Part shown: positions 1 through 64,000 of the stretch, in pieces | How the letters are laid out: each line of letters begins with the position of its first letter | Position numbering within the stretch: the first letter of the stretch is position 1 | Assembly (NCBI GenBank): GCA_040225955.1 | Contig: JBECUL010000005.1 | Coordinates: forward strand, 1-64,000 | Direction of reading: 5' to 3' | Length of the DNA stretch: 64,000 nucleotides | DNA from: Candidatus Asgardarchaeum abyssi | Lineage (GTDB): Archaea > Asgardarchaeota > Asgardarchaeia > Asgardarchaeales > Asgardarchaeaceae | Notes under the pieces: model-generated | Database searches by the model: none | What the model saw: the letters and a program-made list of their open reading frames with translations, nothing else | Told to the model about the DNA's origin: nothing | Made by a program: the position numbers and the translations under genes

Positions 1-480
1 ATTTGGTTAAAACCAGAAACATATCTTAGAGTTCTTTATGATGTCATTGATTCATATTTAGAAAGCAACTTTTCTGGTTTTCTCTTGCTTAATTGTCATG
101 TTGGGAATAGAGGACTTGCTATTGCAACTGTGACTCAATATAGACGCTGGTATTCTAAGCTCAAAATTGGGCACATTGAAGTTTGGGATTATCTGGGAAA
201 GTGCTTTGATGCAAAGACATTTGATGACTATTGTATAATTGAAAACAGCTTGGCAATATATTTTGGGCTGATAGACAAGGAACAGATATTAAAGGAGAAA
301 AAAGAAGTTACTGGGAAGGTTAAGATCTCAAAGTTATCTCCATGGCTAACAACGGAGATTGAGGGAATACTGATTAAAACTTTACCTGAAGCATCTTATG
401 AGACAGGAGAGAAAATATTCAATTGTGCAGTGGATGAGATAATTAAGGATATTAAGAGCTGGCTGGAAGAATCCCCTTAA
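1..480 (+). CDS. Creatininase/MftE-like amidohydrolase-fold protein, 5'-truncated by the window edge
   Basis: Frame 1 is open from base 1 (IWLKPETYLRVLYDVIDSY...). LLNCHVGN matches the creatininase NxHGGN motif, and the C-terminal ASYETGEKIF matches the A(S/T)xExG helix. Confidence 0.6.
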   Translation: MWLKPETYLRVLYDVIDSYLESNFSGFLLLNCHVGNRGLAIATVTQYRRWYSKLKIGHIEVWDYLGKCFDAKTFDDYCIIENSLAIYFGLIDKEQILKEKKEVTGKVKISKLSPWLTTEIEGILIKTLPEASYETGEKIFNCAVDEIIKDIKSWLEESP

Positions 481-897
481 CTATTCGAATTCGATTATTG
501 AGACAAAGTATCCTATTGCTGCTATTATGAGGAATAAAGCCAATTGACCCACATTGATGATTGATGTGATGGTTAGTATTTCGACAATGAGTGCGTATAA
601 TAGCGGTGCCGTATAAGTGTTATACCGGATTAATTCCTTTATTTTCTCTGATGAACTTTTAAGTATTTTTCCACTCACAACTAGATATCCAATTATCACC
701 TCTGATATGGAAAGTAAGACAAGTAATAAGAATATCATAAAATCAAACATGGTCTTTGGCATTGCAAATAACAGTCTAATATAAGTTTCATATGTTGCTT
801 TTCCGAGTAACATTGGAATTATTAGAATGAAAAATACTATTGCGAGAGAATGGATTTTAAGCATTTTCATACTCGCATTTGCAGGCATTTTTTTCAC
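481..897 (-). CDS. Hypothetical 4-TM membrane protein
   Basis: 138-aa ORF with about four hydrophobic segments. Confidence 0.7.
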   Translation of the reverse strand: MKKMPANASMKMLKIHSLAIVFFILIIPMLLGKATYETYIRLLFAMPKTMFDFMIFLLLVLLSISEVIIGYLVVSGKILKSSSEKIKELIRYNTYTAPLLYALIVEILTITSIINVGQLALFLIIAAIGYFVSIIEFE

Positions 898-899
898 CG

Positions 900-1016
900 T
901 TAATCAATTAGTAATCTGTTATCGGCTAATTCCTTTTTTGCATTGAGACACATATCAAGCCAGAATTTGCTTTCCTCATACTTCCAATTATAGTTTTCAA
1001 TTTCAACTGTGTACAT
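900..1016 (-). CDS. Small 38-aa ORF (MYTVEIENYNWKYEESKFWLDMCLNAKKELADNRLLID)
   Basis: ATG at 1016 and TAA ending at 900, 2 nt before the next gene's GTG. TATA-like AT tract upstream. Below the ORF-track cutoff. Confidence 0.5.
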   Translation of the reverse strand: MYTVEIENYNWKYEESKFWLDMCLNAKKELADNRLLID

Positions 1017-1260
1017 TGTAAGCGTCACTTAAAAATTGAAATGGGCTTCAAATATAAATATTATACTAAAATTAATTATTTTCTTTATGAATTCTCGAAA
1101 ATGAAGCTATAATAGCCTTACTTGAAACAAGATTATAAGTAGAATTTGAAAAATTATTTCTCTTAAGAGATTTACTAAAATTTAAAAGGATAGGAAATTA
1201 TCATTTCAAAAGTATTGCAAATGAAAAATAAACACATATGGGATACATGGAGGGCTCATT

Positions 1261-2145
1261 GTGGACAAAAAGCTCTTTGGAAGAATAATTACTATAATTT
1301 CTGCAGTAATATGGGGGACTAGCTTTCCAGTAATTGCGTGGGGACTTAATATAATTGACCCATTTACATTTGTGCTTGGTAGATTTTGGATTTCAACAAT
1401 CGTGTTGCTTCCGCTGATCTTTCTTAATGAAAAACACAGAAGCACATTTTTGGAATATTTACATGATAAGACAATAATGATCATGGGTGTCATGAATGGC
1501 ATAGCCTTTCTTCTTCAATTTATAGGCCAGCAATGGACCACTGCAACAAAAGCAGCTATAATAACAGATTCAAATGTGATTTTTGTTGCGATATTTTCGG
1601 CATTCTTATTATCTGAAAGGATTACCCTAAAAAGAGCTCTTGGCATAATAACAGCACTCTTTGGTATTTTCTTGATAATTACAAATGGTGACATATATGC
1701 TCTGACTGGTGGAACTATCTTAGGTGATGTTACCGTTCTCTCTGCTGGAATAATCTGGTCATTTTATATTATCTTGAACAAAGAGAAAACAAGCCAGAAC
1801 GTCGATATAACATCTCTTATGACTGTTATAATCGTTTGGACAACAATAACTCTTCAGCTAATACACATCGTATATGCATTTACAAGTGAGATTATTGTAT
1901 TGGATTTCTATTACGCATTAATATTGATAGCCTACACGGGACTCTTTACAACGATAATATCATTCTTCCTATGGCTTGAGGGGTTGAAATGGTTAGAAGC
2001 TACAACATCGACTATTTATTTGCTTGTTGGACCAATTGTGGCTGCTTTAATTTCTGTTATTTTTCTAAATGAGGTGTTAACGTTATATATTATACTTGGT
2101 GGTATTCTCGTCGGGTTAGGAATATATCTGGTAGAAGAAAAATAG
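1261..2145 (+). CDS. DMT/EamA family transporter
   Basis: Ten TM segments in two repeats, IWGTSF and LSERIT motifs, GGAGG RBS. Confidence 0.9.
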   Translation: MDKKLFGRIITIISAVIWGTSFPVIAWGLNIIDPFTFVLGRFWISTIVLLPLIFLNEKHRSTFLEYLHDKTIMIMGVMNGIAFLLQFIGQQWTTATKAAIITDSNVIFVAIFSAFLLSERITLKRALGIITALFGIFLIITNGDIYALTGGTILGDVTVLSAGIIWSFYIILNKEKTSQNVDITSLMTVIIVWTTITLQLIHIVYAFTSEIIVLDFYYALILIAYTGLFTTIISFFLWLEGLKWLEATTSTIYLLVGPIVAALISVIFLNEVLTLYIILGGILVGLGIYLVEEK

Positions 2146-2254
2146 TGAAGCAAAAGACCATAAGACATATTTTTAGCTAGGCAAACGAGAAGTTATCATT
2201 TATCCAGATGAGTTAGCTGGGCTAAATAATAGAACAATAACTCGCTTGAGCTCT

Positions 2255-2732
2255 TCAATTTTTTGTTATGTAATTTAGAGTATTATGTTGAGAGTTTTTT
2301 AAGGGTTTAACAAATTTCCAGTAAATTTCGAAGCTAAAGCTCCATATACCATATTCTATAAACCCTATTAGCAATGCTATTATTATAAGACCTACGAAAA
2401 ACTCAAGTGAATTAGTTAAGAAATATGCTAATTCTCCTTCTAATAGTTTCTGAAGAAAGAGAATTGCAATGTTAAATGCAAAGCCTAATAATGTAGCCAG
2501 AGCTATCGCATTTCTCTGAAAACGCATTGTCACCATATAAAACCCTATAGAAAGAGAGGGAATCGCTATTAGAATGCATGGGTAAAAAATGAAATCTCCT
2601 AAACCATATGATGGGAAACGTATTATGGATCTACCATATTCAAGAAAAAAGGGAACTAACAGAATCAAAGGAGATAATAAAATCACACTGCTCAGCTAAC
2701 TCTTTTAAAGTTATCTCCTGTCTTTGTAACAC
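2255..2732 (-). pseudogene. Membrane protein with probable single-base frameshift near 2690
   Basis: AGGTGA RBS plus GTG at 2732 (MLQRQEITLKEL...) lies one base out of frame with the hydrophobic 143-aa ORF 2255..2686. Confidence 0.45.
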
Positions 2733-2908
2733 TGTTCTCACCTTTCGGTTATACTATAATTTGTTGTTCTACTTTAAAGTGTAGTATATCAATTGGAATA
2801 ATAAATATTTAACTTTGATTCACCAAATTATGATTTTACAATTCAATAATAAAGAGAGAGTATAATATTTTTAATACTGTAAAACATGCATATGTATGTG
2901 TGATTAAA

Positions 2909-3154
2909 ATGACAATTATTAGCGTCAGAATAGATGATGAGTTGAAAAAGGAAATGGATCGATTAAAGCATATTAATTGGAATGAGATAATAAGGCAAGC
3001 TATAATAAGGACTATAAACGAAGAAAAGGGTAGAAATCTTGCAAGGGCAGTTCTGCTAAATGAAAAAGTTCGTAAAGAGGCTCCTAAGGGCTGGGATACA
3101 ACAGAAATTCTAAGATACTGGAGAGAGCACAGATTTGGAAAAGGTAGTAATTAA
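2909..3154 (+). CDS. vapB: Ribbon-helix-helix VapB-type antitoxin
   Basis: MTIISVRIDDELKKEM...INWNEIIRQAI and C-terminal DTTEILRYWRE. Confidence 0.8.
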   Translation: MTIISVRIDDELKKEMDRLKHINWNEIIRQAIIRTINEEKGRNLARAVLLNEKVRKEAPKGWDTTEILRYWREHRFGKGSN

Positions 3155-3176
3155 TATCAACACCATAGTAAAATAA
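3135..3176 (+). pseudogene. 13-codon stub of a PIN/VapC toxin
   Basis: TTG overlapping the antitoxin end encodes MEKVVININTIVK-stop, resembling the PIN N-terminus (MxKVVxDxxxxVK). Confidence 0.5.
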
Positions 3177-3196
3177 TTTAAAGATGATTATTATAT

Positions 3197-5083
3197 TTAT
3201 GTTTGAAATCTTTCTTTTTCTTTATGTGGGAAATACATTGCGTCGACAAGTTCTTTATAAAAGTCTTTATGACCACCAAGGTTTACATATCTTATTTTTC
3301 TTAAAATCGGTTCAATTTTCATTCTAAACCTTTTTGACAAGAGAAACATTTTAGCACCTGCAAGAGCTGTATTTCCCATAGGCTTTATATTTTTATTTGG
3401 AACATTTGGAAGAAGGCCGATTGTTTTTATACTGTCAACTCTAAGGTTGCTTCCAAATCCACCAGCTACATATACTGTATCAATATCCTCTGGTTTGACA
3501 TTTACATATCTTAGAAGCAAACATGTTGCAGCAAAAGCTGCGGCCTTAGCTAGTTGAATCTCTCTTATGTCTTTTTGAGTTAAAACGATATCTTTTCCAA
3601 TTGCTGTCTCGTTGGCGTAAGCAATTACAAATTCCATGTAGTCATCTCCTTTTCTAATTCTTTTAGTGTTTAGGTTCACATTAAATCTACCAGTATTATC
3701 GATGATTCCAACCTTTACCATTTCTGCTATAGCATTGATAATTCCAGTTCCACAAAGTCCAATCGGTTTCATATCACCAATAACACTATATTTTACATCA
3801 AACGTGTTAGGATCTATCTCAACATCTTCTATTGCTCCGTCAGATGCTCTTGTTCCAAACTTTATCTTTGCTCCCTCAAAAGCTGCACCAGCAGCAAACG
3901 ATGTTGCAATGAGCTCTCCTCTTTTGTTCAGCACTATTTCTCCATTTGTCCCTATATCTATCAAAAACTCGATCTTGTTTGGATGCTTATATATTCCAGT
4001 CGCAATGATTCCTGCTGTGATATCGCTACCTATGTAGCCAGCTATTAGCGGTGGTGTATATACTCTTGCATTTTCATTCCCTTTTAGCCCTAGCTTTTTA
4101 GCACTAACGTATGTAGAGCCTCTAAAGACCGGCATAAATGGGGCTCTTCCTAAACTTTCTGGGTTTATGCATAGAAAAAGGTGCATCATTACGGAATTAC
4201 CAACAGCAACAAACTCCTTAATATCCTCAAGCTCAATATTATTCCTTTTTATAAGTTGTGTTGTCAAATCGTTAATGCCTTTAATAACCAGACTGTTAAT
4301 TTGCTTCAAATTTTTCTCTGATTTCTGGGCGTATGAGATTCTAGAAATTATGTCCTCACCAAGAGATATTTGTGGGTTAAGCATAGATACCACATCTATT
4401 TCATTTCCAGAACTTAGATCGATGAGAGATGCAACAAGAGTTGTAGTACCAATATCTATTGCGATACCATAATTTGCATTTATTTTTTCGATATCCTCGA
4501 CATCAATAATCTCTGACGTGCCCTGAGAAATAGTAACAGAAAAACTTCTTTTGCCTTCGGAAAATAATTTCGATATCTTGCTTATTATATCAAGCGGTAT
4601 CATTTTAATCGAAATATCGGGATATACACGTTTTATTCCATCTGAAATTAGATCAAAAATAGCAACCCCAGTTTCCTCTTTGGGGACCTCTATAGCTACT
4701 GCGACTTTAACAATATTGGGATCTATCTTAAATTTCTCTGATATCCCCTTGATTACTATTTTTGGTTTGAGTTCCAGGCTTTCCCTAGGTATCTCTATTA
4801 TCAAGTCGCTTAAGGGCTTGACTTGACAGGAGAGTCTATACCCATTTTTGATTTCGTCTTCTAAAAGAAATCTTCTCTCAGAATCGGTTAATGGCGTAAC
4901 CTCTCCCTTAATAAGCTTTATTTTGCATTTTCCGCAAAGTCCATGACCTGCACATAAAGTTTTAATTCTAATTCCATTTTCTATTAGGGTCTCAAATAAT
5001 GTCTTATCTGTTGATGTTTGCAACGTTCTCTTAAGAGTTTTGATTTCTACGGATATGTTTTGGTTCATAGTCTCACTCAACAA
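3197..5083 (-). CDS. ASKHA-domain [2Fe-2S] reductive activator of corrinoid proteins (RACo/DUF4445 type)
   Basis: N-terminal CAGHGLCGKC...RLSC ferredoxin, plus DIGTT, DIGTNGE, DIREIQLAKAA and AGGFG motifs. Confidence 0.9.
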   Translation of the reverse strand: MLSETMNQNISVEIKTLKRTLQTSTDKTLFETLIENGIRIKTLCAGHGLCGKCKIKLIKGEVTPLTDSERRFLLEDEIKNGYRLSCQVKPLSDLIIEIPRESLELKPKIVIKGISEKFKIDPNIVKVAVAIEVPKEETGVAIFDLISDGIKRVYPDISIKMIPLDIISKISKLFSEGKRSFSVTISQGTSEIIDVEDIEKINANYGIAIDIGTTTLVASLIDLSSGNEIDVVSMLNPQISLGEDIISRISYAQKSEKNLKQINSLVIKGINDLTTQLIKRNNIELEDIKEFVAVGNSVMMHLFLCINPESLGRAPFMPVFRGSTYVSAKKLGLKGNENARVYTPPLIAGYIGSDITAGIIATGIYKHPNKIEFLIDIGTNGEIVLNKRGELIATSFAAGAAFEGAKIKFGTRASDGAIEDVEIDPNTFDVKYSVIGDMKPIGLCGTGIINAIAEMVKVGIIDNTGRFNVNLNTKRIRKGDDYMEFVIAYANETAIGKDIVLTQKDIREIQLAKAAAFAATCLLLRYVNVKPEDIDTVYVAGGFGSNLRVDSIKTIGLLPNVPNKNIKPMGNTALAGAKMFLLSKRFRMKIEPILRKIRYVNLGGHKDFYKELVDAMYFPHKEKERFQT

Positions 5084-5592
5084 ATAAGGTACAAAAGGTG
5101 TATATTATTGTTTTGATATTATTAGAATAAATAGTGATTACAAATTGAAAATTTTACAATAAGAAGTACAAAAATCAACAAATATTAAAGAAAATATGTA
5201 TGCTTGCACTAATGGCTAAGAGGGACAACAATAACAGTGTCGTCTTATTTGAAACTACTTAACTAGGTGGTTTTTTGCTAATTAAATATTTTATAGATTT
5301 CAGAATTTAACTATTGTAACAACCATATATTCCATTAACGGTTCTTTTTGATTTTTAAAAAGTTAATCTTTATCATTATGATTACTTTACTTTTTCACAA
5401 GATCTAAAATTGCATTTGGTAAAAAGAAAGAAAGAATTTTTTTATTTTTCAAAATTCGGAATATGATTACTTTGTTGGTGAAATTAAGCTGTTAGCTGTT
5501 ATTTTTAAAAAGAAAAGATGATATAACTCATTTTTTAAGAATATATATAAACGTTTCTAGAAATAAAAAGTCTACTGCCTAACAAATTACGT

Positions 5593-7062
5593 GTGGTGAG
5601 AATTTTGAGATTAAAGAGGAAAAGTATATTGCTTTGCGTATTTTTATTCTTATTATTGTTGATAAACTACGCAGTAATATCTTCTCAAGCAACAGATATA
5701 AGAGGTAGTGATATAAAGTTTAAGCCGCTAGCAAATAGTCATGCTATGTTTGGAACTAAAAGTAACTTACTTAGTGCTACTGTTAAGTCCTCAGGAGAAT
5801 TAAGGCCATATCGACCAATTATCATTTTACCCGAAGAAAATGGGACGGAAGACATACAACTTGTTAAATCCAGTGAGCCACCATATTATTACATATCGGC
5901 TAGAAAAATATTAAAGGCTCCTACTGCTACATTTATAAACAAGGAGGAAAAATACGTTATGTCTAATGGACTTATATCTGTGATTCCCTTGGTTCCATCA
6001 GTTTGGCAAAGAAGTTCAACTATTCGTGTGAAAGTTAGATTTGAGAATCATATGCCATTTCCATTTCACTACAGTGGCTATATCAAGTGCTATGTAAAGG
6101 ACACCTATTACTCTGGCTCTTCTAGGATTTGGGTTACTGAAGCTTTTTCTCAGAAATACGTCTCATTTACAATAGCACCATACTCCAGAAAAACAGTATC
6201 CTTATATGTTCACATAGGGTACACAACAGTTGGCTTGAAGAAGGTCGTTGTTGAAATTACGGGCACTTTACAACTAACATTCGATTTGGGATACAATTTC
6301 GTCCAAAAGGTAAATACAAATGAGCTGGGAACACCGACTAAGGTGAATAGCCTTGAGAACTATTTTGAACTGTCAGATCTCTTTCACTTCAACCAGTGGT
6401 CTGTTCTAAAGAAAGCAGCTAAGGCTATTGATGCTGGATACCAAGATAGAGTATCCATCAGAAACGCTGCACAAGACCTGATGAATTGGATATATTACCA
6501 CTTCATATACTATACAAGTAATGTTGCTCTCTTAAATTATACGGCGTCGGATATATGGTTGCTTTCGAACACTTATAATGAATATTACATAGGCGTTTGT
6601 GATGAGTATACTGTTCTTTATATTTCATTCGCTAGAGGAATGAATATACCAACGCGAATGATTGCTGTGTTCTTTGTAACCTATTTTTCTGGACAAATTG
6701 TGTTGGATGGAACAAGAGGCCCTCTTGGGCATATTTTTGCGGAAATATGGGATGGTAATACATGGGTTCATGTAGATGCCACAAATTACCTCTTTGACGA
6801 TCCTGACTACTATAAAGAACATGGTTATAATATAGGATTCATTTATGTCTTACAAGGAGCTGATGATGATTTAAGCAATTATGACGAGGAATGCGGCCCT
6901 GGTATAGTAGCATTAACTCATTATGGTACACGAATTCCTAATGTGGATATGTTAAATCGTAATGGTTATATTGATAAAAATTGGTGGAAGAGTGGCGATA
7001 TACTATATTATTTCGAATATAACGGTCCAAATTATGAAGAATACATTAACGGAAATGAGTGA
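5593..7062 (+). CDS. Secreted transglutaminase-like (Cys-His-Asp) protein
   Basis: Signal peptide. Catalytic motifs GVCDEY...ARGMNIPTR, GHIFAEIW and WVHVDAT. Confidence 0.85.
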   Translation: MVRILRLKRKSILLCVFLFLLLLINYAVISSQATDIRGSDIKFKPLANSHAMFGTKSNLLSATVKSSGELRPYRPIIILPEENGTEDIQLVKSSEPPYYYISARKILKAPTATFINKEEKYVMSNGLISVIPLVPSVWQRSSTIRVKVRFENHMPFPFHYSGYIKCYVKDTYYSGSSRIWVTEAFSQKYVSFTIAPYSRKTVSLYVHIGYTTVGLKKVVVEITGTLQLTFDLGYNFVQKVNTNELGTPTKVNSLENYFELSDLFHFNQWSVLKKAAKAIDAGYQDRVSIRNAAQDLMNWIYYHFIYYTSNVALLNYTASDIWLLSNTYNEYYIGVCDEYTVLYISFARGMNIPTRMIAVFFVTYFSGQIVLDGTRGPLGHIFAEIWDGNTWVHVDATNYLFDDPDYYKEHGYNIGFIYVLQGADDDLSNYDEECGPGIVALTHYGTRIPNVDMLNRNGYIDKNWWKSGDILYYFEYNGPNYEEYINGNE

Positions 7063-7111
7063 GTGATAATTATTAACTCAAAACAAAAATAAAGTTAGAG
7101 GGAAGATAAGT

Positions 7112-8194
7112 ATGGATATGAGAGTACCTATAATTCTTAGAAATAGAAAACTCTACACATCTGGAATTATCATCCTCTTTATTTTATTATTATCCAGCCC
7201 CACTATTTATTCAATGAATGAGGAAAATTATATTTCCGCGACACATATTTCAGATGATTACGACCCATTTTTTGGAGTCATTCTTCGCTATATTTCTTTA
7301 GATGGTCAGTTAGTTACTCTCTATGGAGGACAGATTTTTTATGATCCAATTATATGGTATACTGAAAGTAACGAGACAATGAGTTTCAAAAGCTTATGGA
7401 GCTACTATATGTTCTTGAACCTTGATTTTATAAGATTGGTGAAGATATCTGATGGCGTTTATAATATATCATGCAATCAATATGTGGTTAATTGCACGTA
7501 TGTTCTTAATCTGGTGAAAGATAATTATACTGCTGTTATTCTTTCAAATTACACTGGAAATGAATTCCATCAAGTTGTAATCATAGGCCATAACATAACG
7601 CCCCCTCAGCCTATCGTCAGAAATGGGACATACACGTATAAACCGATAAGCAAGTGGATTGAAGAGAAACGGATAGAATATCACGCATGCGATACATCGT
7701 CAAAATACAACCCTTCTAGAGCAATAAAGCTGGCAATTAAATTTCTAGAAAGTAGCGGATATCCCATTAATTTCAATATGTCGTGGCGGTCTGATTTTAT
7801 TGAGGGCATAGCAATAATTCCAAGAGAAGCAATCAACAAAACAGTAGCAGGAGACTTTAATTTCATCTGGAGTATTCGCATCATCAAAAGATTATCCATA
7901 AATGGTAGTGGTCATCTTCCATTCTACTCCGGACCTGAAAAAATTATTGCATTTTTTGTCTTTATTAGTGATGATGGGCAGTTGATCATGGTAAAGAAAA
8001 TGGGACCTATGACAGTTTTTAACGTGATCTTTGCCCAAGAGGAAGAAAACAACACATATAACGTAGATATTATTTACGATAGGAAAGACATTTTAACAAA
8101 AGTAAATTGCTCCATACTTATTAATATCTTAATAAGCACTATAGTCATCGCAATTCCAATTTCTCACAGAAAAAATAAAGCAAAACTGTATTGA
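7112..8194 (+). CDS. Exported protein, paralogue 1 of unnamed tandem family
   Basis: Signal or TM segment. Motifs NYTGNEF, SSKYNPSRAI, FNFIWSI, FISDDGQLI. Confidence 0.75.
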   Translation: MDMRVPIILRNRKLYTSGIIILFILLLSSPTIYSMNEENYISATHISDDYDPFFGVILRYISLDGQLVTLYGGQIFYDPIIWYTESNETMSFKSLWSYYMFLNLDFIRLVKISDGVYNISCNQYVVNCTYVLNLVKDNYTAVILSNYTGNEFHQVVIIGHNITPPQPIVRNGTYTYKPISKWIEEKRIEYHACDTSSKYNPSRAIKLAIKFLESSGYPINFNMSWRSDFIEGIAIIPREAINKTVAGDFNFIWSIRIIKRLSINGSGHLPFYSGPEKIIAFFVFISDDGQLIMVKKMGPMTVFNVIFAQEEENNTYNVDIIYDRKDILTKVNCSILINILISTIVIAIPISHRKNKAKLY

Positions 8195-8461
8195 AGTTAG
8201 GAACTTTTAACATAGCGATTTACATTTAAAAAGAGGGTACGACAATAAATAGTATATGTGCAAGAAAATATTATCACCGTACCCCTAAGATATATAAGAG
8301 TGAATCCTTTAAATGCAATGTCTTATTACAAAAAAATTGAACTTTAGAATTGAGCCCTCATACAATAGTCTTAATAATTGTGCTTAAAGGAAAAGACAAA
8401 GAAAGAAATAATATACCTACTATAAAATGAACATGCAATTGTCCACTGGAGGTAAATTTAA

Positions 8462-9392
8462 ATGAGAAGGTCTCTCATGAGGTGCAATGATTTTTTTGTC
8501 CTATTATTTTTTTCCACATTTTTAATACCCCAATTGACTATAGCCCACCCTAAGCTTGATGTTCAATATTTCGGCGAGGTAATCCATGGGAACATAATTG
8601 ACCGTCATCTCCATAAACGGAACCAATATAACCATCAGCGGCTTCACGTATAACATAAACGCAACATGGGACAGCCTAAATGCTACTAAAATGTCGTTCC
8701 CCTCGATTTGGGTAGAAAGGGCATTAGGCAGGTACCGTAATAACCTTTTACCAGTTCGTGATGATATTGTTGATGAATTACTTTCAAGAGGTAGAGCTTT
8801 AATCTTCGCAGCAGATTATAATGGTACCCATTATAAGGAAGTCATCATCGAGGGTAAAGCAACAGCAGTGTGGGGCATTCCATTAGATGCAGTTAACAGA
8901 TCTATTCCATCTATCTCATATAGTGCCTATCGTGTGATATATGAGGAGAAACGAACTGAAATTGCAAGTGAAAATGCCAGCTCTAAATACAACCCGTCTC
9001 TTGCTATTCTGAATGCTATCAGATTTTTGAATAATAAGAGCTTAGTTTTTGATAATGTGACAAAAGTGTTTTTGATTCCTCAGGAATATTTGACTGACGA
9101 GTATAAGAACTACGAGTTTGTGTGGTCCATGATATTCCTTCATGACCTAAACTCGTCTGAAGGTGCTGATCTTGAGTTAAACCATTTCATATTATCTCCA
9201 AACGCAACAATAATCCGACACATCCACTTAATCTTGAGAATAGTAGAAGGCGTGTCTCCCTGTCATGGATGCGAACCGCCCAAACAATATGATTATAGTC
9301 TCTACTTCTATGCAAGCATAGGAGGCATTATGGTTGCAACTCTACTAGTAGTAGTTTACGTCAGAATAACTAGAGAAAAGCATAAACACTAG
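8462..9392 (+). pseudogene. Paralogue 2 of the same family, split by a +1 frameshift near 8596
   Basis: GGAGGT RBS. The signal-peptide ORF 8462 joins ORF 8598 if one A is removed from CATAATTG. Family motifs SSKYNPSLAI, YEFVWSM, ILSPNATII. C-terminal TM. Confidence 0.7.
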
Positions 9393-9634
9393 AGTTTCCC
9401 TAAAATTCTCTCATATAAGTATTTAATTTAATCTCATTCTGTCCATATTTTATTTGTACACATTTAAGATTTTGTAATCAAAAAATTAGTATTCACTCTA
9501 TACTTCCATAATCAACATTTCTTTACAAAATATTTTAATAGATTAAGGTTATCTTTTGCATAATTAACATTGGTGATCAGATGCCCTAATACAGACGAGG
9601 GATATACATTTTGCTTGTGGTGACTTGTCACAAG

Positions 9635-10366
9635 ATGAAAATAGATGACATTTTATCTCACTTAGTGGTAATGGCCTTAATTATGCTTCTTGCTCTTTCT
9701 CCGTATTATCTGATATATTTCACAAGTTATAAAGGGATTACAGTTGAATATCTGTATGACGTAAATGATGAAACAAGTTATAAAAGATACATCACATTAA
9801 ATGGGATGCAAATACTTTTGTTAGGCCCATATGTACCGAAGAATTTCACATTCCACGATTTGAGTAATAGGACACATCATTACTATAACTATTGGCGAAC
9901 AGTTCTAAGATTTGTTGAGTACAATGGCTCAAAAATTGCCATCACACTTCTGAGTAATTACACAGGCAATTATTTCGACGAACTCGTGATATTCTTCAAC
10001 ACATACAGTCCAAAAGTTTACATAAAGCCTTTAACGCCATTGCAGTGCAATATTACCACATGGCGAGCTATCAATTGGACACTGTTTGTAGGTCAGAATG
10101 TATCATCAATATATAATCCGTCAAAGGTACTCTACAAGGTGATGCTATATTTAAAAAGGTATTATTATGGGTGCGAATATGTGACTGGGATTTATCTTGT
10201 TCCAAATTTCCTTCTGGAAAACTATAAGAGCTATGATTTTTTGTGGTACTTATTCTTAGGCAAAGCTTTAAATGGAACGCATGCAATGGAATACACTATA
10301 ATAGCTACTCCAAATGCAAGAATATTAAACATAACTTGTCATATTCATCGCTACGTTTTCGCATAA
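9635..10366 (+). CDS. Exported protein, paralogue 3
   Basis: GGTGA RBS before ATG 9635. Motifs NYTGNYF, SSIYNPSK, YDFLWYL, IATPNARIL. Confidence 0.75.
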   Translation: MKIDDILSHLVVMALIMLLALSPYYLIYFTSYKGITVEYLYDVNDETSYKRYITLNGMQILLLGPYVPKNFTFHDLSNRTHHYYNYWRTVLRFVEYNGSKIAITLLSNYTGNYFDELVIFFNTYSPKVYIKPLTPLQCNITTWRAINWTLFVGQNVSSIYNPSKVLYKVMLYLKRYYYGCEYVTGIYLVPNFLLENYKSYDFLWYLFLGKALNGTHAMEYTIIATPNARILNITCHIHRYVFA

Positions 10367-10514
10367 TTTTTCCATTCCTATTGTTTTTATCCGAGCCACA
10401 TGCGAATTTACTTTAATCTCCTAATATTATCCATGTAAGTAATTCTACAAATAGAGCGATCAATGTGTAATCAATAGTCCAAACTTGATAGTCACACGAA
10501 TAATGGTGAGTAAT

Positions 10515-11267
10515 ATGAAATCAAATTTTAAAATATATCAACTACTAAAAGTGTTTAGAAAAAATTTAGTTTTCTTGGCAATAATAGTGAGTATTTTTCT
10601 CTTGCCGTTACCTCTTCTCTTCATTTATAGTGATTCTAATATACCAAATGTAAGATATCTGTGCGATGATGACTATTACGGCATGAGAGTAATTCAGATA
10701 AACGACATGAATATAACACTAGCAAAAAATAACATATTTGACAACTTTACCTTCTGTGACATTAATGGCACGAAGCATGTTTATTATAACAATTTCTGGC
10801 TTTTCGAATACAGGCGTATAGAAGGTAATGAATCAAGGTTTACAATTGTTTTCTCAGTCAACTATACAGGCCACCATTTCGAACAGCTTATTGTATGGTT
10901 CAAAGCTGACAATCTCACAAATTCGCAGACACCTTTTTATAATAGCTTAAATCGCAATTGGCGTGCAATAAACTGGACTATTATCACAACGGAAGATATT
11001 TACTCTCAGTATAATCCTGCTAACGCACTTTATAAGGCTGCTCATTTTGTGACTCAGAATTATTACGGCTTCTCTAGAGTTAATCTGATATGCTTAATCC
11101 CTAATTATTTACTAAATGGGAATTTTAAGGAATTCAGCTTTATATGGATGATCTGGCTGTGGAAACAATATAACGCAACACATTCTCTCGGATACTCAAT
11201 AATCCTCTCACCAGATGCACAAATAATAAGCTTCAACTACACAATAAACCAGTATATATTTGGATAA
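10515..11267 (+). CDS. Exported protein, paralogue 4
   Basis: GGTGAG RBS. Motifs NYTGHHF, WRAINWT (shared with paralogue 3), YNPAN, FSFIWMI, ILSPDAQII. Confidence 0.75.
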   Translation: MKSNFKIYQLLKVFRKNLVFLAIIVSIFLLPLPLLFIYSDSNIPNVRYLCDDDYYGMRVIQINDMNITLAKNNIFDNFTFCDINGTKHVYYNNFWLFEYRRIEGNESRFTIVFSVNYTGHHFEQLIVWFKADNLTNSQTPFYNSLNRNWRAINWTIITTEDIYSQYNPANALYKAAHFVTQNYYGFSRVNLICLIPNYLLNGNFKEFSFIWMIWLWKQYNATHSLGYSIILSPDAQIISFNYTINQYIFG

Positions 11268-11384
11268 TTGAGCATATTTAGAAAATCTTGGAAAAATAAT
11301 TGGATAAATAAACGATAGAAATGAGAAGTGGTAATATTGTTTTATCAAAAAGAAGATAAAATAAGAAATTGCAAAATGTCAGAC

Positions 11385-12932
11385 TTATTGAAGATATTTT
11401 TTAATTAGATTATCGGTGAGACCGTTATTTTCTGCAATTTCTCTGAAGACCTCTGAACTTTTACGAGGCTTTCTTTCTTTAGTTTTTAAGTCTACTTCGA
11501 TAAGCCCAAAACGTTTACTAAAGCCGTGAGCCCATTCGTAGTTATCTGTCAGTGCCCAATGAAGATATCCATCAACATCAATTTTATCTTCTTTAATAGC
11601 AAGCTCTAATTGATGAACATGTTGGACTATGAACCATGATCTTAAGACATCTTCGGCGTCGGCAAGTCCATTTTCAGTTACTATTATAGGCTTATTGTAT
11701 TTTGCTGCAATATTTAGGCTTTCTCTTAATCCCTCTGGATATACTTCCCAACCGAAATCTGTTGTTGGGCGATTATCAAGGGATTTACTTCGTGGCTCGC
11801 ACTCACCTCCATATCCAGCAACAAATTCAAAACTTGCAAGTTCAAATCCTGGAACTAAAGGCTTTTCTGAATGTTTTACAACAAATCTTACATAATAATT
11901 AACACCAATCCAATCCAATTTGTTTCTAAATGACTTAAGCTTTTCATCGTCAGAGATTTCCATATTTAAATCTAGGTCCACTTCGCCTTTAACTATCGAA
12001 TTTAAGAGCCATCTGTTCCTCATATAGTCAACTATTTTTGCTGCTTGAATGTCTCTTTCGTCGTCCTTTTTAAGCGGATGTACTGGTGTAAAATTATGAA
12101 TTATTCCAACGAATGCAGCCTCGTCGCTATCATCATCTGCCTTGATGGTATCCCATTTCTTTATAGTGTCATATGCACAAACATGGGCATTTGTCAGGTT
12201 AACTATAGCTGCCAAATAACCCTCTGCTGCTGCAACGCCAGGAGGAAATCCAGCCTCTGGTACTAAATATCCAGCTTCTGCAACAACAAAGGGCTCATTA
12301 AGTGTAGCCCACATATCAACGAGATCTCCAAAGAGATTTGCCACAACTGATACATATTTAATAAATTCGATAACTGTTTCTGGGTCTACCCATCCAAGCG
12401 GTCCTTCTTCTAAATTTGTTCTTCTTGCAACAATCGGGTCATGAATCCATATAGGTAATGTGAAATGGTTCAAACAAACTATTACTTTTATTCCTTGCTC
12501 TCGTAAATCTTTTATGATTTCTCTATAATGGTTCACCGCACTTCTATTTATATGGGTAAGCAGCCTCTTCATATCTTCCTCTTCAACAACTATACTATCA
12601 AAAAGCCCTGTGTCTTCATTCTCCTTAACATAAACTTCAACATCGCGTGTTGACATTGCCAATATACGACTCCACTCAATACCTATACGATACGCATTCA
12701 TCCCTAGTTTCTTTATAAGCTCATGATCCTTCTTATAAAGCTCCCAGTAATTTATTCCATGCTCCGGCAGATCACCGCTAACCAACTTTTTCTTAATATT
12801 TTCTTCATCATGAACCCAGGCCCACCAATCACTATTCGAATCTATGAATTTCCCTTCTGGATTACCCATTTCAAATTGAAAACCACTCTCTGAAGCACCC
12901 CATAAAAATCTCTTTTTCATCCTTCTCACCAA
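11385..12932 (-). CDS. Glycoside hydrolase family 1 beta-glycosidase (archaeal LacS/BgaS type)
   Basis: FLWGASESGFQFEMG, TLNEP acid/base, VTENG nucleophile, DNYEW. Confidence 0.93.
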   Translation of the reverse strand: MVRRMKKRFLWGASESGFQFEMGNPEGKFIDSNSDWWAWVHDEENIKKKLVSGDLPEHGINYWELYKKDHELIKKLGMNAYRIGIEWSRILAMSTRDVEVYVKENEDTGLFDSIVVEEEDMKRLLTHINRSAVNHYREIIKDLREQGIKVIVCLNHFTLPIWIHDPIVARRTNLEEGPLGWVDPETVIEFIKYVSVVANLFGDLVDMWATLNEPFVVAEAGYLVPEAGFPPGVAAAEGYLAAIVNLTNAHVCAYDTIKKWDTIKADDDSDEAAFVGIIHNFTPVHPLKKDDERDIQAAKIVDYMRNRWLLNSIVKGEVDLDLNMEISDDEKLKSFRNKLDWIGVNYYVRFVVKHSEKPLVPGFELASFEFVAGYGGECEPRSKSLDNRPTTDFGWEVYPEGLRESLNIAAKYNKPIIVTENGLADAEDVLRSWFIVQHVHQLELAIKEDKIDVDGYLHWALTDNYEWAHGFSKRFGLIEVDLKTKERKPRKSSEVFREIAENNGLTDNLIKKYLQ

Positions 12933-13233
12933 ATCTAAGATTAATGTTTTTATTTTGGCAAATTAGGTATATTTAACACTTTAGATCCCATCATATCATT
13001 CACTTTTCCATAAACCTCTAGTGGCTCAACAAAATTCAGCTCTTCGAAGATTAAACTATTCCAAGATTAGGTGAAAGTTGGGATGGTAACCTGCCAGTAG
13101 CGGAGTTTTACATCCCAGATATTGTTAGATGGTTTCCATTAACACGATTTCAATTGACGAAGAGATAAAATACTTAATTGATGAAAAAATAAGTTAATAA
13201 ATAAAGGTGTTTGGAGCTTGGAGGGATAATATA

Positions 13234-14226
13234 GTGAGAATTCTTGTGACAGGGGCTACTGGATTCATAGGAAGACACCTTGTGAATGCCCTTTTAAAGG
13301 AAGATAAATATGATATTGTCGTGATGTATAGAAACTCAGAGAAGGTGAAAGAGCTTGAGAAGTTAGGAATTGAAACAAGGTATGGCGATTTATCAGAAAT
13401 TAAGACTCTTGATAACATAACAAAGGATGTGGATGTGGTTATTCATCTTGCTACACTCATGAGATTCCATGCAAAATGGGAAAAACTCTATATGCAGAAT
13501 GTTGTGGCTACGAAAGTTATCGCAGAAGATGCTATGAAAAACGGGGTTGATTACTTCATATATACAAGTTCAACTGAAGCAATAGGCCCTGTAAAAACAA
13601 TTCCCGCCGATGAAACGCATCCATATAATCCAGATTATACTTATGGTATTTCAAAAATGATGGCAGAAAAAATACTAAATAAGTTTCATGAGGAAAATGG
13701 TTTTCCAGTAACAATCTTGAGACCAACAGGGGTTTATGGCCCTGGAGATTTATATGTTACATACTCTGTTCTTAAAGCCATCGCTAATGGTAAAATGAAA
13801 TATCTTCCCGGAAAAGGAGACAAATACGTCCACTTTACGTATGTTGAAGATGTGATCCAGGGATTTATTAAGGCTCTCGAAAATAGGTCAGCAGCTATTG
13901 GTGAAACATTTATCATAGCAAGTGATGACTATTATACATACAAGGACGCCTTTACCATTATGGCAGAGTTACTTGGGGCTCCACCACCAGAAAAATCAAT
14001 ACCAGTTCCTTTAGCAAAAGTTTTAATCTGGTTTGTGGAAACTGCTAACAAAATTAAGAGAGTTAACGACTTTGTAATGCACACATCGGTTGTAAGGGAT
14101 ATGACTAAGAATCGAGCATACACTAATAAAAAGGCGAAAGAGAAATTAGGATTTAGTCCGAAATATAGCTTTAGAGAAGGAATGAAAATTACAATTGGGT
14201 GGTATCAGCAGCAAAATCTCATTTAA
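13234..14226 (+). CDS. NAD-dependent epimerase/dehydratase (extended SDR)
   Basis: ILVTGATGFIG, YGISK (YxxxK), LRPTGVYGPGD. GTG at 13234 follows a GGAGGG RBS. Confidence 0.9.
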   Translation: MRILVTGATGFIGRHLVNALLKEDKYDIVVMYRNSEKVKELEKLGIETRYGDLSEIKTLDNITKDVDVVIHLATLMRFHAKWEKLYMQNVVATKVIAEDAMKNGVDYFIYTSSTEAIGPVKTIPADETHPYNPDYTYGISKMMAEKILNKFHEENGFPVTILRPTGVYGPGDLYVTYSVLKAIANGKMKYLPGKGDKYVHFTYVEDVIQGFIKALENRSAAIGETFIIASDDYYTYKDAFTIMAELLGAPPPEKSIPVPLAKVLIWFVETANKIKRVNDFVMHTSVVRDMTKNRAYTNKKAKEKLGFSPKYSFREGMKITIGWYQQQNLI

Positions 14227-14387
14227 CCTTATATTTATTTATCTTATCTCTAAATCCAGTTTAGATGATAATTTTTATTAGAGTGAGAAAAAGTAGTTTA
14301 CAATATATATGGAAATTTCCTAAAAGTTTATGGTGCTCCATTTTTATCACATAGTAGTATTAGAAAAGGGAGCTAAGGTGTCTACAT

Positions 14388-15617
14388 TTGAGTGAGCCAG
14401 AGGACTATGAAGAGGAACTAAGAAAAATATACAAATGGAATGTTGTGGGACTTATTCTAAGCTGGGTTGTCTGGTCTCCATTCCAAGCAATGGCTCAGCC
14501 ATATTTTCAACTTTATGCAAAGGAGCTAGGAGCTACACCGATTATTCTTTCTATACTTTCTTTTGTTTCAAATATTACTATCAGTTTTTCAAGAATTTTG
14601 GGGGGATATGTCGCTGATAAATACGGAAGAAAGAAAATTGTTGTCTATATGACTGCAGTTTTCAGCTTCTCATACCTCATTTATGCATATGCCCCGAGTT
14701 GGGATTGGCTTCTGGTAGGAGCATTTTTATCGAGCGTGGCTCTTTTATACCAGCCAGCACTTTGGAGCATAATGTCTGATTCAACTCCTAAGGAAAAACG
14801 TGGAAAGATATTTTCCTTATATAATTTTATCCCACGTGTTCTATCTTCAATAGCCCCTCTTGTTGCAATATATTTCATTCAAACACTTACTTTTGTCCCT
14901 GCAATGAGATTTATGTGTTTTCTATCTTTTGCTAGTGGTCTGATGGCGTTTTTGATTCGTTTAACATTCTTAAAGGAAACACTCATTACGAGAAATAAAA
15001 TTCTGAAGGAGGGGATGTCTTTTCAGAAAGTTTACAAAGACGCACTAATATTCATAAAGAATAATCTTTTATACATTTTAATCGTTGAAATACTTTTTGG
15101 CTGCGCTTTAACTATGAATTTTCTAGCAGCTTATTATTCGGTTTACTATTTGGGATTAAGCGAAGTTGATTGGGGTTATATATGGACTGTTGGAGGAATT
15201 TTCGCTCTTGCTTCCACATTACCTTCAGGAGTTATGATAGATAGAATAGGGAGAAAGCCGGTTATTCTATTTTCTACCCTTTCATTTATGTTTGGCAGTT
15301 TAATTTTCTTCATTTCTCCGTATATGACGAGTAACATTTTCGTCTTGGTATTAATAGCTTTAGTAGCAACTAATATTGGATCCTCTATATTTTTCATAGT
15401 TTACAACGCGATAGTTACTGATATGATACCTTTAGAATTTAGAGGGAGGGTTAATTCAGTCTTAACCCTTTTAACTGGAATCATAAATAGTTTTGTTGCA
15501 CTCCTGGCAGGGTACATCTATACTCGATTTGGTGCAAACATACCGTTCCTAATCAGCACGATAGTCACTCTTTTTACAATAACTACGATAATTATTAAAA
15601 TTAGGGAAACAAAATAA
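14388..15617 (+). CDS. MFS transporter
   Basis: Twelve TM segments with GYVADKYGRK and GVMIDRIGRK motif-A copies. Confidence 0.92.
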   Translation: MSEPEDYEEELRKIYKWNVVGLILSWVVWSPFQAMAQPYFQLYAKELGATPIILSILSFVSNITISFSRILGGYVADKYGRKKIVVYMTAVFSFSYLIYAYAPSWDWLLVGAFLSSVALLYQPALWSIMSDSTPKEKRGKIFSLYNFIPRVLSSIAPLVAIYFIQTLTFVPAMRFMCFLSFASGLMAFLIRLTFLKETLITRNKILKEGMSFQKVYKDALIFIKNNLLYILIVEILFGCALTMNFLAAYYSVYYLGLSEVDWGYIWTVGGIFALASTLPSGVMIDRIGRKPVILFSTLSFMFGSLIFFISPYMTSNIFVLVLIALVATNIGSSIFFIVYNAIVTDMIPLEFRGRVNSVLTLLTGIINSFVALLAGYIYTRFGANIPFLISTIVTLFTITTIIIKIRETK

Positions 15618-15751
15618 CGTCTCAAAATATTTTTTAGAAGATATGAAGGACAAGCGAGTTTTTTACTCACTTACGATTTTAATATGTCGCTATATTAGAT
15701 AGTTTTATATTCCAAAACGACTATAATTATTTAGCTAGTAAGAGCGACAAG

Positions 15752-16165
15752 GTGGAGTTATTGAGTGAAGGCATACTTTTAAAAACCAACAAGTATGCAA
15801 CAATTTCAACGTTTATAATAATCTTTGAAACAATTCTCGGGTTTGTGTTATCATCTTTATTCAACATCTCGGTTCCATCAACTCTTGAGGTTTCTGTAAC
15901 GCTCTTTCTTTTAGGACTGCTTTTCGTATTTCTAGGAGTTTATCTAATACACTTTTTTGCTGGAAGAACAAGGAAGAAAATAACAAACAAGCATGTTTTA
16001 ATAAGTATGGGTGTCTCCTTAATTCCGTCAATTTTTGGGATTTTTGTTCAACTTATAAAGCAATCTGTCCCATCAAGCTTTTATGCAGATGTCTTTTCTC
16101 TTGCATTGCTTATTTTATCCATAGCTGGAGTTGAGATGATAAGGACATTCATAGAAGAGATATAA
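15752..16165 (+). CDS. Hypothetical 4-TM membrane protein
   Basis: Hydrophobic 137-aa ORF. Confidence 0.65.
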   Translation: MELLSEGILLKTNKYATISTFIIIFETILGFVLSSLFNISVPSTLEVSVTLFLLGLLFVFLGVYLIHFFAGRTRKKITNKHVLISMGVSLIPSIFGIFVQLIKQSVPSSFYADVFSLALLILSIAGVEMIRTFIEEI

Positions 16166-16271
16166 CTTAAGGCTTTATGAGTAAATTATATAGGCTTAGT
16201 TCTTTCTTTTTAAAACCTTGACATAAACTTGATACATATCATAAAATATAGTGGTGGATATAAAGTTTGAG

Positions 16272-16670
16272 TCAAGATCTCTCTAATTCTTTAATGAGTA
16301 TTTTAAGAAGCTGATCTGCATCTTGTAGATTTTGCTGCAAAAACTCATAAACTAATCTTAAATTTATATTAGCATAAGCATGAGCCAATACATTCCTAAA
16401 CCTTGCCATTTCAACGAAATTATTTATTTTCTCTTTCGGAATTATGTTATTCTCAGCCAATACGTATATGTAGTCTGCGTATGATTTAGGTTTTCTGAAT
16501 CCTCTTTTTGCAATTAATTTTCCAGCTAAGTCAAGTAATCCTTGGATGAGTGTGTACAAGTACCACAAAGCAGTCGCATGTAATTTCCAATCGGATAAAA
16601 ATTCATTAATATCAGCTTTTGATATCTCTTTTAACTTTTGGATAGAGTCAATAACAACATCAACTGTCAT
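16272..16670 (-). CDS. hepT: HEPN/DUF86 (HepT-like) RNase toxin
   Basis: RNVLAHAY (Rx4HxY) motif. Overlaps the MNT gene. Confidence 0.85.
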   Translation of the reverse strand: MTVDVVIDSIQKLKEISKADINEFLSDWKLHATALWYLYTLIQGLLDLAGKLIAKRGFRKPKSYADYIYVLAENNIIPKEKINNFVEMARFRNVLAHAYANINLRLVYEFLQQNLQDADQLLKILIKELERS

Positions 16671-17071
16671 TTCAAATACCTCTCTATTAAGCTCTTTTCT
16701 ATTGCGTCCAAGGCATTTTTCTCATCAATCCCAAGAAGCATTGCTTTGGATTCAAACTCTATTCTATGTTCTTCGTTGCGTGAGAAAATAAGAATTCCGT
16801 TACTAATTACGATGTATCGAAGACTGTAAGGTGCTCTATTTAAAACTAGTAAGTCTATATTTTCACCCAGTTTATCAATTATTCTTGCGTTTAATCGCAT
16901 TATGCTTTTTAAAGAATCATCATTCAGGTAAACAGCAATATCAATATCACTTAAAGGATGGGTTCTACCATTAACCATGGATCCAAAAATATAGGCAAAC
17001 TCTACGTTTTTGTCATCATCAAATATCTTTATCAGAATATTTTTTATCTTCTCTAAATTTTTAAGCATCAA
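16667..17071 (-). CDS. mntA: Minimal nucleotidyltransferase antitoxin
   Basis: FGS-x10-DIDIAV motif. Confidence 0.87.
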   Translation of the reverse strand: MMLKNLEKIKNILIKIFDDDKNVEFAYIFGSMVNGRTHPLSDIDIAVYLNDDSLKSIMRLNARIIDKLGENIDLLVLNRAPYSLRYIVISNGILIFSRNEEHRIEFESKAMLLGIDEKNALDAIEKSLIERYLK

Positions 17072-17165
17072 TACTCCCTACATCTAGATTTATACACTAT
17101 AAGTCAGTTTTACTTATATGCATTTCACTTATAAAAGAAGTATATAACTTTTAGTTGTAAAAAGG

Positions 17166-17684
17166 TTATGTGTAATCCATATAAATGTATGAATATTTCC
17201 TTTGAATTAGTCTCTCAAGTTCTTTTTTCAGCTTCACGTTAATTTCTCGCTGCTTTTCCGATAAATATTCAAATGGTGTTCTCTTGGACAATAATATAGG
17301 TCCAGCGATAGCAGGTTTATCTTCAACTTCATCAAGTGGTTTAGGCTCGGTTCTAAGAATTTCTCTAACAATTTCAGTGGCTGCTTTTCCATCTCTTAGC
17401 TGAGTTAAAATTTTAAATATTTTCTCACTGGACACTGGACGTAAACCAAAAGGATATTGCGATTTAGGAAGTTTTGTAAATGGATCTAATTTCTCCTTAA
17501 GTGCAAACCCAACCGTTTTATACGGATTGACTGAAAATTCTTTAATTATCCAGACTGTATCCTTATGAACAACTAATACATCATAGAATCCACTCTTATC
17601 CTTTCCAACATATATTTTCCAGCCTATCGGGTCACTATTATACTCATGCCAGATTTCTTGTCTTGCCTTATCAGATGATATCAT
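17166..17684 (-). CDS. Hypothetical protein
   Basis: 172-aa ORF with normal composition and no recognised motif. Confidence 0.7.
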   Translation of the reverse strand: MISSDKARQEIWHEYNSDPIGWKIYVGKDKSGFYDVLVVHKDTVWIIKEFSVNPYKTVGFALKEKLDPFTKLPKSQYPFGLRPVSSEKIFKILTQLRDGKAATEIVREILRTEPKPLDEVEDKPAIAGPILLSKRTPFEYLSEKQREINVKLKKELERLIQRKYSYIYMDYT

Positions 17685-17792
17685 GGCTCGAACCTTATTT
17701 TTTCCTACTTATAAATAGATAAATAACATTTAAATTTTTATCTTTAAAGTGACATAAAATGTTCGTGAGTATGGGTTTCCTTAACTGGTGAT

Positions 17793-18413
17793 ATGATGCA
17801 TCCTTTGCTCCACAGCTTTACTGCATATAAACTTTATCCAGAAAACGTAGTGATCATCATTTCCTCATTTATTCCAGATACTAAAGTAGTTAAGAGACTT
17901 TTACATGGGAGGATATATTTTGGTAGCAATCCAACAGTGGAATCCGTTTATGAAACAATAGAGGATATAAAAGCAAGAATAACAGAAGACGAGGCTCTTG
18001 GTATTGCTATACATCTTCTTGGCGATTTGTGGTGGGAGGAAAATATAAGAATCTTGTTCAAAGGGTTCTCTCTATTTTATAGGAGATGTATAGAAACATC
18101 ATGGGCAATGACATATCTCAAGGAGATGTATCCAAATCAAGGGAGGTTCCTCTATAAGCTATTAAAGGAACATAGAACCGATATGTTAGAGATTGTGAAA
18201 AGGTTAATTGATGATGTTATCAATGAGAATGAGGTTTTAGCGGATATAACTGAGGGTATCGAGCATTATGTTGACCCACGTATAAGCTTCAGAAGAGTAA
18301 TTCCAAAAATAGAAGAGTTTCATGAAATAATTTATGAGAAATTTGATCTGGATTCGCTACTTAGTTTTATAAGAGAACATATTAAAAAATCTAATGAAAA
18401 ACGGCAATTTTAA
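17793..18413 (+). CDS. Putative metal-dependent hydrolase (zinc phospholipase C-like fold)
   Basis: N-terminal His residues, FIPD, LLH, GIAIHLLGD. GGTGA RBS. Confidence 0.55.
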   Translation: MMHPLLHSFTAYKLYPENVVIIISSFIPDTKVVKRLLHGRIYFGSNPTVESVYETIEDIKARITEDEALGIAIHLLGDLWWEENIRILFKGFSLFYRRCIETSWAMTYLKEMYPNQGRFLYKLLKEHRTDMLEIVKRLIDDVINENEVLADITEGIEHYVDPRISFRRVIPKIEEFHEIIYEKFDLDSLLSFIREHIKKSNEKRQF

Positions 18414-18514
18414 GGTTTATTAATGATAAGATTTAGGATAAAAATTTAAATTGTAGGATAATATTAATATTGGTAGGATTTTATAAAAATAATACTGAAA
18501 GTGGTGATTAAAAG

Positions 18515-18742
18515 ATGGCATCTATAGTTAAGGTTACTAGGAGAGGACAAACAACAATTCCTAAAAATATAAGAAAGGAATTAAACATAAAGGAAGGGGA
18601 CTACTTACTAGTTGAGACTGATGGGAAAAAAATAATTTTTATGCCTCTAAAAAGAGTTGAAGATTTAGCAGGAATTTTTGCTGATGTTGCAGATGTTGCT
18701 GAAATAAAAAAGCAAATTGAGAGCATGAGGAGCGAATATTGA
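18515..18742 (+). CDS. vapB: AbrB/MazE/SpoVT antitoxin
   Basis: VKVTRRGQTTIPKNIRKELNIKEGD. Confidence 0.9.
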   Translation: MASIVKVTRRGQTTIPKNIRKELNIKEGDYLLVETDGKKIIFMPLKRVEDLAGIFADVADVAEIKKQIESMRSEY

Positions 18743-19146
18743 TGTCATCGCCTATTGTTATAGATACTAGATTTTTCATAGAATACTTATTTTCTTCTGA
18801 TAAAAACACTAGAGAGAGGGCTATTAGAAGAATTAAGGAATTAATTAAAAGGAAAACTGGTATTGTGCCAACTATTGTAGTTTCTGAACTAACCAAGTTC
18901 ATCTGTCAATATAAAGGCATAGACGATGCGAAAGTAATAGTATATACACTCATAGTACCTAATTTTGATATTGTAGATGTGGATGCATCAATCGCTATTC
19001 ATGCAGGGATTCTAAAATGTAAAAATCCGAATGTGCCTATCGGAGATTGCATCATTGGAGCTATTGCCAAGAAGTATAATGCAAAAGTACTCACCGACGA
19101 TCCTCACTTTAAGGAAGATCTGAAAATAGAAACTATATGGATATAG
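18739..19146 (+). CDS. vapC: PIN-domain VapC toxin
   Basis: VIDT, SE, GDCII and LTDDPHF acidic PIN residues. Confidence 0.9.
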   Translation: MMSSPIVIDTRFFIEYLFSSDKNTRERAIRRIKELIKRKTGIVPTIVVSELTKFICQYKGIDDAKVIVYTLIVPNFDIVDVDASIAIHAGILKCKNPNVPIGDCIIGAIAKKYNAKVLTDDPHFKEDLKIETIWI

Positions 19147-19165
19147 CGACAAAGCTAAATTATTT

Positions 19166-20032
19166 CTAATTTTGAGACTTCCTAATATCATTTTGGTCTT
19201 CTATGGATTGAATTGCTGTTTTCAACTCAGAAATTTTTCTTAGTATCTCATTTCTCAAGTTTGTTAATCGTCTATTCCAACTATCAATTGATTTACTTAT
19301 TTCTTCACTGAGTTTCTCTAAAGACAGAATTGTCTGAATAATTCCACTTTGTGAGATACTATCCGCTAATTTTCTTATATCCGTACCATTCATTGATAGC
19401 AAAGTCAATGCTGCTCTAATTGCAGCATAAATTGTTATGTGTCCCTTTCCTTGATAACTTGCCAAAAATATCGTTTTGTTTGCTCGCGATATGTACCGGC
19501 TGGGATAACTTGTGATAGCAGCATCATCAGAAACAACAAGAATGCCGAACGGGGAATTCAGAGCATCCAAATCTCTAAATAGCTTATCAATTTGTTCTCT
19601 TGGAAGGCGTGTGGTGTACTCTTTAGCATCAATTACTATGGGAATAGAAGACTCCACTATAGCTCCTGTTGGTGTTTTAACTCTGGGATATATCACTATA
19701 TCTCCTTTATATGGCGTATTTGCTGTGAATTCTATTTTGTCCTCAGGGTAGGCACCCAACAACTCATTAAAAATTACCTCTTGAAATTTTTGACCTTTTA
19801 AAACTGGGGATGACTTTTCCCCCGTAATATACTCATTAACTTTTGCATATCCCTGGATTAAGAATGAAAGTTGCTCCTGAACGTCAGAAAATCTTTTATA
19901 AACCTCATTTAGTTCAGAAATCGTTTTTGTGTCTGTATTTTTTATTTTGAATAATGTTAGAATTTGAATTACAAAAAGGAGAATTATAACAACAAGAAGT
20001 ATGATTTCAAAATAATCCATGTTTGAGATCAC
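19166..20032 (-). CDS. Membrane-anchored RmuC-like PD-(D/E)xK nuclease with coiled coils
   Basis: N-terminal TM, then KGQKFQE...GDIVI...IVIDAKEY, then a C-terminal coiled coil. Confidence 0.6.
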   Translation of the reverse strand: MISNMDYFEIILLVVIILLFVIQILTLFKIKNTDTKTISELNEVYKRFSDVQEQLSFLIQGYAKVNEYITGEKSSPVLKGQKFQEVIFNELLGAYPEDKIEFTANTPYKGDIVIYPRVKTPTGAIVESSIPIVIDAKEYTTRLPREQIDKLFRDLDALNSPFGILVVSDDAAITSYPSRYISRANKTIFLASYQGKGHITIYAAIRAALTLLSMNGTDIRKLADSISQSGIIQTILSLEKLSEEISKSIDSWNRRLTNLRNEILRKISELKTAIQSIEDQNDIRKSQN

Positions 20033-20478
20033 CCATTAGCTTCGAGATTTCATCAATTGGAGATATTAGTCGTCTTGAAATCCTTACATAATCAAAATCT
20101 GTAAGTCCTTACTTATTAATAGTACGATAACCCTAGCCTCTAACTATTTTTCGGCAGATCATAAATTATAAGCCATGAGCTTAATACCAATCGCAGTTAG
20201 AAGAAGTTAATTACTTATCAAGTATGAAATAACACCAATCACCTGATTTAGCGCTATCTACTCATGAAAGTTTTACTATAAAGACTTCCAACACAGATGT
20301 TAAACTTTCATTTTAACGATAAAAATAAGCCATAAAAATGTTTGAAGTGACTAAGTTAATCAATGTTTTACAAATGAAAATTACTTAAACATGCTCTGAA
20401 ACATAAAACGAATCTTATAGAGTTTTGGTAGAAAATTATTTTTAGTAGAAAATGGTAAAAAGTATCATGGTGGAAAGT

Positions 20479-20760
20479 ATGTACACTAGCGTGAAAATCA
20501 CATCGGAAACTAAAAAGAAACTTGAAAAACTTCAAGCTTTACTTACACTCACGCTTGGAGAAAAAATAGCTCTTCAAGAAATCATGGATGTTATCATAGA
20601 TAAGAGTTTAAAAGACCTTGATTCAATAGTTCAACATTTTTCGAAAAGAAAAAAGCTATCTGAAAAGGATATCCAAAAAATTTTGTCAGAAATACCTATG
20701 GATTTGGATGTCGAGACTTCTGAAGAAGACATAGATAAGGCGTTATATGGGGGTGACTAA
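20479..20760 (+). CDS. vapB: RHH-like antitoxin
   Basis: MYTSVKITSETKKKL and C-terminal SEEDIDKALYG. Abuts the PIN gene. Confidence 0.75.
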   Translation: MYTSVKITSETKKKLEKLQALLTLTLGEKIALQEIMDVIIDKSLKDLDSIVQHFSKRKKLSEKDIQKILSEIPMDLDVETSEEDIDKALYGGD

Positions 20761-30949: not shown

Positions 30950-31127
30950 TGAAAATTCTAAAAGTATGACTCATACAAATACGACAAAAAATAGTTGACT
31001 ATCTTTAAGAGTTACTTCATCTAAGCATAACTAAGGCAAATTTGACCTTCAAGAAACTTGGCGGTTATTAGTATTGAGAAAAATTATTTTATCTGGAAAA
31101 TAAATTATTTTTAGCGTGGTGATTTAA

Positions 31128-31430
31128 ATGTTAACCTCAGACGATATTTTAAAGACCCTCAAGGATAATATGGACAAAATAAAAAAATTTGGCGTTAAGA
31201 GAATTGGACTGTTTGGATCGTATGCAAAAAATCAACCAAAAGAGGGAAGTGACATTGATATCTTGGTTGAGTTTGAAAAGGGCAAAAAAACATTCGACAA
31301 CTACATGGACCTCAAATTCTTTCTGGAAGATCTATTTAAATGCAAAGTTGATTTGGTCATTGCCGATGCACTGAAGCCAGATCTAAAACCAATTATCTTA
31401 GGAAGTGTAATATATGCCTCGGAAGCATAA
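31128..31430 (+). CDS. mntA: Minimal nucleotidyltransferase antitoxin
   Basis: LFGSYAK...SDIDILVEF. Confidence 0.9.
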   Translation: MLTSDDILKTLKDNMDKIKKFGVKRIGLFGSYAKNQPKEGSDIDILVEFEKGKKTFDNYMDLKFFLEDLFKCKVDLVIADALKPDLKPIILGSVIYASEA

Positions 31431-31776
31431 AGCATTCCTTAATGATATACTCAATGCAATACAGAAAATTGAGAGATATAGTAGGGGTCTTACTTTTGAA
31501 AGTTTTTCAAAAAACGAATTGATTCAGGATGCAATAGTGAGAAATTTAGAAATAATAGGAGAAGCTGTAAAAAACATTCCACAGAATATCAGAGATATGA
31601 TGCCTGAAATAGAATGGAAGAAAATTGCTGGACTGCGAGATATACTTATTCATGCTTATTTTGGCATAGATGTAGAGGTTGTATGGGATATAATTAAGAA
31701 TAAGGTTCCACAGTTAAAAGAGAAAATACTAGAACTAATAAAGCTATTGTCAAAATTAGAATATAACGAATATTAA
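31414..31776 (+). CDS. hepT: HEPN/DUF86 toxin
   Basis: RNLEIIGEA and RDILIHAY. Confidence 0.9.
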   Translation: MPRKHKAFLNDILNAIQKIERYSRGLTFESFSKNELIQDAIVRNLEIIGEAVKNIPQNIRDMMPEIEWKKIAGLRDILIHAYFGIDVEVVWDIIKNKVPQLKEKILELIKLLSKLEYNEY

Positions 31777-32010
31777 ATTATAACGACTATTACGTTTTTT
31801 ATAAGAAACATTAGTTTCTTATTCATTTAATATCTCTGATATCACTTATATTTAGGTGTATGACTATTTTTTTCTCACACGTATGCTACTTTTCACTGTA
31901 CACTTTTAAAATCATTCATTTCTGGATGTTATCATATAGAGCATCAAAAAAATATTTGTCACTTGAACATCTTAGGATATTAAAAAGAAAAGATAATAAA
32001 AAACAAAAAA

Positions 32011-33810
32011 TTATTGCACAATAAGAGGTATTTTCTTGAACTCCAGAGTATCAATTATTCCTTGGTCAGTGATTCTAAGCTCGGGCAACACAGACAGTGA
32101 TAATAGAGCCATTGTCATAAATGGCGAGACCATAGTCTTTCCTATCTGTTGCCATCCTTCAGCTAATTTTCTAACTTTTGCACTCACAGTTTCAGCATCT
32201 TCAGTTGACATAAGACCAGCAACTGGTAACTCTACTAGGCCCAAGACCTCTTGATTTCTGACAACAATCATACCTCCACCGACATCAATTAGTTTATTAG
32301 CTGCAAATGCCATGTCCTCCTCACTAACCCCAGCAACAAGCAAGTTATGACTGTCATGAGCTACTGTAGAGGCTATTGCACCTTCCTTAAACCCAAAGCC
32401 CTTAACAAGACCTATACCCATTGCACCACTTGCATGATGTCTCTCTATAACTGCTGCTTTAACAATGTCTCGTTCCACATCAGCCTTAATTTCATAGTTG
32501 ACAACAGGAACTTCCTCAATAAGATGCTTTGTTGTTACCTTTGCTTCAATAATTTCAACTACATGAACTTTCACAGTACCACTTTCAATTGGGGCTTTAA
32601 TTATAAAATCGTCCTTTGTTAGCTTCCTTTTCACATTCATAGTCTTAGTTGCCCATTCTGGAACTGGTTTTCTTGGTATATCGACTATTAATTTGCCATC
32701 CTTTGCAACAACAATACCGTTTGCAATTACTTGTTTTATTTTCATCTTAGACAAACTTTCAACAATTAGAATATCAGCAAATCTGGCTGGTGCAATACCT
32801 CCTAAATCAAGGTCCTTCTTAAAGTGTTCAGCCGTATTAATGGTTGCCATCTGAATTGCGGTTATAGGATCTACACCCTCTTGGATTGCCCTTCTTACAA
32901 CATGGTCTATGTGTCCCTCATGAATTATGTCCTCAGGATGTCTATCATCAGTCACTAAGACAATTCGTCTCGTATCAATTCTACGTTCTGTCACAGCCTT
33001 TATGACTTCCTCAAGGTCATGCCATGCGGATCCTTCTCTTATCATTGCCCACATTCCTCGCCTTGCACGTTCGAGAGCGTCAAACCTTCTAGTGGATTCA
33101 TGACAAGATGTTATACCAGCAGCTACATATGCCGAAAGCTTTTCATCAAGCTCTGGATCAGCATAGTGTCCCTCAACAACTCTGCCATACTTAAGCGTTA
33201 CTTGAATTTCACCATGTACCTTATCATCACCCATTAAAACACCTGGGTAATTCATCATCTCTCCGAGTGCAACAACATTTTCCCATTGAAGTACTTCTTC
33301 GACTTCTTTTGGACCTATAGATGCACCAGCAGTTTCAAATTCTGGAAATGATGCTGGAACACAAGAAGGTATTGTTATGTAAACTTTCAAGGGTAAACCT
33401 TTTGCATCATCGAGCATAAGTCTAATACCCTTGAGACCTAGAACATTAGCAATTTCATGCGGATCAGCAAAAACAGCAGTTGTACCATGAGGCAAAGCCG
33501 CTCTAGCAAACTCAGAGGGAAGAAGCATACTACTCTCTATGTGAACGTGACCATCAAGAAACCCAGGAACAAGATAAGCCCCCTTAGCATCAATTATCTT
33601 AGTATTGTCCCCAATAGTGTGATCTATCTTTTTCCCAACGTGCGCAATTCTATCATGTTTAATAGCTACGTTAGCACCCTCTATTAACTCACCAGTATAC
33701 ACGTTAACTAACGTTCCATTCTTTATAACTAAGTCGGCTTTAACTTTTCCCAGAGCTGTAGCTACAAGCTCTTTCTCAACTTCCCATATTTTGGAGAGTT
33801 CTTTCATCAT
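32011..33810 (-). CDS. ade: Adenine deaminase
   Basis: DGHVHIESSM, DPHEIANV, REGSA, TDD, AHDSHN. Start at ATG 33810 after GGTGA. Confidence 0.95.
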   Translation of the reverse strand: MMKELSKIWEVEKELVATALGKVKADLVIKNGTLVNVYTGELIEGANVAIKHDRIAHVGKKIDHTIGDNTKIIDAKGAYLVPGFLDGHVHIESSMLLPSEFARAALPHGTTAVFADPHEIANVLGLKGIRLMLDDAKGLPLKVYITIPSCVPASFPEFETAGASIGPKEVEEVLQWENVVALGEMMNYPGVLMGDDKVHGEIQVTLKYGRVVEGHYADPELDEKLSAYVAAGITSCHESTRRFDALERARRGMWAMIREGSAWHDLEEVIKAVTERRIDTRRIVLVTDDRHPEDIIHEGHIDHVVRRAIQEGVDPITAIQMATINTAEHFKKDLDLGGIAPARFADILIVESLSKMKIKQVIANGIVVAKDGKLIVDIPRKPVPEWATKTMNVKRKLTKDDFIIKAPIESGTVKVHVVEIIEAKVTTKHLIEEVPVVNYEIKADVERDIVKAAVIERHHASGAMGIGLVKGFGFKEGAIASTVAHDSHNLLVAGVSEEDMAFAANKLIDVGGGMIVVRNQEVLGLVELPVAGLMSTEDAETVSAKVRKLAEGWQQIGKTMVSPFMTMALLSLSVLPELRITDQGIIDTLEFKKIPLIVQ

Positions 33811-33980
33811 ACTAATCACCAAAAACAGTAATGATAAATCGCATGTGGTTTGCATTTTTATTTTAATAAACAGGGGATATAAAAATAATATCATTTTTAA
33901 ACGGGGATCTTCTCCATTTCTTTCAAGAATAACAAAGGTATAATAGAGTGAAGTTATGTATATGAAAATTGGGTGTGAGT

Positions 33981-34790
33981 ATGATTAGAGGAGTTTATCA
34001 TATCGAATTTTATAAAGTTAATGACAAAATTCCTACGATCTTCATAAAACATGATAAATTTGCTACTAAAAAACTCCCAGCAGTTATTTTGATGCACGGT
34101 CTCTCTAGCAGTAAGGAAAGGAATTTAGCATTTGGCATGCTATTGGCCAATGAGGGTTTTCTTGTTGCCATGCCAGATGCTCATATGCATGGAGATAGAT
34201 CGACTGAACCTTTACATAAACTATTGAGAGATAAGCCTCTCGAAACTTTCTTTGATATACTTTCTACAACGGTTGACGACATAATTTCAATAATTGATTA
34301 CCTTGAGGAGAGAGAAGATGTTCAAAAGGAGATGATTGGAATGACTGGGATATCCATGGGAGGCATTCTTACATTTATGGCTGGACTGGCTGATGAAAGA
34401 ATCAAAGTAATGGCACCAATAATCGCTTCGGGAGATTATCTAACCGCAATTAAAAAGAGCACGCTAATCGATGAGTTAGGAATAAAAAGGGAGGTCATTG
34501 AAAAAATTGAAATTCCACCAGAAATGAAGCCTATTGTAGAAGAATTAGACCCGGCGTACAATGCTAAGAAGTTGTATCCGAGACCTTTAATTATGGTTAC
34601 AGGTGGGAAAGATACTATTATACCAAAAGAGGCTGTAGAAAATACGGTTAACGCCATTAGAGATGCTTACAAAGAGAAACCACACTTATTTAAGCACTCT
34701 GAGTATCCAAATGTTGGACATAATGTAACCGAGGAAATGTTGGAAGAGGTAATTACTTTTCTTAAGAATTTTCTCTCTGCTAAAGAATAA
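33981..34790 (+). CDS. Alpha/beta hydrolase (esterase/peptidase)
   Basis: HG oxyanion motif, GISMGG nucleophile, D and H (VGH) of the triad. Confidence 0.88.
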   Translation: MIRGVYHIEFYKVNDKIPTIFIKHDKFATKKLPAVILMHGLSSSKERNLAFGMLLANEGFLVAMPDAHMHGDRSTEPLHKLLRDKPLETFFDILSTTVDDIISIIDYLEEREDVQKEMIGMTGISMGGILTFMAGLADERIKVMAPIIASGDYLTAIKKSTLIDELGIKREVIEKIEIPPEMKPIVEELDPAYNAKKLYPRPLIMVTGGKDTIIPKEAVENTVNAIRDAYKEKPHLFKHSEYPNVGHNVTEEMLEEVITFLKNFLSAKE

Positions 34791-34946
34791 TAGCACAAAA
34801 CTGTAAAAAGGTATTTTATACAAATTATCTTAACTTTCCCAGAACTTAAATAATAAAAACACTTGACTCACTAATCAGATAAGACAATCAGTCTAAAGCA
34901 CCTGAATACATATATGTTACTTTAAAAAATCTGCTTAGGTGTGTTT

Positions 34947-35300
34947 TTATATTTCTACATGTTCATCTATGAATCTTTTGTACCAATTTTCATATTCTTC
35001 TGGCGTCACTATGTGTATTTCGAAGGGTGTACATTCACCTATTTCCTTTGATATTTCCATTCTCAACTTTATTCTTCTATTTACATCTCCAGCCAGCTTT
35101 GTTATGATTAGAACATCTATATCGCTGTCTGGTTTCATTTTCCCTTTGACTAAACTCCCGAAAAACATTACTTTGGCTTTTTCGTCATGCTTCTTTACCA
35201 AGTTTTTTATTTTTCCAGCGTATGTCTTAGGTCTTTCATAGTATTTTTTCCATTCATTTATAGTTTCGAGTTTTATGTCTATGAATGTTTTTCTAGCCAT
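34947..35300 (-). CDS. Minimal nucleotidyltransferase
   Basis: FGSLVKG...DSDIDVLI...PFEIH. Confidence 0.85.
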   Translation of the reverse strand: MARKTFIDIKLETINEWKKYYERPKTYAGKIKNLVKKHDEKAKVMFFGSLVKGKMKPDSDIDVLIITKLAGDVNRRIKLRMEISKEIGECTPFEIHIVTPEEYENWYKRFIDEHVEI

Positions 35301-35518
35301 TCTAGCACCCCTAAGACTTTTTCTGCGAATTTCAATATTCGTTCGGCTATGTCCTCATCATATTCTCTGGGAAGATATCTTGAAGATATGTATGCTTCTG
35401 CCTCTTTTTCTGTTAGCCCCATATACTCTATTACGAATTTCTTTAGAAATGAATAATTTTCTTCTAATTCCTTTCTTGTAACCTTTTTTCTTTCAACTTT
35501 TTCTTCATCCCCAGACAT
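35279..35518 (-). pseudogene. Chimeric ORF: unrelated N-terminus fused to a HEPN C-terminal half
   Basis: EAYISSRYLPREY...AERILKFAE is the HEPN C-terminus. The N-terminal HEPN helices and the HS/HD motif are absent. Confidence 0.6.
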
Positions 35519-35748
35519 AATAGACTCACCACTAATATCATTAGGCATTAAAACTCGCACTAAGAAGGCAAATATTCATAAAAAATATATGTTTTATTCA
35601 TCCTATAATCTTTTTCCTGAGTTGAGGCATCTATTAAGCACATACGGCCTTTCATTTGTGTCAAATACATAGATAGCCATAAATATCATAATATGCATAT
35701 AATATCATATAGTTATACAAATGTGTTAAATAGAGAGGTGTTACTTTC

Positions 35749-36333
35749 TTGCATGGTGCAGAACATAAAATTTATGCCTCTTTTGCATTTTTTGGTGTTT
35801 ATTACGCAGTCCAGTATTATTATAAAATCGCTACTATAAATTTTTGGATGGCATGGCTTCTTGTAATCTTGGGGGCCTATTTTCCAGATATTGATCTCGA
35901 TTTTGGATCCAAATTTCATAGAAGCTTTTGGACGCACGGACATTTCATCCCTCTTTTCCTACAAATAGTATACCTAATTAGGCCTGATGTTGTAATTATA
36001 GAACTTTTTGGATTTTTCTTCATGGGCTATGCATCTCATCTCTTACTTGATATTTTTCCATCTCATAAAGCATTTCTAAAGAGATTCTGGTCTTGGTTTA
36101 GGTATCATCAGACACCTGGAGATATAAGAGGTATTCCAGAAAGGTACGAACGCCCTTGGTTAATAACATCTGGACTATATGTTGCTGCACTGTCATGCTT
36201 ATTTTTAAGTGTCAAATGGGGCATCGTAGTGAGATTCTTATTACTTGATATAGGACTTTTAATAGCTGGTTTAGTATTGGCAGCTGGTGGAATATCAATA
36301 TACAGAAAATACCGTAAAAGACTCAAAAAATAG
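35749..36333 (+). CDS. YdjM-like membrane-bound metal-dependent hydrolase
   Basis: H, FPDIDL, HRSFWTH, SHLLLD. Confidence 0.8.
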   Translation: MHGAEHKIYASFAFFGVYYAVQYYYKIATINFWMAWLLVILGAYFPDIDLDFGSKFHRSFWTHGHFIPLFLQIVYLIRPDVVIIELFGFFFMGYASHLLLDIFPSHKAFLKRFWSWFRYHQTPGDIRGIPERYERPWLITSGLYVAALSCLFLSVKWGIVVRFLLLDIGLLIAGLVLAAGGISIYRKYRKRLKK

Positions 36334-36365
36334 AAGTAATATAAAATATAGAGGATATTGAAATT

Positions 36366-37271
36366 TCAGAACTTAATGGGAAGCATTTGTATAATTTTAT
36401 TTATGTATTCAGCAATAATTGGGGAGTACCTGACTACCAAGTCTACTGTAAGAAGATAGTTTCCGTAGTTAAGACCCCATATACCAAATACAAATGAGCA
36501 GGCAACAAGGAATACCATAAATGCCATAAATATATAATCCCTTTTAGAGAATTCGAGCTCTTGGACATAAGTTCTATTTCGGATATCATAGCTAAAGCCC
36601 CTTGCTTCAATAGCTAAGGCTATTTGTGTACTTCTTCTAAAGGATGCTAAGATTGATGGTATTAGGATTGGTATCAATGCCCTTGTTCTCTTTATCGGGT
36701 TTCTATAATCGTGTTTAAGCCCTCTTGCCTCTTGGGCTTCAACAATTGTAGCAACCTCTCTTTCTAAGACCGGAATATAAGCAAATCCTATGCTCAGAGC
36801 CACTCCAAATTCAGGTGGTAGTTTCCATTTCACTAAACCAATTAGAAGTTCTTTTATCGAAGTTAACATTAGAATTTGTTTTACTGTTATTAGAATTGTT
36901 AAAAACCTAAATAACATTGCTAATGCCCAAGCTAGTCCTTCGACTGTCAAGATTATTTCGAAACCTCCATAGCGAAATGTATATATTGTGTGGATCACCG
37001 GCCCTGGTTTAGCACCATATGGTAGAAAAAGAACATTGAATAACGCATATACGAAACAAACTGTGGATAGCTTTTTCAAAAACCCAGTTATATTCTTTGA
37101 TGGAACTCCCGACTTTATGGTAATGGCGATAATAGTGACTAGAATGATGAAAGTGATAATAGGATCTGTAAAATTAAGAATTATTAGGATTACCGCAAAG
37201 AAATAAATTAACTTGCTTCTTGGATCCAGTTTGTGAAAGAAACTATCTCCAGGAATATATTCAAATGACAT
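36366..37271 (-). CDS. ecfT: ECF transporter T component
   Basis: LDPRSKL, AQEARG, EARGF. Confidence 0.9.
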   Translation of the reverse strand: MSFEYIPGDSFFHKLDPRSKLIYFFAVILIILNFTDPIITFIILVTIIAITIKSGVPSKNITGFLKKLSTVCFVYALFNVLFLPYGAKPGPVIHTIYTFRYGGFEIILTVEGLAWALAMLFRFLTILITVKQILMLTSIKELLIGLVKWKLPPEFGVALSIGFAYIPVLEREVATIVEAQEARGLKHDYRNPIKRTRALIPILIPSILASFRRSTQIALAIEARGFSYDIRNRTYVQELEFSKRDYIFMAFMVFLVACSFVFGIWGLNYGNYLLTVDLVVRYSPIIAEYINKIIQMLPIKF

Positions 37272-37273
37272 TT

Positions 37274-38995
37274 TTAAACACCATATTTCATTTCTAAGAA
37301 ATTAACCATCTCATCAACCTTCAAAATATTTGGAGGTACCTCAAACTCCTTTAATTCTCGAGCAAGTAATGTTACCTGTGGTGGACTAAGGTATGTGCTT
37401 CTCAATATCTCCACTTGAGAGAATACCTCTCTGGTTGGACCATCCAAAAGCACCTCACCATTCTTTAGTACGATAGTTCTATGACAGTAATTAGCCGCAA
37501 GCTCCATATCGTGTGTAATTATGATTATTGTTTTTCCTTGGCTGTTCAATCGTTGCAAAAGTTGCATTATTTCGTTTGATGTCCTAAAGTCTTGACCAGT
37601 AGTAGGCTCATCAACTATTAATACATCAGGATCCATAGCTAAGACAGAAGCTATAGCAACTCGCTGTCGTTCTCCTTTGCTTAGGTTAAATGGATTTTCA
37701 TCAATAGCATATTCCATCTTTACAAGTTTTAAAGCATTCATAACAAGCTCATCGATTTTCTCCTTTGGAACCTTAAGGTTCTTGGGAGCGAAAGCTACTT
37801 CATCGTAAACTTTTCTACAAAAGATTTGATAATCGGGGTTCTGATAGACATATCCAACTCTTTTAGCTAGGTCTGCAGGACTCTTATTGCGGGTATTTTC
37901 TCCAAAGACATAAACATTCCCCTCAGTTGGCTTAAGTAAACCATTGAAGTGCTTTACTAATGTTGTCTTACCAGATCCATTTTGACCAAGCAACGCTATA
38001 AAATCACCTTTATATATACTGAGACTTACATTTTTTAAAGCTACTACACCACCTGGGTATACAAAAGTTAGGTTTTCAGCTCTTATTATTTCCTCGCCAG
38101 AACTTTGCTTTTCTTCGGTAAATTCGAATTTAACGGGCTTTGGATTATATTGCTTTAGAAAGTTGGTGAAATATTGCTTTGCCTCATCCAATGTAAGGGG
38201 TATTTCTATTTGGTGCCCACGCTTTTTTAGCCTATCTGCAACTATAGCTGCTTGAGGAATCCTTAAACCAAGCTTTTCAAGCTCTTCGACGTTATCAATA
38301 ACCTTCTTAGGCTCACCTTCAAAAACTATTTCACCCTTATTTAGAACAATCATTCTATCAGCTATGGGCATAACGTATTCTAATTTGTGCTCCACTATAA
38401 TTACTGTGCACCCTTCTTTTTTTACGGTATCCTTCATGACATCAAAGAACATAATGCTACCTATGGGGTCTAAGTTTGATGTAGGCTCATCAAGGACATA
38501 TATATCTGGCTTAACTGCCATTAGCGCTGCAAGAACAACAGCTTGTTGCTGACCACCAGATAATCTATGAGGATTCCTATCCTTTAATTCAAGCATACGA
38601 ACCGCAGCTAGTGACTCTTCAACCCTCTTTATTATCTCTTCCCTTGGGACACCAAAGTTCTCAGGGCCAAATGCAACCTCATCAAAGACTGTTGCAGCAA
38701 CAAGTTGGCTTGATGGATCTTGGAACAGCAAGCCGACAATTCTTGAAAGTTCACCGATATGAGACTCCTTGGTGTTTATTCCCTTTACGATAACGTTCCC
38801 TTTTAATTTCCCTCTAAAGAAGTGGGGAATTAGTCCATTAGTTGTTTCGCATAGCGTAGTCTTCCCAGCGCCAGCTGGTCCAGTAATGAGAAAGATTTCG
38901 CCCTTTCTTATTTTCAGATTTATATCCTTTATAGCGGGTGTCTGTGATCTTGGATAGAAGTATGTAACATCCTCGAAGATTATATCATACTCCAA
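37274..38995 (-). CDS. ecfA: Fused dual ECF ATPase (EcfA1-A2)
   Basis: Two ABC cassettes: GPAGAGKT/LSGGQ/DEPT and GQNGSGKT/LSKGE/DEPT. Confidence 0.92.
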   Translation of the reverse strand: MEYDIIFEDVTYFYPRSQTPAIKDINLKIRKGEIFLITGPAGAGKTTLCETTNGLIPHFFRGKLKGNVIVKGINTKESHIGELSRIVGLLFQDPSSQLVAATVFDEVAFGPENFGVPREEIIKRVEESLAAVRMLELKDRNPHRLSGGQQQAVVLAALMAVKPDIYVLDEPTSNLDPIGSIMFFDVMKDTVKKEGCTVIIVEHKLEYVMPIADRMIVLNKGEIVFEGEPKKVIDNVEELEKLGLRIPQAAIVADRLKKRGHQIEIPLTLDEAKQYFTNFLKQYNPKPVKFEFTEEKQSSGEEIIRAENLTFVYPGGVVALKNVSLSIYKGDFIALLGQNGSGKTTLVKHFNGLLKPTEGNVYVFGENTRNKSPADLAKRVGYVYQNPDYQIFCRKVYDEVAFAPKNLKVPKEKIDELVMNALKLVKMEYAIDENPFNLSKGERQRVAIASVLAMDPDVLIVDEPTTGQDFRTSNEIMQLLQRLNSQGKTIIIITHDMELAANYCHRTIVLKNGEVLLDGPTREVFSQVEILRSTYLSPPQVTLLARELKEFEVPPNILKVDEMVNFLEMKYGV

Positions 38996-39402
38996 TTCGG
39001 ATCACCAGTATTATTGATTAGTATCACTCACATACGTTATTTATGATTTTATTAATTATACCATTTTTTCTACAAATGCTATTTATCTTTTAATATGGTT
39101 CTTTATAAAAAATTTACACTTTTTAGAAATACTTTCAAATATTTCATGATGTTTTTTTACTCCAATAATGTTTATGTACACATATATAGTTCCATCATTT
39201 TTTATATTATATAAATTCGATATTGATTTTACTTGTATGTCGTTGTTAAGTATGTCAAGTAAATAGCATGTATGCTCCTTTCCTTTTAAGCAGCAATAGT
39301 ATATTTTTAAGGCTCTTCATAGTTATTATTATAAAATTGAGCACAAAGGGGATATGCACGCTTTTAAATAAGATAATAAATGGTAGCATCTTGGTGATTA
39401 AG

Positions 39403-40713
39403 TTGGTACAAGTAAAACTCAATATAGGGTCGGGGAAGTTTTATAGAGCTGGATATACCAACATCGACTTTTTTGAAAGTGAAATTGCGGATAAGATAAT
39501 GAACGCTACTGATTTAGATTTTCCATCTAATAGCGTTGATGAGATTAGTGCATTTCACATAGTAGAGCATTTTGACTGCATTGAAGCTATATATGCACTA
39601 TCTGAGTGGTTCAGAGTTCTAAAACCCGGAGGGCTACTAATAATTGAAACTCCGGACTTGGAGAGAACTTTTAAGACTTTTCTTGAATCTGATAATGAAA
39701 AGAAAAAGGAATTATTGAGCTGGATATATGGTCTAAATGCTCCTGGAATGCTACATAAATGTGGCTTTACATACTCTTTAATCAAAGAAATTTTAGAAAG
39801 AGTTGGATTCACAAATATTAGAAAGGAAAAGCAAAAGACACATAAATACGCCCCTGGGATGAGAATAGTTTGCCAGAAGCCCGAAAATGAATATGAGGCG
39901 TATCAAATACTTTCGGAATTTAGAAAAAGAATACGGGCCTCTGCTAAGAATTTTATCGAGGGGCAAGACCTCTGGGAAGATTTTGAAGAGACTCTTATGA
40001 AACCTATAAGCTTACTTTTCCTGAAGCTCCTAAAATATAAAGATGTAACCGCTCTAGAGAAAATTTTTGAGTTCACAATATACTGTCCAACTGCTGTCAA
40101 AATTTTCTTCATCACATTTGAGAATTCAGAAATTTGCGAAAAACAAAAACTTAGACGATTTACAAGAAAGTACTTAGAGATTTGTGATTTCCTCGAGGAA
40201 ATAAATTTTCCAGGAAAACTAATGAAACTATGGGAAGATATCGATAAACAACCCGGGAAGGAAAAAGAACTATTCACAGAGTTTATTTTACTGGCAAGCA
40301 CATCAGTTAGAAAACTTTTAACCGATGAGTATTCATCTGTTAAACAACAGATATCCTCTATAGAAAGTCCTTACAAGCTAAATTACTTCTCACACTATGT
40401 AGTTCAGAAAGTCGCCGATCGAAAATTCCGCTTAGGAATAAAACATTTTGCAAATGAAAATCTCATAGAGGCGAAAAAGCTATTTATGGAAAGCCTGCAG
40501 CTAACACCAGATAATTTTCTGATAAGCTGGAATATTGCAAGAATATATGTCAAGCTTGGAGAGTATAAAAGGGCTGAGAAATTCTATCAAAGAGCTTTAA
40601 GAACTGTGCAATATAAAGACTTAAAAAAGAGATTATTAAGTGAAATTGATACCATTAAGAAGAAACAAGAGATCATCATATTTCCAATCGATGAAATTGC
40701 ACTGTCATTGTAG
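39403..40713 (+). CDS. SAM methyltransferase fused to a helical region and C-terminal TPR
   Basis: KLNIGSG, HIVEH, RVLKPGG, then TPR-like helices. TTG 39403 follows GGTGA. Confidence 0.75.
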   Translation: MVQVKLNIGSGKFYRAGYTNIDFFESEIADKIMNATDLDFPSNSVDEISAFHIVEHFDCIEAIYALSEWFRVLKPGGLLIIETPDLERTFKTFLESDNEKKKELLSWIYGLNAPGMLHKCGFTYSLIKEILERVGFTNIRKEKQKTHKYAPGMRIVCQKPENEYEAYQILSEFRKRIRASAKNFIEGQDLWEDFEETLMKPISLLFLKLLKYKDVTALEKIFEFTIYCPTAVKIFFITFENSEICEKQKLRRFTRKYLEICDFLEEINFPGKLMKLWEDIDKQPGKEKELFTEFILLASTSVRKLLTDEYSSVKQQISSIESPYKLNYFSHYVVQKVADRKFRLGIKHFANENLIEAKKLFMESLQLTPDNFLISWNIARIYVKLGEYKRAEKFYQRALRTVQYKDLKKRLLSEIDTIKKKQEIIIFPIDEIALSL

Positions 40714-40812
40714 TAGATGTATTTGACAAAGCATTAGCGTCATGTTATGTATATCGTGCTTCTTGTTTTATACAGAGTTTGAAGAAAATAAAAATAATTT
40801 TAGGTAGGATTA

Positions 40813-41247
40813 TCATGGGTCAATTTTTCTATCTTTTATTGCATTTAAAAGTGCTTCATAAACGGAAATTAAATCACTTATATTATTTCTTAGTAGATCG
40901 TAAATTTTGTCTTCAAGCAACTCTGCGTAACAGTGTACAATCACATTTCTAAACCTTGCTAAATCCTTCATCAAATTTCCGATATCCAATGAAACAATCT
41001 TATTCTTTAACAAGATCATTCCAATATCCTTATATGATTTAGGTGCACCTAAGTTTAGCTCCGAAATTATGAAACTTCCGATATCAAGCAGACCTTCTAT
41101 AGCTATATGTAAGTTCCTCTCCGCACTATCAATATTTCTAAAATCGGAAATAAAATCTTCATAATTTAGCTTAGATAGCCATTTTAGCCTATCTAATGCT
41201 TTGCTTACTCGATTAATCCGATTTCTTAGACCCGGCGACGGCATCAA
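40813..41247 (-). CDS. hepT: HEPN/DUF86 toxin
   Basis: AERNL and FRNVIVHCY. Confidence 0.87.
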   Translation of the reverse strand: MMPSPGLRNRINRVSKALDRLKWLSKLNYEDFISDFRNIDSAERNLHIAIEGLLDIGSFIISELNLGAPKSYKDIGMILLKNKIVSLDIGNLMKDLARFRNVIVHCYAELLEDKIYDLLRNNISDLISVYEALLNAIKDRKIDP

Positions 41248-41644
41248 ATATCCCCCTAAAGTGGAAATCTTCTACATATTTAAAGTCCAAATAAAGCATA
41301 ATAGCAGTTGTCTTGTCTTCAACATACTTCTCTCTGTCTCTGCAAAAAATCAGTTTTCCATTAGCAAATATTTCATACCTCAGAGCTGGAGGTGTGGACA
41401 AAGCATCAATAACATCCACGCTTCTCTTAAATAAAGCTTCTAAATCATAAATAATATCCGAAACCCTAGAGAGACGACCATCCTCATCAATATCGTCAGA
41501 AAATCTTACGGCAATATCAATATCGCTATCGGTTCTAAAGTACTTAGTTGCGGCCGTACCAAAGAGGATAGCATACACAATATCATACTTTGAATAGCTC
41601 TGCTCAAAATATTCCTTCAACTTGCTAAAAATTATAGTGTGCAT
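41213..41644 (-). CDS. mntA: MNT antitoxin
   Basis: LFGT...DSDIDIAV...VDVI. Confidence 0.85.
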   Translation of the reverse strand: MHTIIFSKLKEYFEQSYSKYDIVYAILFGTAATKYFRTDSDIDIAVRFSDDIDEDGRLSRVSDIIYDLEALFKRSVDVIDALSTPPALRYEIFANGKLIFCRDREKYVEDKTTAIMLYLDFKYVEDFHFRGIFDAVAGSKKSD

Positions 41645-41943
41645 ATTAATTTTCCCTTGCTTGTTTGTTCATTATATGCTATTATATATGTTTCACTAAA
41701 ATTTCAATATGAATCTATTAATAATTGTTATGCAAAACAAGCTCAGATATCTCTGATAAATACCACCTTTTTACGTCAGTATGCATTTCAAATAAATACG
41801 AAATATCGAAAATGCATGAATATTAGCTTTGAAGTTTGAGATACGGCTAAGTAATTGACTTTCACTAAAAGGCACTAATATGATTGGAAGAATAATGAAG
41901 CTGAAAGAATTAAAGCTTTAAGAGCCATGTTTTCTTATTTTCA

Positions 41944-42849
41944 TCACTTTTTATTTCTTTTGACATTCTTACCATAATAGTGATCGATCACCCAAGAGTA
42001 TGCGAAAAAGCATATGAGGATTAATATTGCATATCCCCAGCCGAGAATAAATGGAAAGTACCAAAATGGAAGTTCAATCGCATCAGGTCTAGGTGCTGCA
42101 ATGATCAATCGAATTTCGGAGCATGCTATATATCCATTGTTAAAGACAGCACAAACACGCCAGTACCAGTCGCCAAATTGAAGACCTTCTTTGAGTGTGT
42201 ACTTAGTATCATTAATTCCTCTTACCTCTATGAGTTCTGAAGAGTTAAAATATTTTGTTGTGTCTATTTGGAGTATGTAACTTTTGGCACCATTAACACT
42301 TGTCCACCTAAAGGTTATTGAATGATTTATCTCAACAGTACAAGCATTTTCAGGAAATATTAGGCTAGGGGCTGGAAATACTACAATGATATTTCTCATT
42401 TCAGAGCATGCTCTTTGCCCATTTTCAAAGATAGCACAAATACGCCAATACCAATTACCAAATGGAAGACCTTCCTCAAGCGTATATTCAGTATCGTTTA
42501 TGCCTCTTATCTCTATAAGGTTAGACGAATTAAAGCACTTCGAGGTATCTATCTGGAGCGTGTAATTTTCAGCTTTGGTGACATCTGTCCATCTAAAAGT
42601 TATTGGACAGAATTCTTCAATAGCGCAAGCATTTTCGGGAGATATTAAAGTGGGAGCAGTAATGTTATTAGTTTGGTTAAAAATCATAGAGAGGTTACTG
42701 GAGATGAGAGACCAAGAGTATCCGATTAACATAACATTATAAGATGATGGATTTTTATCATCAGGTATTATCAATAATGTAGGTGAAAACAAAGAGGCCC
42801 AAAGAATTAAAAAGATTAAAAGAAACGAAGTCTTAATCATCCTCACCAC
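41944..42849 (-). CDS. Membrane-anchored surface protein with two tandem FnIII/Ig-like domains
   Basis: Signal peptide, APxLxxPENA...YxLQID...WYWRxCA repeated twice, C-terminal TM. Confidence 0.8.
   Translation of the reverse strand: MVRMIKTSFLLIFLILWASLFSPTLLIIPDDKNPSSYNVMLIGYSWSLISSNLSMIFNQTNNITAPTLISPENACAIEEFCPITFRWTDVTKAENYTLQIDTSKCFNSSNLIEIRGINDTEYTLEEGLPFGNWYWRICAIFENGQRACSEMRNIIVVFPAPSLIFPENACTVEINHSITFRWTSVNGAKSYILQIDTTKYFNSSELIEVRGINDTKYTLKEGLQFGDWYWRVCAVFNNGYIACSEIRLIIAAPRPDAIELPFWYFPFILGWGYAILILICFFAYSWVIDHYYGKNVKRNKK
42088..42657 (-). repeat. Intragenic direct repeat, 2 x 285 bp
   Basis: Equivalent Ala codons at 42657 and 42372, with closely similar 95-aa units. Confidence 0.85.
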
Positions 42850-43074
42850 CTAGCAATAGATAAACAATATACATGTTGGCACCTCCCACGATCAGTTCCT
42901 CTAGTTATAAGATTTACTCAAATCTTATATTATTCTATAGAATCGAACGTCAATAAATTATCTTTAATTACCTTTAATGACTATGAGTTGAATTATCTAG
43001 ATGATAGCAATAAAATGAATCGAAAAAACCAAAATTTTTGTATACATATACGAATACATATATAGGTGTTATTT

Positions 43075-43356
43075 ATGGGTAAGGAGGTATTACCAGTTCG
43101 CTTAGATAGAGAAATCATTGAAATTCTCGAAGAGATAGTTAAGGCTGGATTTTTTCCCGATAAGAGTAAAGCGGCTAGAGAACTATTGAAGTTGGGACTT
43201 GAAAAGTTTAATGAGGACATGATGGCAAGAATAAGCTCGTTAGTGGACATGGCTTACAACCTCATCGACAACTCTTATCATAGCATCTGCATCCTCTGCG
43301 GAAAAGGTAGTAGGGAGATATCTTGCTGCAATATATGCGTGCTCCGTCAACTTTAA
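43075..43356 (+). pseudogene. RHH antitoxin whose 3' end runs into the antisense of a HEPN gene
   Basis: MGKEVLPVRLD...KSKAARELL is RHH-like. The tail after ~43245 is the antisense of the HEPN ORF. Confidence 0.6.
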
Positions 43357-43618
43357 AATAAATCTATGTTTCTTTGAGAGCTCTTTAAAAAACTTATCGT
43401 TCGTAATTTCAAAAATGCTTGCAATTAATGTTCTAATAGAATGCGTTCTTAAAAGTTCGCCAGTCAGGTAAAGTATTGTTGCCTTAAGGTAAAGTTGTAG
43501 AGCCTGTTCGCTTAAAGCATGCCAAATCATAATTGCCTTTGTTAAATTGATCTTTAGCTGCCTCATGAAAATCCTTTGCCCTCTTTAGAAATAAGTTTAC
43601 AGTGTCAATACTACTCAA
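43240..43618 (-). pseudogene. HEPN-domain gene with a frameshift near 43514
   Basis: AGGTGA RBS plus TTG 43618 gives MSSIDTVNLFLKRAKDF...YDLACF. Another frame continues SEQALQLYLKA...THS...AYIAARY. Confidence 0.8.
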
Positions 43619-43858
43619 TAGAATCACCTTTTGTTAGTTTTCTTATTATTAATTATGATAATTAAAAATTGTTATCATGTCGAGTAAAAAAATGTGTTAG
43701 GGGGATAATTTTATTTTTTATAACTTTTGCTCCCTAACACTATTACTGCTTTGCGAGATTTGTAAATCAAAAATCTGAGTAATTAAACTGGCTAGTTACT
43801 ATTTCTATAGGGCTTAAGTTTATTGGCTAAGAGATTATGAATTCTCATATTCATATTT

Positions 43859-45229
43859 TTATCTCTTGAAGTCTTCTAGGTCCCATATAAGCCACTTTTC
43901 GCTTCTTAATTTCTCTTTTCCCTCGACACTTTTTGCAATTAGCCCATAATATTTATGCTCATCTGTTTGTACGTTTTGGGCCTTTCTTTCTAAGTTCTTC
44001 AACATTGTTTTTGCCTCCTTCTCCTTAAGGTTTCTCCATTTTACTTCGACGAATAAGGTGTTTCGCTTTTCTCCATTCAGGGCAACAATATCAATTTCTT
44101 CGTTTTTATGCCACCATTTTCCTATTTTTGTAAATCTGAAGGGCAGCTTATTTTCTTTATTGAGTTGTATTAGAAATTGTTTTGCAATTTCCTCAAAGAT
44201 TAAACCAAGGTAATGGTCAAGATCTTTCATAACGAGTTCAACTAATAATTCACCTTGTTCTGTTTCGATCAAATCAACATTAGGATGCACATATCGGAAC
44301 CAGAAAGCGAAATATGGATCTTTTATGTAGTAACGTCCTTTTCTACTCTTCCAACTAGCCGTTATAGGTACTTCCCGTTTTACAAAATCAAGATCTATAA
44401 GAACAGAAAGATACTTACCAACAATAGATCTATCAAGCCCTGTTTCGTTCATTATTTCACCAAGTAATGTTTTTCCTCTTGCGATAGCCTCCATTATCGC
44501 AAAGTAATTCCTTGGTTTATCAAGTTCTTCACGGATAACGAAAATTGCGTCTTGATAAAGAAACGAACCACTCACAAAGTAATTTCTGAGATTTTCTTGG
44601 ATACTTTTTTTATCATCGAATTCAAGTAAATAAGCTGGTGTTCCACCGAGTATTCCATACACTTTTACAAAATCCTCTAAGGAATATCTCGGTAAAAACT
44701 CTCTTGCACTAAAAAAATCCATTGGTTTTAACTTAATTTGTGCGGTTCTTCTTCCATAAAGTGGACTCTTGTACCCTAATAACTTTTCCATCATACTGAC
44801 TGAAGAACCACAGATTATTAGAAAGATTTTCCCTTTTGAAAACTTTAAGTCCCAGTATTCTTGGAGAATAGATGGTAGTGCGGGATCGTCTTTAACAAGA
44901 TAAGGAAACTCATCTATCACAACTATAAGTTTTTCATTAATGCTTTTCTGGTTAAGATATTCAAAAAAGGAATCCCAGTTTTGGAATGGATTCGCTTTAA
45001 GAATTTCATCATTAAAATATTCTGCTATTCTTTGAGAAAAACGCTCTAAATTTTCTTTTTTGCTTGTTTCTCTTGCAAGTAGATAAATTCCACCATATTT
45101 TCTGATAAGCTCTAAAAGTAGTGTTGTCTTACCGATTCTTCGCCTTCCATAAAGAATTACAAACTCTGCCTTATCGCTTCTAAATCTTTCTTCAAGAAAT
45201 TTGAGCTCATTTTTACGATTTATGAACAT
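43859..45229 (-). CDS. Archaeal ATPase (ATPase_2, wHTH, DUF234 PD-(D/E)xK)
   Basis: FINRKNEL, YGRRRIGKT, IDEFPY, SPLYGRRT, EIDIV...EVKW. Confidence 0.92.
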   Translation of the reverse strand: MFINRKNELKFLEERFRSDKAEFVILYGRRRIGKTTLLLELIRKYGGIYLLARETSKKENLERFSQRIAEYFNDEILKANPFQNWDSFFEYLNQKSINEKLIVVIDEFPYLVKDDPALPSILQEYWDLKFSKGKIFLIICGSSVSMMEKLLGYKSPLYGRRTAQIKLKPMDFFSAREFLPRYSLEDFVKVYGILGGTPAYLLEFDDKKSIQENLRNYFVSGSFLYQDAIFVIREELDKPRNYFAIMEAIARGKTLLGEIMNETGLDRSIVGKYLSVLIDLDFVKREVPITASWKSRKGRYYIKDPYFAFWFRYVHPNVDLIETEQGELLVELVMKDLDHYLGLIFEEIAKQFLIQLNKENKLPFRFTKIGKWWHKNEEIDIVALNGEKRNTLFVEVKWRNLKEKEAKTMLKNLERKAQNVQTDEHKYYGLIAKSVEGKEKLRSEKWLIWDLEDFKR

Positions 45230-45232
45230 TAT

Positions 45233-45261
45233 TTACTCACAAGTAATTTACTCTAAAATAA
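45233..45261. promoter_or_regulatory. Palindromic operator upstream of the ATPase
   Basis: TTACTCACAAGTAA followed by a degenerate second copy, abutting the start codon. Confidence 0.45.
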
Positions 45262-45418
45262 ATTATTTAAGATTTTCTATATCTTATTTGTATGGCACAT
45301 CATTATCAATAATTCGTACAATGAGACTTAGGAAACTTTATGTAGTTTTACTTACACAACAATCTTTATTAAAACTTAAATAAAAGCAGCGTTTATTTAT
45401 TTCACGAGGGAGAATAAC

Positions 45419-45832
45419 TTGTCTAAAGAGAAAATTTATCAAGTTGCTAAAAAGCTTGGTGTCAATGAGAAAGAAACTACAAGAATTATTCGGCTTGTTA
45501 AAATATATAGGTCACCAATCATTTCGCTTATCATAGGCTTCTTATACGGCTATCTATTTGGAGAGTACATTCACAATTACTACTACTATCTGAGGTATCC
45601 ATTTATCTACAATGAAATATTTTTGCCCGGCATGGCATTGGTTGATGCAAGACGAATAAAAATATTATCGGCAATATCAGGATTAATTGGATTTTTAGCT
45701 GGATCCCTACTTGGATTTAAGTTTCCAGTCTACCATGTTTCACTTAAGTATGGTGTTTTTTCTGAAGCTGGAAGTAAGAGAAAAGGTCTACAACCTCGCC
45801 AGATAATGGCGTCTAAGTTATTGTCCCACTGA
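45419..45832 (+). CDS. 2-TM membrane protein with C-terminal KYG motif (candidate radical-SAM substrate)
   Basis: GAGGGAG RBS, two TM helices, HVSLKYGVF. Ends 6 nt upstream of the rSAM gene. Confidence 0.7.
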   Translation: MSKEKIYQVAKKLGVNEKETTRIIRLVKIYRSPIISLIIGFLYGYLFGEYIHNYYYYLRYPFIYNEIFLPGMALVDARRIKILSAISGLIGFLAGSLLGFKFPVYHVSLKYGVFSEAGSKRKGLQPRQIMASKLLSH

Positions 45833-45838
45833 AGTGGG

Positions 45839-46861
45839 TTGCTAATGAGAAGGTACAAGTTATACACCGTAATATGGGAAATTACACTAAAATGCAACTT
45901 GAGATGCTTACATTGTGGGTCATCTGCTGGCTATGCTAGGAGTGATGAGCTCACAACAAAGGAAGCACTAAAGGTAGTTAAAGAACTTGCTGAGCTAAAA
46001 GCAAAAGATATTTGCCTAATGGGCGGGGAGCCCTTTTTAAGAGATGATTGGTTTGAAATAGCAAAAGCAATAAAAGATTATGGCATGGAGCTGAGCTTTG
46101 TTTCGAATGGTCTAATTTTAGACAAGGTAATAGATGACCTCGCAAAATTGGAACCTATAGTTGTCGGTATCAGCCTTGATGGGACAGAGAAGGTACATGA
46201 CATGATAAGGGGTGTTAAAGGGTCATTTAAGAAGGCAATCGAAGCGATAAATCTGCTTACTTTGAGGGACATTCAAACCACAGTAATAACAACAGTTAGC
46301 AAATTGAACCTTACTGAATTGCCGAAAATTAAAGAGATTTTAAAGAACAAGAATGTCAACTGGCAAATTCAGTACGCTTTGCCTATAGGCAGATTTGATA
46401 GAAAATATCTCATCTCGCCAGAAGAGTTTTATGCTGTTGGTATTTTCATAGCTCACTGCAACCTTATGAATCCATTAGCTCATTTCCCAGTTGTTGGTGC
46501 TCATGGTATGGGATATTACTCTGAAAGATTGCCGGATTATGGAGGCTGGTACGGCTGTACTGCAGGAATTAGTAGTTTAGGTATTAGGAGTAATGGCAAC
46601 ATTACTGGTTGCTTAACATTACCAGAAGAATATGATGAGGGCAATGTAAGAGAAAGAAGTATAGCCGATATTTGGAATGATGAGGACGCATTCCCATACA
46701 CAAGAAAATTCAATTTAGACCAACTCGGTGAAAACTGTAGGAATTGCAAATTTGGGAGCATCTGTAAAGGTGGGTGCAGTGCCTCATCATTATATCTTAC
46801 TGGACGTTTTCATAATAATCCTTATTGCTTTCGAAGATTGGAGCGTGCGTATAAAATTTGA
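45839..46861 (+). CDS. Radical SAM/SPASM protein, splicease (PlpX)-like
   Basis: WEITLKCNLRCLHCGSSAG, GGEP, WQIQ, GYY, WYGCTAG...GC, CxxCx5Cx3C...YC. Confidence 0.85.
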   Translation: MLMRRYKLYTVIWEITLKCNLRCLHCGSSAGYARSDELTTKEALKVVKELAELKAKDICLMGGEPFLRDDWFEIAKAIKDYGMELSFVSNGLILDKVIDDLAKLEPIVVGISLDGTEKVHDMIRGVKGSFKKAIEAINLLTLRDIQTTVITTVSKLNLTELPKIKEILKNKNVNWQIQYALPIGRFDRKYLISPEEFYAVGIFIAHCNLMNPLAHFPVVGAHGMGYYSERLPDYGGWYGCTAGISSLGIRSNGNITGCLTLPEEYDEGNVRERSIADIWNDEDAFPYTRKFNLDQLGENCRNCKFGSICKGGCSASSLYLTGRFHNNPYCFRRLERAYKI

Positions 46862-46875
46862 TATTGGAGGAACTA

Positions 46876-47496
46876 CTAATAATTTTTAGTTCTGTTTTGG
46901 GCTTTAATGGCCTTCCTTAACATAATACTAAGCCTATATTTTTCTGTTTCAATTATTTCAAATCCCACTTGTTTAAGATGTCCCTCCCTCAATATACCGT
47001 TATATGAAACCAGCCACACAATTGGATTCTTCCTAGAGGAAAACTCTGCTGATACATAAATCCCATTCGGTTTCAATACGCGTTTAATTTCCTCCAACAC
47101 AGTGAGCTTCTCATCATCAGTAAAGTGATGGAACACCATTGATGAAAAGATGACGTCAAAATAGCTATCGGGAAATGGAATTCTTTTTGCATTGTAAGTC
47201 AGAAAATTAGGAATACACTCTTTCCCTCTAAATTTTTTCCTTGCTCTCTCAATCATCTTTTCTGAGATATCGATAGCGTATATTCTATCACACGTAATTA
47301 TTTCAGACAAATATTTTTCCAGCTCTCCAGTTCCACATCCAATATCTAAAATGGTTTCTTTACCTTTAAGGTTTGCAAATTCTATCAATTTTTTTCTATA
47401 TGCCTTATCTCCTCTCAACAATAAGGTGATAATCAGATCATATATGGGTGCAACTAGCTCAAGCAAGCGTGTAATTGTGTGCATTCTCATTCCCAC
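46876..47496 (-). CDS. Class I SAM methyltransferase (UbiE-like)
   Basis: ILDIGCGTG, IDIS, FDVI, RVLKPNG. Confidence 0.88.
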   Translation of the reverse strand: MGMRMHTITRLLELVAPIYDLIITLLLRGDKAYRKKLIEFANLKGKETILDIGCGTGELEKYLSEIITCDRIYAIDISEKMIERARKKFRGKECIPNFLTYNAKRIPFPDSYFDVIFSSMVFHHFTDDEKLTVLEEIKRVLKPNGIYVSAEFSSRKNPIVWLVSYNGILREGHLKQVGFEIIETEKYRLSIMLRKAIKAQNRTKNY

Positions 47497-47640
47497 GATT
47501 TTTCAACAAACAGTAATACTTGATTTTATTAAAATAATTTTCTTTTGTGAGAAATAGGATAACGTCCAAAGAATAAATATCAGAGATATCCATCTTTATA
47601 TTATAAGGAGCTTTTGTATAGTTTTCTATTATCAATTTTA

Positions 47641-50538
47641 TTATTGATTTCTTAGGAGTTCTACGATGTTCTTAATAACAATTCTATTCAGAAGATATAG
47701 AGAAATTGCAAAAGATAAAGCAATATTAATCAGAGTCAACTCTATAGCGAATGTCAATGGTATTGAAACTAATTGATTCAAGAAATAGCTTTTTATGAAC
47801 CCTATATCAATTTCGGTCATGGTAAAAGCAATAAGCGGAATAATTATAGTATTAACTATATCACCGACAAGTGCAGATAAAATAGCGCTTGCATTGACTA
47901 AGCATATATCTAGGAATAAAGACACTCTAAAGTCATTATTGGATGCTCCTAAGACACTTAACATCCCTATTTCTTGCCTTCTATCAAGTAAGAAGAAATA
48001 AGTATTAATGAGATATCCAATGAATGCAAAAATCAATGGAACTAAAACTATAGAGGCTACGAAATTGGAATACCTTCGAGCATCATATAAATTTTCTCTT
48101 GCACGCTCAACTCTACTATTAACGCTCAGGTATGGAAACTTTTGCGATAACTTTTCTTTGACTTCTAAATCTTTTCCTTTTTGAACACCAATAAGGAAAT
48201 AGCATATCTCATCTTCACTTTTACAGTACTTGAAAAACAATTTGTAGTTCATTATAATAAATCGCTTACCACTCCCTTTGTTTTCAAGAGCCTCTATGTA
48301 ATTACTAACTATAGAAATTACAGTTACATTCGGAATCTCACACCATTGATCGTATAGTAGTGGAGTTTCTCTGACTTTTAAAGCAAAAGAGCTCCGAACC
48401 GACAGATTAAAGTCATCTGCCAATTTATTTGAAATAATGATATAATTTTTCTGACTCATTTTCTCTAAAGTTTCTTTCCAGTTATTCTCTCCAGCAATAA
48501 TTTCATTTTCATGCAGCAGAGGAGCCGTCTGATTTAAAAAGGTAATAGGATCTATTAGATATATGTGTAATACTTTGGAATCATCAACGCCAAACGCGTT
48601 GTTCTCTAAGTCTTGAACGATTACAGCATTAAGCAGAATATTTCCAAAGTATGCTAATGCAAAATCTTTATGGTAGAATGATGTAACGTGAGTTACATTT
48701 TCAATCTCAGAGATGTTCCGGGCTATCTCTGGCGTATAGATATATGATGTTGCATCTATTTGATATAGGCCATTAAATGCTCTCTCATATTCCGCTTCTG
48801 CATGAGTTACAATAAATAACGAAGTATGATACAATACTATGGAGAATGTAAAAATTAGAGACAATATAATTATCGAATACATTTTCCTTCTTTCATTCCT
48901 CAAAGCATAAACTATCGTAAACCTTAAGAAAGAGAGGTTTTTTAGACTAAACCTCATAACAACTTTCAATACAATTTTATAAATGGCGATACAAAGCAGA
49001 GGAATCCATGCAAATTGTGACACCATGAAAATAGCAGACGATACTTCATATGGCAAAGAAATCAAACCCTGCACGGTCAAAATGTAAATAAGGATCGGTA
49101 GAATTAACAAAACTAAGCCAAGAATTTTAGCATGCATTTTAATTTCAAATTTTTCGATTAGGATCTTTTGCTTTTCCCGAAGCGATAGAATAAGATCTCT
49201 CTTTGTAATGAGATACGCTACCATAAATAATACGATAAACGCAGAGAGAAGTAGAAGTAGCAAATTAAAATACCCATAAACAATATACTCTGTAGAACTT
49301 ATCACCGGTTTCTTAATACCAGCCAAGTCTGCATATGAAAGCAATATGTCCATGAAAAAATATGTTAAATAGGGTGTTATTACGGTTCCAAAAACGGCAC
49401 CACCACAACTAATTAAGAGAATTTCCATAACCATAATCATTCTTAAATTCGTAATATCCATCCCAAGAACTCTAAGAACTCCATACTCTTTTTCATATTT
49501 TTTGAAATAATATGTAACTATCGTATAAATAAAAGAAAAACTGATGACGATAGAGGCCACACTTAAAATCACTGTAAGCTGATCCGTTATCATAAAATAT
49601 GCCTTATCAATAGATTTAAGAAGTCTATATTTTGGAATTTCGCCCCATATAGGAATTTCTCCATTCCCTTTAACAACTCCTCGCTCCTCATAAAATAGAA
49701 TTACGGTTGCATTTATCTCTTTTAATAGGAAGCCCTCTGAAAATTTGAGCATATCTGAAATTAAACTATTATAATAATCTGACAGTTTAGGAGCTTTTCT
49801 ATAACTGTATTTGAAAGAAATCGCATTCACCATATTTTCGCATGAAAATACTTTCTGCAAGTAATATAAATTTACAAAGATGGGAAGGATATAGCAAATC
49901 ATTTTTATACTTTTTGAAAAAAGCGATGAAATATTATATACTGCGGCAATTTTTATCGTTATATTTACGCTTGTGGTTTTTAAAAAGAGAATTGCATTAA
50001 CTTCATCTCCGATGCTTACATTTAGTTGTTTGAATAGCATATATGGAAAAATCGCCTCTCCACCAGAAAAGTTTCTTATCGAAAAATCATTATCGCTTAA
50101 CACTATGTAATCCTTTATTGCGTTGATCATCCAATCTTTAGAAGGGTCTACACCTATTATTTGCGAGGAAAGCGATTTACTTTTATACATTATCATACTG
50201 CTCAGAACATGAATTTGTAATGCAAAGGTTATATTTGGATAATTCTCCATATTATACGAATCATAGTAAGATTCCAGCTTGACTTTAACGTACTCTTGAG
50301 CCACTTTCCCGAGAATTGACTGATTGAGCATATCTTGGCTCGCGAATAGCATGTCTGGAATTATATCAGGAGTTATTCCAGAGAAAATACTCTTTTGAAT
50401 AACTATTCTTGAAATAATCGCACTATTCAGTATTGCCACACTTAACGCAAAGACTATAATTATCTGAACTAGCCTTGATTTCTCTCTTGTTACCAATCTG
50501 AATATCAACCATGGTATGATTTCTGACATTTCCAGCAA
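47641..50538 (-). CDS. Double FtsX/MacB-type ABC permease
   Basis: Two modules, each with a large extracellular domain and EYGVLRVLG / EIGMLSVLG motifs. Confidence 0.85.
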   Translation of the reverse strand: MLEMSEIIPWLIFRLVTREKSRLVQIIIVFALSVAILNSAIISRIVIQKSIFSGITPDIIPDMLFASQDMLNQSILGKVAQEYVKVKLESYYDSYNMENYPNITFALQIHVLSSMIMYKSKSLSSQIIGVDPSKDWMINAIKDYIVLSDNDFSIRNFSGGEAIFPYMLFKQLNVSIGDEVNAILFLKTTSVNITIKIAAVYNISSLFSKSIKMICYILPIFVNLYYLQKVFSCENMVNAISFKYSYRKAPKLSDYYNSLISDMLKFSEGFLLKEINATVILFYEERGVVKGNGEIPIWGEIPKYRLLKSIDKAYFMITDQLTVILSVASIVISFSFIYTIVTYYFKKYEKEYGVLRVLGMDITNLRMIMVMEILLISCGGAVFGTVITPYLTYFFMDILLSYADLAGIKKPVISSTEYIVYGYFNLLLLLLSAFIVLFMVAYLITKRDLILSLREKQKILIEKFEIKMHAKILGLVLLILPILIYILTVQGLISLPYEVSSAIFMVSQFAWIPLLCIAIYKIVLKVVMRFSLKNLSFLRFTIVYALRNERRKMYSIIILSLIFTFSIVLYHTSLFIVTHAEAEYERAFNGLYQIDATSYIYTPEIARNISEIENVTHVTSFYHKDFALAYFGNILLNAVIVQDLENNAFGVDDSKVLHIYLIDPITFLNQTAPLLHENEIIAGENNWKETLEKMSQKNYIIISNKLADDFNLSVRSSFALKVRETPLLYDQWCEIPNVTVISIVSNYIEALENKGSGKRFIIMNYKLFFKYCKSEDEICYFLIGVQKGKDLEVKEKLSQKFPYLSVNSRVERARENLYDARRYSNFVASIVLVPLIFAFIGYLINTYFFLLDRRQEIGMLSVLGASNNDFRVSLFLDICLVNASAILSALVGDIVNTIIIPLIAFTMTEIDIGFIKSYFLNQLVSIPLTFAIELTLINIALSFAISLYLLNRIVIKNIVELLRNQ

Positions 50539-50601
50539 CGACCTAATTGTATGTGTAATATTATTAAAAAATAATATAAATAAATACTAATTTTTTGCAT
50601 A

Positions 50602-51176
50602 TTAGTACCAAGGATTATGGACTATCAACACCTAGTCACTATTAATAGGTGATGGATCCCAATCGCGATTCGCAAAACGGCCATCACGTATTGCTTTTAC
50701 ATATGTTTCATCAGGTAACTCTTTTTGAAAATGTGTGCGTATAGCTTCCAAAGTACCAATAATAACTTTCATATACCTCCGAATAGTCAGCTTTTTTATC
50801 TCCTTGATAATCAACATAATATGCTAAATATCTATGAGTAATCTAACCCCAATATGCAGCGGTCCAAGTTCCTCTTATATAAGTTCTATAGTAAACGATA
50901 TCCCAGTATATATTATAAATTTCTAACTCTATTTTATGTCCATACAGTTGTTTATATGCATAAAAGAATGTATATTTTGACCCAGTTAAGGGCTGCACCC
51001 GATCACCACTCTTCTCTGAAATGGCAGTAGTAATTTTTATAGTTATAATAGTTGAACCATTTTTTCTTTCAATATGAGCTACTTGAGGGTTATATATAGA
51101 TTTCAGCATATGCGAAATATTGCGTTAACATTATGATAGAAATTAACAATACTATAGACAGTAGGGTTACTGTCAT
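50602..51176 (-). pseudogene. Decayed gene for a secreted Tyr/Trp-rich protein
   Basis: Signal peptide MTVTLLSIVLLISIIMLTQYFAYAE, frameshift at (TA)4 51091-98, TAG at 50843, frameshift at the A5 run near 50724, TAG at 50632, final TAA at 50602. Confidence 0.7.
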
Positions 51177-51295
51177 TTCCCTCCTTATATTATTGCACCT
51201 CCTCTCCAAGTATTAAAAACACAGTAATTACAAGTAATATTAATGATTTAGGGGTATATATATCGGTTTATCATTACAAGTAACTGGGGGTAATT

Positions 51296-52123
51296 ATGCC
51301 AAAAAGAGACCTAATCATAATACTAGCTTTCCTTATGCTCATGCTGACTGGAAATATGTATATAATTTATAATGAAATATCAACAACAAACAAAATAGTA
51401 GTCGAAAAAATGGTCACAAAGCAATCAGATAAATTAGATTTACTGATAAATGAAACTCAAGACAATATTTTAATTTTTCAAGGACCTAATTCTAAAATCA
51501 AGCCATTTGAAAATACAAATTTCACTTACCTAGAAGTTTACAAAAATAGAAATAATTACACAATAATAGATTTCTATATGAATTTCTCACTTCCCGAAAA
51601 TTGGAATAGGCTTATTGTATTCCTTAAACGATTCTATTATGCACCCTATGGAAACATAGACTCTTGGATAAATATGTCTGCGTACCTTATCTCAGAATCG
51701 CAGAATCTTAATTTAAGTTTAGATGTATTTTCAATTTTGGCTGAGAAGGTGCATATAGGCGTAGGCTTTCCTGTTGCACGTTGCGAGACAATAAATATAT
51801 CACTAGTCAATTATAATGGAAATTATAACATCACATGGTTTCTTCATAATAAGACACTATTACTAAAACCAGGAATTTACTCTTTACTTCAACGCATTAC
51901 TATTAAATACGTTAAGCCTATTTCTTTTGTAAATAAAAGCATCTTAGAGATTTCTCTTATTTCCTCAGTAACGATTTTTAAAAATGAATATATTCAGAAC
52001 CCAAGTAAAAGTGAAATTAAAAATGCAGCCCAGCTTCTGATTATAATTATTAATGGATTAACTATTATTATCACAAGTAAGTATTTTAAGTTGAGTAAGA
52101 AAGTAGCATCAGAAAGTAAGTGA
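51296..52123 (+). CDS. Exported glycoprotein with N- and C-terminal hydrophobic segments
   Basis: 275 aa with many NxS/T sequons. Confidence 0.65.
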   Translation: MPKRDLIIILAFLMLMLTGNMYIIYNEISTTNKIVVEKMVTKQSDKLDLLINETQDNILIFQGPNSKIKPFENTNFTYLEVYKNRNNYTIIDFYMNFSLPENWNRLIVFLKRFYYAPYGNIDSWINMSAYLISESQNLNLSLDVFSILAEKVHIGVGFPVARCETINISLVNYNGNYNITWFLHNKTLLLKPGIYSLLQRITIKYVKPISFVNKSILEISLISSVTIFKNEYIQNPSKSEIKNAAQLLIIIINGLTIIITSKYFKLSKKVASESK

Positions 52124-52227
52124 TATAATAAATACTATTTTTTGGTTATTGTACGCTACTTATCGCCATACTCTTTTTTAAATAACTAATTCTCAGATGT
52201 TATCTAAATATTAGTAAACCTTTTATA

Positions 52228-52250
52228 CTTGGTATTCATAATATACCAAG
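52228..52250. promoter_or_regulatory. Inverted-repeat operator of the vapBC promoter
   Basis: CTTGGTAT-N7-ATACCAAG between TTTTATA and the GGTGA RBS. Confidence 0.6.
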
Positions 52251-52258
52251 GTGATTTT

Positions 52259-52528
52259 ATGTCGACTACAATAAAGATAAAGAGGGAAACCTCATTACGT
52301 CTTACCAAGGTTTTAGGTGAACTTATTGCTGAGAAGGGAAAACGAATGTCATATGACGACTTAATAAACTACCTTCTGGATATCTTTAATGAGTTCAAGA
52401 AGAAGGAAAAAACCAAAAGTAAATTAGACGAGGGTACTAAACGGCTTCTTGAGAAAATTAAAATGTCCTTTGATATTGCTGGACCAGAAGACTATTCGGA
52501 GTATGACTATGAAGACCTTGGTGGGTAG
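52259..52528 (+). CDS. vapB: RHH-like antitoxin
   Basis: MSTTIKIKRET...MSYDDLINYLL with an acidic tail. Confidence 0.75.
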   Translation: MSTTIKIKRETSLRLTKVLGELIAEKGKRMSYDDLINYLLDIFNEFKKKEKTKSKLDEGTKRLLEKIKMSFDIAGPEDYSEYDYEDLGG

Positions 52529-52532
52529 AGAG

Positions 52533-53021
52533 ATGAACATTATGATAGATACAGAAATTTGGAGTTATGCTTTCAAAAAGCCTCAGAAAGAAAAATTTTC
52601 GACATATGATTTATTTCTGAAAGCCATGGAAATGCACAAGAAAGCAAAAGAATTAATATCAAATAGTTTGGTAAATCCACAAATTAAAATATACGTAAGT
52701 ACGCATCAATTAGCTGAAATTTTTCATGTGTTAGGATTTAGAGGGCATCAACTACCATTAAATTTTGTTACAAGTCTCTTAGCAGATATTATCGTTTCAG
52801 AAAAGATAGTAAAAGTTCCTGTTAGAATAGAACATGTTGTGTCGGCCATAGATTTAAGTTTTAAGACAAAAATTCACATATGGGACTTTCTATGTTTTCT
52901 TCCAATAAAGGATTTTATAAGTAAGATTTTTACTAATGATGAACATTTTAAACACAACATCTTTAGTGATAATGGAAGAATAGAGGTTATAAATCCTTTC
53001 AAAGATTGGATAAAAATATAA
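52533..53021 (+). CDS. vapC: PIN-domain toxin
   Basis: IMIDT, QLAE, IHIWD, TNDEHF, INPF. Confidence 0.8.
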   Translation: MNIMIDTEIWSYAFKKPQKEKFSTYDLFLKAMEMHKKAKELISNSLVNPQIKIYVSTHQLAEIFHVLGFRGHQLPLNFVTSLLADIIVSEKIVKVPVRIEHVVSAIDLSFKTKIHIWDFLCFLPIKDFISKIFTNDEHFKHNIFSDNGRIEVINPFKDWIKI

Positions 53022-53041
53022 TTTAGCCAGTGTGAGTCTAT

Positions 53042-53878
53042 ATGGATAGAAAATGTATTTGGTGCGGAAATGAGTCAACCAAGCTTTATAAGCTCATAGC
53101 TAGCGAAATTATAACGAGTCAGCAATCGAATCAAAAATCATTTTTAGACGATGTTAAAAAAGCGGAGGTTATAGTTTGTGAGAGCTGCTTGCCAGAGGTC
53201 TTTATAGCCATAAAACGTTCTGACTCGAAAGTTGTTCAAAGAATAAGTCATGCAGCTAATTGGTACATGGACTCATTTTTCCTTAGGATTAATTATTTAT
53301 TTCTTAAATTGTTGGCCCTGTTTGTTATACTTCCAATCGTAATTTTAGATCTTATATTTTCAGCAATATTGAAGATTAATATTCCTATCTTCGAACAGAT
53401 CGCAATAGGTTTGACTATTCTTATAGGTTATTATTCTATTTTTTTAATTGTCTTTCCCGTACTATTCCTCGCTATGGCAATTTGCTTAGCAGGTATATAC
53501 GAAAGCGATGCGCTTGCTCTCAAAGAAAAACTTAAGAAGCCTAGCTTTCCTAGAAAAGTAAAAGTAGTAATCTCAATATTATGCCTTCTTTTCTTCTTTT
53601 TCATGATTACAATGACCATATCATTAGTACTGTTTCTCACACCATATATTACTGGTAATTTAGAAAGCACATATCTAATCATATCATTTGATTTGTATCC
53701 CCCATTTATTGAGGTGGCGATAGACTCCATTGTCTTATACAGATTAGAGTATAACCACTTTTTCATATTCTCTCTTTTAATTGTAGCACACACGATACTT
53801 AGCAAAAGAAAGAGAAATGAGCTAAGAAAAGAATTACTCACTAAATTGAATATTTGCGGAGTTTATGAGGTAAAATGA
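53042..53878 (+). CDS. Membrane protein with N-terminal CxxC...CxxC zinc-ribbon-like domain
   Basis: CIWC and CESC followed by about four to five TM segments. Confidence 0.65.
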   Translation: MDRKCIWCGNESTKLYKLIASEIITSQQSNQKSFLDDVKKAEVIVCESCLPEVFIAIKRSDSKVVQRISHAANWYMDSFFLRINYLFLKLLALFVILPIVILDLIFSAILKINIPIFEQIAIGLTILIGYYSIFLIVFPVLFLAMAICLAGIYESDALALKEKLKKPSFPRKVKVVISILCLLFFFFMITMTISLVLFLTPYITGNLESTYLIISFDLYPPFIEVAIDSIVLYRLEYNHFFIFSLLIVAHTILSKRKRNELRKELLTKLNICGVYEVK

Positions 53879-53984
53879 CTAATTCCTTATAAAATTGACT
53901 AATTTTGCAAAAGCTTTTAGAAGACTTTACCGTTGAAAAAATTCTATGATATCTTTAAGGCCGGCCATTTTCGAAAGATTAATT

Positions 53985-54034
53985 AGTAAAATATACTTTA
54001 CTTTTTTTCAAATAATATGTAAAATTGATTTTAC
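53985..54034. promoter_or_regulatory. Two palindromic sites upstream of the AAA ATPase
   Basis: AGTAAAATATACTTTACT (53985-54002) and GTAAAATTGATTTTAC (54019-54034). Confidence 0.55.
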
Positions 54035-54048
54035 TAGATGTGAGATTC

Positions 54049-55338
54049 ATGAAAGAGATACTAATTAGTTGGAATCCTTGGTGGTACAATAATAGATGGA
54101 TTCAAAAGTGGGTACCAAGGACAAATTATGTGGAGAAGTGCACTAGATTTCTAAAGAAAAAAATAATCGTTCTTTATGGTGTAAGACGTTCAGGAAAAAC
54201 TGTCATCATGTTCCAAATAATAAAAAAACTGATAGAGAATGGTTCAAACCCAAAAAATATTCTATACTTAAATTTTGATGATGAAAGGCTACCTAGAGAT
54301 TTGGAGGGTCTTGACAAAATATATAACGAATATTTAGAATTAACTGGAAGCAAAGAGCCTATTTTCGTTTTTCTTGATGAAGTTCAACGTGTTGCTGGTT
54401 GGAGTAGTTGGATCAGACGATTTCATGATATGAAACTACCTGTTTATTTTGTTGTGAGTGGATCATCCTCTAGTGTATTAACACCAGAAATAGCTCAAGT
54501 GTTAACAGGTAGGCGATTTGACTTAATTGTTTGGCCATTTTCTTTCGAAGAATACTTGATTGCTCAGGGTATTCATGTAGGAAATGACGATCCTTACATT
54601 AAGTTTGGTGCCGAGCCAGGACGTATAAATCACTACTTGATGCAGTACATGAAAATAGGTGGCTTTCCAGAGGTTGTTACAGAAAGCATTGAGATGATGA
54701 GGCTACAGTATCTTCACTCATATTTCCTTGATATAATATATAGGGACATTGTTGGGAGATACAATAATGTTAATATCTCAAAACTCAGAGATACTGCATT
54801 ATTCATAATTGAAAATATTTCAAATCCTATCAACATTTCCAAACTTGCAAAATATATAGACATATCAAAGCCAACGTTGTATCAATATTTATCTTATCTT
54901 GAAGAGGTTTTCCTGCTTTTTTATGTTGAATATTTTTCTTACGGTGCAAAAAAGAGACTGCTAAAGCCAAAAAAGGTTTATATTGTTGATGTGGGATTGC
55001 ATAATGCACTTTCAAAAGCATCTACCTTAAGTTATGGTCGTATAGCAGAAAATCTTGTATTTTTGCATCTCAAACGATTTACCGATCGAATATATTACTG
55101 GCAGGATGAAAAAGGTCGTGAAATAGATTTTATTGCAAGTATTAACGGAAACCTCTATGCAATCGAATCTAAATTTGATGACGTTAAGAAAAGTGATGTG
55201 CTAACGACGTTTGCAAAAACCTACAATGCAATACCTATATTAATAACTAAAAGTACTATTGGCAATGGCAGAGTACCACTCTGGCTATTCTTATTAACTA
55301 AACCAGAGATGTGGAAGAAATATGCTTCATTCTCATAG
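54049..55338 (+). CDS. AAA_14 ATPase with DUF4143 domain
   Basis: NPWW, GVRRSGKT, LDEVQ, SGSS, LTGR, GGFPE, KVYIVDVG, ENLV, EIDF. Confidence 0.92.
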   Translation: MKEILISWNPWWYNNRWIQKWVPRTNYVEKCTRFLKKKIIVLYGVRRSGKTVIMFQIIKKLIENGSNPKNILYLNFDDERLPRDLEGLDKIYNEYLELTGSKEPIFVFLDEVQRVAGWSSWIRRFHDMKLPVYFVVSGSSSSVLTPEIAQVLTGRRFDLIVWPFSFEEYLIAQGIHVGNDDPYIKFGAEPGRINHYLMQYMKIGGFPEVVTESIEMMRLQYLHSYFLDIIYRDIVGRYNNVNISKLRDTALFIIENISNPINISKLAKYIDISKPTLYQYLSYLEEVFLLFYVEYFSYGAKKRLLKPKKVYIVDVGLHNALSKASTLSYGRIAENLVFLHLKRFTDRIYYWQDEKGREIDFIASINGNLYAIESKFDDVKKSDVLTTFAKTYNAIPILITKSTIGNGRVPLWLFLLTKPEMWKKYASFS

Positions 55339-55439
55339 CAGCTCTCTATAGTTTCTACTTTATTAAGAAAAAAAGAAAAAATATTATTCAATAATGCAAA
55401 ACAAACATTGATCAACTTAATAGTTTAGCATGGGCTTTT

Positions 55440-56864
55440 CTAACGCTTTTTCTTTATCAAGACAAAGACAGCGATGCTTATGGAAACTATACTGACCAAT
55501 ATGCAAAGTATATCAACAAGGTTAAAATGAAATTGTAACGGCTCAGATTCTGTCGGAACACTTTCTCTGTAATCCCCAATATTATTCTTATTATTATCAG
55601 TAGCATATACTATAATGAACCCAAAGTAGATACTAGCTGCAGATGGCATAAGATCCCTAGACGTCCCTGTTATAAAAACAATACCGTTTCCGCTATCAAC
55701 ACTAATGGCAGTAGCTACATCATCTGTTATCTCTAGTCCGTCGGATAATTTATCTACGACATCACTTTTTATTACTTGCCAGCTGTTTGTGTCGTACGAG
55801 ATAAAGATAACATCACGTGTTAATTCAATATTAGAGGTCTCTGCCTCATTAGGATCTATAACATATCCTGTTATATATGCAATTCCATAATTATCAAACG
55901 TCACGCTAGTTGCGACCTCTTCAGTATTATTACCATATTCCCATTCTAAGTGAGTTATAGTATTTCCAGTTTCATCCAAGGCCCATATGCTAACATTTGC
56001 ATCTTCTCCATCAGTTCTTTCAGAACCAACAACAAGGGATATACCGTCATAAACGGCTATGTCATTCATTAAAATATCCTCATTAAACTTGTAGAGTGTT
56101 CTATTGAATACAATAGCTCCAGTTTTGCTATCAACTTTAATCACAAAAGAAGAACCGTGTATATCATAGATTCCAACGATATATACATTTCCAGCATTGT
56201 CCACATCCATGGCTTTCAAAATGGAGTACTCAGAAATTGTAAAATTAAATACCTTGCTAAGGACTATCGTTTCAACAGGTAGCTGTGGAGCTATTTCGTA
56301 TTTCAGAATAAATGCTTCAGTTCTATTTTCATAATTAGCAGTGCCTAGAATAAATACATTTTCAACATTTGAAGCTATATCAATAACAGTCTCATTAACC
56401 TTTTCACTGCCCCAAGTAACTCTCCACTCTGGAAAAAGATCTGGATCGAAGCTCTGAATAAAAACATCGGTGTTATTATTCCTTATATATCCCCCTGCGA
56501 CAATTGCGAAACCTCTATCACCTAAAGTATCAATAGCCTCGGGGGCAAGTTTAATTTCCTCAGCTCTATTCCATCGAATAAACTCATACGTAATATCTTG
56601 ATAGGCATTATATGAGTAACAATAAACTGCGGAACTTCTAGCTCCAACAATAACCACTGTAGCATTTCCATTATACGATTTGAAGGTCGTCGCATCCATG
56701 AATTTCGTATTATAATACGAATGCCTTACAATATGTATTTTATCGCATATCAAATTTAGATTATTCTCTTGTGCTACAGAAGAGCAATTGAAAATAACCT
56801 CTAGAGCTAATGGTGTCGTCAAGAACAAGATTAATAGTATAGGAAATATCTTTTTTTTATCCAT
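55440..56864 (-). CDS. Secreted beta-propeller (SBBP-like) surface protein with TM anchor
   Basis: Repeated DxxGNVYIVG / DNYGIAYITG / DSGNGIVFITG blades, signal peptide, C-terminal TM plus KKKR. Confidence 0.75.
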   Translation of the reverse strand: MDKKKIFPILLILFLTTPLALEVIFNCSSVAQENNLNLICDKIHIVRHSYYNTKFMDATTFKSYNGNATVVIVGARSSAVYCYSYNAYQDITYEFIRWNRAEEIKLAPEAIDTLGDRGFAIVAGGYIRNNNTDVFIQSFDPDLFPEWRVTWGSEKVNETVIDIASNVENVFILGTANYENRTEAFILKYEIAPQLPVETIVLSKVFNFTISEYSILKAMDVDNAGNVYIVGIYDIHGSSFVIKVDSKTGAIVFNRTLYKFNEDILMNDIAVYDGISLVVGSERTDGEDANVSIWALDETGNTITHLEWEYGNNTEEVATSVTFDNYGIAYITGYVIDPNEAETSNIELTRDVIFISYDTNSWQVIKSDVVDKLSDGLEITDDVATAISVDSGNGIVFITGTSRDLMPSAASIYFGFIIVYATDNNKNNIGDYRESVPTESEPLQFHFNLVDILCILVSIVSISIAVFVLIKKKR

Positions 56865-56993
56865 ATCATTCCCCCGAGTACACTATATGTGTATAAAAAT
56901 ACCACCAGATAGTATATAAAAGATTTATGATATCTGAAGAGGAGAACTAATGTCCTTTATACGATAATGTAGCAGTTTCTGTTTTCTAAATAA

Positions 56994-57677
56994 TCAAAGA
57001 TACTCAATACCTACAATTTTACCATCTCTAATTTTTATTATTCTATCCGCAACGGATGTCATTTCAGGGTCATGTGTACTAACTATAAATGTAACACCCA
57101 ATTCTTCATTTAACTCCTTCATAAGTTTAATTATTTTCTTTCCAGTCTCTGTATCTAAGTGAGCTGTAGGTTCATCAGCTAGTACAACTTTAGGATCACC
57201 TATCAATGCTCTAGCAATGGCAACTCTTTGTTGTTCACCTACACTTAGTTGTGCAGGCTTATGAGTCACTCGTTCACTAAGACCCACTCTTTCAAGGAGT
57301 TTAAGTGCTTTCTTTTCGAGGACAGAGAAATCAACATTTAAAGGATAAAGAGGAAGAAGAACATTATCAAGGGCATTAAGAAACTCTATCAAATTAATTT
57401 TCTGAAAAACAAATCCAATGTTCTTTTGACGCCATTCAGCTGCTTCATCCTCTGAAAATCTTGTGATATCTTGGCCATCATATATAATACGCCCCTCAGA
57501 AGGCTTGATAAGTGCCCCTAATAGCATCAATAATGTTGTCTTACCACTTCCAGAGGGACCAAAAAGTATTATAAACTCGCTTTTTTCGACTTCAAAACTT
57601 ACTTCTCTGACCGCGTATATTTCTTTCTCGCCCATCCTGTATATTTTGGTTACTTTCTCTACCGTAATCTGCTTCAC
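56994..57677 (-). CDS. LolD/MacB-type ABC ATPase
   Basis: GPSGSGKT, GFVFQ, LSVGEQQRVAIARAL, ADEPT. Confidence 0.93.
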   Translation of the reverse strand: MKQITVEKVTKIYRMGEKEIYAVREVSFEVEKSEFIILFGPSGSGKTTLLMLLGALIKPSEGRIIYDGQDITRFSEDEAAEWRQKNIGFVFQKINLIEFLNALDNVLLPLYPLNVDFSVLEKKALKLLERVGLSERVTHKPAQLSVGEQQRVAIARALIGDPKVVLADEPTAHLDTETGKKIIKLMKELNEELGVTFIVSTHDPEMTSVADRIIKIRDGKIVGIEYL

Positions 57678-58660
57678 TCAAACAGAACCTCCGTAGCCTT
57701 TTTAATTACAAAAATATATGAAAAAACACTTACAAATAACGCTCCTAAAAAAATATTAAGAGCTGGCAATGCAATTACATAGTTAATGAAAAAGTATAAC
57801 CTTAACTGATTTAGTACGATCATTAATAATAATAAACTCATAATACAGCTAAGAAAGGAAATTATGAAATATTCTACATAAATTCTTGCAAAGACATTTC
57901 TTATTCTCCATCCTAATGCAAAGAGAACCGCACAGTCTTTTCGTACACTCATAACATATAAGAATGCCATGCCTATATATCCGATGATAGAAGTAATGAT
58001 GATCTGAATAGCATTAAATCGTTTCATCTCGAAAAATGTTAAGGGATATACAGTAATCCCCTTACCCAATTCTTCTCTAAATTTCTCTATTACACTTTTC
58101 ATGTCACTCAGGGCATAAATACAGGCTACTGCGATATGAATACTCGGTGGAATAGCTTTGGAGAACTTAATAATGGTAACAAAATTTGACAAATCACCAA
58201 CAATGTTTATTAAGTCACTTAATTGTATGATACCAACAATTTTGTACATTGTGTTATTAAATGAAATTTCATCACCAACGAAAACTTCATTTTTTTGGCT
58301 GTAGATTCCAATAACTTCGTTTTGAGCATCAGGTAGACGGCCTTTAAGTATATACTTAGATGCGAATATACCAAAATTCTCAGTAGCTTCTATGAGCATT
58401 GTTTTATTCAAATAAATATAACGCAATGCTGATACAAACAGAACATTATCAATCTTAGATAAATTGTTAATTTTATCAGGGTCCATTTCAGCACTTATAG
58501 ATCGAGCAACAATATACGTTTCATTTTGTAATGATTCGTATATAAAAAGAGGATAAAAAAGTAGCAACATAAACATTAATAATAAGAGTATTGTCCCATA
58601 TTTCTTCATTCGCATCCTATTACATATATATTTGTAATAAGTATACTTAAAATGTTGCAT
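57674..58660 (-). CDS. Divergent FtsX-type ABC permease
   Basis: One N-terminal TM, extracellular domain (GRLP), DCAVLFALGW, three C-terminal TM. Confidence 0.75.
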   Translation of the reverse strand: MQHFKYTYYKYICNRMRMKKYGTILLLLMFMLLLFYPLFIYESLQNETYIVARSISAEMDPDKINNLSKIDNVLFVSALRYIYLNKTMLIEATENFGIFASKYILKGRLPDAQNEVIGIYSQKNEVFVGDEISFNNTMYKIVGIIQLSDLINIVGDLSNFVTIIKFSKAIPPSIHIAVACIYALSDMKSVIEKFREELGKGITVYPLTFFEMKRFNAIQIIITSIIGYIGMAFLYVMSVRKDCAVLFALGWRIRNVFARIYVEYFIISFLSCIMSLLLLMIVLNQLRLYFFINYVIALPALNIFLGALFVSVFSYIFVIKKATEVLFE

Positions 58661-58673
58661 GTTTCATGGCACC

Positions 58674-59861
58674 TTACCAAGAACGTAATACCTCTGTACT
58701 CATGTTATATGCTTTATATACAGCGGGTAATGCAAAAATCACCGTAAGAATAGACATCATGATTATTTGTATAGGGAAATATCCTAGAAACAAAATCAAT
58801 ACATACGTATTAGCAAAAAGAATAAATGGAATCGGAATTATTGATAGAATCATGCCAATGGCTCCTGCTAGAGCGCCTGAAAAGCCATATTTAAGAAGAA
58901 GATATTTTGCAACATCTCTTCTTTTCCAACCTAGAGCTTTAAGTAGAGCTATCTTGTATGCGTTATGGTTTATATCCCAGAAGATCGTCAAACCAAATAA
59001 CACTAAGGGAACCAAACCAAACATGAAAAACATCTGTAGGTATTGCATAAGTATAAAGGATTTATAATCTTTATACGTTTTTACTTCAATCTGAGTAAAT
59101 CTCATACGAATTCGCTTAGCAACATCCTCGACATCAAATCCCTCTTTAACTTTAACATATATTGTGGAAGAAGCTGACGCAATGCCACTTGTTAAATTAT
59201 ATGTTTTTTGTACAAGAGCCATATATGTATCTAATGGAACCCATGCATAGAAAGTGTTTCCTAACTGAAGATAATAGTCCTCAACATTAACTGTTCTGGG
59301 ATCTGCAATAACGCCCACCAAAGTTAAATTAAAATCAAGAATTTGCAAAGTAGTTTTATTTTTACCCATGCCATGATACATATTAAGTTTCTCTAGAAGT
59401 CTCTTAGCCATGTTCTCTACGATTATTGAACTCTCATTATTAGAGTCGAAAAGTCTTCCTTCAATTAGATATTTTTGATTTGGAAACGTTAAATCATCTA
59501 CATTGCACCACATAATAAATAGGTAATAACTTTCATCGTTATAGCTAAACATGTTACTTACAAGAATGCCGCCACCTGGATATACTGACCACTTAACTCC
59601 TTCTATCTCATTAACGTGTTCAGCAACATAATCTAAATAGGAGTAATTGGTGAGTGTTTCTGACGGCAATATCTCAATCTCAGCTGGCCACATTCTTTCC
59701 TCATGATAGTCATTAACAAAAGAATACACCACCTGAGAAGAAAAGAAGGCAAGCACATGATATGATGATATGGATAACAGTATAAAAACTACAATTGTCG
59801 TCTTCCTTTTCATTTCCTTCATTATTATTCTGGTAAATACTCTCTTCAGATTCATTTCCAT
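58674..59861 (-). CDS. FtsX/MacB-type ABC permease
   Basis: EGRLF, IYVKV, KIALLKALGW, PAVYKA...EVLR. Confidence 0.82.
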   Translation of the reverse strand: MEMNLKRVFTRIIMKEMKRKTTIVVFILLSISSYHVLAFFSSQVVYSFVNDYHEERMWPAEIEILPSETLTNYSYLDYVAEHVNEIEGVKWSVYPGGGILVSNMFSYNDESYYLFIMWCNVDDLTFPNQKYLIEGRLFDSNNESSIIVENMAKRLLEKLNMYHGMGKNKTTLQILDFNLTLVGVIADPRTVNVEDYYLQLGNTFYAWVPLDTYMALVQKTYNLTSGIASASSTIYVKVKEGFDVEDVAKRIRMRFTQIEVKTYKDYKSFILMQYLQMFFMFGLVPLVLFGLTIFWDINHNAYKIALLKALGWKRRDVAKYLLLKYGFSGALAGAIGMILSIIPIPFILFANTYVLILFLGYFPIQIIMMSILTVIFALPAVYKAYNMSTEVLRSW

Positions 59862-59972
59862 CCCGCAACCCCTAATTTATTAACATGAATTAATAAGCGT
59901 TAACTGGTTATTTGTTTAAGAAAAAATGAAATAAAAATATTTAGTTTTAAAGCACTTATTACTTAACTTGTT

Positions 59973-60464
59973 CTATGGTTCAGCATCAAGGTATACTACA
60001 GCAGTACGTGACCAAGGACCAGTCCATGGGCTCCAGTCGTCAAAAATTCCTGTACAAATGCCATGTAATTTTAGTATATATAATACTGGTCTACTAATGG
60101 TAAAATCTTTTTCACCATTATAACTATTTTCCCAAATTGTAATCCATATAGGTGGATATCTACCTCTGTATTTTAGACCTTCTAATTTTGCATACGTCTC
60201 CACAACATATATGCCCCATGAAAGTGACTTTGTTTTAAATGATATCCAGACATTGTCATATAACCAAATACCCCAATAGTTTACAGAATGTCCTCCTACA
60301 CGAACGGCAGCATAGTGGGTTCCTCCATCGTTATAAACCCATGGAGATGCTAAGTCGGCCTCATCAGATCCTGTTACTAATGTTATAGGCGCATATATAG
60401 TAAGTAAGGTCAATACTATAATGGTTCCAATTATTACGGATTTATATTTGTTCATATTTACCAC
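59973..60464 (-). CDS. Small secreted Trp-rich protein
   Basis: Signal peptide, ten Trp in the ~130-aa mature part, AGGTGG RBS. Confidence 0.75.
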   Translation of the reverse strand: MVNMNKYKSVIIGTIIVLTLLTIYAPITLVTGSDEADLASPWVYNDGGTHYAAVRVGGHSVNYWGIWLYDNVWISFKTKSLSWGIYVVETYAKLEGLKYRGRYPPIWITIWENSYNGEKDFTISRPVLYILKLHGICTGIFDDWSPWTGPWSRTAVVYLDAEP

Positions 60465-60806
60465 CTAAGATAATTATAAACATATAGTATTATTTTTAAG
60501 CAAAACAAAAACAGAATCAAATAATCTTTTTTTAAAAAATCAAAAATAAAAATCCTTAATACTTTTAAATGAATATAACTATCTGCTTTTATTGTAAAAA
60601 AAGCCTTTTTTATTTTATAAATTGGTATTTATTTTCAGTTACCTTTTTAAAAAGTAAAAATTTTCAATTATAATATTTTACTTTTTTCAAAAAAAAGAGT
60701 AGTAATATTAAAATGAGCAACAGGTCAAATACAAAGCATATTTTATTTAATCAATCAACTACTTTTATAAAAACAAAAATATTGGCAAAGAGCCATACAA
60801 AGTTTC

Positions 60807-62720
60807 CTATAATGGGGAGAATACAGTATTTTTCTTTTGATATTTCCTTATAAAGATCGCCGTAGCAATTAATACTAACGTAATAACAAAGAGATAAATA
60901 TTCAGAACATTTGGTGATGCTGTATCTTTTACGACAATCTCCAATGGTTCTACTAATGGATATGGGTCTGGCCCATATGGAGTATCTCCTATTCCATCAT
61001 TATCTGAATCAGTACCCGTATAGTCACTCCAGTAATTTCCAAGATAGCTTGTATAGATATTTCCTTTATATTTATACGTTATAGGTGATGGCGAGTAGAA
61101 CCTTGAATTGGAATTGTGTAGATAGTACTGAATTGTGTTATTTATAAAACAATTTATGTATATCGTGGTATTGTCCGAATGTATAAGGTATATGCCATAG
61201 CTATTATTATGAATGATATTGTCATATATCGTGTTGCCCTTTGATGAATAAAGATATATGCCAAAGTTGTTGCTCTGTATCGTATTGCTGTGTATGATAT
61301 TATACCCCGAAAATTCGAAATATACTCCTACACTATTATTCTGAATCGTGCTATTATAAATTCTCGTATTATTCGTGTTCCACAGTTCTATGGCAATGTC
61401 CGTACTTTCTATATTTTGCTCACTTATTGTAATATTTCTGCAATTTACAAGAATTATCTGGCCAGCATTTGTGTTAATCTTAATATTAGTTTTATTTTCC
61501 ATGTACACTAATGTTTTTCCGTTGACTATACAGTCTATAACATGAGTCCCATACGAATATCGTATGGTTAAGCCATTACCTATAAATGTGTTGTTACGTA
61601 TTATGTTGCTATTTGAAAAATTGAGGTATATTCCAAAGCCATTGTTGTGGATTGTATTGTTACATATTATGTTCTTTTTGGAGTTTTTTAAATACAAGCC
61701 CCCATCATTATTTTGAATCACATTGTCGTGTATTATGTTATTATCTGACAAATAGAAAAACAATCCTTCATCATTATCCCGAATTATATTGTTCTGTATT
61801 GTATTATTGCTTGCACGTTCGAGATATATTCCACCAAGACGCATATACCCCTTATTATTGTTTATAATCGTATTGTTATATATTATATTACTATTTGACA
61901 TGCAGAGATATACTCCAAAACCATTGTTTTTAATCTCATTGCTGAATACCGCATTATTATCCGAATGTGTAAAATGCACGCCTTCTTTATTATTTTTAAT
62001 TACATTATGATATATCATGTTTTTATCTGAGTGCCGAAGATAAATCCCTCGAGCATTATTTTGAATTGTACTATTGTAAATTTTCGTGTCACTCGAGTTC
62101 CATAACTCTATAGCAATATTTGTGTGCTCTATATCTTGCTGACTTATTGTGATGTTTTTGCAACTCACAAGGATTATTTGTCCGGCATGCTTATTAACCT
62201 TCGTGTTTGTTTTTTCTTCTAGATACACTAATGGCTCTCCATTAACGGTACAATTCTCTACCTTGTTTCTATACGAGTTAAATACGATTAAGCCATCATC
62301 CAAAAATGTGACATTATATAATACACTGTTGTTAGATGACTGGAAGAATATGCCTGCATCATACCAATCCCGTATTATTATATTTCTTATTGTTACATTT
62401 GTAGCACTTTCTATATAAATCCCCCATCCCCATCCTTGTTCTAACACGCCATCTATGATATGCCCCTTTCCATCTAAAATAACATTACTAGCATTTATAT
62501 ATATTCCAACCGTTTTTGTACAGTTGATCACATCCCGTTGCAACTCATAGTAGCCAGGTTTGAGTATATACATATGAGCTGTAAATGGTAATGCAAAAGT
62601 ATGATCATTATTTATTTTTCTACCTATTTGAACATTGTCAAGGGTCAGATAATAACTTTTATCTAATGTATGGAATCCTAATAACAGAATAAAAATAAAT
62701 AATATAGCTTTAAGCTTCAT
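60807..62720 (-). CDS. NosD/CASH right-handed beta-helix surface protein
   Basis: GIYLxxSxNNxI repeats, duplicated VNGxxLVY...AGQIILVxC cap, GNYWSDY...DxDGIGDTPY, TM anchor. Confidence 0.9.
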   Translation of the reverse strand: MKLKAILFIFILLLGFHTLDKSYYLTLDNVQIGRKINNDHTFALPFTAHMYILKPGYYELQRDVINCTKTVGIYINASNVILDGKGHIIDGVLEQGWGWGIYIESATNVTIRNIIIRDWYDAGIFFQSSNNSVLYNVTFLDDGLIVFNSYRNKVENCTVNGEPLVYLEEKTNTKVNKHAGQIILVSCKNITISQQDIEHTNIAIELWNSSDTKIYNSTIQNNARGIYLRHSDKNMIYHNVIKNNKEGVHFTHSDNNAVFSNEIKNNGFGVYLCMSNSNIIYNNTIINNNKGYMRLGGIYLERASNNTIQNNIIRDNDEGLFFYLSDNNIIHDNVIQNNDGGLYLKNSKKNIICNNTIHNNGFGIYLNFSNSNIIRNNTFIGNGLTIRYSYGTHVIDCIVNGKTLVYMENKTNIKINTNAGQIILVNCRNITISEQNIESTDIAIELWNTNNTRIYNSTIQNNSVGVYFEFSGYNIIHSNTIQSNNFGIYLYSSKGNTIYDNIIHNNSYGIYLIHSDNTTIYINCFINNTIQYYLHNSNSRFYSPSPITYKYKGNIYTSYLGNYWSDYTGTDSDNDGIGDTPYGPDPYPLVEPLEIVVKDTASPNVLNIYLFVITLVLIATAIFIRKYQKKNTVFSPL

Positions 62721-63008
62721 ACCTCTGACCCCAATACCTATAATGTTACTTCTGTAACTTTTGTAAAATATTTTTTATTATCCCTCCAAAGGTGATGTTA
62801 AGATAAGATGAGCGCTGCATGAACTGTAAAAGCTACCTCTCATATTCGTCACCGCCTCCTAAGGGTACAAGTGACCTACCAAGCGTCATATGATAATGAG
62901 CATTGAGGAGAAGAACCACAAGACCCAAATGAAAACTAATTGAGATTAAAATTATGGAAGAACAAAACTTAAAAATATAAATGTAATGCTCTGTGCGAGC
63001 AATAAGAA

Positions 63009-63995
63009 TTATATTTTCGTATAAATTCTTATGTTATTGTCTTTTGCATATGCTTCCGCATCAGGATCGATAAATGGAGAAACTATCATCAATTCAGGCT
63101 CAACACCAGTTACCCTTTTATATAATTCTCCTTTCTTTAAAAACATTGCAACATCGTTTTTTGAGATACTGGATTTTATTTCTATGAGTATATGCTTAGA
63201 ATCTTTAATTAACACATCTACCTCCACGGTACTGGGTCTCCAGTATACGAAACCTTCACTGTCATAATATTCCCATTTTTTTACAGTAACTCCGAAATCC
63301 TCTTCAAGCAAACCTTTTATTGCATTTCTAAAAGAAGACTCGCTTTCGTAGCCCCATCTTGCTCCAAGTGCTGTGGTCCTGCGTTCAACGGACATAAGTA
63401 CTTTCTCGAATGCGTTCATCTGCCTGCTGAACGCCTCGAATTGCTTGTTGAAGTCCTCACGCATCTTCATCATCTGCTCTTCGAATGCGTCCATCCTTCT
63501 CTCAAATGCATCCATACGCTCTTCGAACATGTCCATACGCTTCTCAAATGCATCCATACGCCTGCTGAACGCCTCGAATTGCTTGTTGAAGTCCTCACGC
63601 ATCTTCATCATCTGCTCTTCGAATGCGTCCATCCTTCTCTCAAATGCATCCATACGCTCTTCGAACATGTCCATACGCTTCTCAAATGCATCCATACGCC
63701 TGCTGAACGCCTCGAATTGCTTGTTGAAGTCCTCACGCATCTTCATCATCTGCTCTTCGAATGCGTCCATCCTTCTCTCAAATGCATCCATACGCCTGCT
63801 GAACGCCTCGAACTGCTTGTTGAAGTCCTCACGAAGATGTTTGAGTTCAAGTAAAATATCTTGTATTATTCTGCCCAAATTTGCTGAAATGCCGAGAGCA
63901 TCAAATAATGTTTTTCTAAGTTCGGGATATTTTTTAAGGATATCTGGTAACTTTTTGATAAATGCAATGATCGTATCATCTTTGATAGGTTCCAT
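63009..63995 (-). CDS. Coiled-coil repeat protein with C-terminal PD-(D/E)xK domain (DUF3782-like)
   Basis: ALGARWG...ESSFR, EVDVLI...LIEIKS. Confidence 0.85.
   Translation of the reverse strand: MEPIKDDTIIAFIKKLPDILKKYPELRKTLFDALGISANLGRIIQDILLELKHLREDFNKQFEAFSRRMDAFERRMDAFEEQMMKMREDFNKQFEAFSRRMDAFEKRMDMFEERMDAFERRMDAFEEQMMKMREDFNKQFEAFSRRMDAFEKRMDMFEERMDAFERRMDAFEEQMMKMREDFNKQFEAFSRQMNAFEKVLMSVERRTTALGARWGYESESSFRNAIKGLLEEDFGVTVKKWEYYDSEGFVYWRPSTVEVDVLIKDSKHILIEIKSSISKNDVAMFLKKGELYKRVTGVEPELMIVSPFIDPDAEAYAKDNNIRIYTKI
63405..63835 (-). repeat. Nested coding tandem repeat with 21-bp subunits (periods 138, 138 and 96 bp)
   Basis: GCCTGCTGAACGCCTCGAA begins at 63422, 63560, 63698 and 63794. 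Confidence 0.95.
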
Positions 63996-64000
63996 TAATT

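Follow-up and report, generated by a model that had tools for sequence, protein, structure and literature searches.

A recurrent pairing of a transglutaminase-fold enzyme with a family of predicted membrane-anchored partners in Asgard archaea

Background

PepSY propeptides hold or regulate an enzyme, as do YpeB (for SleB) and cystatins (for papain-like enzymes), and a papain-like core is common to transglutaminases. LapG, a bacterial transglutaminase-like cysteine protease, acts on the surface adhesin LapA, while pilus loci carry tandem paralogous surface proteins beside one cysteine transpeptidase. Asgard archaea are the closest prokaryotic relatives of eukaryotes and, to our knowledge, almost nothing is known about how their cell surface is built and controlled.

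Here we describe an Asgard locus whose enzyme belongs, by sequence and triad, to the transglutaminase homologues of Makarova, Aravind and Koonin (PF01841, PF04473). Unlike this wider superfamily, its subfamily is narrow (7 clusters among 5.8 billion proteins) and combines an Ig-like sandwich with a conserved C-terminal Y-x-G-P-N-x-Y tail; we found no description of an obligate anchored partner of this subfamily in the searchable literature. Like LapG, the enzyme would be an extracytoplasmic transglutaminase-fold protein of the Cys-His-Asp type. However, LapG falls in another subfamily, is regulated by LapD and c-di-GMP and has a giant RTX adhesin as its substrate, and no homology between the LapG/LapA system and the partner family described below was found.

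The locus and its enzyme

The window, i.e., the whole stretch of 64,000 nt that was analysed, comes from contig JBECUL010000005.1 of Candidatus Asgardarchaeum abyssi, and the locus occupies positions 5593-11267. All five ORFs (the enzyme and four paralogues, p1 to p4) are present on the plus strand, and the features are as follows:

3197-5083, minus strand: RACo gene, divergent to the enzyme gene
5084-5592, plus strand: AT-rich non-coding leader separating the RACo and enzyme genes
5593-7062, plus strand: transglutaminase-fold enzyme, 489 aa, with signal peptide, Ig-like beta-sandwich (about residues 125-245) and Cys336/His380/Asp395 core
7112-8194, plus strand: p1, 360 aa; the N-terminal signal leads into an ectodomain that carries an insertion, and the C-terminus has a membrane anchor and a basic tail
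8462-9392, plus strand: p2, canonical family type, broken into a signal-peptide piece (8462-8653) and a body with C-terminal anchor (8598-9392)
9611-10366, plus strand: p3, 251 aa, with long N-terminal hydrophobic helix and ectodomain, without C-terminal stalk or anchor
10485-11267, plus strand: p4, 260 aa, laid out as p3; the copy modelled by AlphaFold

The AT-rich leader remarked on in an earlier note on this DNA is real, the GC content being 0.256 at 5001-5500 vs about 0.32-0.37 in the neighbouring intervals; it holds no ORF reaching 60 aa and presumably contains the promoter.

The same note had read the first ORF as a signal-peptide enzyme of transglutaminase fold with an intact triad, and the profile search agrees, with a PF01841 (Transglut_core) match of 41.2 bits (cut-off 23, E 2.3e-10) and the triad residues in order, namely Cys336 (GVCDEY), His380 (GHIFAEIW) and Asp395 (VHVDAT). 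This triad is kept in 23 of 25 comparable relatives (the His is missing from the G322 copies) and is conserved in nearly all paired enzymes. The N-terminus carries a hydrophobic signal at residues 4-34, and the protein has only 2 N-x-S/T sequons vs 4.2 expected. Its AlphaFold model, built on a 9-sequence alignment, reached a pLDDT of 47.6, with only the Ig-like sandwich usable; in this low-confidence model, the sandwich matched Ig-like domains at Z 8-9.4. The genome holds three intact enzyme paralogues, on contigs C5, C99 and C9 (the latter two also match PF01841), and a fourth copy on C25. Based on the signal peptide, the Ig-like sandwich and the Cys-His-Asp core, the enzyme is therefore predicted to be a secreted protease or transamidase with a transglutaminase/papain-like fold.

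The partner family

The four downstream genes were searched with phmmer against all 6969 ORFs of the genome, and their relatedness was found to be beyond chance: p3 and p4 matched at E 1e-39, p2 matched p3 or p4 at E 1e-8 to 1e-10, p1 and p2 matched at about 1e-6, and p1 was linked to p3 and p4 only via p2. The four co-oriented paralogues noticed earlier are thus all there, except that the second is no longer one reading frame. Compared with the 98%-identical metagenome strain L015, in which the gene is intact (2711-3643, 310 aa), p2 has lost 2 nt at about 8604 and is thereby split into two frames; an intact version also exists as P0002. The p1 gene starts 49 nt past the end of the enzyme gene, its product has TM-like segments at 14-36 and 327-353, and its orthologue P0001 is 97% identical. 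For p4, a gene caller gives an alternative start at 10503, leading to 254 aa (P0007).

All five ordered motifs that had been proposed for the paralogues stand in register in the alignment, in the order p1 to p4: NYTGNEF / DYNGTHY / NYTGNYF / NYTGHHF (i), SSKYNPSRAI / SSKYNPSLAI / SSIYNPSKVL / YSQYNPANAL (ii), IIP / LIP / LVP / LIP (iii), FIWSI / FVWSM / FLWYL / FIWMI (iv) and ISDDGQLI / LSPNATII / ATPNARIL / LSPDAQII (v). Judged from sequence, the paralogues indeed appear to form an unnamed exported family, in which Tyr, Gly, Asn, Pro and Trp residues are near-invariant. The family is rare, with 29 clusters among 1.84 billion representatives and members in 1 of 400 genomes of the phylum; beyond the four copies, this genome encodes others on contigs C99 and C9, and C185 carries a broken copy.

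The canonical partner is about 300 aa long and is predicted to be anchored in the membrane as a type-I protein. In an alignment of 33 sequences, canonical members end in a TM helix plus basic tail, and 12-20 residues upstream of these stands the conserved Cys-x(0-2)-Cys motif of the stalk; these elements are lacking in p3 and p4, which have only the long N-terminal hydrophobic helix, whereas p1 and p2 have the C-terminal membrane anchor. Partners contain 9-12 sequons vs 2.2-3.5 expected (12 vs 3.4 for p1 and 11 vs 2.5 for p2), several of them conserved in position, and are predicted to be heavily N-glycosylated.

Linkage of enzyme and partner

The test of the proposed linkage of family members to transglutaminase genes was positive. 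Wherever the DNA ahead of a full-length member can be seen, a related transglutaminase-fold gene stands either immediately upstream of that member or at the head of the tandem array to which it belongs. This applies to three loci of this genome, to the near-identical strain L015 and to two other metagenome contigs, L016 and L017. Each intact enzyme gene on C5, C99 and C9 is directly followed, on the same strand, by a family member, and no member stands behind the copy on C25. On L016 and L017, the enzyme and a single member are followed by unrelated genes. Note that the partner on L016 is 69% identical to p2, while the L016 enzyme shares only 32% identity with its counterpart on C5 and 50% with that on C99; as far as sequence tells, enzyme and partner are not strictly co-inherited or cognate.

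In addition, the pairing extends beyond this family. In a set of 400 genomes of the phylum, the enzyme subfamily occupies 21 places, and at 14 of these a partner of 265-360 aa with signal peptide and anchor follows immediately downstream. In another Asgard family (f31), the 11 cases show an enzyme-partner gap of at most 12 nt or an overlap, and the partners are ~300 aa long, anchored, sequon-rich and one per enzyme gene. Their alignment (A9) is collinear with this family by hhalign (score 42.0, P 5.7e-5; 30 column-shuffled controls scored at most 16.3 and the reversed alignment 18.2), and the f31 partners are probably remote homologues. Farther away, in Methanosarcinaceae, the genes behind the enzyme homologues encode PGF-CTERM proteins with PepSY matches, of which the one in L023 reaches 27.6 bits vs the Pfam cut-off of 24 and three others lie at E 0.01-0.09. 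Related enzymes are also paired with a beta-propeller protein (PQQ-like Pfam match) in Njordarchaeota and with anchored proteins of ~990 aa in G316.

Since the gene pair recurs across Asgard archaea, both proteins probably work together at the cell surface. It could be argued instead that they are co-expressed envelope components that share regulation or a secretion route without interacting directly, since surface-protein genes often cluster and the neighbours of related enzymes vary in type. This we consider unlikely, given that the same order, strand and near-zero spacing recur at no fewer than 14 places in three Asgard families, and that the pairing persists while the sequences diverge to the detection limit.

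The usual unit is one enzyme and one partner, and the four-copy array, specific to this strain group, is therefore a local expansion. The layout had reminded the earlier note of an effector with a poly-immunity array, in which a secreted protease or cross-linking toxin is accompanied by diversified inhibitors; on this reading, the enzyme would be an antagonistic effector with a self-protecting inhibitor, and the four copies a diversified immunity set. Enzyme and partner do both diverge fast, the genome has several paralogous pairs, an inhibitor-like fold lies beside a hydrolase-like enzyme, and the strains differ by frameshifts (in the enzyme of L015 and in p2 of the window) and by a cluster of amino-acid changes in p1. 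However, the p1 changes all fall in residues 2-42 (the signal/anchor region) and none on the ectodomain, the enzyme has a plain Sec signal with no trafficking or toxin-cassette architecture, and PADLOC and PHROGs gave no match to toxin, defence or phage families. Outside the strain group no orphan copies accompany the single partner. A polymorphic toxin with an immunity array is thus not supported, as the other loci have one enzyme and one partner before unrelated genes and the pairs are not strictly cognate, and we now judge an antagonistic role very unlikely.

A possible, though doubtful, reading, given as the alternative in the earlier note, is that the paralogues are dedicated substrates. 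The enzyme would cross-link (Gln-Lys isopeptide) or clip them, thereby building, remodelling or releasing a glycoprotein surface layer, by analogy with sortase and pilin genes or with LapG and LapA. The intact thiol triad suits acyl transfer, and the partners resemble abundant surface glycoproteins in their signal peptide, stalk motif, TM helix and basic tail. Moreover, tandem surface paralogues beside one such enzyme recall the layout of pilus loci, and the anchored surface proteins of other folds that adjoin related enzymes suit an enzyme acting on its neighbour. In contrast, the 33-sequence family alignment holds no invariant Gln or Lys, the C-terminal region is missing from p3 and p4, and a strict 1:1 pairing of translationally coupled genes is seen more typically in stoichiometric complexes. 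The anchor of the Methanosarcinaceae partners is PGF-CTERM, a signal processed by archaeosortase rather than by this enzyme. An Asgard-specific machine for covalent building or editing of the envelope, whether by polymerising the cognate glycoprotein into a cross-linked coat or by acting, like the PNGase branch of this fold, on the conserved glycosylated Asn sites of the partner, with the four copies as alternative coat subunits, seems quite unlikely.

Fold of the partner

The AlphaFold model of p4 (pLDDT 85, pTM 0.75) comprises a helix (11-39), an all-beta domain (56-169) and a C-terminal domain of one helix and four strands (171-259), the latter arranged as H-E-(h)-E-E-E with a pLDDT of about 95. 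One helix on a four-stranded antiparallel sheet of about 60-85 residues is the PepSY arrangement, which the predicted model shows, although the arrangement is generic. With VIA-align, the best match of this domain was the cystatin-fold design 4r80 (Z 8.9, rmsd 2.4 A, 72 of 76 residues), followed among PepSY structures by YpeB (Z 7.3) and YpmB (Z 6.7); Z values of 7-9 are middling by the tool's own scale and common for unrelated helix-plus-sheet arrangements. Foldseek gave no match for the partner model at E <= 0.001. The PF03413 PepSY profile had no match at E <= 1 for any of the four paralogues and none across the whole genome translated in six frames, whereas control genomes gave matches; hhalign found no match between the family and the PepSY-bearing Methanosarcinaceae partners. 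Of the PepSY likeness suggested earlier, what stands is thus a moderate fold match of the C-terminal third and the context in Methanosarcinaceae, and a PepSY signal in the sequence does not.

The comparison with known regulators follows the same line. The FTP-PepSY propeptides of M4 and M36 enzymes (3nqz, 4k90) and YpeB/SleB (5boi) share the helix on a four-stranded sheet (Z 5.7-7.3); like such proteins, the partner would be extracellular and is encoded with its presumed client enzyme, and it would be membrane-tethered as YpeB is. In contrast, it has a single such domain, placed after an all-beta domain of ~115 aa, it is a separate gene rather than a propeptide, and its client is a Cys-His-Asp transglutaminase-fold enzyme instead of a metallopeptidase or transglycosylase. 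Several natural cystatins (MEROPS I25) match the C-terminal domain at Z 5.5-6.5, and these include structures of cystatins bound to papain or falcipain. However, the partner family shows neither the QxVxG nor the PW cystatin motif in the 33-sequence alignment, has no Pfam cystatin match and has no N-terminal strand before the helix. Judged from the strand topology of the model, the conserved C-domain motifs (YNP, IP, FxW and SPN/DG) should lie on one edge, as an equivalent of the cystatin wedge.

Conclusions

Shown here are the existence of the genes and of their family, the intact triad, the recurrence of the adjacency and a predicted fold. Among the readings weighed above, the most likely is that the partner is an anchored keeper of the enzyme (tether, inhibitor or chaperone), and we tentatively favour a conserved two-gene Asgard surface module, locally expanded, in which the partner binds, tethers and holds or regulates the enzyme. 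The first gene would encode the secreted enzyme, with its signal peptide, Ig-like sandwich and Cys-His-Asp core, and the second, usually translationally coupled to it, an anchored glycoprotein whose ectodomain would consist of an all-beta domain followed by a membrane-proximal cystatin/PepSY-like domain. Outside the cell, this partner may bind its own enzyme, tether it to the membrane and hold or regulate the active site; that the proteins are exported and glycosylated, that they bind physically and in which direction regulation runs is what we infer. In this window, the partner gene has been amplified to four diverged copies; the C-terminal anchor has been lost from two, and another carries a frameshift in this assembly.

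Altogether, this work defines an unnamed partner family, a probable wider partner superfamily and a recurrent tight pairing with an intact-triad enzyme of transglutaminase fold, which is seen in three or more Asgard families and has its PepSY-bearing counterpart in methanogens. Should the partner prove to be a tether or an inhibitor, the PepSY/cystatin keeper principle would reach an enzyme class and a domain of life that are both new to it, and if it is a substrate, the pair would be a candidate covalent system for surface assembly. Either outcome offers a small, expressible two-protein system in which to test it.

Results

In the window, five co-oriented ORFs lie between two minus-strand genes.

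Genes of the locus (window coordinates, strand, description)
3197-5083, minus: RACo-type corrinoid activase
5593-7062, plus: enzyme, 489 aa, with a PF01841 transglutaminase core and a hydrophobic N-terminal signal
7112-8194, plus: paralogue p1, with an N-terminal signal and a C-terminal TM helix followed by a basic tail
8462-8653 (signal peptide) and 8598-9392 (body), plus: paralogue p2, with an N-terminal signal and a C-terminal TM helix followed by a basic tail
9611-10366, plus: paralogue p3, with a long N-terminal hydrophobic helix only, ending just past the last conserved strand
10485-11267, plus: paralogue p4, with a long N-terminal hydrophobic helix only, ending just past the last conserved strand
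11385-12932, minus: GH1 glycosidase

The enzyme matches PF01841 at 41.2 bits (Pfam cut-off 23) and carries, in order, Cys336 (GVCDEY), His380 (GHIFAEIW) and Asp395 (VHVDAT); together with its N-terminal signal, this bears out the secreted protein with an intact Cys-His-Asp triad described in the earlier note. The AT-rich leader proposed upstream of the enzyme was likewise recovered, with a GC content of 0.256 in 5001-5500, just upstream of the array, against ~0.32-0.37 in the adjacent windows. Homologues of the enzyme are labelled 'Candidatus Asgardarchaeia archaeon' by NCBI, and a PDB sequence search returned no match for either the enzyme or the family of its partners. The AlphaFold model of the enzyme, built from nine sequences, is of low confidence (pLDDT 47.6) and resolves only an Ig-like beta-sandwich at ~125-245, for which comparisons with many Ig-like domains gave Z values of 8-9.4.

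At the sequence level, the homology among p1-p4 has solid statistical support: with phmmer and the complete ORF set of the genome as target, p3 and p4 matched each other with an E-value of 1e-39, p2 matched p3 or p4 with 1e-8 to 1e-10, and p1 matched p2 with about 1e-6. The five ordered motifs previously noticed in these proteins are all present and in register in the alignment. The paralogues contain 9-12 N-x-S/T sequons each, against 2.2-3.5 expected from composition, and several sequon positions are conserved across the family; p1-p4 would therefore be exported and glycosylated. The enzyme has 2 sequons against 4.2 expected. It was also suggested that the paralogues are surface substrates of the enzyme. 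The chemistry of the enzyme would be suitable, and surface-protein genes arranged in tandem next to a thiol transpeptidase do resemble pilus loci; against this, neither Gln nor Lys is invariant at any position of the family. We regard this explanation as possible, though less likely than the keeper role discussed below.

Note that canonical family members display a conserved Cys-x(0-2)-Cys in the stalk, 12-20 residues before the anchor (e.g., at ~265-275 in the database cluster member P0002), which is absent from p3 and p4 and might represent a disulfide, a metal binding site or a processing site.

The family is rare. None of p1-p4 matched Pfam, NCBIfam, PADLOC or PHROGs, and 29 clusters were delineated when 1.84 billion representative proteins were searched with a profile, with matches of 65-378 aa and no enzyme-partner fusion among them. 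A single 801-aa protein, matched in 12 short stretches, was taken as spurious. Among 5.8 billion proteins, a word-indexed search picked up five members, and among 400 genomes of the same phylum the family is present in the source genome only. When a narrower family alignment served as the query for related loci, only 3 were retrieved, all from metagenomes and none from the genome of another species.

Comparison with L015, a metagenome strain with 98% identity, showed that p2 is broken in the window assembly by a 2-nt deletion at ~8604 (window 8598-8610: CGTTTCAT in L015 vs CGTCAT in the window), which splits the signal peptide from the body of a protein that is 310 aa when intact. This frameshift may reflect either an error of the assembly or true pseudogenisation. 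In L015, p1-p3 are intact and the enzyme gene (L015:1-1278, corresponding to window 5753-7062) has indels of 1 nt, 7 nt and 1 nt, so that different genes of the cluster look broken in each assembly. Between the two strains, all 12 amino-acid differences in p1, as well as a 9-nt indel, fall within residues 2-42 (window 7112-7240), i.e., the signal/anchor region, while the other ~320 codons show 6 changes, all synonymous.

The linkage of the family to the enzyme extends beyond the window. Further members were found in the source genome on contigs C99 and C9, each directly behind a ~510-aa secreted PF01841 protein on the same strand, which has the same triad and 32-40% identity to the window enzyme over BLAST-aligned regions. 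Two metagenome contigs (L016 and L017) carry the enzyme with one member behind it and unrelated genes after that, and the near-identical strain L015 has the same array as the window. Thus, wherever the upstream DNA is visible, such an enzyme precedes each full-length member, either directly or at the head of a tandem array to which the member belongs; linkage of this kind was the test proposed in the earlier note. Ordinarily, a single enzyme is paired with a single partner.

Two degraded loci of the source genome should be mentioned. At C25:25566-27376 (minus), a fourth enzyme paralogue is split by a frameshift, and behind it lies nothing but a 100-aa membrane ORF rich in proline, possibly what is left of the stalk and anchor of a lost partner. 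At C185:483-1019 (locus L007), on a contig of 1.6 kb, broken pieces of a family member closest to the C9 copy adjoin a small AbrB/SpoVT-like ORF.

The proposal that an effector is accompanied here by a poly-immunity array is weakened, and we consider it improbable: the unit is 1:1 at the other loci, no toxin or defence signature accompanies it, and the pairing is non-cognate, as the L016 partner shares 69% identity with p2, while the enzymes most similar to that of L016 are those of C99 and C9 rather than that of the window. For these same reasons, the four-copy array is a local expansion. The only find of a repeat scan of the locus was a 24-nt element (9412-9435 and 10397-10420, 79% identical) located directly past the stop codons of p2 and p3, i.e., upstream of p3 and p4, which is consistent with p3 and p4 having been duplicated along with the sequence upstream of them. 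The array may be composite, with the enzyme and p1 placed beside an older p2, followed by the p3-p4 duplication.

The AlphaFold model of p4, based on the 33-sequence family alignment, is confident (pLDDT 85, pTM 0.75) and predicts that a TM helix (11-39) is followed by nine beta strands (56-169), a helix (179-191) and four strands up to residue 256. Foldseek against the PDB gave no match with E <= 0.001 for the partner model, and the ESM Atlas gave noise-level scores or no match for the whole partner and its C-domain. An exhaustive VIA-align search found matches in the C-terminal domain only, the top one being a designed cystatin-fold protein (Z 8.9, rmsd 2.4 A, 72/76 residues), followed by CD1622 (Z 7.7) and the PepSY domains of YpeB (Z 7.3) and YpmB (Z 6.7), as well as M4 and M36 propeptides, natural cystatins and NTF2-like proteins. 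Since Z values below ~8 can reflect a common arrangement, we describe the C-domain as having a predicted cystatin/PepSY-like helix-plus-sheet fold and assert no family membership. The PepSY resemblance put forward earlier is borne out in part, at the level of the predicted fold of this domain (Z 6.7-7.3 to PepSY domains), and found no echo in Foldseek or in PF03413, which matched neither p1-p4 nor a six-frame translation of the source genome. Within the modelled domain, YNP marks the start of the helix, IP the end of strand 1, FxW the start of strand 2 and SPN/DG the last hairpin; judging from the strand order, these motifs should lie together on the one edge that forms the wedge in cystatins.

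A profile search of the phylum with the enzyme located 21 places in 13 of the 400 genomes. For another Asgard family (f31), a co-oriented partner gene directly follows at 11 of 14 enzyme places, overlapping the enzyme gene or separated from it by at most 12 nt, and a twelfth pair sits behind an enzyme fragment. These f31 partners are 265-335 aa long, begin with a signal, end in a TM helix plus basic tail and contain 5-14 sequons; they have no Pfam match and are not matched by the family HMM. Their alignment scored 42.0 against that of the family in hhalign (P 5.7e-5, probability 66%), centred on the 'YNGTxFxE' hairpin, while 30 column-shuffled controls reached at most 16.3 and the reversed alignment 18.2; f31 partners are therefore probable remote homologues. 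In a greedy alignment, the two sets of proteins remain collinear from the helix, over the Trp strand, the 'NGT-I-L' hairpin and the stalk, as far as the anchor.

Counting the source genome, a partner of this type occurs at 14 of the 21 places. The exceptions are Njordarchaeota, two loci with ~990-aa anchored proteins, and one locus that has none. In Njordarchaeota (L018:1175-5339, JAHQWF010000010), the enzyme is followed by a beta-propeller (PF13360 PQQ_2 match) fused to a second transglutaminase core, which is a different type of partner for the same enzyme subfamily, and then by a third protein with similar N-terminal repeats and no significant Pfam match. At two loci of another genome of the phylum (L053 and L057 of G322), the enzyme keeps its Cys, its Asp and its partner gene and has Phe/Asp-Trp-Phe-Trp instead of the catalytic His according to hmmalign; these copies may be inactive pseudo-enzymes.

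Discussion

Scanning species genomes with the enzyme alignment revealed homologues in Methanolobus, Methanohalophilus and other Methanosarcinaceae, where a signal-peptide protein of ~300 aa lies directly downstream of the enzyme at four of six loci. At L019, L020 and L021, this neighbour ends in a PGF-CTERM anchor and its membrane-proximal domain gives weak PepSY matches (E 0.01-0.09); at L023, PepSY exceeds the Pfam cut-off (27.6 bits) and is accompanied by DUF4901. The layout is the same as in the Asgard loci, i.e., a secreted enzyme and then an anchored protein with a PepSY-type domain beside the anchor, and hhalign detected no similarity between the family and the Methanosarcinaceae PepSY partners. 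These loci lend the PepSY-type reading of the Asgard partners independent support from gene context, and in methanogens the combination seems to constitute a conserved pair of its own that has not been described. Full-text literature searches yielded no account of a transglutaminase-PepSY pair, of such an Asgard pair or of the family. Archaeal PepSY-like dark-matter proteins were predicted to be protease inhibitors (Makarova et al. 2019, PMC6393860), which provides a precedent for reasoning about PepSY-like inhibitors.

Altogether, we tentatively favour the possibility that the anchored partner acts as a keeper of the enzyme. This fits the repeated and tightly coupled 1:1 pairing, the anchored topology, the keeper-type fold beside the membrane and the conserved enzyme triad. 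The partner would bind the enzyme at the cell surface, and would tether, stabilise or inhibit it there.

What the first reader, a model, noticed from the sequence alone, without database searches (positions are those of the whole stretch)
45419..46861. Candidate archaeal splicease system: PlpX-like radical SAM enzyme plus a KYG-bearing membrane protein
Seen: a two-gene operon with a 6-nt gap. The rSAM has WEITLKCNLxCxHCGSxAG...ELTTxEAL...GGEPFLRxDW, WQIQ, GYY and WxGCxAG...LGI...GC before the SPASM cysteines. The upstream 137-aa 2-TM protein has HVSL-K110-Y111-G112-VF (45746-54) in its soluble tail, plus an LYG in TM1. Known: this motif set is how I recall PlpX-type spliceases and relatives (TIGR04103, TIGR03913, TIGR04133). 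PlpX-type enzymes excise tyramine at XYG sites to create alpha-keto-beta-amide backbones in adjacently encoded substrates. Inference: the membrane protein is the substrate, giving backbone splicing of an integral membrane protein in an archaeon, with no separate RRE/PlpY partner visible.
Basis: partly seen in the sequence, partly recalled or inferred. Interest (0 to 1): 0.85.

Follow-up and report, generated by a model that had tools for sequence, protein, structure and literature searches.

The report
Splicease-like enzyme with tyrosine-tailed membrane protein
An Asgard archaeon encodes a small membrane protein next to an iron-sulfur radical enzyme that most likely rewrites one invariant tyrosine in the protein's tail, perhaps by the backbone 'splicing' so far shown only in bacteria; the pairing is real and widespread, but the chemistry is untested.

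Summary
A 137-aa protein with two hydrophobic segments (45419-45832) sits 12 nt before a radical SAM/SPASM gene (45845-46861).

- **Enzyme family.** The best NCBIfam hits are TIGR04103 (PlpX type), TIGR03913 and TIGR04133, all far below their cut-offs. In my tree the enzyme belongs to a separate clade, sister to those families and apart from MftC and NirJ.
- **Substrate.** Relatives occur in at least 585 species. 64 of 86 loci carry precursor-like ORFs nearby, nearly all on the same strand. These share an N-terminal leader helix and an invariant Tyr, Y111 here. The next residue is Gly in only 74%.
- **Binding.** A complex model places the leader helix on the enzyme (score 0.69; best control 0.01). 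Tyr111 was not confidently docked.
A methyltransferase-TPR gene (about 39391-40713) lies 4.7 kb upstream. Its homologue lies on the rSAM's strand, within about 3.2 kb, in 69 of 85 loci.

Verdict: a leader-guided, tyrosine-directed maturase of a membrane protein. Tyramine splicing is the leading but unproven chemistry.

This scan has reported the same cassette on other DNA, with at least 18 notes in 14 or more genomes.

The parts
39268..40713 (+). Methyltransferase-TPR, the third conserved component of the cassette. The true start is probably near 39391-39403. Here it is separated from the other two genes by about 4.7 kb.
   Evidence: 46% identity over the full length to the 437-aa methyltransferase next to the rSAM in L002. 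Pfam finds Methyltransf_11/23 plus TPR_2. A homologue lies on the same strand as the rSAM in 69 of 85 loci. There is a single copy in the window's own genome.
45392..45412 (+). A/T-rich TATA-like box (TTTATTTATTT, 45392-45402) and a ribosome-binding site (GAGGGAG, 45406-45412) ahead of the precursor gene.
   Evidence: Read directly from the sequence. Assignment as a promoter is inference only.
45419..45832 (+). Precursor or substrate protein, 137 aa. In order: leader helix, hydrophobic segment 1, Tyr-Pro loop, hydrophobic segment 2, and a Tyr-Gly tail.
   Evidence: ORF. A 93% identical twin with the same gene order occurs in an Odinarchaeota MAG. Five distant homologues were found among 1.8 billion representatives, all with x-Y-G-V-[FY] near the C-terminus. 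It scores E 3.5e-29 against the family HMM and is the only clear hit in its own genome. No Pfam or NCBIfam family matches.
45422..45508 (+). Leader helix (residues 2-30, KEKIYQVAKKLGVNEKE...), the predicted docking element for the enzyme.
   Evidence: The family-wide leader consensus is K-[LI]-x-x-[LI]-[GA]-x-x-L-G-[LVI]-x-x-x-[ED]-[IV]. All confident contacts of the complex model fall in residues 2-30.
45596..45601 (+). Invariant Tyr60-Pro61 in the loop between the hydrophobic segments. Its role is unexplained.
   Evidence: Invariant in 44 sequences. Pro is present in 115 of 117 aligned precursors.
45746..45760 (+). Core motif K110-Y111-G112-V113-F114, with Tyr111 the proposed site of modification.
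   Evidence: Coordinates. Tyr is present in 121 of 121 aligned precursors. Y+1 is G in 90, A in 8, N in 6, Y in 6 and D in 4. Y+2 is V, T, S or A. V113 is conserved at 90% or more.
45845..46861 (+). Radical SAM/SPASM enzyme, 338 aa. It has C17-x3-C21-x2-C24 and a full seven-Cys SPASM set (C238, C256, C298, C301, C307, C311, C328).
   Evidence: It is monophyletic with its homologues and sister to the TIGR04103, TIGR03913 and TIGR04133 group. Signature residues shared with those families but not with the outgroups are L15, G25, T149, W173, Q174, Q176, G223 and G255.
46418..46468 (+). Enzyme helix, residues 192-208 (SPEEFYAVGIFIAHCNL), the predicted docking site for the leader helix.
   Evidence: These are the lowest-error contacts in the complex model. 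E193, E194, Y196 and F201 are invariant or nearly so in the family.

Best explanation
The two genes form a binary, leader-guided protein-maturation pair. The methyltransferase-TPR gene 4.7 kb upstream is the displaced third component.

**Proposed course**
1. The 137-aa protein keeps its lysine/arginine-rich N-terminus in the cytoplasm.
2. Its N-terminal helix (residues 2-30) docks on helix 192-208 of the radical SAM/SPASM enzyme. This plays the part that PlpY, or the RhaA leader helix, plays in bacterial spliceotide systems.
3. The enzyme then uses a 5'-deoxyadenosyl radical to modify the invariant Tyr111, which sits in the tail just after the second hydrophobic segment.
4. The most likely reaction is excision of a tyramine equivalent (C8H9NO, -135.07 Da) at K110-Y111-G112. 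This would leave an alpha-keto-beta-amino (ketoamide) residue derived from Lys110, on a protein that stays membrane-anchored.
5. A ketoamide would make the tail a protease-reactive warhead.

**Shown:** gene adjacency; family-wide co-occurrence; the invariant Tyr and the leader motif; the enzyme's position next to proven spliceases.

**Supported by a model only:** leader docking.

**Inferred:** Tyr111 as the site, the splicing chemistry, the membrane topology, the product's function, and what the methyltransferase does.
For: **Enzyme kinship**
- The best NCBIfam hit is TIGR04103 (230.5 bits, one full-length stretch), then TIGR03913 and TIGR04133. NirJ (155), AhbD (151) and PqqE (94) score lower.
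- tblastn against plasmids shows a score gap: 193-229 bits for PGAP-named TIGR04103 and TIGR03913 proteins and three unnamed relatives, against 137 or less for MftC and the rest.
- In the tree the family is monophyletic (SH-aLRT 96). It joins those YG-associated families to the exclusion of MftC, NirJ, TIGR04053 and TIGR04347 (96).
- Eight signature residues, including the W-Q-x-Q motif, are shared only within that larger group.

**Neighbours of the related families also carry Tyr-Gly**
- Nostoc Nif11 precursor: ...ALYGLPPELF.
- DUF1842 proteins: ...MYGV....
- DUF1843 peptides: PYGA, MYAA.
- TIGR04133 lipoprotein: CEYGSP.

**Substrate relationship**
- 130 precursor-like ORFs lie next to 64 of 86 rSAM loci, and 124 are on the same strand. 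The median distance is 460 nt, and loci carry 1-5 copies.
- One peptide (L026) has three repeated cores.
- Tyr is present in 121 of 121, and the leader motif is shared by the membrane, soluble and Kunitz-fused subtypes.

**Binding model**
- ipSAE is 0.69 (median of three runs) against 0.01 for the best of three controls.
- The tool's calibration gives this mark to 58 of 80 solved complexes and 2 of 110 mismatched pairs.
- The runs agree in at least 35% of contacts, and partner pLDDT is at least 49.
- No like complex has been solved; the nearest PDB relatives are SkfB, PqqE and SuiB at 107 bits or less.

**Hint at function**
- Desulfobacterota and Nitrospira relatives fuse the same core to a Kunitz/BPTI protease-inhibitor domain (PF00014, E 5.6e-15).
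- Spliced ketoamide peptides are protease inhibitors (PMC11626197).

**Parallel with binary spliceases**
- Binary spliceases lacking a Y protein use a helix in the leader (PMC11414181).
Against: - All NCBIfam cut-offs are missed by a wide margin. The family is a separate sister clade, not nested among proven spliceases, so function is extrapolated across about 36% identity.
- The Gly of the XYG motif, described as the normal splice site, is replaced in 26% of precursors. Whole loci have only YN, YD, YY, YA, YF or YH cores.
- A methyltransferase-TPR is a near-constant partner. The splicease papers I could read do not describe such a partner.
- Tyr111 was not among the confidently placed residues in the complex model.
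- A second invariant motif, Y60-P61, lies in the loop that a simple hairpin topology would put outside the cell. The splicing model does not explain it.
- There are no mass-spectrometry or expression data.
Confidence: 0.48

Rival explanations
1. The substrate relationship and leader guidance are the same, but the radical chemistry at the invariant Tyr is different. Candidates are a three-residue cyclophane or a Tyr-to-Y+2 C-C/C-O cross-link, beta-hydroxylation, dehydrogenation or epimerisation. The methyltransferase-TPR would then methylate the product.
For: - The family-wide motif is Y-x-[V/T/S/A], with a variable middle residue: G in 74%, otherwise A, N, D, Y, F, H or E. From my own knowledge, this fits the aromatic-x-x pattern of cyclophane-forming enzymes better than a strict XYG rule does.
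- The methyltransferase is a core partner in 69 of 85 loci.
- The family is a clade of its own, and SPASM enzymes change chemistry between clades.
Against: - The nearest characterised relatives by score and by tree are spliceases, not cross-linkers.
- The solved cyclophane synthase ChlB scores only 41 bits against the family profile, against 83 for PqqE.
- The three related families all have Tyr-Gly or Tyr-Ala next-door partners.
- TIGR03913-type partners also tolerate Ala at Y+1, so a relaxed Y+1 may be normal in this larger group.
Confidence: 0.35
2. The small protein is not a substrate. It is a membrane anchor or scaffold that recruits the radical SAM enzyme, and the methyltransferase, to the membrane. 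There they would modify a lipid or some other molecule.
For: - The confident model contacts involve only the N-terminal helix, not the Tyr tail.
- The partner here has two hydrophobic segments.
- Archaeal lipid chemistry relies on radical SAM enzymes (the papers listed).
Against: - Many relatives have soluble partners of about 60 aa with no hydrophobic segment. Some are tandem or multi-core (L013, L017, L026, L036), and others are fused to a Kunitz domain.
- Across all subtypes only the leader and the Tyr core are conserved. That is the pattern of a precursor, not of an anchor.
Confidence: 0.09
3. The enzyme is a cofactor-biosynthesis SPASM protein of the AhbD or NirJ type, and its adjacency to the small ORF is chance.
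For: NirJ and AhbD models give 151-155 bits.
Against: - Those hits are 75 bits below the top hit, split into two stretches, and below their cut-offs.
- The tree separates the family from NirJ.
- The partner ORF is conserved next to homologues in many phyla.
Confidence: 0.03

Closest known systems
Binary (type II) spliceotide systems: RhaX/RhaA, RcsX/RcsA and RasX/RasA of Rheinheimera (PMC11414181, PMC11626197)
   Same: - A radical SAM/SPASM enzyme with an adjacent precursor and no separate Y/RRE protein.
- A helix in the precursor's N-terminal part is modelled as binding the enzyme.
- The precursor carries a Tyr-Gly site near its C-terminus.
   Different: - I had no Rheinheimera sequence, so kinship to RhaX itself was not tested.
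- The substrate here is a 137-aa protein with two hydrophobic segments, not a secreted peptide.
- A methyltransferase-TPR belongs to the cassette.
- Gly is not invariant across the family.
- The host is an archaeon.
Type I spliceotide systems: PlpX/PlpY/PlpA and PcpXYA (NCBIfam TIGR04103, IPR026482)
   Same: - TIGR04103 is the best-scoring curated family.
- The enzyme is 36% identical to a PGAP-named TIGR04103 member on a Nostoc plasmid, whose Nif11 precursor ends ...ALYGLPPELF.
- The two share the W-Q-x-Q and H-C-G-S signatures.
   Different: - 230.5 bits against a cut-off of 725.
- A sister clade, not a member.
- No PlpY, and no Nif11 or NHLP leader.
- The enzyme is shorter, 338 aa against about 420.
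TIGR03913 'GDL motif peptide-associated radical SAM/SPASM maturase' with DUF1842/DUF1843 partners
   Same: - It is the second-best family.
- Partners occur as tandem paralogues carrying M-Y-G-V, P-Y-G-A or M-Y-A-A.
- One relative, in Aureibacter, also has a class I methyltransferase next door.
   Different: - 208 bits against a cut-off of 592.
- The partners are unrelated in sequence, and their Tyr lies N-terminal to a GDL helix.
- The Aureibacter methyltransferase is not detectably homologous to the methyltransferase-TPR.
- The papers I could read gave no function for DUF1842/DUF1843.
TIGR04133 radical SAM/SPASM protein with 'radical SAM-associated putative lipoprotein' (Bacteroidales)
   Same: - It is the third-best family.
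- The partner is membrane-tethered and carries Glu-Tyr-Gly-Ser-Pro just after the lipobox.
   Different: - 174 bits against a cut-off of 425.
- It has a very long branch in the tree.
- The anchor is a lipid, and the motif lies at the N-terminus of the mature protein.

Membership tests
Tyramine spliceases (PlpX type, NCBIfam TIGR04103) | Radical SAM CxxxCxxC cluster plus a full SPASM domain | tested here: met
   C17/C21/C24 and seven SPASM cysteines are invariant in 59 sequences. Pfam finds Radical_SAM and SPASM.
Tyramine spliceases (PlpX type, NCBIfam TIGR04103) | Score at or above the curated family cut-off (725 bits) | tested here: not met
   230.5 bits; 229.4 bits in the genome search.
Tyramine spliceases (PlpX type, NCBIfam TIGR04103) | Falls inside the clade of characterised spliceases | tested here: not met
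   The family is its own clade (SH-aLRT 96), sister to the group holding TIGR04103 and TIGR03913. Only one TIGR04103 sequence was available, and the tree used the quick method.
Tyramine spliceases (PlpX type, NCBIfam TIGR04103) | X-Tyr-Gly motif in an adjacently encoded precursor | tested here: met
   K110-Y111-G112 in this window. Across the family Tyr is present in 121 of 121, but Gly in only 90 of 121.
Tyramine spliceases (PlpX type, NCBIfam TIGR04103) | A Y protein/RRE, or a leader helix that binds the enzyme | tested here: inconclusive
   There is no Y gene. The model places leader residues 2-30 on enzyme helix 192-208, with ipSAE 0.69 against 0.01 for the best control. A model supports binding but does not show it.
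Tyramine spliceases (PlpX type, NCBIfam TIGR04103) | Loss of C8H9NO (135.07 Da) with formation of an alpha-keto-beta-amide | not testable with these tools
   Needs co-expression and MS/MS.
TIGR03913 (GDL-motif peptide-associated maturase) | Curated cut-off of 591.75 bits and a DUF1842/DUF1843 partner | tested here: not met
   208.4 bits. The small protein has no Pfam hit.
TIGR04133 (rSAM with lipoprotein) | Curated cut-off of 425 bits and an adjacent lipoprotein | tested here: not met
   174.2 bits. The partner has two hydrophobic segments and no lipobox.
Heme-pathway SPASM enzymes (AhbD, NirJ) | Curated cut-offs (500 and 515 bits) and clade membership | tested here: not met
   151 and 155 bits in two stretches. 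NirJ falls in the outgroup cluster.
Three-residue cyclophane synthases (triceptide maturases) | Aromatic-x-x core motif, and kinship to XyeB/ChlB-type enzymes | tested here: inconclusive
   The core Y-x-[VTSA] fits the motif. Kinship is weak: the 25 best NCBIfam hits shown name no triceptide or cyclophane maturase, and ChlB scores 41 bits against the family profile.

The most novel reading that the evidence does not exclude
This clade, together with its methyltransferase-TPR, performs a tyrosine-directed backbone or side-chain rewrite that is not classical XYG splicing. Gly is dispensable and methylation is built into the cassette. The modification would be installed on the cytoplasmic tails of integral membrane proteins. 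That would give Asgard and other anaerobic archaea a class of post-translationally edited membrane proteins with no described counterpart.
Probability: 0.3. Interest if true: 0.85.

Novelty: new variant of a known kind. Interest (0 to 1): 0.62.

Why it matters
In the papers I could read, backbone splicing by radical SAM enzymes has been shown only for bacterial peptides and for engineered proteins. A review summarising the main survey speaks of 189 bacterial genera (PMC10849128). I could not read that survey itself (Scott et al., Chem 2022), so it may already mention archaeal relatives.

If this clade splices, it would extend ribosomal beta-amino-acid chemistry to archaea and to native integral membrane proteins. 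It would also point to membrane-anchored ketoamide warheads of unknown target.

The system is directly testable. It needs three genes, the site and the expected mass shift are defined, and the cassette is present in the cultured Asgard strain MK-D1 (L037).

If the chemistry differs from splicing, it would be a new tyrosine modification with a wide distribution: at least 585 species carry the enzyme, as do 20 of 86 high-quality Asgard genomes sampled.

Tried and rejected
- **Lipoyl, heme or lipid housekeeping enzyme.** I considered this because of the roughly 55% identity across phyla. I rejected it on the conserved precursor neighbours and the tree.
- **The convergent 206-aa methyltransferase (46876-47496).** I tested it as the cassette partner. 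It shares only 44 aligned residues with the cassette methyltransferase, so it is not the partner.
- **LYG42 in the first hydrophobic segment as a second site.** It is not conserved.
- **More precursors or paralogues in the window's own genome.** There are none. The next HMM hit has E 0.024 and looks like a helix-turn-helix protein.
- **Word-indexed search with the small protein.** It found only the 93% identical twin. The exhaustive phmmer search was needed to find the distant relatives.
- **Scott et al. 2022 (Chem).** It is not held in the library, so I could not check whether it lists this clade.
- **DUF1842/DUF1843 literature.** It gave no link to splicing.
- **Aureibacter methyltransferase against the methyltransferase-TPR.** No homology was detected.
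- **Positive-inside analysis.** The N-terminus is clearly lysine/arginine-rich (0.31 per residue). The loop (0.13) and the tail (0.12) cannot be told apart, so the topology stays inferred.
- **Complex model.** It did not place Tyr111 confidently. It therefore gives no evidence either way about the active site.
Full report
**1. What is in the sequence**

The window is AT-rich, about 33% G+C. At 45419-45832 (+) there is a 137-aa ORF with a TTG start, GAGGGAG six bases upstream and an A/T-rich box before that.

A radical SAM/SPASM gene follows. The ATG at 45845 gives 338 aa, the length of the nearest homologue and of the gene called in the twin contig. The gap is then 12 nt.

The next gene downstream is convergent, and the gene upstream is divergent. 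The two genes therefore form their own unit.

K110-Y111-G112 maps to 45746-45754, and two hydrophobic segments lie at about residues 33-51 and 80-100.

**2. The enzyme**

Pfam finds Radical_SAM and SPASM.

NCBIfam ranks TIGR04103 (PlpX type) first at 230.5 bits, then TIGR03913 (208) and TIGR04133 (174). NirJ (155), AhbD (151), MftC (141) and PqqE (94) follow. Every hit is far below its curated cut-off.

The enzyme has more than 1,000 homologues at about 45-60% identity and near-constant length. A scan of one genome per species found at least 585 species with a relative. These include Asgard groups (among them the cultured Promethearchaeum syntrophicum MK-D1), Thermoplasmatota, DPANN lineages, Elusimicrobiota, Desulfobacterota, Nitrospirota and Chloroflexota.

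Within the window's own phylum, 33 of 201 sampled genomes have it, or 20 of 86 among the high-quality ones. It occurs in 14 of 59 genera, so the distribution is patchy. The window's genome has one copy.

To place the enzyme I took PGAP-named relatives from plasmid records. There is a clear score gap:
- 193-229 bits for TIGR04103, TIGR03913 and three unnamed proteins;
- 137 bits or less for MftC and everything else.

In a maximum-likelihood tree of 47 rows (quick search) the family is one clade (SH-aLRT 96). It joins TIGR04103, TIGR03913, TIGR04133 and the unnamed relatives to the exclusion of MftC, NirJ, TIGR04053, TIGR04347 and a Bacillus SPASM protein (SH-aLRT 96). It is sister to those families, not nested among them. 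Only one TIGR04103 sequence was available, and TIGR04133 sits on a very long branch.

Eight residues that are near-invariant in the family are shared with those relatives and not with the outgroups: L15, G25, T149, W173, Q174, Q176, G223 and G255.

No close relative has a solved structure. The best PDB hits are SkfB, PqqE and SuiB, and the cyclophane synthase ChlB scores only 41 bits.

**3. The small protein is a conserved partner**

It matches no Pfam or NCBIfam family. A word-indexed search found only a 93% identical twin in an Odinarchaeota MAG with the same gene order. An exhaustive phmmer search of 1.8 billion representatives found five distant relatives. All carry x-Y-G-V-[F/Y] near the C-terminus.

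Approaching from the enzyme side, the genes next to rSAM homologues encode similar proteins. An HMM iterated on ORFs from 86 loci gave these figures:
- 130 precursor-like ORFs (128 unique) out of 4,493 ORFs scanned;
- they lie in 64 loci, with 124 on the enzyme's strand;
- the median distance from the enzyme gene is about 460 nt;
- loci carry one to five copies.

Several loci scored as empty still carry the motif in ORFs the HMM missed.

In the HMM alignment the core Tyr is present in 121 of 121 sequences. Y+1 is Gly in 90, Ala in 8, Asn in 6, Tyr in 6 and Asp in 4. Y+2 is Val, Thr, Ser or Ala. A leader motif, K-[LI]-x-x-[LI]-[GA]-x-x-L-G-[LVI]-x-x-x-[ED]-[IV], is shared by all subtypes.

In 44 relatives with two hydrophobic segments and 19% mean column identity, the only invariant columns are Y60, P61 and Y111. 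The LYG in the first segment is not conserved.

The subtypes are informative:
- Membrane proteins ending ...Y-G/N/D-V-F/Y, as in this window and in MK-D1, which has three.
- Soluble peptides of about 60 aa ending ...YYGTISIKDF, often in tandem. One (L026) has three cores in a single peptide.
- Thorarchaeotal proteins with a single hydrophobic segment and a ...LYGTISPRDF tail.
- Elusimicrobial ...GTRY[Y/A/F/H]TVS..DF.
- Desulfobacterota and Nitrospira proteins in which a Kunitz/BPTI domain (PF00014, E 5.6e-15) precedes ...SKYG[A/G]VG.RDF.

A shared leader with a shared Tyr core, set in otherwise unrelated scaffolds and repeated in tandem, is the pattern of a precursor family. It is not the pattern of an anchor.

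**4. Binding model**

I folded the enzyme (59-row alignment) with the small protein (my 44-sequence alignment, which the tool reports as 42 rows). Three 4Fe-4S clusters and SAM were included.

| Measure | Value |
|---|---|
| Scores of the three runs | 0.69, 0.46, 0.75 |
| Median score | 0.69 |
| Best of three controls | 0.01 |
| Calibration: solved complexes reaching this mark | 58 of 80 |
| Calibration: mismatched pairs reaching this mark | 2 of 110 |
| Contact agreement between runs | at least 35% |
| Partner pLDDT | at least 49 |

The tool warns that its calibration counts hold only roughly here, because it used my own alignments and ligands were included.

All confident contacts link precursor residues 2-30 to enzyme residues 156-160, 192-208, 228-230 and 336-338. 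The 192-208 helix carries family-invariant E193, E194, Y196 and F201. This supports, but does not show, leader docking. It parallels what was modelled for the RhaA leader and for PlpY (PMC11414181).

Tyr111 was not among the confident contacts, so the model says nothing about the active site.

**5.

Next to most homologues lies a methyltransferase of about 437 aa with a TPR tail. The window ORF 39268-40713 is 46% identical to it over the full length and has Methyltransf_11/23 plus TPR_2. By homology its start is probably near 39391-39403. A homologue sits on the rSAM's strand in 69 of 85 loci.

In this genome it is displaced. Between it and the precursor lie these genes:
- a HepT/nucleotidyltransferase toxin-antitoxin pair;
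- an Ig-like membrane protein;
- a HEPN gene;
- an ATPase_2/DUF234 gene.

The convergent 206-aa methyltransferase at 46876-47496 is unrelated to the cassette enzyme. The Kunitz-type loci lack the methyltransferase, so it is common but not obligatory.

**6. What it most likely does**

The evidence is strong that the small protein is a leader-guided substrate and that the invariant Tyr marks the site.

The chemistry is inferred from kinship. The only characterised relatives excise tyramine at X-Tyr-Gly (PMC11414181, PMC11626197, PMC11002830). The partners of all three nearest families also carry Tyr-Gly or Tyr-Ala. The Kunitz fusions fit a protease-inhibitor product.

Four observations count against simple splicing:
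- the separate clade;
- the dispensable Gly;
- the built-in methyltransferase;
- the unexplained Tyr60-Pro61.

In the non-membrane subtypes the Tyr-Pro motif lies only 4-5 residues before the core Tyr. In this protein it lies in the loop on the far side of the second hydrophobic segment.

The N-terminus is clearly lysine/arginine-rich and so probably cytoplasmic. The loop and the tail cannot be told apart by charge.

My odds:

| Reading | Probability |
|---|---|
| Splicing at Tyr111 | about 0.48 |
| Another Tyr-directed reaction | about 0.35 |
| Scaffold, not substrate | about 0.09 |
| Cofactor enzyme, adjacency by chance | about 0.03 |

**7. Novelty and earlier notes**

I found no paper on this clade in the searchable library. 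The key survey (Scott et al. 2022) is not held. A review summarises it as covering 189 bacterial genera (PMC10849128).

This scan has reported the same cassette on other DNA: 18 notes in at least 14 genomes, plus look-alikes of this enzyme in 13 windows and a note on the Kunitz variant. Those notes agree with what I tested here. One of them prompted me to look for the methyltransferase-TPR in this window.

What is particular to this window is a minimal form of the cassette. It has one precursor, one enzyme and one methyltransferase, with the methyltransferase split off by inserted genes.

Noticed in passing
window 40813-41644 (-): A HepT-like RNase (PF01934, E 2e-25) overlaps a Pol-beta-type nucleotidyltransferase. 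This is a HEPN/MNT toxin-antitoxin pair, and it is part of the 4.7 kb that separates the methyltransferase-TPR from the precursor and rSAM genes.
   Followed up: partly
window 43066-43566 and 43859-45229: A second HEPN-domain gene (43240-43566, -) overlaps a 96-aa ORF of no known family on the other strand. It is followed by an archaeal ATPase_2/DUF234 gene with a winged-helix domain, divergent from the precursor gene.
   Followed up: partly
window 41944-42849 (-): A 301-aa protein with an N-terminal signal or hydrophobic segment and a C-terminal hydrophobic segment. It has two internal repeats of about 100 aa (…FRWT.V..A..Y.LQIDT.K.FNSS.LIE.RGINDT.YTL.EGL.FG.WYWR.CA.F…). Its Ig-like Pfam hits are weak.
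   Followed up: no
window 47641-50538 (-): A 965-aa protein with FtsX-like permease domains lies just beyond the convergent methyltransferase. I did not test any link to the cassette.
   Followed up: no
L055:3460-3996, L061:3574-3999 (also L060, L066, L074): In Desulfobacterota and Nitrospira, the partner of the same rSAM family carries a Kunitz/BPTI protease-inhibitor domain, followed by the core ...SKYG[A/G]VG.RDF. These loci lack the methyltransferase-TPR.
   Followed up: partly
L026:3615-3869: One Thermoplasmatales precursor carries three repeated cores in a single 85-aa peptide (VYKAGTDYGTVS..., VYKAGTYYGTVS..., VYKAGTYYGTISIRDF). This is typical of multi-core RiPP precursors.
   Followed up: no
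L090, L092, L095 (plasmid records): TIGR03913-type enzymes sit after tandem DUF1843 peptides or DUF1842-DUF1843 proteins. These carry Tyr-Gly or Tyr-Ala just before the GDL helix. In Aureibacter a class I methyltransferase follows the enzyme. A crystallography paper on the Burkholderia DUF1842/DUF1843 protein (PMC10994174) does not mention the neighbouring radical SAM gene.
   Followed up: partly
L002:3296-4876: In the closest Asgard loci (L002-L004), a fused lipoate-protein ligase/DUF116 gene lies just upstream of the two precursor genes. It is probably unrelated to the cassette.
   Followed up: no
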